Positions 1 through 32,000 of a stretch of DNA of 32,000 nt are shown here, one piece after another; positions within the stretch are counted from its first letter, which is position 1; each line of letters begins with the position of its first letter. This stretch comes from Candidatus Electronema aureum. Lineage in GTDB: Bacteria > Desulfobacterota > Desulfobulbia > Desulfobulbales > Desulfobulbaceae. The notes below the pieces were generated by a model. The model did no database searches, was not told where the DNA came from, and saw only the letters and a program-made list of their open reading frames with translations. Both the position numbers and the translations under genes were made by a program. The stretch lies in contig NQJD01000025.1 of the NCBI GenBank assembly GCA_004284765.1, positions 3,562-35,561 of the forward strand, read 5' to 3'.

Positions 1-1061
1 CTCTCGTCGCCGGAAACGATACTCCCCACCAGCTCAATGAAGCTCTCCCGGTCTTTGAACAGCAGCCTACCCATCTGGCCGAAATCAATGAAGCAGACCA
101 CGTTGCCGGGGAGAAAGAAGATGTTGCCCGGATGGGGGTCAGCGTGAAAAAAGCCGTGGGTGAAGACCTGCTCCATCACGAGCCTTGCCCCGCGCTCGGC
201 GAGCAGGGTCAGATCATAACCAGCCGCCCGCAGTCGTTCAACATTTGAAGCCTTGATGCCGTCGATCTGCTCCATGACCAGAATCCTATCCGAAGACAGG
301 ACAGGAAAGGCTTCTGGCACGTAGATTTCTGGGCAGCCTGCGAATTGACGGGCGAAATGCTGGATGTTGGTCAGTTCAATGGTGAAGTCAATCTCCCGCG
401 ACAGACTGCGGGCGAACTCATGGACAATGGCTGTAGGCCGGTGGCCCTGTACCTCCTCCAGATGGTCTTCCATGAGCTGGGCGATGCGGGCAAGAATCTC
501 CAAATCGATAGCAATGATTTTCTCAAGGCGAGGTCGCTGCACCTTGACCACCACTTTGCGCTCTCGCTCGATGCCGTCCGGGTCACGCATCACAATTTGA
601 GCATGATGCACCTGGCTGATCGAGGCCGCAGCCACCGGCTCGGTACTGAAACTGGTGAAAATTTCGGTGGGTTCTTTGCCTAAATCTTCCTGAAAAATCT
701 GCCGCACTTCCTCGTAGGAAAAAGGCGGCACATTATCTTGGAGCTTGGTCAGTTCCTTCAAGTAATCTGGCGGCACGATGTCCGGTCGTACCGAGAGAAG
801 CTGGCCGAGTTTGATGAAAGTTGGCCCCAGTTCCTCCAAGACCATGCGCAGACGTGCAGGCCGCGAATGACGGAAAATCTGATCCTGCTCTTGATCACCG
901 GATTTGCTGCGGCTGAACATCTGCAACCCGTACTGGTCTAAATGCAGATGATCAGCCAGATCGCTGAAGCCGTAACGGAACAGCACCCGCAGAATCTGCT
1001 GATAGCGGCTCAGATGCCGGAACGTCCGGTTGAACACGCCAAACTGCTTGATGCTGATCAT
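1..1061 (-). CDS. ABC1/UbiB-family atypical kinase; N-terminal ~353 aa present, C-terminus runs off the left edge
   Basis: Absent from the ORF track because there is no stop codon in the window. My reverse translation from ATG 1061..1059 gives MISIKQFGVFNRTFRHLSRYQQILRVLFRYGF, LGPTFIKLGQLLSVRPD, AAASISQVHHA, FFHADPHPGNIFFLPGNVVCFIDFGQMG. These are canonical ABC1/UbiB motifs. Confidence 0.9.
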   Translation of the reverse strand, partial: MISIKQFGVFNRTFRHLSRYQQILRVLFRYGFSDLADHLHLDQYGLQMFSRSKSGDQEQDQIFRHSRPARLRMVLEELGPTFIKLGQLLSVRPDIVPPDYLKELTKLQDNVPPFSYEEVRQIFQEDLGKEPTEIFTSFSTEPVAAASISQVHHAQIVMRDPDGIERERKVVVKVQRPRLEKIIAIDLEILARIAQLMEDHLEEVQGHRPTAIVHEFARSLSREIDFTIELTNIQHFARQFAGCPEIYVPEAFPVLSSDRILVMEQIDGIKASNVERLRAAGYDLTLLAERGARLVMEQVFTHGFFHADPHPGNIFFLPGNVVCFIDFGQMGRLLFKDRESFIELVGSIVSGDE

Positions 1062-1067
1062 CGACCT

Positions 1068-1406
1068 TTATGCCGCAGCTTCGCTGTCGTGCTGACAGCA
1101 TTTTTCCTTGTTCAGCCCAGCCTCTAACTCAGCGACGCGACGGCGCAGCTCTTCGACCTCATCAGTGCTGGCAAGATGACACTGCTTGACTTTCTCATCC
1201 ACCTTACGCCCGATCCATTGCTCCAGATTTACTTTGGCTGCATCGGATTTCTTCAGTAGATCATCGACAAAGGCTTTGCCTTCCTCCACAGACAGACAGC
1301 CCTTGTCCATCATTTCCTTGCGTACTTCCTCAAGTTTCTCACGGGTGAGAAACGCTGCGCCGATTCCCGCATACATCACGTTTTTCAACAAATCTTTCAT
1401 GCTCAT
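1068..1406 (-). CDS. phasin-like small coiled-coil protein, of the type commonly found upstream of ubiB-like genes
   Basis: 112-aa ORF, charged and helical (AGIGAAFLTREKLEEVRKEM...). Its stop lies 6 nt upstream of the UbiB-like start. GGAGGG directly abuts the first ATG, so the true start may be the second ATG at 1400. Confidence 0.65.
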   Translation of the reverse strand: MSMKDLLKNVMYAGIGAAFLTREKLEEVRKEMMDKGCLSVEEGKAFVDDLLKKSDAAKVNLEQWIGRKVDEKVKQCHLASTDEVEELRRRVAELEAGLNKEKCCQHDSEAAA

Positions 1407-1506
1407 GCCCTCCTGAGTTAAAGTTGCATCGCCGCTCTTCTCGCAGCTCCACCTGAAAGGAACGTACTCGATTTTGTGTGGTCAACACAAGGGAATAAGG
1501 GAGGCG

Positions 1507-2568
1507 TCACACCTCGACCTCAGCAAAATACTCTCGCACCGCCTCAATGCCTTGCTCGGCAATTTCCATTGGTGGTGAGGAAAGCGGGTTGTTATCAAGC
1601 ATCAGCTCGGTCAGATTTGTCATCTGAGTGAGTTCTGGTGGCAACTCGCTGAAGCGGTTACTGTGCAGATTCAGCTCGGTCAGATCATGCAGCTCAAAAA
1701 GCGCAGGCGAGAGCGTGCTCAACTCATTGCCGTAAAGACAAAGCGAGGTGAGTTCATTGAGGCGGGCGATTTCTGGCGGTAGCTCGCTGAGATGGTTGCT
1801 GTGCAGATTTAATTCAGTCAAGCCAGTGAGCGAGAAAATCTCCGGCGGCAGCTCAGTTAAGTTATTGTTGCCAAGACAGAGCGCGGTCAGGCCGGTCAGT
1901 TGGGTGATTTCCGGCGGCAGGCTACGCAGCTTGTTGCCACCAAGATAGAGATGGGTTAGGCTGGCAAGCTGGCCGATAGCAGCAGGCAGCTCGTGCAGGT
2001 CATTGTCGAGCAGAGAAAGCTCGGTCAGATTGGTGAGTTGGCCGATTTCCGGCGGCAGTTCAGTCAGGCAGTTGCTGTCGATATCCAGCTCTCTGAGATG
2101 AGGCAACCGGAAGAGTTCCAAGGGCAGACTGCGCAGGCGATTGCCGTTGAGGTTCAACACAGTCAAGTTGGTGAGCTGGCCGATTTCTGGTGGCAGCTCA
2201 GTCAACTTGTTGCCGCTCAGGTTCAGCTCAGTCAGATGAGTGAGCTGGCCGATTTCTGGCGGCAACGTGCACAGACAATTATTGAGCAGATAAAGCTCGG
2301 TTAAGTCAGTGAGCTGCGAAATCTCGACGGGAAGCTGACTCAGGCCATTGCCACCAAGATTGAGTGCTTTCAACTGACTCAGCCGGGCAATGTCGGGCGG
2401 CAACGAAGTCAGTTTATTGCTGCGCAGGTTCAGCTCGGTGAGGTTCGTCAGCTCGAAGAGTTCTGGCGGCAGCTCACTGAGCTGACTGCCGATAAGGTTA
2501 AGACTGGCGGCTTTGCTCTCCGCCGCTTTTTTAATCTTCATCACTTTGACCAGTTCCTCATTCATCAT
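1507..2568 (-). CDS. stand-alone leucine-rich repeat (LRR) protein: 13 x 23-aa repeats plus a C-terminal cap, Roco-type LRR flavour
   Basis: Repeat unit LxxLxLxxNxLxxLPPEIGQLTNLTE occurs 13 times. The cap is NNPLSSPPMEIAEQGIEAVREYF. I moved the start to ATG 2568 because GGAGGA lies 6 nt upstream; the ORF track extends to 2652. Confidence 0.9.
   Translation of the reverse strand: MMNEELVKVMKIKKAAESKAASLNLIGSQLSELPPELFELTNLTELNLRSNKLTSLPPDIARLSQLKALNLGGNGLSQLPVEISQLTDLTELYLLNNCLCTLPPEIGQLTHLTELNLSGNKLTELPPEIGQLTNLTVLNLNGNRLRSLPLELFRLPHLRELDIDSNCLTELPPEIGQLTNLTELSLLDNDLHELPAAIGQLASLTHLYLGGNKLRSLPPEITQLTGLTALCLGNNNLTELPPEIFSLTGLTELNLHSNHLSELPPEIARLNELTSLCLYGNELSTLSPALFELHDLTELNLHSNRFSELPPELTQMTNLTELMLDNNPLSSPPMEIAEQGIEAVREYFAEVEV
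1606..2502 (-). repeat. 69-bp tandem coding repeats (the LRR units), some sharing near-identical ~26-nt cores
   Basis: gtgag(c/t)tggccgatttc(t/c)gg(t/c)ggca recurs at 2033, 2171 and 2240. The spacings are 138 and 69 nt. Confidence 0.85.
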
Positions 2569-2648
2569 CAGACATCCTCCGTGGGGAAAACTTGCCCCTG
2601 TTGTATTGTCCACCTTGTTGATAGACGCTGCCCTGTGGCTTGAAAAAA

Positions 2649-2803
2649 GCACTCTCGTGCTCGAAAAAAAACATCGAGTGATGTCGTTAGGAAACTATTC
2701 TCGATGTCGGACTAAGACCTCCCTCGATCTCAGAAAAAACATCGAGCGTGCTCGTACTACGACATCGAGAATGGTTTTCTAAAAAGTACCCTCGATGTTT
2801 TTC
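2649..2803. promoter_or_regulatory. cluster of an 8-bp motif, ACATCGAG / CTCGATGT, in both orientations within the rapZ-CTD to LRR intergenic region
   Basis: ACATCGAG at 2671, 2739 and 2762. CTCGATGT at 2700 and 2791. Variant CTCGATCT at 2723. The motif is flanked by A-runs or T-runs, and gtgctcg recurs next to it (2656, 2748). Hairpins could form, for example 2671 with 2700 and 2762 with 2791. Function unknown. Confidence 0.35.
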
Positions 2804-2828
2804 CGGGAGAAGCAGGGAGGCTGGGGGT

Positions 2829-3203
2829 TTACTCCCGGTGAATATCTCGGTGAGAAACAGCCAGCTCGTTGTTACTGGTCATCTCAGTCAGAACATGTCG
2901 CAGATGCTCTGTCACCGCCACAGAGCGATGTCGTCCGCCAGTGCAGCCAATAGCGCAGGTAAATTCTTGGCGGCCTGCCTGCTTGTGACTGTTGAGGATG
3001 AAGGCAAGAAAGGGGTTTAGCTGCGCCAAGAACTCGCGCCCAACCTCGCTTTTCAGCACATAAGCAGCCACCAGCTCTTCCACGCCAGTATGCTCCTTCA
3101 ATTCCGGCACCCAGTAGGGATTAGGCAGAAAGCGGACATCCAGCACCATATCCGCCTCTGGCTGACCGTATTTGAAGCCAAAGGAAAAGAGACTGATCTT
3201 CAT
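2829..3203 (-). CDS. RapZ (YhbJ) C-terminal domain only, as a stand-alone 124-aa protein
   Basis: [28 protein letters not shown] ... [14 protein letters not shown] aligns with my recollection of the E. coli RapZ C-terminal half ([28 protein letters not shown] ... AIGCTGGKHRSV). It has its own GGAG 6 nt before the ATG. The ClC stop codon lies 9 nt upstream, so no P-loop N-domain is encoded here. Confidence 0.85.
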   Translation of the reverse strand: [124 protein letters not shown]

Positions 3204-3212
3204 GGTGTTCTC

Positions 3213-4994
3213 CTATGCAGAAGCACAAAGAATTCTGATATCCTCTGCCTTCTCTCGAATGCCTCGTTTGAGCACTTCTCGGTTGTATAATTCAATTACG
3301 TCTCGTCGCTTGAGCATCCCCAGCACCCATTTGTCTTCCATGCTCTCTACCACTGGAATTTCCTCAAGGCCTTTGATATCGAAAAGCTGCATCGCATCAA
3401 AGAGATTGTGATCAGGGGTCAGCGTGATCAGGTCGCGGCTGCAAATTGCGCCGACCAGATAACAGCAACGCTGCTCCTCATCGTGAAGAATGGTCTTCAC
3501 ATCCTGCAAAGAAACCACGCCGACCATTCTTCCTGTATAATCGACCACTGGGAAATAAAACGATTTGTCGGCAAGAGAAAACAGTTCCAGCAGATGATTA
3601 ATGTTCGCCATCTCGCTAATGAAATCAACATCTTCAGTGATCGCCTTGCCAACTCGGATGGATTTGAGAACCGCCACTTCTCGGCCTTCATGAATATCAA
3701 TCCCTTCACGGGTGAAATCAACCGTGTCGATAGAGTCCTTGTAGAATTTACTGGCTGTCACCGTGCTGAGAATAGCGGTGAGCATGATTGGCACAATGAT
3801 CAGGTAATTGCCAGTCATCTCAAACAGGAGAAAAATAGCTGTCATCGGCGCATGAGTAGCAGCAGCGAGAAAGGCCCCAATGCCCACAGTAGCATAGGCT
3901 CCGGGCGAAGCAGTCTGCTCTGGCAGCAGAGAATGCGCCACTGAACCAAAAGCCCCGCCGATTACTGCGCCAATGAACAGCGAGGGCGCGAACACCCCGC
4001 CTGCGCCGCCAGAACCAAGGGTAAGAGCTGTGGCAACAGATTTCAGAAGAATCAGGGCGGCCATCACCGGCAACACACCCTTGCCCGCCAAAACCTCGGC
4101 AATGTATTCGTAGCCATCACCCATGACTTGGGGAAAGAGAATACCAATGCTGCCCACGAGAAAGGCACCAAAGATCGGCTTGATCTGATTGTGTAGCCGC
4201 AGAGCAGCAAAGCGGTCTCTCACAAAGTAAAAGAAACGAATATGCAGCACAGCCAGCAGGCCGATCAGCAGGGCCATGACCGTGTAGAGCGGCAGCTCCA
4301 CAAAGGGGTTGATCAAGTGGTAAGGCGGGATGGGAAAGGCCGACACCTCACCGTAATAGGCCCGCGAGACCACGGTGGCCATCGCCGAAGCAATCACCAA
4401 GGCAGAAAAGGAAGAAATCTCGTAGGTACCGAGCAAGACGATCTCTGCGGCAAAGAAAACTCCAGCGATGGGCGCATTAAACATCCCGGCCACGCCAGCA
4501 GCACAGCCTGCGGCTACATAAACCTTCATCCGTACCCCAGAAACCCGCAATCGTTGGCCAAACTGCGAGCCTATCGCACCTCCGATCTGGGCAATTGGCC
4601 CTTCCACGCCTGCGGAATTGCCCGTGCCGATAGTGAGAGCCGTGGCTGCAATTTTGATAAAAATATTTTTTGCCTTGATCACCCCGTTTTCAAGATTCAC
4701 CTTGCGCAGAAATTTGGTGAAGCCGTAGCCGTTGACCTTGCCCGGAAAGAGCAGTGAAATCGGAATGAGCAGCACCATGCCGGTCATGGGCAGGAGCGGC
4801 AGCAGTAAGGTGCGCCAGCCGCCTTCGCTAATCCGCAGCAAGGTATAACCTTGCATAAAAATCAGCTCATGCACTGCACTGACTGATTTCCGAAAGATAA
4901 GAATGAACACCCCAGTCAGTAGGCCGATCAAGGCGGCAGTGAGCAGCAGGGCGGTTTTTTCTCCGGGAAGAAAAATTTTTAGTTTGGCAGACAT
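3213..4994 (-). CDS. ClC-family chloride channel / Cl-/H+ antiporter with a C-terminal CBS pair
   Basis: GNSAGVEGP and GGAGGVFAPSLFIGA selectivity-filter-type motifs. Many transmembrane segments. C-terminal CBS-like region. Start set at ATG 4994 (GGAG 7 nt upstream); the ORF track starts at a TTG at 5009. Confidence 0.9.
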   Translation of the reverse strand: MSAKLKIFLPGEKTALLLTAALIGLLTGVFILIFRKSVSAVHELIFMQGYTLLRISEGGWRTLLLPLLPMTGMVLLIPISLLFPGKVNGYGFTKFLRKVNLENGVIKAKNIFIKIAATALTIGTGNSAGVEGPIAQIGGAIGSQFGQRLRVSGVRMKVYVAAGCAAGVAGMFNAPIAGVFFAAEIVLLGTYEISSFSALVIASAMATVVSRAYYGEVSAFPIPPYHLINPFVELPLYTVMALLIGLLAVLHIRFFYFVRDRFAALRLHNQIKPIFGAFLVGSIGILFPQVMGDGYEYIAEVLAGKGVLPVMAALILLKSVATALTLGSGGAGGVFAPSLFIGAVIGGAFGSVAHSLLPEQTASPGAYATVGIGAFLAAATHAPMTAIFLLFEMTGNYLIIVPIMLTAILSTVTASKFYKDSIDTVDFTREGIDIHEGREVAVLKSIRVGKAITEDVDFISEMANINHLLELFSLADKSFYFPVVDYTGRMVGVVSLQDVKTILHDEEQRCCYLVGAICSRDLITLTPDHNLFDAMQLFDIKGLEEIPVVESMEDKWVLGMLKRRDVIELYNREVLKRGIREKAEDIRILCASA

Positions 4995-5140
4995 CGCTTG
5001 CTCCAACAAAAGGATAGCAGCAGTTCATAGCTCTTGCTCCGCCTCACCTTAGCAGAAAACTTGTTTCCTGCAAGCGGCTTTTTTGCTATTATCTTCGCCG
5101 GACAGCTCGGTAATTCCTTTTATCGGCAGAGCAGACACGC

Positions 5141-6511
5141 ATGAAGCTGCACAGAAGACTGAAAAAAATTCTCAATCCGATTTCGTTGCCGGTGCTATTC
5201 TTCATGGCGGCGATTTTTATCGGTGCCTTGTTGCTTCATGCCCCTTTTAGCGGTGGCAAGGGGCAGGTCTCTTTTCTCGATGCTCTTTTTACCTCCACCT
5301 CAGCGGTCTGCGTGACTGGTTTGGCCGTGGTTGACACGGGTACTGCCTACACGCGCACCGGCCATATCGTGATCATGCTGCTCATTCAGGGCGGCGGTCT
5401 TGGCATCATGTCTTTTTCTACCTTAGCCTTGTATTTGTGGAAAAAAAAGGTTTCCCTGACTGACCGAATTGCGGTCGGCCAGAGTATCCTCAATAACGCC
5501 AGCTTTCATCTGGGCAGCTTTTTGGTGCAAGTTATTGCAGTCACGTTGCTGATTGAGCTGGCTGGTGCGCTGCTCCTGTTCATCAGCGATCCACAGGGTT
5601 TTCCGCCCTTTTCTGCCTTGTTTCATGCGGTTTCTGCCTTTTGCAATGCAGGCTTCTCTCTTAGCCCAGACAATTTGATGCGCTGGAAGGGCAGCTGGCC
5701 AATCAACCTGACCATAATGTTTTTGATTGTCCTTGGCGGGCTGGGTTTTTCAGTAATTATCGAGAGTGCTTCCTTTTTTCCCGACCTTCTGCGCCGGAGA
5801 AAAAGACGGCATTTGCACGATGCTTGGCATGTGAATATTGTTCTTAAAACTTCTCTGTTTCTCATTGCCGCTGGTGCCTTGTATATTTATCTGTCGGAAT
5901 TTGTTTTCTTTAAGCCGTATCTCCCCGTAAACGAGGCCGTACTGACCTCACTTTTTCAATCTGTCACCTGTCGTACCGCAGGCTTTAACACCTTGAATAT
6001 TGCGGCGATGACCGATGCCTCGCTGCTCTTCATGATTTTGCTGATGTTTATCGGCGGAGCACCAGGCTCTTGTGCAGGCGGCATCAAAGTGACCACTTTC
6101 CGGGTTTTGCACGCCTTTATCACCGCCCAGCTCAAAGGCAGACATCAAATCGTGATCGGTAAATATGCAGTGGATCGAGAGTCGGTCAACAGCTCGCTGA
6201 CGCTGCTTTTCTTTTCAGTGGCGATAGTCTTTTTCAGCGTTATTGCTCTTAATTTCACCGACGGTGGTGGTGTCTCGCACGGGCAAACGCAGGGCAGATT
6301 TTTAGAAATTCTCTTTGAAGCCGTCTCGGCTTTTGGCACAGTCGGCTTGAGCGCGGATTTAACGCCTAAGCTCTCTTCAGGCGGTAAAATTATTATCATT
6401 TTTTTGATGTTCATCGGCAGGCTCGGCCCGTTGGTTTTGCTGAGTTCGGTGCAGTCCTTTGGCACAAAACTGTTGTTTTCTAGACCAGAAGAAAAAATTT
6501 CCATTGGCTGA
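5141..6511 (+). CDS. TrkH/KtrB-family K+ uptake membrane subunit
   Basis: 456-aa polytopic ORF with repeated pore-loop-type segments (SAVCVTGL, SAFCNAGFS, CRTAGFN, SAFGTVGLS). Followed 15 nt later by an RCK-domain gene. Confidence 0.9.
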   Translation: MKLHRRLKKILNPISLPVLFFMAAIFIGALLLHAPFSGGKGQVSFLDALFTSTSAVCVTGLAVVDTGTAYTRTGHIVIMLLIQGGGLGIMSFSTLALYLWKKKVSLTDRIAVGQSILNNASFHLGSFLVQVIAVTLLIELAGALLLFISDPQGFPPFSALFHAVSAFCNAGFSLSPDNLMRWKGSWPINLTIMFLIVLGGLGFSVIIESASFFPDLLRRRKRRHLHDAWHVNIVLKTSLFLIAAGALYIYLSEFVFFKPYLPVNEAVLTSLFQSVTCRTAGFNTLNIAAMTDASLLFMILLMFIGGAPGSCAGGIKVTTFRVLHAFITAQLKGRHQIVIGKYAVDRESVNSSLTLLFFSVAIVFFSVIALNFTDGGGVSHGQTQGRFLEILFEAVSAFGTVGLSADLTPKLSSGGKIIIIFLMFIGRLGPLVLLSSVQSFGTKLLFSRPEEKISIG

Positions 6512-6526
6512 GTAGGAAGCGGAGCA

Positions 6527-7177
6527 ATGAAACTACAAATCGGCATCGTTGGCTTAGGCAAATTTGGATTGAAATTCGGCCAAACTTTGGTTGCATTGGG
6601 ACATGAGGTTCTTGGTGTGGAGAGTGATCCAGAAAAGGTGAAAAATGCCCAGCACATTCTCACCCAAGTCTTCCAAACTGATGCGATGAGCCGCGAGGCA
6701 TTAGAGCAGATCAGAATTCAGGACTTGGAACATGTCTTAGTCAGCGTGGGCGATTCCATCGCGGCCAGCATCATGATCTCGATGTACCTAAAAGAGTTGG
6801 GTGTGGCTAAAGTCTGGGCCAAGGCAATCAACAAAGATCACGAGAAGCTGCTCTACAAGATCGGCGTGGATGAGGTGGTGATTCCTGAATTTATGGCGGC
6901 CAAGCAGATTGCCAGCCGGATTGCCATGCCTGGCTTTATCGAGTATCTCCCCTTTGATCGCTCAATGGCAGTGAAAGAGTTCACCATTAAACGCTGGGCT
7001 GGGAAAAATCTCAAGGAGCTAAACCTGACCAATATTTTTGGTATTCAGGTCATCGCTGCCCGTCGGAGTGGCGAGAAAAAATATCAGTACATCCCCAAGG
7101 CCGATGAGCTGTTTCAGGAAGGTGATAATTTTGTCGCTATTGGTAAAATCTCGCAGTTAAGCAAAATCTTACCCTGA
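6527..7177 (+). CDS. TrkA/KtrA-family K+ uptake regulatory subunit (RCK N and C domains)
   Basis: The N-terminal Rossmann motif IGIVGLGKFG, a length of 216 aa, and its position directly after the TrkH-like gene. Confidence 0.88.
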   Translation: MKLQIGIVGLGKFGLKFGQTLVALGHEVLGVESDPEKVKNAQHILTQVFQTDAMSREALEQIRIQDLEHVLVSVGDSIAASIMISMYLKELGVAKVWAKAINKDHEKLLYKIGVDEVVIPEFMAAKQIASRIAMPGFIEYLPFDRSMAVKEFTIKRWAGKNLKELNLTNIFGIQVIAARRSGEKKYQYIPKADELFQEGDNFVAIGKISQLSKILP

Positions 7178-7216
7178 TCGATAGGGCTGATTCTCATCGC
7201 CGCGCTGCATTGCTCA

Positions 7217-7225
7217 TGCTATAAT
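7217..7225 (+). promoter_or_regulatory. possible extended -10 promoter element (TGcTATAAT) upstream of corC-lnt
   Basis: tgctataat at 7217-7225 lies in the 100-nt gap after the trkA-like gene. I saw no convincing -35 element. Confidence 0.25.
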
Positions 7226-7278
7226 GCTCGGGGCGATAGGATGACATAATCTTTTTGGAGACATGCAGCACTGAAGAT

Positions 7279-8127
7279 ATGAGCGAAAAAGAGGGGGAAG
7301 GGCGAGAAAAATCATTTTGGCAGCGGCTCCAGCGGCATCTGTTTCGATCTTCACCAGATACTGCCCAAGAGCTTGAGCATGAAATACAGGAGTTGCTGGA
7401 AGACGGCGAAGAGCATGGTCTGATCAGCAGACATGAGGAGCAGCTGATCAACTCCATCTTTAATTTTCGTGCTACAGTAGCTTCGGAAATCATGACTCCG
7501 GCTTCGGAAATCATCTCCGCTGACCTTAACAGCTCGGTGGAGGAAATCATCCAGCTGATCTGCGAGGAAGGTTACACTCGTATTCCGGTTTTCAGCGGTG
7601 GCCACGACAACATCGTTGGTACGCTTCACGCGAAAGACCTGCTGAGAATTGCCAGTCAGCAAACGGATAAACCGATACAGATAGAAGATTGCCTTAACCC
7701 GCCGGTTTTAGTTGCTGAATCCAAGCCAATCACTGAGTTGCTGCGAGATTTTCAGTCTGGCAAAAACCACATGGCTATTGTCACGGATGAATTCGGCAGC
7801 GTGCGCGGCTTGATCACCTTAGAAGACGTACTGGAAGAAATTGTCGGTGAAATTGACGACGAGCATGATCAGCACGAACGGGAGCTGATGCTTGAGGTTG
7901 ATCTCCAGACCGTGGTTGCTGATGCCCGGATCGACGTTGAAGCGGTAGAAAAACATTTTGACTGTCTCCTGCCGGACGGTCCTTACGAATCCTTGGGCGG
8001 ACTGTTGATTCATCTGTTGGGGCGAATGCCGGGCAACGGTGAAACCGTGACCACGCCACCGCTGACCTTCAAAGTACTGACCTCAACCCCGCGCCGAGTC
8101 CGCACCGTGCGCATCCGCAAGCTATGA
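7279..8127 (+). CDS. corC: CorC/YbeX-type protein (CBS pair plus CorC_HlyC transporter-associated domain)
   Basis: ASEIMTPASEI ... IPVF ... IVGTLHAKDLL ... AIVTDEFGSVRGLITLEDVLEEIVGEIDDEHD, followed by a CorC-type C-terminal domain. There is a 4-bp overlap with lnt, matching the conserved ybeX-lnt synteny. The ATG at 7279 is preferred over the track TTG at 7255. Confidence 0.88.
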   Translation: MSEKEGEGREKSFWQRLQRHLFRSSPDTAQELEHEIQELLEDGEEHGLISRHEEQLINSIFNFRATVASEIMTPASEIISADLNSSVEEIIQLICEEGYTRIPVFSGGHDNIVGTLHAKDLLRIASQQTDKPIQIEDCLNPPVLVAESKPITELLRDFQSGKNHMAIVTDEFGSVRGLITLEDVLEEIVGEIDDEHDQHERELMLEVDLQTVVADARIDVEAVEKHFDCLLPDGPYESLGGLLIHLLGRMPGNGETVTTPPLTFKVLTSTPRRVRTVRIRKL

Positions 8128-9794
8128 CCTCCTCTAAAAGTACTTCGTTTTTTGCTCCTGCTGCTTCGGCTTTGTTGCTGGCCTTGGCTATGCCCGGTTT
8201 AGTCGGTTGCTGGCCCCTGCTTTTCATTGCCTTGGTACCGTTGCTCTGGGCAGCGCGGACGTTGCCGAGTACGGTGCAAAGCGGCTGCATGGGTATGTCT
8301 TCCGGCTTGCTTTATCATCTCAGCCTGCTCTACTGGATCGTTATTGTTTTAGAACACTACGGTGGTCTGCACGCCTCAGTGGCAATAATTGTCCTCGTTC
8401 TGCTGGCCGTGTATATGTCAGCCTACACTGCCTTTTTCTGCATGATTCTCAATCGACTGACCACGAGGCCAGAAAGCGGCAAAGGCTTATCTGTCTCTGT
8501 ACTCCTGATCGCGCCAGTAGTTTGGGTAGGGCTTGACGTAGCACGGGGCTGGCTTTTCTCCGGTATTCCGTGGATGGACCTCGGCTATGGCCTGCACCGT
8601 GAGCCGCTGTTGATCCAAACTGCGGATTTGGGCGGACATCACCTGATTACGTTCTTTATTGTCCAGATCAACACCCTAATTTATTGGTTTATAGATAGAA
8701 TTTTCAGCGCAGCGAAAGCACCAAAACGTCAGTATCTGCTCGCAGTTATGGTCTGTCTCAGTCTTTACTGCGCGGGTGGCTACTCAATGGTGCGCTATCG
8801 ACAGGTGGTTTCCGAAGCCGCCGCAGCCGAACAGATTACGGCTCTTGCTGTGCAAGGCAATGTTGACCAGAGCGAAAAATGGTCGCCAGCACTCAAGGTG
8901 GAGACTATTGACCGCTACCTTTCTTTGTCAGCAAAAGCCTTTCAAAGTGAGAACAAGATTAGCTTGGTCGTCTGGCCGGAAACCGCTCTGCCTTTTTATC
9001 CGCATCGGGAGCCGCTGATAAGCCGGGTGAAGGCGTTCGCCAAAGAAAAGCAAACGTATCTGCTTACCGGAGCACCGTATTTTACTATCACCCTCCAAGA
9101 GCAAAAAGCAGCGGCAGAACAGTTCAACGACACGCTCAGACCGGTGGAATATTTTAATAGTGCCCTGATGTACGACCGAACAGGCCAACTGAATGGCAGG
9201 TACAACAAGCAACATTTGGTGCCATTCGGCGAGTATGTTCCTTTGAGTGACTACCTTTGGTTCATCAGGCCATTAGTAGAGCTGGTGGGCGATTTTTCTC
9301 CTGGCAATTCTTTTGAACCACTCAATGCGGATACTATCAAAGCGGGCGTTTTGATTTGCTTTGAATCGATCTTTCCGAACATTGCTCGGCGCGAGACTGC
9401 CGCAGGAGCAAATCTCTTGGTCAGCATGACAAACGATGCGTGGTACGGCAAATCCAGCGCACCGCATCATTCTTGGGCCATGACCATAATGCGCGCGGTG
9501 GAAAATCGGCGCAGCATCGTTCGAGCCGCGAATACTGGTATCAGCGGCTTTATCGCACCAACCGGAGCGATAAGCAGCGAATCCGGCCTGTTCACTGCCG
9601 AGGCTCTGACCGATACGGTGGCCTTGATGACGGAAAAAACCGTGTTTGTCCAAGGTGGTTACTGGTTTGGCACCTTCTGTTTAACTCTGACCGGCCTCTT
9701 CCTGTGGAGTCATGCTTGGATGGAAAGAAGAAGACGGCGGGAACTCAAGCGAAAGCAGGAAGTTCTCCGCCAGCAGAGAGCTGCGGAGGCTTAG
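8124..9794 (+). CDS. lnt: apolipoprotein N-acyltransferase
   Basis: N-terminal multi-TM region followed by a nitrilase-fold domain. Triad contexts are VVWPETALP (Glu), NKQHLVPFGEYVP (Lys) and GVLICFESIF (Cys). ATGA overlap with corC. Confidence 0.92.
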   Translation: MTSSKSTSFFAPAASALLLALAMPGLVGCWPLLFIALVPLLWAARTLPSTVQSGCMGMSSGLLYHLSLLYWIVIVLEHYGGLHASVAIIVLVLLAVYMSAYTAFFCMILNRLTTRPESGKGLSVSVLLIAPVVWVGLDVARGWLFSGIPWMDLGYGLHREPLLIQTADLGGHHLITFFIVQINTLIYWFIDRIFSAAKAPKRQYLLAVMVCLSLYCAGGYSMVRYRQVVSEAAAAEQITALAVQGNVDQSEKWSPALKVETIDRYLSLSAKAFQSENKISLVVWPETALPFYPHREPLISRVKAFAKEKQTYLLTGAPYFTITLQEQKAAAEQFNDTLRPVEYFNSALMYDRTGQLNGRYNKQHLVPFGEYVPLSDYLWFIRPLVELVGDFSPGNSFEPLNADTIKAGVLICFESIFPNIARRETAAGANLLVSMTNDAWYGKSSAPHHSWAMTIMRAVENRRSIVRAANTGISGFIAPTGAISSESGLFTAEALTDTVALMTEKTVFVQGGYWFGTFCLTLTGLFLWSHAWMERRRRRELKRKQEVLRQQRAAEA

Positions 9795-9802
9795 AGGCAA
9801 CA

Positions 9803-10048
9803 GTGACCAAGCAAAAAAATTATATCGGAGTCAGCAAAACTGAGGACGACACGTGGCAGTTTGCCGTGCAAAGGGCTAACGGCAAAGTAAAAACTGTCAC
9901 CGGCTTCAGCACGGCCAAGGTGGCAGCCCTGCTCCGAGATGAGTATATCCTCCAACATCGGCTCGACGAGGCACGCAACTTTACTGTTAAACGAATAGCA
10001 AAGGTGCGAAATGAAGCCTATGAGCAGATGTTCGGCAGGCAGGACTGA
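9803..10048 (+). CDS. small hypothetical protein, tentatively an AP2-like DNA-binding fold
   Basis: The non-overlapping tail of track ORF 9440..10048. GTG at 9803 has GAGG 5 nt upstream. The pattern NYIGVSKTEDDTWQFAVQRANGKVKTVTGFSTAKVAALLRDEY resembles the AP2 consensus (YxGV..W.A.i...GK...lG.F.t.eeAA.ayD). Confidence 0.45.
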   Translation: MTKQKNYIGVSKTEDDTWQFAVQRANGKVKTVTGFSTAKVAALLRDEYILQHRLDEARNFTVKRIAKVRNEAYEQMFGRQD

Positions 10049-10075
10049 TTTTTATTTCATTGGAGGGAGAGAACA

Positions 10076-11189
10076 ATGGCAGATTTGACTGAAACTGCGG
10101 AACTGCGGCAGAAGATTCAGGCACTGAAAGGGAAAGTGCTGGCTCTGAAGGAGCATCTTTGACTTAGACAGCAAGAAGTTAGACATTGAGCGGTTAGAGT
10201 CTGAGTCGCTGGAGCCAAATTTCTGGAACGATCAGCATAAGGCCAAGAAAGTGCAACGGCAGCTCGGTCAGCTCCAAGATGTGGTTAAGGGCTGGGAGCT
10301 GCATTTTCAGCATATCGAAGAGGCGGAAATGCTCTTGGATATGGCTTTAGAGGAAAGTGACGTAGAGGCTCTGAGTGAGGTCGAAACCTCGCTTGATCGC
10401 CTTGCTCAGGAGGTGGAGCTGACCGAATTAGAATGCATGTTCGATGGCGAGCATGACAGCTGCAATGCCCTGCTCACTGTTCATGCGGGCGCGGGCGGAA
10501 CTGAGGCTCAAGACTGGGTGAGTATGCTGCTGCGCATGTATCTACGTTGGGCCGAACTGCACAGTTTTCCTGCCGATATTCTTGATTATCTGCCCGGCGA
10601 CGAGGCCGGAGTCAAATCCGTAACCATTCTGATCAAGGGCAAGAATGCCTACGGCTATACTCGCTCTGAGGTTGGCATTCACCGTTTGGTGCGAATTTCG
10701 CCTTTTGACGCTTCGGGTCGGCGACACACATCTTTTGCCTCAGTGATGGTGCTGCCGGAATTGGACGACACCATTGAGATTGACATCAACGAAAAAGAAC
10801 TGCGCATCGACACCTACCGCTCCAGCGGCGCAGGAGGCCAGCACGTCAACAAGACCGACTCGGCCATTCGCATCACCCATCTGCCAACGAATATCGTGGT
10901 GCAATGCCAGAACGAGCGTTCTCAGCTTCGTAACAAGGAAATGGCGATGAAAATGCTGATGTCCAAGCTCTACGACAAGCAGCAGAAGGAAAACTTGCAG
11001 GCGCAGGAAAATCTGCACGGTGAGAAAAAGGAAATCGCTTGGGGCAGCCAGATTCGCTCTTATGTACTCCAACCCTACCGGCTGATTAAGGACCACCGCA
11101 CCAACGTCGAGGTTGGCAACGTTGATGCGGTGTTAGACGGCAATCTGGATCAGTTCATCAAGGCTTTTCTCCTCTGGCAGCCGCGTTAG
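10076..11189 (+). CDS. prfB: peptide chain release factor 2, join(10076..10159,10161..11189), with programmed +1 frameshift
   Basis: Frame 0 reads MADLTETAELRQKIQALKGKVLALKEHL and then TGA at 10160. The +1 frame continues DLDSKKLDIERLE... into the track ORF (10251..11189). That ORF carries SPF (RISPFDASGRRHTSFASV) and GGQ (SGAGGQHVNKT). Confidence 0.95.
10148..10163 (+). promoter_or_regulatory. RF2 autoregulatory +1 frameshift site (internal SD-like AAGGAG, 3-nt spacer, CTT TGA C)
   Basis: aaggag cat ctt tga c. This has the same layout as the E. coli prfB site, AGGGGG TAT CTT TGA C. Confidence 0.9.
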
Positions 11190-11192
11190 CCA

Positions 11193-12383
11193 ATGCCTCT
11201 GCTCACCAGCCTGCTGATCCTAATCGTTGTCGCCCGGCTGCTGGGGCAAATCTTTCAGCGTTTCGGCCAGCCCTCCATTGTTGGAGAAATGCTGGCCGGA
11301 GTGCTGCTCGGCCCCAGCTTTCTTAACCTGATTCATCCCAACACCGCTCTTTCCAGCATCTCGGAATTTGCTGTCTTTCTGGTGGTGTTATCCGCTGGAC
11401 TGGAGATGAATTTCAAAGACATCCTCAACGCCTTGCTGGGCCGGGGCATTGTCATCGCCGTACTCGGCTTTATTCTACCTCTGACTGCGGGCATTGCAGT
11501 GGGCGCGGTCTTTCAGCTCGACCTGATGCGCACGGTCTTCCTTGGCCTTTGCGTGTCAATCACTGCTCTGCCGGTCACGGTGCGCATTCTCCAAAGTTTC
11601 AATCTGCTTGATTCCGATATTGCCCGTTATTCGGTGGCCACGGCCATTTTCAACGACGTGGTGGCTCTGTTAGTGCTGGGAGTGATTCTCAATTTACCTG
11701 CCCAGCTTTCCCTGTCAGCGGTGATTTTGTCGATTGTCAGCACCAGCTGGAAGCTCATCGCTCTCGGCGCATTCATCCTCGGCTTCAACTGGCAGTTAGA
11801 GCGGATGATCAAGCGGGGAATTCATATCGAAAAAATATCGGAGAAGTTAGTTGATGCCGTTGGTAATGAGGCTCTTTTCGGTATCTTAGTGCTGTTTGTG
11901 CTGGTCTTCGGCTCGGTCAGCGAAGCCTTGGGCTTTCACTTTGTCATCGGTGCATTTTTCGGCGCACTGTTGATTGACCGCAAATTCTTTCTTGCCTCGC
12001 GCTATCACGAATTAGACCTCACCCTGCGCTCAATCACCGAAGGCTTTCTGGGGCCAGTCTTTTTTGCCTACCTGGGGTTAGAATTCAACATTGATGCCTT
12101 GAAGCCACTGGGGTTTGTCTTGGTCGTGCTGGTCGTATCAATCAGCTCAAAAGTGCTGGCGGGTTGGCTCGGTGGCTTGGTTATTCAGCTCCCGCCTGCC
12201 CGTGCCTTGGGTATCGGTATTATTCTCAATGGCCGTGGAGTGATGGAATTAGTCATCGCCAGCATCGCTTACGAGCGCGGCTTTATCAATCAGGGCATGT
12301 TCTCCACATTAGTGCTGATGGGCGTAGTGACAACCATGATGACCCCGCTGATGTTCCGACGCTGGATACTGCCCCGACTATAA
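11193..12383 (+). CDS. CPA2-family monovalent cation:proton antiporter (Na+/H+ exchanger family)
   Basis: 396-aa polytopic ORF. The N-terminus ARLLGQIFQRFGQPSIVGEMLAGVLLGPS is typical of Kef/NapA-type CPA2 proteins. Starts 3 nt after the prfB stop. Confidence 0.85.
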   Translation: MPLLTSLLILIVVARLLGQIFQRFGQPSIVGEMLAGVLLGPSFLNLIHPNTALSSISEFAVFLVVLSAGLEMNFKDILNALLGRGIVIAVLGFILPLTAGIAVGAVFQLDLMRTVFLGLCVSITALPVTVRILQSFNLLDSDIARYSVATAIFNDVVALLVLGVILNLPAQLSLSAVILSIVSTSWKLIALGAFILGFNWQLERMIKRGIHIEKISEKLVDAVGNEALFGILVLFVLVFGSVSEALGFHFVIGAFFGALLIDRKFFLASRYHELDLTLRSITEGFLGPVFFAYLGLEFNIDALKPLGFVLVVLVVSISSKVLAGWLGGLVIQLPPARALGIGIILNGRGVMELVIASIAYERGFINQGMFSTLVLMGVVTTMMTPLMFRRWILPRL

Positions 12384-12395
12384 CCTGCTGAAACA

Positions 12396-12746
12396 ATGCA
12401 CCCTGTCCTTACTTCTATCCTCATGCTGACGTGCAGCAACGTCTTCATGACCTTTGCTTGGTACGCCCATCTCAAGGAATTGAGCAGCAAACCGTGGATA
12501 ATCGCTGCGTTGGCGAGCTGGGGCATTGCCTTATTTGAATATCTGCTTCAGGTTCCAGCCAACCGGATTGGCTTTACGGTTTTGAGCGTGGGTCAGCTCA
12601 AGATCATTCAAGAAGTAATCACCTTGACGGTATTCCTCCCTTTTTCCGTGATGTATCTGAAAGAACCTCTGAAGCTCGATTATCTTTGGGCAGGCTTATG
12701 TTTGGTGGGCGCGGTCTATTTTATGTTCAGAAGCAAGATAGGGTAA
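12396..12746 (+). CDS. DMT-superfamily small membrane protein (DUF486 family)
   Basis: 116 aa with four hydrophobic segments. NVFMTFAWYAHLK ... LQVPANRIG ... QLKIIQEVITL is characteristic of DUF486. Confidence 0.8.
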   Translation: MHPVLTSILMLTCSNVFMTFAWYAHLKELSSKPWIIAALASWGIALFEYLLQVPANRIGFTVLSVGQLKIIQEVITLTVFLPFSVMYLKEPLKLDYLWAGLCLVGAVYFMFRSKIG

Positions 12747-12764
12747 AAAATGAAGGAAGAAAGC

Positions 12765-13127
12765 ATGGTAAAATTACGGATAACTCTCCACGATAGTGAG
12801 GCTGATGACGAGCAGCTTGACCGACTGGCTCTGTCGCTGATACGGCAGCTTCGGGATTTGGAGGCGATTGAATCTTTGGAGAGGGAGGCAGGAAAAGCGA
12901 TAGACAGGAGCAAAGGCGACCCGATCACGGTGGGCGGCGTGATTCTTGGCATTGCAGTGGCGGCCATTCCGAATCTGATCAGCTTGCTTCAACAGTGGAC
13001 AGTCGGCAACCGCACCATTAAAGTTGAAGCTCCGAACGGAGCGAAGGCGGAATTCACCCCAGATCACCGGTATTCCAAAGAGGAAATTGCCGAATTGGTG
13101 CGGTCGCTCAATCGAGTCAAGCAATAA
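12765..13127 (+). CDS. small protein resembling the effector-associated constant component EACC1; partner of the downstream caspase-STAND gene
   Basis: VKLRITLHDSEADDEQLDRLALSLIRQLRDLE, then KGDPITVGGVILGIAVAAIPNLISLLQQW (a central hydrophobic helix), then TIKVEAPNGAKAEF..SKEEIAELVRSL. This matches my recollection of the EACC1 pattern. AAGGAAG lies 5 nt before ATG 12765 (the track start is 12750). The stop is 12 nt before the next gene. Confidence 0.55.
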   Translation: MVKLRITLHDSEADDEQLDRLALSLIRQLRDLEAIESLEREAGKAIDRSKGDPITVGGVILGIAVAAIPNLISLLQQWTVGNRTIKVEAPNGAKAEFTPDHRYSKEEIAELVRSLNRVKQ

Positions 13128-13139
13128 CTGGAAGATGCG

Positions 13140-16100
13140 ATGGAACGCCGTTCAGCCCTGCTGATCAGCAGCAGCGAGTATCAGGATGCCAGCCTCACCC
13201 GACTTTTTGCGCCGCAAAATGACGTGCAGGCTTTGGCAGAAGTGCTGCGTGATGCCTGCATCGGCGGCTTTGAGGTGAAGGAACTACTGATCAACAAAGC
13301 CTCCTCGGTAATTCGAGAGGCTATTGCCGACTTTTTCGCCGAACAGAGGCGCGACGATCTTGCTCTGCTCTATTTCAGCGGTCACGGCCTGAAAGATGAT
13401 TTGAACAGCGGTAAGCTCTATCTGACAGCCACGGATACCAGACGCGACCGGCTCCGGGCAACCGGCATCGCGGCCAGCTTTCTCTTGGAAGAGGTGGAAG
13501 AATCGAAATCCCGCCGCATCATCCTGATTCTCGATTGCTGCTTCAGCGGTGCCTTTGCGCGTGGGAGTAAGGGCGCGGATGAGGAACTTGATGCGGCTTT
13601 TAAGAACATGGGCTATGGGCGGGTTGTCCTCACCGCCAGCAATGCCGTTCAGCTCGCTTATGAAGACGAACAGGCCAAAGACGGAGCGGTTCATTCGATC
13701 TTCACAAAATTTCTGCTGGAAGGACTCCGCACCGGGGCTGCTGATTTGTCCCAGCGCGGAGAGATCAGCGTGAATGATCTTTACCAGTATGTGAACAAGC
13801 AGATCAAACAGATGGACAGTGGCAGGCGGCAGACTCCGAAAATCTGGGATTTTGATCGTGAAGGGGAGGAGCTGGTTATTGCCAAAAATCCCTTTGCGCC
13901 GCCTCCCACGCCTGTCGCTGTCCAGTCGGGAAAACGTCCGCTCACCTACACACTCCGTCCGCAGGCGCATAACTTTGTTGACCGAGTTAAGCAACGCAAG
14001 GAATTGCGGAGCGATCTTCTTGATGCAACCAAGGTCTTCGTGATTGTGGACGGCTTGGCCGGAATAGGCAAAACTATGCTGGCGGCAAAAGTGGCCGAGG
14101 AATCTGAAGCTGATTTTGCGGGCATCTATTACAGCAAATGCGCAAAAGAAACAGATGTAGATCAGCTCCTCGCAGAGCTGGCGTATTTTTTGAGCGGCTG
14201 CGGCGACCATTGTTTGAGTGGCGTGGTGGAGTATGACATTCCAGCAGCAAATAAAATTAATTTTCTGCTGGCTGCGCTGGGTGTGCGAAAATATCTGCTG
14301 ATTTTCGACGACGTGCATGAGCTGCTTAATTCGGAGCGGCAAATTAGCAATGAGGGAATTAAGCTGCTCTTCAGCGAACTGCTCAACACTCGCCATCAAG
14401 CAAAAGTTCTCCTTGTCAGTCGGGTGCGGCCCGTGCTGCCTTGGCAGCAACTTTGTCAGGTGCCGAGCAGTTTGGAGTCATTTGATGAAGAAAACGGCTT
14501 AGAATTGCTGCGGCTGCTGGGATTAGATGAGGACGAAGAACTGCTCCGCCGAGCTTGGCAGCTCACGGGCGGCCATCCTTTGGCGATGGGTCTGCTGGCG
14601 GGCATGGCCGGAACAATGGATTTGCAGCTCATTTTGGCTGAAACCAGTCTGTTTTATGGTGGAAGTTTGGTCAACGAACTGCTCCGGCGGCAGTTCTACA
14701 CCTTGCTCACTGTTGAGGAAAAGAATTTGCTGCTCAGAATGTCTGTCCTGCCGCGCCCGGCGGAATTCGGCATTATCGCCCATCTGGAAGAACAGGGGCA
14801 GGCGGCCCGCCTGCTGCCTGCGCTGGTGGAAAAAAATTTGGTGATGTACAGCAGAAAGGAGAAGAAATATCGTCTGCACGATTTGGTGCGGGAGTTCAGT
14901 CGGGCTGAGACGACGGCTGAGGAGCAGCAGCTTTGTCATTCGCGGCTGGCGGATTATTACGAGCGACTGGAATTCAATGCGGATAAGCCGAGCTTTGAGC
15001 AGGTGCAGCAGAGGCTTGAAGCCCAGCATCATGCCGTTCAGTCTGGTGAGAAGGCCAGAGCAGCACGGCTGCTGGTGGAAACTGCCGAGCATCTACGGAA
15101 ATGGGGCTATTTGGAGCGGTGCGGAAAGCTGCTGGCCGAGACCTTGGCCGCGCTGGAGAAGCTGGAGCCGACCAAGGAGCATCTGCTGCTGCGGGTCGAT
15201 CTGCTGGTGGAGCAGGGCTGGCTGGAACGTTCATCCTCCGGGTTAGACAAGGCGGTGGAGCGGTGCCGAGAGGCGGAGCGCATTCTGCAAACGGCGCAGG
15301 ATGAAGGGCGGGAAGGCAAGGTCTGTCATGCCTTGGGCAAGTTTTTCTACGAAGAGGCGTTGTGGGAGGAGGCAGAACAGTATTTTGTCCGTGCGTTTGA
15401 GTTGCAGAAGGCGCGGCGGAACACAAAGGAACTCGCCACAGTTGTTTGCAATTTATATGACTTATACTGGCGTGTTGAAGAAATAGAAAAAATAGAAAAA
15501 ACAAGCAAGGAAGGAATTAGAATCTGTGAGGAAGAAAACGATGCTGAAAACAAGGGGAAAATACTGATTGAAGTGCTTGGTAAAACTTTTGGAATACAGC
15601 GGAGATGGGAACACGCATTGGCGGTGTATAAAGAAAGTCTGCGATCAAGGCGAGATGATGATCTTCTTGGTCAAGCTTTGTCTTTACGGAAGATTGGCGA
15701 GGTGCTCCGGCAACAGAAGCAGTTTGAGGAGTCTCTGGAAAAGCATAAGGAAGGTTTTGCGTTAGCTCAAAAGGCTGGTGATATTTCGGCTCAAGCTATG
15801 GCATTGTTGGGTTGCGGCTATACATACAGAGATAATGGTGATATAAACAAAGCCATTGAGCTTTATGGTCAATGTTTTGATGTTGCTAATAAAATAGAGG
15901 GGATATCTGGCAGAGCTGATCTGTTTTATGATCTTGGAGAAGCTTATCGGGATGTCGGTAACTTGGAAAAAGCCTTACAACAGTTTAACGAAGCTCTGCG
16001 GTTAAGAAAAGAATCGGGAGATATTCTTGGGGCAGCAGATGTATTCAACAGATTAGGTTCATTTTATTCGACAAAATATTCAAATCTCTCCACCGCATTA

Positions 16101-16796
16101 AAATATTACAAGGATGCACTTGAAATCAAGAAGAGCTTAGGCAGATCGTTAGGAGTAGAAACGGAAACAAACAATATCGCTTTTGTTTATAAACATCAAG
16201 GAAGGTTCGACGAGGCTCTCGCTCTGTTTAAAAAGTTGATTTGGATCAGAATGAATAGGAGCTATGATATTGCGATCACTTATAACCATATAGGCCATAT
16301 ATATTACTTGAAAGGAAATATTAAAAAATCCTTTCTTTATTTCAAAAAAAGCCTGAGAATATACAAAAAAAATAATAGAGTCGGCGGAATATCAGTTACT
16401 CTTTCGTATCTTGGCGAGGCGTATCTTGCTCTTGGAAATTATGAAAAGGCTCTTGCAACTCTGCACGAGAGTGTGAATCTGAAAACCGTGATGTCCTCTA
16501 AAGCTATCCCGTTAACTTCCATCGCCAAGGTCTATTATCGCCAAAGAAACCTTGCTGCGGCAAAAAAGAAATGCGAGGAAAGCCTTGCCATCAGCAGGCA
16601 GTACGGCGGCAAAATCCAAGCGGGCGTAACCTTGCACCTTTTAGGGAAAATTCTGCTGGCGCAAGGCCATGCCGAGGAAGCGCGGGCGCATGTTCAGGAA
16701 GCAGTGGAGATTTTCCGGGCCGCTGGCAGCTTTCATCTCGCCGAAGCGGAAAAGACGCTGGCGGAAATAAATGAATTCCGCAGCAATATTGCTTAA
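13140..16796 (+). CDS. caspase-like (peptidase C14) - NB-ARC STAND NTPase - TPR repeat protein, 1218 aa
   Basis: Caspase dyad contexts are LLYFSGHG (His82, nt 13383-13385) and LILDCCFSGAF (Cys134, nt 13539-13541). Walker A is GLAGIGKT (aa 305-312, nt 14052-14075). Walker B is LLIFDDVHEL (D390/D391). VLLVSRVRP and LTGGHPLAMGLL correspond to the NB-ARC RNBS-B and GLPL-type motifs. From about aa 620 to the C-terminus there are TPR-like repeats (for example AxxLxxxGxxYxxxGxxxKAxxxYxxAL). Confidence 0.9.
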   Translation: MERRSALLISSSEYQDASLTRLFAPQNDVQALAEVLRDACIGGFEVKELLINKASSVIREAIADFFAEQRRDDLALLYFSGHGLKDDLNSGKLYLTATDTRRDRLRATGIAASFLLEEVEESKSRRIILILDCCFSGAFARGSKGADEELDAAFKNMGYGRVVLTASNAVQLAYEDEQAKDGAVHSIFTKFLLEGLRTGAADLSQRGEISVNDLYQYVNKQIKQMDSGRRQTPKIWDFDREGEELVIAKNPFAPPPTPVAVQSGKRPLTYTLRPQAHNFVDRVKQRKELRSDLLDATKVFVIVDGLAGIGKTMLAAKVAEESEADFAGIYYSKCAKETDVDQLLAELAYFLSGCGDHCLSGVVEYDIPAANKINFLLAALGVRKYLLIFDDVHELLNSERQISNEGIKLLFSELLNTRHQAKVLLVSRVRPVLPWQQLCQVPSSLESFDEENGLELLRLLGLDEDEELLRRAWQLTGGHPLAMGLLAGMAGTMDLQLILAETSLFYGGSLVNELLRRQFYTLLTVEEKNLLLRMSVLPRPAEFGIIAHLEEQGQAARLLPALVEKNLVMYSRKEKKYRLHDLVREFSRAETTAEEQQLCHSRLADYYERLEFNADKPSFEQVQQRLEAQHHAVQSGEKARAARLLVETAEHLRKWGYLERCGKLLAETLAALEKLEPTKEHLLLRVDLLVEQGWLERSSSGLDKAVERCREAERILQTAQDEGREGKVCHALGKFFYEEALWEEAEQYFVRAFELQKARRNTKELATVVCNLYDLYWRVEEIEKIEKTSKEGIRICEEENDAENKGKILIEVLGKTFGIQRRWEHALAVYKESLRSRRDDDLLGQALSLRKIGEVLRQQKQFEESLEKHKEGFALAQKAGDISAQAMALLGCGYTYRDNGDINKAIELYGQCFDVANKIEGISGRADLFYDLGEAYRDVGNLEKALQQFNEALRLRKESGDILGAADVFNRLGSFYSTKYSNLSTALKYYKDALEIKKSLGRSLGVETETNNIAFVYKHQGRFDEALALFKKLIWIRMNRSYDIAITYNHIGHIYYLKGNIKKSFLYFKKSLRIYKKNNRVGGISVTLSYLGEAYLALGNYEKALATLHESVNLKTVMSSKAIPLTSIAKVYYRQRNLAAAKKKCEESLAISRQYGGKIQAGVTLHLLGKILLAQGHAEEARAHVQEAVEIFRAAGSFHLAEAEKTLAEINEFRSNIA

Positions 16797-16870
16797 AATT
16801 GCATGAACCGTTTGATAATTCTTTTCGTTTCTGCAAAATCAGCATCGAATTTTACTCGGCCATAAAGGCG

Positions 16871-17059
16871 TGTTGCCAAGCAACAGAAAGTTGCAGCTTC
16901 GCAGGAGACATGTTTTGCCGAGTAAGAATGCTTTGGTACTCGGCAAAAGACTTTTGCGGATTAGCAAAAGAAGATTCTTACCAAGCAACAAAAAGTTTTG
17001 GCCGAGCCAGAACTCTTCGTTGTCGAGCCACAAAAGGTTCTTGCCTCGTTTGAAGGAAA
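16871..17059. repeat. nine degenerate 21-bp tandem repeats (approximate consensus t.ttgccgagcaa.aaaag.t)
   Basis: Units start at 16871, 16892, 16913, 16934, 16955, 16976, 16997, 17018 and 17039. Units 1 and 6 match at 17 of 21 positions. The periodicity produces three overlapping stop-free track ORFs (16799..17053 +, 16870..17064 +, 16839..17132 -) with heptad-like peptides such as LGQNFLL LGKNLLL. Confidence 0.75.
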
Positions 17060-17070
17060 AATAAACCCTC

Positions 17071-17124
17071 ATGCACCCTGTCCTTACTTCTATCAGCCTC
17101 ATGTTCAGAGGCAAGATAGGGTAA
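17071..17124 (+). pseudogene. internally deleted second copy of the DUF486/DMT gene (17 codons: MHPVLTSISLMFRGKIG*)
   Basis: 17071-17094 is identical to 12396-12419 (atgcaccctgtccttacttctatc). 17101-17124 (atgttcagaggcaagatagggtaa) matches 12723-12746 with one mismatch. The junction lies at a shared ctcATG / ttATG microhomology. Confidence 0.8.
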
Positions 17125-17148
17125 CGGCGCACCGTGACCCTGATTTTC

Positions 17149-19290
17149 TCACCCCACTAATCTCCCCACTTGAAAAATCATCACTGCCAAGCTGTAGGCT
17201 AAGAGCGTGTTGAAGCCGATGGAGAAAGCCGCCCATTTCCATGAGCCACTTTCTTTGGCAATTGCTACCGCTGTGACAAAGCAAGGCGCATAGAACATGA
17301 CGAACACGAGAAAAGCCAAAGCGGTCGATGGATTCCAGCGGGGGTCAGTTGCTAATCGTTCTTTGAGCGGGGCTGCATCTTCTGGGTCGGTTTCGCCAAG
17401 AGAATAAGCTGTACCCAAAGTAGAGACAATCACCTCTTTCGCCGCAAAACCACCTGTCAAGGCGATGTTAGTACGCCAATCGAAACCGGCATATTGGCTG
17501 ATTGGCTCCAAAGCGATACCTATTCGTCCAGCGAGAGAATGCTGTAGTCCGGCTTCAGCCTCTTGCCGGGCAATTTGCTGAAGTTGCTCTTCTGAGTCAG
17601 AAGCAACCGCCCGCATTGCCTCAAATTCCTGAGCCTTATCCGCTGGCAAGCCGGGATACGTCATCATCGCCCAAAGCAAGATAGAGATGCCAAGAATCAC
17701 CGTGCCCGCCTTTTTCATGTACTGCCACGTGCGCTCCCAAGTATGGGTGAGCAAGCCGCGCAAGGTGGGAAAACGATACGGTGGCAGCTCCATGACAAAG
17801 GGCGTGGATTCGCCTTTCAGCACGGTCATGCGGAGGAATTTTGCGGCCAGCAGTGCCACTGTCCAGCTGACTAACGTAGCGGCGAACATATATGCGGCCT
17901 GATGATCAGCGAAAAAAGCAGCGATGATCAAAGTCAGCACTGGCAGCTTGGCTCCGCAGTTCATAAAGGGCACGGTAAGCAGGGTGGCCATCCGCTCTTT
18001 GGGCGAACGCAGGGTACGGGCCGCAAACACGCCTGGTACGGCGCAGCCACCCGCGATGCCGCCAGAGACGATAAAGGGCATAACCGAAGAGCCGTGCAGA
18101 CCGAAGAAGTGAAAAATTCGGTCCATCATGAAGGCAACTCGCGCTAAGTAGCCGGAATCTTCCAGCACTGCGATACCAAAGAACATAAACATGATAATCG
18201 GCACAAAGCCAAACACACCGCCCACGCCATCGATCACCCCGGAAATGAACATTGATTTCAGCGGGCCGTTGGGCAGACTGCTTTGTGCTGCCGCGCCGAG
18301 CAATTCAAACAGATGATTTAATCCTTCAACCAGAAAGCCTGACCAAGTAAAGGTGAAGCTGTAGAGAGCAAAGAGGATAGCGGCCATGATCAGCGGCCCG
18401 GCAGCCCGATGGGTAACAATCTTGTCGATTTTATCCGAAGCGTAAAGTCGGTCTTCATCAAACGTCCTCGTTACCACACCTTGGCGAAGGATAGATTTGA
18501 TAAAGCCGTAACGATGGTCAGCAATCACCGCCTCTGGGTAGGCATCGATGGTATTTTGCAAATGCTGGGTCAAGGTCTCGCTGCGACTGAGGAGGTGCCG
18601 CCCTCTTTCTGCATCTGCCCGCATTACCCGACTGATGATCTGCTCGTCATTTTCAAGGATTTTCAGCGCGGTCCAGCGGGGCGGATACAGATCAGCCAGC
18701 AGCTGGTTTGCTTCAATCAGCGGGACAACATCACGTAAGGCTTGGTCAATGTCTGAGCCGTAGCGAAGCAAGGTCGGCGGGCGATCTACTGCTGCTTGGC
18801 TGCATACAACAACGGCTTCAAGCAGTTCCGGCACACCTCTGCCGCTGCGAGCCACAATCGGCAGCACCGGTACGCCCAGCAGCTGGCTAAGAACCTCCGT
18901 GTTGATGCTGATGCCTCGCTTCTCCGCCGCATCAACCATGTTGAGAGCGATGACTAAGGGTACGCCCAGCTCCAAAAACTGGCAGGTCAGATAGAGGTTG
19001 CGCTCCAAATTGACCGCATCAACAATATTGACTACCACATCCGGGCGGTCATTAACCAAGTAATCACGAGCGACTAACTCTTCGACCGAGTAGGCGGTAA
19101 GCGAGTACGTGCCGGGTAAATCAACAACTCGAATATTTTGTTCTTTATAAGTGTGAGAACCTTCTTTCTTCTCCACGGTCACGCCGGGATAATTCCCCAC
19201 ATGCTGGCGTGCGCCGGTGAGATGGTTGAACAAAGTGGTTTTGCCGGCATTGGGATTGCCAGCCAAGGCGATATGAATAGGATCGTTCAC
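17149..19290 (-). CDS. feoB: ferrous iron transporter FeoB
   Basis: N-terminal G-domain (IALAGNPNAGKTTLFN, DLPGTYSL, NMVD) followed by a polytopic membrane domain. 713 aa. Confidence 0.95.
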   Translation of the reverse strand: MNDPIHIALAGNPNAGKTTLFNHLTGARQHVGNYPGVTVEKKEGSHTYKEQNIRVVDLPGTYSLTAYSVEELVARDYLVNDRPDVVVNIVDAVNLERNLYLTCQFLELGVPLVIALNMVDAAEKRGISINTEVLSQLLGVPVLPIVARSGRGVPELLEAVVVCSQAAVDRPPTLLRYGSDIDQALRDVVPLIEANQLLADLYPPRWTALKILENDEQIISRVMRADAERGRHLLSRSETLTQHLQNTIDAYPEAVIADHRYGFIKSILRQGVVTRTFDEDRLYASDKIDKIVTHRAAGPLIMAAILFALYSFTFTWSGFLVEGLNHLFELLGAAAQSSLPNGPLKSMFISGVIDGVGGVFGFVPIIMFMFFGIAVLEDSGYLARVAFMMDRIFHFFGLHGSSVMPFIVSGGIAGGCAVPGVFAARTLRSPKERMATLLTVPFMNCGAKLPVLTLIIAAFFADHQAAYMFAATLVSWTVALLAAKFLRMTVLKGESTPFVMELPPYRFPTLRGLLTHTWERTWQYMKKAGTVILGISILLWAMMTYPGLPADKAQEFEAMRAVASDSEEQLQQIARQEAEAGLQHSLAGRIGIALEPISQYAGFDWRTNIALTGGFAAKEVIVSTLGTAYSLGETDPEDAAPLKERLATDPRWNPSTALAFLVFVMFYAPCFVTAVAIAKESGSWKWAAFSIGFNTLLAYSLAVMIFQVGRLVG

Positions 19291-19371
19291 CGAGATTCTC
19301 TGCGGTTGGAGTTGAAAGCTGACAAGAAAGGCAGGCAGGCTTCTGCTGCGCGATAAGACGCAGGAAAGGAA

Positions 19372-19554
19372 TCAGTCTTGGTCGTCGTCCGCTGCTGTGG
19401 GAACAGGCTGTTCAGATGGGGTGCAACCTGCTCCATTACAGCCCGAACAGCCGCCGCAGGAGCAGGAGGAGCCAGAGCGGAAAGCTCGAAACAGCCTGAG
19501 ACCAAGAAGAATCAGCACGGCAAGGACAATGAGGCCAACTATAATATGCTGCAT
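19372..19554 (-). CDS. FeoB-associated Cys-rich small membrane protein
   Basis: 60 aa with one N-terminal TM segment (IIVGLIVLAVLILLGL), then SSCSCGGCSGCNGAGC. Lies between feoA and feoB. Confidence 0.7.
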   Translation of the reverse strand: MQHIIVGLIVLAVLILLGLRLFRAFRSGSSCSCGGCSGCNGAGCTPSEQPVPTAADDDQD

Positions 19555-19556
19555 GA

Positions 19557-19853
19557 TCAGGCTGGTTCAACAAAAATGCTTGCAGCGGTCAGTTCATCCA
19601 AGCTGAGGGTACCGCCGTTGACTTTCACCATACACTGTCGCCGCCGCCGTCCCTGTCCGGGACAAAGCAGCTCGATCACCGAGCCAGGCAGCACGCCCAA
19701 GCTGGCCATTCTGCCGCAGACCACCCGGTCGCCGCTGATCCGGCAGACTCTGACCGTGCTGCACGTGCAGCATTCAGAAAGCGGACGCGCTGCTCCGCCT
19801 TCCACGCTGGGCTGCATACAACCCTTTCTTTTGCCGAACAGACAATGGAACAT
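19557..19853 (-). CDS. feoA: FeoA-family protein
   Basis: SH3-like FeoA pattern: VRVCRISGDRVVCGRMASLGVLPGSVIELL ... VKVNGGTLSLDELTAASIFV. The start is uncertain (M1 at 19853 or M13). Confidence 0.8.
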   Translation of the reverse strand: MFHCLFGKRKGCMQPSVEGGAARPLSECCTCSTVRVCRISGDRVVCGRMASLGVLPGSVIELLCPGQGRRRRQCMVKVNGGTLSLDELTAASIFVEPA

Positions 19854-19928
19854 ACGTTCTTTTCCCGTCTTGCTGGATGAATTTCCTTGTAAGGCCTATG
19901 AAATTCCGGCTCAGTGTAAATAATAAAT

Positions 19929-19947
19929 ATTGTCAACAGGCTTGACA
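19929..19947. promoter_or_regulatory. perfect 7-bp inverted repeat TTGTCAA-N5-TTGACAA upstream of the feo operon; candidate operator, next to an AT-rich and only weakly Fur-box-like stretch
   Basis: ttgtcaacaggcttgacaa at 19929-19947, about 76 nt upstream of the feoA ATG. It is preceded by taaataataaatatt. The match to the Fur consensus is poor. Confidence 0.3.
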
Positions 19948-20116
19948 AGGATTTTCTTCCATCCCGGCTGGCCCTCCTGCGCACTGTCTGACAATTCAGC
20001 TTGTTTTTAGAAAACAGACATGATATTTTTTATCTTTCTTATCCTGAAACTACGCACAGTCATGAGCTGTCCGGCTGCAACATTGTGTTTTCTGTCTGAA
20101 GACTGCTCAGTTGAAG

Positions 20117-21409
20117 ATGTCAGGCAGCGGAGAAGTACCAGCTTTCAGGAGCTTACAGAGGCAGGACAGATACGGCATGACTGAAGTGAAGCCCGATCAC
20201 GAGGGAGACCCGGCACTGTTGTCCGGGAAAGACTTTTTCTTTAACGGTGGCTCAAGCAGTATGGCCTCGTATGAGAAAAGCTCTCCTATTTATTCCCTCC
20301 TGAGCGGGCAGCGGGTTGGCCAGATTCCTATCGACGAGCACAAGGAGATCGACCGAGAAGAACGGGCCGCTTACCAGAAGATACTCTCAGGCCTCCAAGG
20401 ACTGTTGCTGCTGCTGGTATTGCTCTTCGTTCAGCTCCCCTGTGTGTCAGTGCTGCATCCTCCTATACTCTACGGTACATTAGCGGGCTTCGGTCTGTTT
20501 AGCGGGGTCGCTCACTTCCTTTGGCGTAGATATCACCGCGAACCTTGGCATATAACTCTCAATAACTGGGTTGTCCTTCTTTTCATCCTCATCACTATCT
20601 GGCAGACCGGGATGCTATCCAGTCCCTTTCTGCCGCTCTGCTTCCTCTCGGTTATGCTGGCTGGTATAACCCTTGGCCCAGACGCAATCCTCCAGCAAAC
20701 CGGTGCATTCACCGTCAGTGGTGCCTTGCTCGCTCTTGCTGACCGCAAGGCCTTTTCCGGTAGCTTGGCTGCGCTTCATGTGGATGCAGAATATCTGTCT
20801 GGGCCGCTGATTCAGATCGTGTTACTCTGGCTGCTGGCGTGGGTTGCTTCGCAGATATCGATAGAAACTGAAGTCACCAAGGAGAAGATACGCCAGCTCT
20901 CGCGCACCGACCAGCTCACTGGCCTCTGGAATATGAAGATGCTGCTGATCTTCATGCAGCGCGAGTACCAACGCACGCTGACCAGAGCCGGCAAGTTCTC
21001 TGTGCTGATGATCGATGCGGACAGTCTCAAGGCCGTCAACGATGCCTACGGTCATCATGCAGGCACCATGTTGATTGTCTCCATCTCCGAGACCATGCGG
21101 GCCGGTCTGCGAGAAGAGGACATGCTAGCTCGCTTTGGCGGCGACGAGTTTGTCGCCTTTCTGCCAGAGACCAACTGCCAAGAAGCATACAATGTAGCCG
21201 AGCGGCTGCGTAGTCGCATCGAGTACACCCCGCTGATTTATGAAAACCATTCTGTGCGGATTACAGTCAGCTGTGGCATTGCCTGCTTCCCAGAACACGG
21301 CGATAATTTGACTGAGATCATGAAGATGGCCGACCGTGCCTTGTACCGCAGCAAAGACCTTGGCAAGAACTGCTGCACCATCTTCACGTATGAAGATGAC
21401 TTCAAGTAG
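20117..21409 (+). CDS. membrane-anchored diguanylate cyclase (GGDEF domain)
   Basis: Hydrophobic N-terminal half with about 5-6 TM segments. The C-terminal domain has RTDQLTGLWN, DADSLKAVNDAYGHHAG and RFGGDEFVAFL. The start is uncertain (20111 TTG, 20117, 20177 or later). Confidence 0.88.
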   Translation: MSGSGEVPAFRSLQRQDRYGMTEVKPDHEGDPALLSGKDFFFNGGSSSMASYEKSSPIYSLLSGQRVGQIPIDEHKEIDREERAAYQKILSGLQGLLLLLVLLFVQLPCVSVLHPPILYGTLAGFGLFSGVAHFLWRRYHREPWHITLNNWVVLLFILITIWQTGMLSSPFLPLCFLSVMLAGITLGPDAILQQTGAFTVSGALLALADRKAFSGSLAALHVDAEYLSGPLIQIVLLWLLAWVASQISIETEVTKEKIRQLSRTDQLTGLWNMKMLLIFMQREYQRTLTRAGKFSVLMIDADSLKAVNDAYGHHAGTMLIVSISETMRAGLREEDMLARFGGDEFVAFLPETNCQEAYNVAERLRSRIEYTPLIYENHSVRITVSCGIACFPEHGDNLTEIMKMADRALYRSKDLGKNCCTIFTYEDDFK

Positions 21410-21421
21410 GAGCCAAGCCGC

Positions 21422-22996
21422 TCAGTCCTGCCGAACCTCAATCGTACCTTGCAGGAAGTCCTTCACCTCGCTGATTGGCACCTCCTTACGGTGGAAGATA
21501 CCAGCAGCAAGAGCTGCATCTGCCTTGGTTATTTGAAAGACCTCTAAGAAGTGGGCAGCACAGCCTGCACCGCTGGAAGCAATCACGGGAATGCGCACCG
21601 CTTGCTTGACCGCGTTAATCAGCTCCAGATCAAAGCCTGAGTTGGTGCCATCACGGTCAATGCAGTTAAGCAGTATCTCGCCCGCGCCCAGTTGCTCACA
21701 GACCTTGGCCAGCGTGACTGCATCAAGGTCACGACCCTCACGCCCGCCCTTGATTGTGCATTGATACCAGCAGTATTGCTCCCCGTTAGGGCCGGGAAAG
21801 GCAGTAGCTATCACCGGATGCCGCACTGCGTCAGGCGAGTTCACATACACTCGGCGCGGATCAACCGAGATCACCACGGCCTGATTACCATAGACCCGTG
21901 CTATCTGCTCGATTGAACTCATGCCAGTAGCTCTGCCCGTGGCTAAGACCTGCTCGACAATCAGCACAGCATCTGAGCCGATCGAAACCTTGTCCGCACC
22001 AGAGCGGAAGTATTCAGAAGCCACGTCTAACGCAGAGTGAAACGTGCCCTTGCAGTCGGTAAAGTCACGGATACCACCGCCGATAGTCAGCGGCACAAAG
22101 ACCTGCTTCGAGGTCTCACGCAGCACCTCCATCATCGGCATGTCCTCCAGTGGGAAAGCACGGAAGGCGGTGATGTTGAGGAAGGTGATCTCGTCTGCGC
22201 CTTGCTCGTAATAGTCTTGGGCCAGCTGCACTGGTTTACCAAGATTGCGCACCTGTCCCTGCTCACGCACGTCGTACTGATCGCCCTTAGTCACAACTAA
22301 GTCACCTTGTTCATTCGAGCGCACATCGAGGCAAGCGATGATCCGGGCAGCAAGCTGGGTTGGTTGCGGGCAAGAGCGCAGCTCCACCACCTCACGGCTG
22401 CTGCTGAGGAAGTTCTCTATCAGCTGCAAGCCTGCTTTACCGCTCTTCTCTGGGTGAAACTGTGTGGCCACGACATTGCCCCGCTGGATCGAGCTGACAA
22501 ACTCGTAGCCGTAGTCGGTGGAGGTCAACACATCCGCCCGGTTCTCCGGCTCAACATGGTAGGAGTGGACAAAGTAGAACTTCTCTTGCCCGCTCAGACT
22601 GTTGAAGAGACGCGAGGGCTGCGCTGCCCGGATGCCGTTCCACCCGATGTGCGGCACAGCAAGCTCTGTGCGGAAACGTCGCACTCGTCCCGGTAGGAAG
22701 CCAAGGCCAGGTACATCAGGAGCCTCTTCACTGCTCTCGAACAGGGCTTGCAGAGCAATACATATCCCGAAGAAAGGTCTGCCCGCGTGGAGATAACGCA
22801 GCAACGGCTCGACTAAGCCCTGATCGTTGAGGCTGCGCATCATCGTCCCAAAGTTGCCTACACCGGGGAAGACTAAGCGTTCAGCTCGGTCGATATCCGC
22901 AGGCGAGCTGACCTGAGCCACGGTTTCGCCCAGCCGCTCAAGGGCGTTGATAACTGAGCGCACATTACCTGCGCCGTAATCAAGCAAAGTGATCAT
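21422..22996 (-). CDS. hisHF: fused imidazole glycerol phosphate synthase (HisH glutaminase plus HisF cyclase in one polypeptide, HIS7-like)
   Basis: The N-terminal half has ITLLDYGAGNVRSV, GICIALQ and ATQFHPEKSG. The C-terminal half has RIIACLDVR, VTKGDQYDVRE, NLGKPVQLAQDYYEQGADEITFLNIT, YCWYQCTIKGGREGRDL and GAGEILLNCIDRDGTNSGFDLELI. ATG at 22996; the track GTG is at 23011. Confidence 0.92.
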   Translation of the reverse strand: MITLLDYGAGNVRSVINALERLGETVAQVSSPADIDRAERLVFPGVGNFGTMMRSLNDQGLVEPLLRYLHAGRPFFGICIALQALFESSEEAPDVPGLGFLPGRVRRFRTELAVPHIGWNGIRAAQPSRLFNSLSGQEKFYFVHSYHVEPENRADVLTSTDYGYEFVSSIQRGNVVATQFHPEKSGKAGLQLIENFLSSSREVVELRSCPQPTQLAARIIACLDVRSNEQGDLVVTKGDQYDVREQGQVRNLGKPVQLAQDYYEQGADEITFLNITAFRAFPLEDMPMMEVLRETSKQVFVPLTIGGGIRDFTDCKGTFHSALDVASEYFRSGADKVSIGSDAVLIVEQVLATGRATGMSSIEQIARVYGNQAVVISVDPRRVYVNSPDAVRHPVIATAFPGPNGEQYCWYQCTIKGGREGRDLDAVTLAKVCEQLGAGEILLNCIDRDGTNSGFDLELINAVKQAVRIPVIASSGAGCAAHFLEVFQITKADAALAAGIFHRKEVPISEVKDFLQGTIEVRQD

Positions 22997-23198
22997 GACG
23001 AACTGTTCCACCTCGTAAAAAGGAATTCATGGACAACCACGGTAGGGATAGGTCTCTGTGCCTCCTCCCCTCTGCTCTCTTGGCAAAGAGTAACCGTAGC
23101 CAGCTTTGTAGAAAGGATTACGGAACAAGTCAAGCACAATCATTGCTAAAGCGTAAGGTCGCTCTGAGCAATGAGGCAAAGAGTACTCTTCGTTGCTC

Positions 23199-23299
23199 TG
23201 TTCGAGCGTGTCTCGTTTGAGTGAACGGAGAAACCTCGTTCGAGCGAACGGGCCATGCTTGTTCGAGTGAACGAGGAAGTCTTGTTCGCTCGAACAAGG
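23199..23299. repeat. about 23-bp direct repeats carrying TTCGAG(C/T)GAACG, ending in an inverted copy, in the divergent hisHF / histidine-kinase intergenic region
   Basis: tttgagtgaacggagaaacctcg (23216), ttcgagcgaacgggccatgcttg (23239), ttcgagtgaacgaggaagtcttg (23262). A partial copy ttcgagcg is at 23201. The palindromic TTGTTCG-ct-CGAACAA is at 23282-23297. Confidence 0.6.
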
Positions 23300-23400
23300 T
23301 ATACTCTAGAGCGTATTGCACGATCATCGAAAAGCATGAGCCTCCTTATGAGGAAAGACTGATGCAGCACTAACAGGCTGTGCTTGCCGCAGCGTAGCAG

Positions 23401-26400
23401 TTGGATTATACTCCGCAGATTATGAATCTTGCCCAGCTGATGACCTCACCGGTGATCACCGCTTCACCGGATACCCCGCTCCCTGCTCTGCTTGAGCTGA
23501 TGGAGCAGGAACACATCTCTGCCGTGGTGCTGACGGATGACGAAGGCCACCCAGTCGGCATGGTCACAGAGCGCGACATCACTCGCAGTGCAGCTCAAGA
23601 TCGGCTGCATTCTGATCTGACCGGCGCAACCATGATGACCGATAGCTTGGTAACTGCTTCGGCAGAGACCGGCTACCGGGAAGCCTTCCAGCAGATGGTG
23701 GTGTCGCGAGCGCGGCACTTAGTCGTGATCAATCAGGCTGGGCGAGCAGTGGGCATGGTCACAGAGACCAATTTCCTCCACTCGCTTGGCTTAGAGTATT
23801 TCGTTGATCTGAGTACGATTAAAGAATTAGTTGCTCGGCAGGTGGTCGCCCTCAAGCCTACAGACAGCGTTCATCTTGCCTTAGAGCAGATGCACCAGCA
23901 CAGCATCAGCTGCGTGCCGATAACCGAGCAAGGCAAGCCGGTCGGTATCCTCACAGAAAGGGACGTGATTCGCCTCAGCCTCCAGCGGCTTGACTTTTAT
24001 CATACCCGGCTTGAGGCAGTAATGAGTCAACCGGTCTGTGCGGTCTCAGAGCAAACTACTTTACCTGATGTGGTCAACATTCTGCGGATGCAGCACATCC
24101 GCCGTTTAATCATTGTTGATGAGCACGGACTGCTGACTGGTATCCTCACCGAAACCGACTTGCTCAAGGGTCTGCAAAGCAAATACTCCCGTCTGCTGCG
24201 TGAGATCATTCATGAGCAGGAACGCCAGCTGCGCGAGACCCGCAAAGCCCTCAGTGATCAGGCTATTCTGCACTGCCTGTTAGAGTCTGCCCCTGATACC
24301 GGGATCGCGGCCACTGACCTCCAGTTGCGCATCCTTTACTTTAACCCAATGGCCGCCCGCATCTACGGCTACAAGGTGGAGGATGTCATCGGCAGAACCG
24401 TGCATGAGTTTCACGTTCTCCACCAAATACCAGCAGAACGCTTAGAGAACGCGGTGAGGCTTGTTCGTGAAAAAGGCTTTTACCAGTATAACATCCAGCG
24501 GCAAGAGCAAGGCCGCACCCGTCATTTCGAGATGCGGGTCTCAGCTATCCGTAATGCTGGCGGCGAGACCACCGGCTACATGCTCATGGGGCAAGACGTG
24601 ACTCGGCGTAAGGAGGCAGAGTTTGCCTTGCAGCGCAGCGAGGAGCGGTTGCGCAAGAGCCAACAGTTTGCCCGTGCAGGCAGTTGGGAATGGCAGATCA
24701 GCACCGATGAGCTGTACTGGAGCGGCTGTACGCCGGTGCTGTTTGGCTATGAAGTGGACAAGATGAAAACCACGCGCGAGCAGTTTCTCCACAGTGTTCA
24801 TCGTGATGATCGGCAGCGGGTGAATGAGGCGGTGTGTTCCTGCTTAGAACAGCGGACTGATTACGACATTGAGTATCGGGTGGTCTGGCCGGACAGCAGC
24901 GTGCATTGGTTACATGAGCAGGGCGATGTGGTGCGCGATGAATACGGTGACGCAGTGAATATGCTTGGCTTAGTACAGGATATCACCTCACGCAAAGAAG
25001 CAGAACTCCAGCTGCAAGCACAGCACCGCTTCTTGGATTCAGTGATTGAGACGCTTCCCTCTTTGCTCTTCGTGAAAGACGCGGAACATTTGCGCTATGT
25101 CCGCTTTAATCGGGCAGGCGAACAGCTGATTGGCAGACCTGCTGCTGACTTCCTTGGGAAGTCCGATGCTGATCTCTTGCCGCTGCCTGAAGCAGAAGCA
25201 CGTCTTACCGCCGATCACTGCCTGCTTGCCAGTGGTAAAGCCATTGAGATTACAGAAGAGCAGATCAGCACCTGCCAAGGCAACCGCTTGCTGCGTACTC
25301 GGAAGACTCCGATCCTCGATGAGCAAGGAAAGCCTGCTTACTTGCTGGGCATTGCTGATGATATTACTGAGCAGCGAGCAGCAGAACACAACTTAGCCGA
25401 GGCAAGGATTCAGGCAGAGAAGGCTAATCAGGCCAAGAGCGACTTCTTAGCCAACATGAGTCATGAAATCCGCACCCCCATGAATGGTATCATTGGCCTG
25501 ACTGAGCTGGCACTGAAGACGGAACTCAATACCCAGCAGGTTGACTACCTGCGCAAGGTGCATGAGTCGGCTCACTCGTTGCTCGGCTTACTGAACGATA
25601 TCCTCGATCTGTCTAAGATTGAGGCGCACCGCTTAGAGCTGGAGTCTATTCCCTTTGACCTCCATCAGCTGATGGCCCAAATTGGCTCGCTGATGGCCAT
25701 TCACAGCCAGCAGAAGGGCATTCATCTCCGCACCCGTATTGCCCCGGAGATACCGCACTACTTGCTCGGCGACCCGCTGCGGATCAAACAGATACTGCTC
25801 AACTTGGTTGGCAATGCCTTCAAGTTCACCAAAGAAGGCGAGATCAGTATGGAGGTGCGGCCCGGTCTTCATGCCCAGCCCGGCTGCTTACCCATTGCCT
25901 TTACGGTGCAAGACACCGGTATCGGTATTGGCAAGGAGCAGCAGAGAGAGCTGTTCAAGCCCTTTGTTCAATCAGACAGTAGCACCACCCGCCTCTACGG
26001 CGGCACTGGGTTAGGTCTCGCCATTACCCGCCAGCTCGTGGAGATGATGGACGGTACCATTGAGCTGGTCAGTGCGCCCGGTGAAGGCAGTGCTTTCACC
26101 TTCACCCTACCCTTGCCGCTTTCTGATCAAGAGGAACTGGCCGCTCATATAGAACGTTCGGAGCTGCACGGCCCAGATAATGCGGTCTTAGATAGCATTC
26201 GTGGGGCGCGTATCCTGTTAGCAGAAGACAATAAGATCAATCAGCAAGTAGCAATGGAGCTGCTTAGTCAAGAGTGCTTCTTGGTTGATCTGGCTGAGAA
26301 CGGGCAGGAGGTCTTGAACTTGCTTCAGCCGGGCCGCTACGATGCTGTGCTGATGGATTTACAGATGCCAGTGATGGACGGCTATCAGGCAACAGCGGCT

Positions 26401-27201
26401 ATCCGCAGTCAGCCGGTCTATGCGGAACTGCCTATCTTAGCCATGAGTGCTAATGCGATGCGCCACGACCGCGAGCAATGCCGGGCCGCTGGTATGAACG
26501 ACCACATCCCTAAGCCGGTTGATCGTCGGCTGCTGTTAGCTTCTCTCTGCCGCTGGATCAAACCCGGCACACGGGAGCGGGTGCATAAGCCAACGAAGCA
26601 TTCAGCAAGCGAGCTGCCGCGTCTCTGCGGTATCAACAGTCGGGCGGCCTTAGAGCGGCTGGGCGGCAATCAGCGGGTGTATCTGAACATCTTGCGCAGT
26701 TTTGCTAAAGAGCATCCCGCAGCAGTGCAGGACATCCGCAGTGTCATGGCTGAGAATCAGCAGAAAGACGGGGAACGATTAGCCCACACCCTGAAAGGCT
26801 TGGCTGGTGCCATCGGTGCGGAAAAGCTCCAAGAGGCGGCCCGGCTCCTGGAGGAAGGGATCAGAAAGCAATTCCCCCTTGACCGCTTGCTTGATGCAGC
26901 AGAAGAACAGCTGAAGCGGGTCATCATTGCGCTGCGCCGCCTCCCGCCACTGGAGGAGGAAGAACAGGCCGAAACAGCCAGTCAAGAGCAGATCAGAGAC
27001 GCGCTGCGGCTGCTCTTCGAGCGGTTGCAAAACTATGATGCAGGTGCATCGGAGACCTTAGATGCGCTGCTGGAGATGACAGGAGGGAAGCCTGAGCTGC
27101 GGCAGCGATTGACTGCCTTGCAAGGCTCGGTGGAACAGTTTGATTTTGAGGCCGCTCGTACCGCGCTGGCCTCTTTTCCAGAACTCAGCTCTGCTGGCTA
27201 A
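23401..27201 (+). CDS. hybrid sensor histidine kinase: 4 x CBS, PAS/PAC x about 3, HisKA, HATPase_c, REC, HPt
   Basis: Four CBS-like units in aa 1-260. PAS regions follow. H-box SHEIRTPMNGI, N-box LLNLVGNAFKFT, G-boxes DTGIGI and GGTGLGLAI. Receiver ILLAEDNKINQ...VLMDLQMPVMDG. HPt HTLKGLAGAIGA. The start is either TTG 23401 or ATG 23422. Confidence 0.92.
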   Translation: MDYTPQIMNLAQLMTSPVITASPDTPLPALLELMEQEHISAVVLTDDEGHPVGMVTERDITRSAAQDRLHSDLTGATMMTDSLVTASAETGYREAFQQMVVSRARHLVVINQAGRAVGMVTETNFLHSLGLEYFVDLSTIKELVARQVVALKPTDSVHLALEQMHQHSISCVPITEQGKPVGILTERDVIRLSLQRLDFYHTRLEAVMSQPVCAVSEQTTLPDVVNILRMQHIRRLIIVDEHGLLTGILTETDLLKGLQSKYSRLLREIIHEQERQLRETRKALSDQAILHCLLESAPDTGIAATDLQLRILYFNPMAARIYGYKVEDVIGRTVHEFHVLHQIPAERLENAVRLVREKGFYQYNIQRQEQGRTRHFEMRVSAIRNAGGETTGYMLMGQDVTRRKEAEFALQRSEERLRKSQQFARAGSWEWQISTDELYWSGCTPVLFGYEVDKMKTTREQFLHSVHRDDRQRVNEAVCSCLEQRTDYDIEYRVVWPDSSVHWLHEQGDVVRDEYGDAVNMLGLVQDITSRKEAELQLQAQHRFLDSVIETLPSLLFVKDAEHLRYVRFNRAGEQLIGRPAADFLGKSDADLLPLPEAEARLTADHCLLASGKAIEITEEQISTCQGNRLLRTRKTPILDEQGKPAYLLGIADDITEQRAAEHNLAEARIQAEKANQAKSDFLANMSHEIRTPMNGIIGLTELALKTELNTQQVDYLRKVHESAHSLLGLLNDILDLSKIEAHRLELESIPFDLHQLMAQIGSLMAIHSQQKGIHLRTRIAPEIPHYLLGDPLRIKQILLNLVGNAFKFTKEGEISMEVRPGLHAQPGCLPIAFTVQDTGIGIGKEQQRELFKPFVQSDSSTTRLYGGTGLGLAITRQLVEMMDGTIELVSAPGEGSAFTFTLPLPLSDQEELAAHIERSELHGPDNAVLDSIRGARILLAEDNKINQQVAMELLSQECFLVDLAENGQEVLNLLQPGRYDAVLMDLQMPVMDGYQATAAIRSQPVYAELPILAMSANAMRHDREQCRAAGMNDHIPKPVDRRLLLASLCRWIKPGTRERVHKPTKHSASELPRLCGINSRAALERLGGNQRVYLNILRSFAKEHPAAVQDIRSVMAENQQKDGERLAHTLKGLAGAIGAEKLQEAARLLEEGIRKQFPLDRLLDAAEEQLKRVIIALRRLPPLEEEEQAETASQEQIRDALRLLFERLQNYDAGASETLDALLEMTGGKPELRQRLTALQGSVEQFDFEAARTALASFPELSSAG

Positions 27202-27250
27202 TGGTGGTCATTAGTCAGCGGTTGTAGATCAATCCAACACGGAGAACAAG

Positions 27251-27649
27251 ATGAAGCACGTCGTACTCGCAGTCTTCTTTTTACTTACTCAGCTGCTGCC
27301 AGCCTTTGCCGCTGATATCCAGGTGATGAGCAAGGAGCAACTCAAGGCCAAGCTCGGCTCGCCGGACATGTTCATTCTCGATGCCCGCTCTGAAACGCAA
27401 TGGGAAAGCAGCCAGTTCAAGATACCAGGAGCGCACTGGATACCCAAAGATAACACCGACCAATGGGTAGCAAGTCTTCCGAAAAACAAGACCTTGCTGG
27501 TCTATTGCGCTTGCACCGGCAACGGCTTGGGAGCCAGCGGCAGAGTGGCGCAGGAACTGATTGATAAAGGCTTTACGAAGGTTTATGCGCTTGACGGTGG
27601 CTGGAAAGCATGGCAGGGCAGCGGCTATCCTGTTGAAGCAAGAAAATAA
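27251..27649 (+). CDS. secreted/periplasmic single-domain rhodanese-like protein
   Basis: Signal peptide MKHVVLAVFFLLTQLLPAFAA. Rhodanese pattern FILDARS...IPGAHWIP...LLVYCACTGNG...GFTKVYALDGGWKAW. Confidence 0.8.
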   Translation: MKHVVLAVFFLLTQLLPAFAADIQVMSKEQLKAKLGSPDMFILDARSETQWESSQFKIPGAHWIPKDNTDQWVASLPKNKTLLVYCACTGNGLGASGRVAQELIDKGFTKVYALDGGWKAWQGSGYPVEARK

Positions 27650-27666
27650 ACGCCGCCTGCCTTCTT

Positions 27667-27689
27667 CCCTCTGACTCTATTTCAGAGGG
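27667..27689. terminator. hairpin shared by convergent genes (CCCTCTGA-7nt-TCAGAGGG); possible bidirectional terminator
   Basis: Perfect 8-bp stem 18 nt after the rhodanese stop. It overlaps the last codons of the minus-strand gene. There is no clear U-tract. Confidence 0.35.
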
Positions 27690-29398
27690 ACTGCTTGATC
27701 TTTCGATAGCCCGCCGCCTTCCCGCTGAGATACCTCACGGAAGCATACTTTGAGCTTACCACCCACTACCCCATCAATTCGATCATAAGGCAAGCGGATG
27801 GTCAGCGTGCTGTCAGCAATGATGGCGGTGCTGTCAGCTAACGGTGCTAAAGACTGCCTCTTTTGTGGCCCTACTGCGTACAAACTTGGATACGCTCGTC
27901 CTGCTCCAGCAGGAGAAACAGCCAGCAACACATCCAACTCCAGATCGTAGCCCGTCCTGCCCTCTTCACCGGTCAACACAACACCGGTAGCAGAATCCAT
28001 GTCTGCATCAAAATAAAAACTCACTAACTGGGCATAATCATCTTGGGTTGCAGGAGTAAAATACTCAGCAAAAGGCTTGGCCAAGGTCACGGTAAGCAGC
28101 AGCTCGCCTTTTTCACCCACAGCAGAAACCTCCCGGATGTCTAAGAGCGGATTGCTGGTGTCGCCGGTGGGATCACGCCAGATGATGAAGCCATCAACCG
28201 AGGGAAGGATTCGCACCTCCGGTTTTTCCTCTGACACAGGCACGGGCGAATTATTCTGTTCGGCGATAGGTCGTGTACTGAGTCCTGCTTTGTTGAGAAG
28301 CTGATCGAACTGTTTCGGTCCACCCACCACTGCTGCACCGATCATCGCCAGCAACGGGAGTAAAATACCCGCAAGAGCCATTGGCATCCACAGGCAGCGG
28401 TACGCGGAGCGAGGATCAACTTTTCCGTTTGCCTGCTTGAGGTCACGATACACTGCTACCATATACAGCAGCATCAACGGAGCTATAAGCAACGCAACAA
28501 GATTGATGGCAATTTTATGCCCTATAAATGGCATAAAGAGGGGAAGGAATGAGAACGGCAACGTCAGTACCATCAAAACGAGTCCGATCAGGAACATCTT
28601 GAAGAACGTGTTCCACCAGTGACCACGCATGTACAGACGACTGATAAGCAGCGCATCAATACCAACAATCCCCTCGTCGATCATAACCATGAAGCAGAAA
28701 ATCATGGAGAAAGGAATCGATATGCTCAACAGGAAGAACAAGAGAGCAATGACTACTCCGAATGCTATAAAAACAAATGAACCAGCTAATAGGTCTATGT
28801 TCTGAAAATTGAAGGTTGGCATCAACGGTGACAGAACTGTCAACACACTGGGAATCAAAATAGCTACAAGTGTCGCCCAAGAGATGTAAATGCCAATCAA
28901 CAGCATGTTGACCCACAACATCGGGAAAAGATATTTCCAGCCGGTGCAGAGGGATTCAAGAATACCGTGATGCTCGTCAACAGCGGCAGCCAGCATTACT
29001 GTGTAACACCACGACCACAACAACATTACCGCCAGCAGCATTATTGCACCACCACCAAGCAGCAGCGGATTTTCAATAATGAGCTGTGGATTAATAAAGA
29101 GTTTCTGAAGATCACCGCCGGTAATGAACTGCTGCGCCTGCTGCATGTCTACGCCCAGCGCAGTTAATCCGCCGAAGCACAACGCGGCAAGTAGGAGCAG
29201 ACTTACCACTGTTGCCAGCACCAGCACTGCCAGCACGGGCAAGAGTCGCCGCTTGCACAGACGGAAAAAGGCGACAAAAATCTCACTGATGCTGCTCACG
29301 TCCCCTTTCGCTACCTCAGCCTTTGGCTTGATAACAACTGTTTTTTTCTGCGGCAAGGGAACCTTGGGAAGCGGGACTTTTGATGGTCTTTTCATCAT
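27677..29398 (-). CDS. hypothetical polytopic membrane protein with a soluble C-terminal domain of about 180 aa
   Basis: 573-aa ORF. Basic N-terminal tail with a KVPLP KVPLP duplication. About 8-10 hydrophobic segments. The C-terminal part is rich in predicted beta-strand (ILPSVDGFIIWRDPTGD...VSFYFDADMD...GYDLELDVLL). I recognise no family. Starts 10 nt after the yggU-like stop. Confidence 0.75.
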   Translation of the reverse strand: MMKRPSKVPLPKVPLPQKKTVVIKPKAEVAKGDVSSISEIFVAFFRLCKRRLLPVLAVLVLATVVSLLLLAALCFGGLTALGVDMQQAQQFITGGDLQKLFINPQLIIENPLLLGGGAIMLLAVMLLWSWCYTVMLAAAVDEHHGILESLCTGWKYLFPMLWVNMLLIGIYISWATLVAILIPSVLTVLSPLMPTFNFQNIDLLAGSFVFIAFGVVIALLFFLLSISIPFSMIFCFMVMIDEGIVGIDALLISRLYMRGHWWNTFFKMFLIGLVLMVLTLPFSFLPLFMPFIGHKIAINLVALLIAPLMLLYMVAVYRDLKQANGKVDPRSAYRCLWMPMALAGILLPLLAMIGAAVVGGPKQFDQLLNKAGLSTRPIAEQNNSPVPVSEEKPEVRILPSVDGFIIWRDPTGDTSNPLLDIREVSAVGEKGELLLTVTLAKPFAEYFTPATQDDYAQLVSFYFDADMDSATGVVLTGEEGRTGYDLELDVLLAVSPAGAGRAYPSLYAVGPQKRQSLAPLADSTAIIADSTLTIRLPYDRIDGVVGGKLKVCFREVSQREGGGLSKDQAVPLK

Positions 29399-29408
29399 CG
29401 CATGTAGT

Positions 29409-29741
29409 TCAGCTGGTTAAGCTGCCTCGGTTTTGCTCCAGCAGGGAGCGGGCTTCGTGTTCGGCAATGCCGGTCAGTAGGAGCTTTTTAGCGCGGTTAG
29501 CGAGTCCGCTCTTGATGATAACAGCGGACTTAGGAAGGTGCAGCAGTTCTGCGATAAAATCAATCACCGCTTTGTTGGCTCTACCGTCAATCGGCGGCGC
29601 GGCCAAACGTAGCTTGAGGGCATCGCCGTGCAGACCAGCCAGCTCAGTACGGGCGGCTCCCGGCTGGACATGCAGCGAGAGCAACAGGCTACCGTCAGGC
29701 CGGGCTTGCAGGCAGGGGAGTGCAGGACGCAGCGGTTTCAT
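29409..29741 (-). CDS. DUF167 (YggU-family) protein
   Basis: LSLHVQPGAARTELAGLHGDALKLRLAAPPIDGRANKAVIDFIAELLHLPKSAVIIKSGLANRAKKLLL matches the DUF167 signature (APP.dGkAN). Lies downstream of a YggT-family gene, which is conserved synteny. Confidence 0.85.
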   Translation of the reverse strand: MKPLRPALPCLQARPDGSLLLSLHVQPGAARTELAGLHGDALKLRLAAPPIDGRANKAVIDFIAELLHLPKSAVIIKSGLANRAKKLLLTGIAEHEARSLLEQNRGSLTS

Positions 29742-29783
29742 GCCTCAATTGAAGCATATTTTCACGACTGAAGATAGGAATTT

Positions 29784-30098
29784 CTAAAACCGAACAATAT
29801 CCGGTGACAGCATCTGGCCAAGATGCTGAAGGGTCGGCACGAGAAAGCTCTGAAGAAAGATGAGGGCAAAAATCAGAATCATCGGACTCAGATCAAGCCC
29901 ACCCATCGGCGGTAAATAACGTCTGATTTTATACAGAACTGGATCAGTCACCTGTACGAGAAAGCGGACGATGGGGTTGTAAGGATCAGCATTGACCCAA
30001 GAGATGACAGCCCTTGCGATCACAATCCAAATATAGGCGTTGGAAGCGATATAGATCAGCTTGGCAAGGGCAATAAGGAAATTTCCGAGAATGAACAT
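29784..30098 (-). CDS. YggT-family membrane protein
   Basis: 104 aa. The pattern IARAVISWVNADPYNPIVRFLVQVTDPVLYKIRRYLP...GLDLSPMI is typical of YggT. Confidence 0.85.
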   Translation of the reverse strand: MFILGNFLIALAKLIYIASNAYIWIVIARAVISWVNADPYNPIVRFLVQVTDPVLYKIRRYLPPMGGLDLSPMILIFALIFLQSFLVPTLQHLGQMLSPDIVRF

Positions 30099-30194
30099 GA
30101 TGCTTTTTTATAGTTGAAGAAGTTTTTTATTACGAACGAATCAATTCATTGTAGAAAACAGCGGAAATCAATCTTCCGATAAGATAAACTGCTT

Positions 30195-31469
30195 TCAGTT
30201 GTCCACGGGCATTGTGATCTCGTTAAATTCAAAATACGGAATAGCAGGAATTGCGCTTCCAGCTATCCCTTTAATAGAGCTGTACATGTGATTTGTATTA
30301 AGGATAACTTTGTCAATCTGTTTCTCTCTTTTTTTCCAAGAACTCTCAACGTATCTCTTTTCAGCATTCAAATCAGCTTGCATTTGACTGAAGCCTTCTA
30401 CAATAGCCTCAATTTGCAGTTTGAACTCGTTGCTTGTGAGATAAGTATATATCATATTCATTTTATCTCCTTTGTTTTCATGAACAGCATTTGAATTGCT
30501 TATTCTTACAATTGATTCACGAAGAACAACGCATAAACCTTTGAACTCTTCAAAGCTGCATATCCATATACCTTCTTTCAGTCCCATGCGCTCCATATCT
30601 CGCGGCATAGCTTCAGTAACTATGACACCAACGTCTGCATTTTTTACTTGCAAATCTCCCTTGAATTTCTCAATCCATCCTGATTGAAATTCTTTAGTTC
30701 TTTTGCTTTCATAATAAATTGAACCACAGTTCTGACGAGTTCTCGTATTGACAATATGAAGACAATCTGCGCCCCGAACCCCTTTTTTTATTTCTTCAAT
30801 TTCATCAAACGGAAAGGAGTCACGTAGCCATGCCTCAATAGCAAGTTCCTGAACCTCTCCTTGAAGTTGAGTTGAACCTTGTTCTGCTTTTCGTTGAGTT
30901 TCTTGGAGTTGAATCTTTAGTTGACTAATCAGGTGATCTTTTTCCATGAGTTTAAACTGCTCACGCTCTTCAATGCTTCTTTGAATCTTGCCTCTTTCTT
31001 CTCTAAGTACCTCAGTTATTTTTCGCTGCGCTTCAGCCTCAATAGATTCTTTAAGTTCAGCCTTCTCACGCTCAACACGAGCAATCTCTGCTTTAACTCT
31101 GTTCAACTCTTTTACTTGTTCTGATTTCCGTTCTAACTCCTCTTGCATGGCCTTATACTGTTCAGTCATTTCAGCTGTAACAGACTGCCTGATCTGAGAT
31201 TCTTGTTTTTGTTTCTCAATTTGAAGCTGATTTGCTACAGCAAGCTGTATCTCGTCTTGAATTGATTTTTTCTGTTTTTCTAAATCGTTGCGTTCTCTCG
31301 CGAGAATATTTGCTTGCTCTTCAATTGTCTTTTGTTGTTCCGCTAATTTTTTGTTGGAAGAATCTTGAAGTTCTTTCTCAATTTGAGAATACAGAAGCCC
31401 ATTTACATCGATCTGTTTCCCGCACTCTGGGCAAGTAATTGATGTCTTTTGATTGATATCAAGGTTCAT
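30195..31469 (-). CDS. DUF2130-family protein: N-terminal CxxC element, long coiled coil, C-terminal PD-(D/E)xK-like motif
   Basis: 424 aa. ITCPECGKQ at the N-terminus. Aa ~30-200 are a Glu/Lys/Gln-rich coiled coil. The C-terminus has GEVQE(205-208)...GAD(235)CLHIV...IYYE(254)SK(256)RTKEF. Strong RBS (AAGGAG 6 nt before the ATG). The gene is visibly AT-rich compared with its neighbours. Confidence 0.8.
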   Translation of the reverse strand: MNLDINQKTSITCPECGKQIDVNGLLYSQIEKELQDSSNKKLAEQQKTIEEQANILARERNDLEKQKKSIQDEIQLAVANQLQIEKQKQESQIRQSVTAEMTEQYKAMQEELERKSEQVKELNRVKAEIARVEREKAELKESIEAEAQRKITEVLREERGKIQRSIEEREQFKLMEKDHLISQLKIQLQETQRKAEQGSTQLQGEVQELAIEAWLRDSFPFDEIEEIKKGVRGADCLHIVNTRTRQNCGSIYYESKRTKEFQSGWIEKFKGDLQVKNADVGVIVTEAMPRDMERMGLKEGIWICSFEEFKGLCVVLRESIVRISNSNAVHENKGDKMNMIYTYLTSNEFKLQIEAIVEGFSQMQADLNAEKRYVESSWKKREKQIDKVILNTNHMYSSIKGIAGSAIPAIPYFEFNEITMPVDN

Positions 31470-31707
31470 GATTTACTCCTTTTGGATTAATCTCAGTCAG
31501 AATTTTGTATTTTAATACGCAGATGATTACTGATTCAAGTAGTTGCTGATTTTCCCTGAAATGGGGAATTACACAGACGAACTGGACTCATTATGATTTA
31601 CCAAATTTCACTCAGCTCAATTTTAAATTGAATATCCAACAACTGATTAAAATCATATACTTATTTACAATTTATGTTTCTCGGTCTGTGAAAATTATAT
31701 ACAATGG

Positions 31708-32000
31708 TTAGCTGTAATTGAATAAAATGAAATAATTGTAGTGGTTAATAAATATACAAAAAGATACGGTTAAATTTTGTATTTTTCTCGAAAATGACAA
31801 TGTCTTCCTAACCAATTTCGGCATTCTTTATCTGAATGTCAAATTAATCCTTTCGATATGACTTATCTTTTTTCAGGAAATACTTTTCCGTAAGAGGCCA
31901 AGCCGTCTGTGAAAAATATTCCGTTCTTTTTGCAGTCTTCAGAAAGTGACTTCCACAGGGCAGCAGCTCCGGCATCGTCTCTTTTTCCGACATGAGCACC
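31708..32000 (-). pseudogene. decayed IS1-family transposase gene (InsB-like C-terminal part); its upstream portion runs off the right edge
   Basis: My reverse translation gives GAHVGKRDDAGAAALWKSLSEDCKKNGIFFTDGLASYGKVFPEKR* (stop at 31863-31865). After a -1 shift in the A6 run (31868-31873) it continues KISHIERINLTFR*RMPKLVRKTLSFSRKIQNLTVSFCIFINHYN. For comparison, E. coli InsB reads TTDGWGAYPREIP...[26 protein letters not shown]...IKHYQ. There is an in-frame TAA at 31828-31830, where Q is expected. Confidence 0.6.

Follow-up and report, generated by a model that had tools for sequence, protein, structure and literature searches.

The window analysed here comprises 32,000 nucleotides from the cable bacterium Candidatus Electronema aureum (Desulfobulbaceae). 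It contains two intact ORFs on the same strand which are separated by 12 nt, as described in the initial annotation. The features of this cassette and its borders are the following (all on the + strand):

12396..12746, DMT_6/DUF486 gene, left boundary of the inserted segment (Pfam DMT_6, E 5e-47)
12750..13127, EACC1 gene (ORF, 125 aa), protease substrate and latent pore-forming effector by prediction
12903..12923, linker loop, codons 52-58 (DRSKGDP), predicted cleavage region with the K55-G-D57 motif
12924..12989, Gly/Ala-rich hydrophobic segment, codons 59-80 (ITVGGVILGIAVAAIPNLISLL), from sequence, family conservation and model
13140..16796, caspase-NB-ARC-TPR gene (ORF, 1218 aa)
13140..13904, caspase-like C14 domain of the EACC1-associated type, aa 1-255
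13383-13385, catalytic His82 (YFSGHG motif)
13539-13541, catalytic Cys134 (LDCCFSG motif)
13932..13964, junction motif KRPLTYTLRPQ, aa 265-275 (alignment A6)
13965..14999, NB-ARC STAND NTPase and winged-helix region, aa 276-620 (Pfam, motifs, Foldseek)
14052-14075, Walker A motif GLAGIGKT with Lys311
14295-14315, Walker B motif LLIFDDV with Asp390/391
15000..15434, proximal helical/TPR block of native composition, aa 621-765 (GC3 0.65-0.73)
15435..16796, distal TPR block, putative ligand sensor, aa 766-1218 (shifts in GC3, identity and dS)
17071..17124, internally deleted 54-nt mini-copy of the DMT_6 gene, right-hand scar (repeats D2/D3)

The large protein is 100% identical to CAK8716757.1 of Ca. 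Electronema aureum, which is annotated as a TPR protein only. Its division into a C14, an NB-ARC and a TPR module, read initially from the letters, agrees with Pfam, NCBIfam and AlphaFold2/Foldseek, and the motifs YFSGHG, LDCCFSG, GLAGIGKT, LLIFDDV, VLLVSR and GGHPLA all lie at the residues given for them. The first module matches Pfam Peptidase_C14 (E 2.4e-18, residues 3-235) and scores 178 bits with NCBIfam NF047832 ("caspase, EACC1-associated type"; cutoff 140 bits). Modelled with AlphaFold2 (pLDDT 81.4), residues 1-640 resemble the MALT1 paracaspase in Foldseek (E 3.7e-12), and D28 and D132 align with the S1 aspartates D365 and D462 of MALT1. At several near-invariant positions the domain departs from its own family (loss of 4 residues in a loop, D168N, W174Y), which counts against the interpretation given below. 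The active, tested KrAvs12 of Ktedonobacter racemifer likewise carries "LDCCFS", so that Phe135 need not impair activity. The dyad residues His82 and Cys134 are intact, and so are Walker A and B, GxP and the MHD-like motif.

The NB-ARC module is recognized by Pfam (E 1e-10, residues 292-490) and includes the further motifs VLLVSR (423-428), GGHPLA (477-482) and an MHD-like RLHDLV (578-583). In Foldseek the same model retrieves the NB-ARC structures of plant NRC (NRC3), Apaf-1 and CED-4 with E values of 1e-9 to 1e-11, and also 6mfv. The TPR repeats span about 600 aa and match many TPR families in Pfam (TPR_12, E 1.8e-50). The NB-ARC-TPR chassis forms a family that starts at KRPLTYTLRPQ, where the N-terminal modules are swapped; this junction motif is conserved in its nearest relatives, which have CHAT, EAD8 or EAD9 N-termini.

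The small ORF had been called EACC1-like. Its direct match to Pfam EACC1 counts against this, being sub-threshold (15.4 bits, gathering threshold 23.6). A profile of its family retrieves 551 representative clusters, and 36 of 78 aligned relatives match Pfam EACC1 (best E 2.2e-10). Aligned by hhalign with the experimentally tested KrEACC1, it gives a probability of 74% (E 2.8e-5) at about 14% identity, so that by sequence comparison we assign it as a divergent EACC1. The AlphaFold2 model (pLDDT 82.7, pTM 0.75) bears out the proposed layout of an N-terminal strand/helix, a hydrophobic centre and a C-terminal beta-alpha unit. It consists of strand 6-15, helix 20-35, strand 40-46 and the disordered loop 52-58, followed by strand 61-69, helix 70-82, strands 88-93 and 99-103 and helix 110-124. 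The predicted fold is ferredoxin-like alpha+beta; against the PDB the model has no significant match. Only loop 52-58 has residues with pLDDT below 50, and in the model it joins the hydrophobic core to the cap formed by the N-terminal part. Position 55 is Lys or Arg in 76/78 relatives, and position 57 is Asp or Glu in 70/78. Together with the MALT1-like S1 aspartates of the protease, the near-invariant Lys55 in this loop suggests cleavage after Lys. The hydrophobic segment 59-80 corresponds to the small-residue patch that is the EACC1 hallmark according to Kaur et al. 2020 (eLife e52696); in the uncleaved model it is buried as strand and helix.

Among the 85 caspase genes of this clade that come from named genomes, 54 have an EACC1-like ORF directly upstream on the same strand. 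The linkage of the small ORF to caspases is conserved. The closest EACC1 relatives precede caspases whose C-termini are of three kinds (NB-ARC-TPR, HEAT and an uncharacterised region). The occurrence of the cassette is patchy and context-independent.

The initial annotation related the gene pair to the computational predictions of Kaur, Burroughs, Iyer and Aravind 2020, and this link holds. In their "System 4" EACC1 and an N-terminal caspase are constant and the C-terminus varies, with about 50 C-terminal fusions that explicitly include STAND NTPases and superstructure-forming repeats (eLife e52696). Like the host studied here, the organisms enriched in it are multicellular bacteria. However, Kaur et al. 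described System 4 as prevalent in actinobacteria and only sporadic in proteobacteria, whereas this one belongs to Desulfobulbaceae cable bacteria. The statement that such systems had not been characterised experimentally has been overtaken: an EACC1-caspase-Avs12 system from Ktedonobacter was reconstituted by Evans et al. (bioRxiv 10.1101/2025.11.14.688446). There, the caspase domain of the phage-sensing STAND Avs12 cleaves EACC1, which is a pore-forming toxin in latent form. Toxicity is confined to the C-terminal EACC1 fragment and requires the catalytic Cys, EACC1 and a phage tail connector, and cleaved EACC1 permeabilises liposomes. In that system the protease licenses EACC1 and is not itself the killing effector. 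Because this type of system had been predicted by 2020 and its working was demonstrated for a relative in 2025, the locus represents a new example, not a new kind. Specific to it are the cable-bacterium host, a chassis different from that of Avs12, the recombined TPR block and the loop with the near-invariant Lys55, together with the MALT1-like S1 aspartates of the protease.

We consider it likely that the two genes form an EACC1-caspase cassette for cell suicide. Its protease, carried by an NB-ARC-TPR STAND receptor as a fusion, would by analogy cut the neighbouring EACC1 and so release a membrane pore. Domains, gene linkage, fold and selective constraint are observed at the locus itself, and cleavage, pore formation and trigger are extrapolated from the homologous Ktedonobacter system that Evans et al. 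tested. In this reading a phage protein is the most likely trigger, and it would be bound by the C-terminal TPR array. Going by STAND biology, the ADP-locked NB-ARC would then be released and oligomerise, and the oligomer would gather the N-terminal caspase-like domains for proximity activation, as shown for the distant relative. The in-cis "apoptosome-like" logic suggested before is reasonable in this respect. By homology, the protease would cleave EACC1 at the exposed loop 52-58 into an N-terminal beta-alpha-beta cap (~6.4 kDa) and a hydrophobic C-terminal fragment (~7.5 kDa), and the free C-terminal fragment may oligomerise into membrane pores and cause cell death. No other effector domain was found in the cassette with Pfam, NCBIfam and PADLOC models; therefore EACC1 is the sole candidate toxin. 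Of the roles proposed earlier for the small protein, that of a substrate stands and that of an effector is added, while those of a regulator or mere membrane partner are not supported by the homologue of Evans et al.; since EACC1 is a latent pore-forming toxin there, killing is most likely the task of the small protein here. If this is true, the death of one cell would protect its neighbours in a filamentous, clonal cable bacterium.

In the tested pair KrEACC1-KrAvs12, as in the present one, the small EACC1 gene immediately precedes the gene for a fusion of caspase, STAND and repeat sensor. Both pairs also have the His/Cys dyad, an identical "ILILDCCFS" active-site string, and an EACC1 with N-terminal cap, linker and hydrophobic C-terminal half, the two parts being of similar sizes (5.7 + 7.2 kDa in Kr). 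In addition to the low identity of the EACC1 proteins, the caspases differ (25% identity; the Kr caspase is under the NF047832 cutoff), and the NB-ARC is of another family, with no detectable similarity within the 400 Avs12 residues available. The K-G-D loop aligns with R42-S-D44 of KrEACC1, not with the proposed Asp49. By these comparisons the tested system is a distant relative only, which counts against our interpretation.

From KRPxTYxxRPQ onwards to its C-terminal end, the chassis shares about 50% identity with EAD/CHAT-coupled NB-ARC-TPR STANDs, which carry other effectors or recruit them via adaptor domains, whereas here an EACC1-type caspase is spliced on; one such relative has an EAD8-trypsin gene nearby. 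With the Apaf-1/caspase-9 apoptosome the system shares the NB-ARC fold (E about 1e-9 to Apaf-1 and CED-4) and, as proposed here, a caspase-family protease that is proximity-activated by NTPase oligomerisation. Bacterial Apaf-1-like STANDs with a caspase replacing the CARD, the position it occupies here, have already been stated (bioRxiv 10.64898/2026.01.04.697583). Apaf-1, however, has a WD40 propeller sensor instead of TPR repeats and a CARD which is absent here, the protease fold and S1 residues are closer to MALT1 than to caspase-9, and the predicted target is a dedicated pore-forming peptide. As in bacterial gasdermin-protease systems, a comparison drawn by Evans et al. themselves, the protease is predicted to strip an autoinhibitory segment from an adjacently encoded pore-former; but EACC1 has no gasdermin fold, its model being a small ferredoxin-like one, and its inhibitory part is N-terminal.

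The housekeeping setting and insertion scars reported before were recovered. The DMT_6 stop lies 3 nt before the EACC1 start, and the mini-copy consists of the first 24 nt and last 24 nt of the DMT_6 gene (direct repeats D2, 24 nt, 100%; D3, 24 nt, 96%), and gene and scar bracket the cassette. It is surrounded by housekeeping genes and not by a defence island, and none of the PADLOC Avs models matched it; both count against our reading, in which the anti-phage role is accordingly a putative one. A promoter search at the cassette detected no strong or dedicated promoter, and because just 3 nt separate it from DMT_6, the cassette is possibly co-transcribed with the adjoining housekeeping genes. 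Ca. Electronema nielsenii F5 retains the cassette at this locus (94.5% nucleotide identity), and dN/dS against two orthologues is 0.09-0.31 for both genes in all segments. This purifying selection indicates real genes and not chance ORFs.

In the distal TPR block GC3 drops to 0.29-0.48, nucleotide identity to L001 rises from 0.70-0.78 to 0.85-0.94 and dS to L001 is 0.37, compared with 0.64-1.29 upstream. The F5 protein departs from that of the window past ~aa 765, where dS to F5 reaches 2.46, against 0.09-0.16 upstream and 0.14 in the proximal block. By these shifts, recombination has exchanged the distal block.

The same machinery might serve developmental or stress-triggered programmed death of the filament, for example by making "ghost" or sacrificial cells that let the filament break and disperse, with the TPR repeats sensing stress or an endogenous signal. 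Cable bacteria are documented to have ghost cells, whose cytoplasm is emptied; their caspase-domain genes have no known function (PMC12163305), 650 of 671 organisms with EACC1 systems are multicellular (eLife e52696), and EACC1-caspase fusions to DnaK-like chaperones suggest stress inputs (10.1101/2025.11.14.688446); the housekeeping setting and possible co-transcription also fit. However, exchange of the distal TPRs between lineages and patchy, context-independent occurrence are hallmarks of an arms race rather than of developmental regulators, and phage proteins are what every TPR-type STAND sensor tested to date binds. We regard this explanation as unlikely, and the mechanism of Kaur et al., with EACC1 as a membrane-embedded sensor that activates the caspase and autoprocessing that frees the C-terminal region as effector, as quite improbable. 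It was proposed in 2020 from the conserved Gly-rich transmembrane-like segment (eLife e52696), and segment 59-80 is indeed of membrane-spanning length. It is no longer favoured, as what would be freed here is a STAND-TPR receptor chassis without a toxic domain, the model buries the segment (pLDDT 87-92) in a soluble alpha+beta fold, and in the homologue the cleaved toxin is EACC1 by experiment (10.1101/2025.11.14.688446). Least probable of all is a decaying passenger left after insertion, for which the scar, an unexplained 274-nt spacer, the caspase substitutions and the undetected promoter could speak, but against which stand the intact ORFs and motifs, the low dN/dS and the same-locus retention in F5.

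The cassette consists of two genes on one strand with 12 nt between them, located just where the initial annotation had placed them:

12750-13127, same strand as the large ORF: small ORF (EACC1), 125 aa
13140-16796, same strand as the small ORF: large ORF (caspase-NB-ARC-TPR), 1218 aa

CAK8716757.1 of Ca. Electronema aureum, annotated as a TPR protein only, has the same sequence as the large protein (100% identity). What the public records list as a 'Tetratricopeptide repeat-containing protein' (1218 aa) and a hypothetical protein (125 aa) can now be named a predicted EACC1 / caspase-STAND suicide cassette.

Studying the domains of the large protein confirms the three-module layout that had been read from its motifs, all of which were found at the residues assigned to them (His82, Cys134, Lys311, Asp390/391, VLLVSR, GGHPLA). 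Pfam searches identify Peptidase_C14 (E 2.4e-18), NB-ARC (E 1e-10) and plentiful TPR families. The caspase domain scores 178 bits against the NCBIfam profile NF047832 ('caspase, EACC1-associated type', curated cutoff 140) and covers positions 2-209 of its 211. The His82/Cys134 dyad is invariant in the clade alignment, in agreement with the caspase-hemoglobinase fold (clan CD, C14). An AlphaFold2 model covering residues 1-640 (pLDDT 81.4) was compared with known structures by Foldseek. Its first 255 residues match the MALT1 paracaspase (E 3.7e-12, target TM-score up to 0.76), while the NB-ARC region matches NRC3 of the plant NRC resistosomes, the archaeal STAND-TPR protein 6mfv, Apaf-1 and CED-4 (E 1e-9 to 3e-11). 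Profile and structure searches thus both support the C14 and the NB-ARC assignments. With an NB-ARC Pfam score of 41.8 bits versus 23.5, and with Walker A (305-312), Walker B (386-392), GxP (477-482) and MHD-like RLHDLV (578-583) motifs, the large protein is an AP-ATPase / NB-ARC STAND by domain, motifs and fold. Domain-profile searches found no other effector domain in the cassette.

Directly after the catalytic cysteine, the near-invariant His of the clade is replaced by Phe135; the orthologue from Ca. Electronema nielsenii F5 (F5 below) has Tyr and the more distant orthologue at locus L001 has His. An inactivating effect of H135F was considered but is rejected, since KrAvs12 of Ktedonobacter racemifer is active with the same Phe (ILILDCCFS) and F5 has Tyr; activity is thus compatible with Phe135. 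The window, F5 and L001 caspases (13140-13904 in the window) also lack 4 residues of the loop that follows the catalytic Cys, where the conserved SVGT of the family has become EELD, and share D168N and W174Y relative to the wider EACC1-associated caspase family.

The direct match of the small ORF to Pfam EACC1 (PF19953) is sub-threshold (15.4 bits versus a gathering score of 23.6, E 0.018), so its membership was judged transitively. A profile built from three relatives obtained by a word-index search retrieved 551 clusters at E <= 0.001 from 1.84 billion representatives, nearly all of them 110-140 aa long. PF19953 recognises 36 of the 78 aligned family members (best E 2.2e-10), and no member hits another family; the small ORF is therefore a genuine though divergent EACC1. 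The family also aligns with KrEACC1, the small protein of the Ktedonobacter pair (hhalign probability 74%, E 2.8e-5, identity 14%). The central hydrophobic segment of the small ORF, ITVGGVILGIAVAAIP, carries a small-residue patch; in the 78-member alignment G62 hardly varies, and small residues predominate at positions 63 and 67. The first ATG follows the stop codon of the upstream DMT_6/DUF486 gene by 3 nt, without an obvious ribosome-binding site (12750-12767), and the second ATG at 12765 (Met6), preceded by the Shine-Dalgarno-like GAAGGAAG, might be an alternative start.

To examine the linkage of the two genes, the caspase clade was scanned in one genome per species, the best 80 loci were kept and all their ORFs were searched with an HMM of the EACC1 alignment. 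Of the 85 caspase ORFs whose upstream sequence was long enough, 54 are immediately preceded on the same strand by an EACC1-like ORF, in most cases at a distance of no more than 12 nt; several of those scored without one are tandem paralogues of the caspase or artefacts that stem from the start codon chosen. Close EACC1 relatives directly precede the orthologous caspase-NB-ARC-TPR protein at L001 and a caspase-HEAT protein at a second locus (L004). In the marine Ca. Electrothrix sp. LOE2 (locus L089, 609-3199) an EACC1 of 46% identity directly precedes a 733-aa caspase protein, and no Pfam family matches the last 470 residues of this protein. The pairing proposed in the initial annotation is thus conserved across genomes. 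In an Anaerolineales MAG (locus L036, 6605-8521) one ORF matches the EACC1 profile and, from residue 133 on, that of the caspase, as either an apparent natural fusion or the result of a lost stop codon or an assembly error. The caspase clade was found on a few plasmids (Nonomuraea, Streptomyces, Nostoc) and in none of the phage records.

The cassette therefore belongs to a known kind, which was correctly recognised from the sequence. In 'System 4' a constant EACC1 gene accompanies a caspase whose C-terminal fusion partner varies among about 50 alternatives, STAND NTPases and repeat arrays being named explicitly, and 650 of the 671 organisms with this system are multicellular bacteria (Kaur et al. 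2020, eLife e52696). The statement that such pairs are experimentally uncharacterised is outdated. The pair KrEACC1 and KrAvs12 is toxic when co-expressed with a phage tail connector; toxicity depends on EACC1 as well as on the catalytic Cys, KrEACC1 is cut by the protease into N- and C-terminal fragments of which the C-terminal one alone is toxic, and only cleaved EACC1 permeabilises liposomes (Evans et al., November 2025, bioRxiv 10.1101/2025.11.14.688446). The small protein, initially taken as a membrane-associated partner, substrate or regulator, thus has a homologue whose role is known and is that of the effector. A survey of 589 STAND clades describes TPR sensors binding phage structural and replicative proteins, and bacterial Apaf-1-like proteins with a caspase in place of the CARD (bioRxiv 10.64898/2026.01.04.697583). 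The idea of a single-polypeptide apoptosome-like system is thus already in the literature and loses its novelty, while the domain layout behind it stands.

We compared the window pair with KrEACC1 and with residues 1-399 of KrAvs12 (1146 in all), both taken from Table S1 of the preprint; the sensor comparison is accordingly incomplete. The Kr caspase is 25% identical to that of the window and reaches 83 bits on NF047832, below the cutoff that the window caspase exceeds. BLASTP against the 399 residues aligns the caspase region and nothing beyond it, and the PADLOC Avs models gave no match to the large protein at E < 0.1; within this range neither search places it in a named Avs NTPase/sensor clade, Avs12 included. 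Judged by these scores and by the low identity of KrEACC1, the window pair is nearer to the centre of the EACC1-caspase family than the tested pair, yet it is carried on a different STAND.

The closest relatives of residues 265-1218 are about 50% identical, and their N-termini are EAD8, EAD9, CHAT or unassigned domains, not caspases. The alignment starts sharply at KRPxTYxxRPQ (window aa 265-275) and runs via NB-ARC and TPRs to the C-terminal helices. The large protein is thus a caspase of the EACC1 type joined directly to an NB-ARC-TPR chassis of the EAD/CHAT type. An EAD8-trypsin gene lies a few kilobases from one of the chassis relatives, which is the adaptor-coupling arrangement of Kaur et al. 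Among the best 80 genome loci of the caspase only that of F5 has this chassis in common with the window, and a homologue search with the NB-ARC region alone found at least two relatives. Two metagenome scans for the chassis returned nothing close (no match in the first, three at 23-28% identity in the second). As a more canonical EACC1-caspase pair than the tested one, joined to a different chassis at a sharply defined junction, the cassette is a clean natural example of shuffled effector, switch and sensor modules.

The segment 6168-15641 is collinear with F5 at 94.5% nucleotide identity, and the large gene has a mosaic structure that changes at about nt 15450 (aa 766). Past this break GC3 falls from 0.65-0.73 to 0.29-0.48 (15435-16796), identity to the distant L001 orthologue increases from 0.70-0.78 to 0.85-0.94, and the close F5 protein diverges sharply. 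In the distal block dS is 0.37 to L001 (0.64-1.29 elsewhere) and 2.46 to F5 (0.09-0.16 elsewhere). The phylogeny of the distal TPR block is likewise discordant, placing it nearer to the distant orthologue and far from the closest one. These patterns argue that this block, presumably the ligand-binding part, has been exchanged by recombination, and indicate a sensor swap from a lower-GC donor; no donor copy occurs elsewhere in the window. Values of dN/dS are 0.09-0.31 throughout, and it is very improbable that the cassette is a dead passenger.

At L001 the cassette adjoins argS and homology begins at the EACC1 start codon; the two genes therefore travel together. In the window the cassette begins 3 nt after the DMT_6 gene, and a remnant of this gene lies downstream, past a 274-nt spacer (16797-17070):

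17071-17124: DMT_6 mini-copy, 54 nt, the gene's first 24 nt (12396-12419, 100%) and last 24 nt (12723-12746, 96%), joined near a shared ATG

With DMT_6 gene-end repeats on both sides the inserted segment 12747-17070 is bracketed. This suggests that the segment integrated through recombination within DMT_6 and that the duplicate then lost its interior. The spacer contains three copies of the 20-nt motif TTGCCAAGCAACAGAAAGTT (at 16873, 16978 and 17020; 75-100% identity). Tandem-repeat, Rfam and Pfam searches of 16797-17148 gave nothing meaningful. A promoter/terminator scan did not exceed the shuffled expectation.

The AlphaFold2 model of EACC1 (pLDDT 82.7, pTM 0.75) is a small alpha+beta sandwich, for which Foldseek found only generic ferredoxin-like neighbours in the PDB, none at E <= 0.001. 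Residues 6-46 make up an N-terminal beta-alpha-beta unit. In the C-terminal unit the hydrophobic segment forms a buried strand and helix (61-82), and two strands and one helix follow. The layout fits the account of Evans et al., in which the N-terminal fragment completes a sheet formed with strands of the C-terminal part. Residues 52-58 form the sole disordered stretch of the model and hold the most conserved motif of the family: of 78 sequences, 76 have Lys or Arg at position 55 and 70 have Asp or Glu at position 57. The Electrothrix EACC1 has K-G-N, with the Lys kept and the acid lost. A model in which only this conserved loop is disordered makes it structurally plausible that the caspase cleaves EACC1 there and that the C-terminal fragment forms pores.

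Where within the loop the cut would fall may be narrowed down from the protease. By alignment and residue counting, the clade-invariant D28 and D132 correspond to MALT1 D365 and D462, two of its three S1 residues (the third is E500), which bind P1-Arg. Para- and metacaspases combine an acidic S1 pocket with a basic P1, whereas true caspases have a basic S1 pocket and Asp at P1; MALT1 cleaves after Arg. Because this Arg-cleaving enzyme is the best solved relative of the protease and the two aspartates align, Lys55 seems a likelier P1 residue than an Asp. For the Kr system an Asp at P1 was proposed (Evans et al., bioRxiv 10.1101/2025.11.14.688446), and the published fragment masses are those computed for a cut at Asp49. 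In the profile alignment this putative site lies opposite Thr60 of the window, and Kr R42-S-D44 lies opposite K55-G-D57. The conserved Lys55 and the MALT1-like aspartates thus offer a cheap and concrete test of the published site assignment.

Taken together, a TPR-triggered caspase-STAND that cleaves EACC1 into a lethal pore is the best-supported reading, and probably the right one. Ligand binding by the TPRs would cause NB-ARC oligomerisation, the protease would be activated by proximity and cut EACC1 in the loop 52-58, and the C-terminal fragment would form pores and kill the cell; a phage protein as the trigger is less certain. A role of the same cassette in development or stress-induced programmed cell death is unlikely but a live rival, since the locus sits among housekeeping genes and the host is filamentous, with documented 'ghost cells' and unexplained caspase genes (PMC12163305). 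We think it quite unlikely, and still worth stating, that the cassette is the executioner behind these ghost cells. The STAND would respond to infection or damage in one cell of the conductive filament, and cleavage of EACC1 by the paracaspase-like domain would follow Lys55, in contrast to the Asp proposed for Ktedonobacter. The pores would then drain the cytoplasm and leave the periplasmic conductive fibres intact, so that the filament keeps functioning; the recombination-swapped distal TPR block would serve as a fast-evolving specificity module. The original model, in which EACC1 is the sensor and autoprocessing frees the C-terminus, is very unlikely. The lethal-pore cassette offers a specific candidate mechanism for regulated single-cell death in a cable-bacteria filament, an open question in the literature, and four features make it interesting: its host, its cleanly bounded modules, the exchanged sensor block and a Lys-P1 prediction that can be tested.

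Elsewhere in the window, prfB (release factor 2, 10077-11189) is ordinary: its ATG at 10077 is followed at 10157 by CTTTGAC, the classic site for programmed +1 frameshifting, and this explains a listed ORF starting at GTG 10251. The 573-aa ORF at 27677-29398 (minus strand) has no Pfam match at E <= 1e-5. At 1507-2652 (minus strand) a 381-aa protein consists almost wholly of leucine-rich repeats (LRR_8, E 2e-56). A further acquired segment may lie at 30000-32000, a second block of low GC (0.36-0.39 versus about 0.53) that holds a gene of the DUF2130 family on the minus strand (30195-31469).
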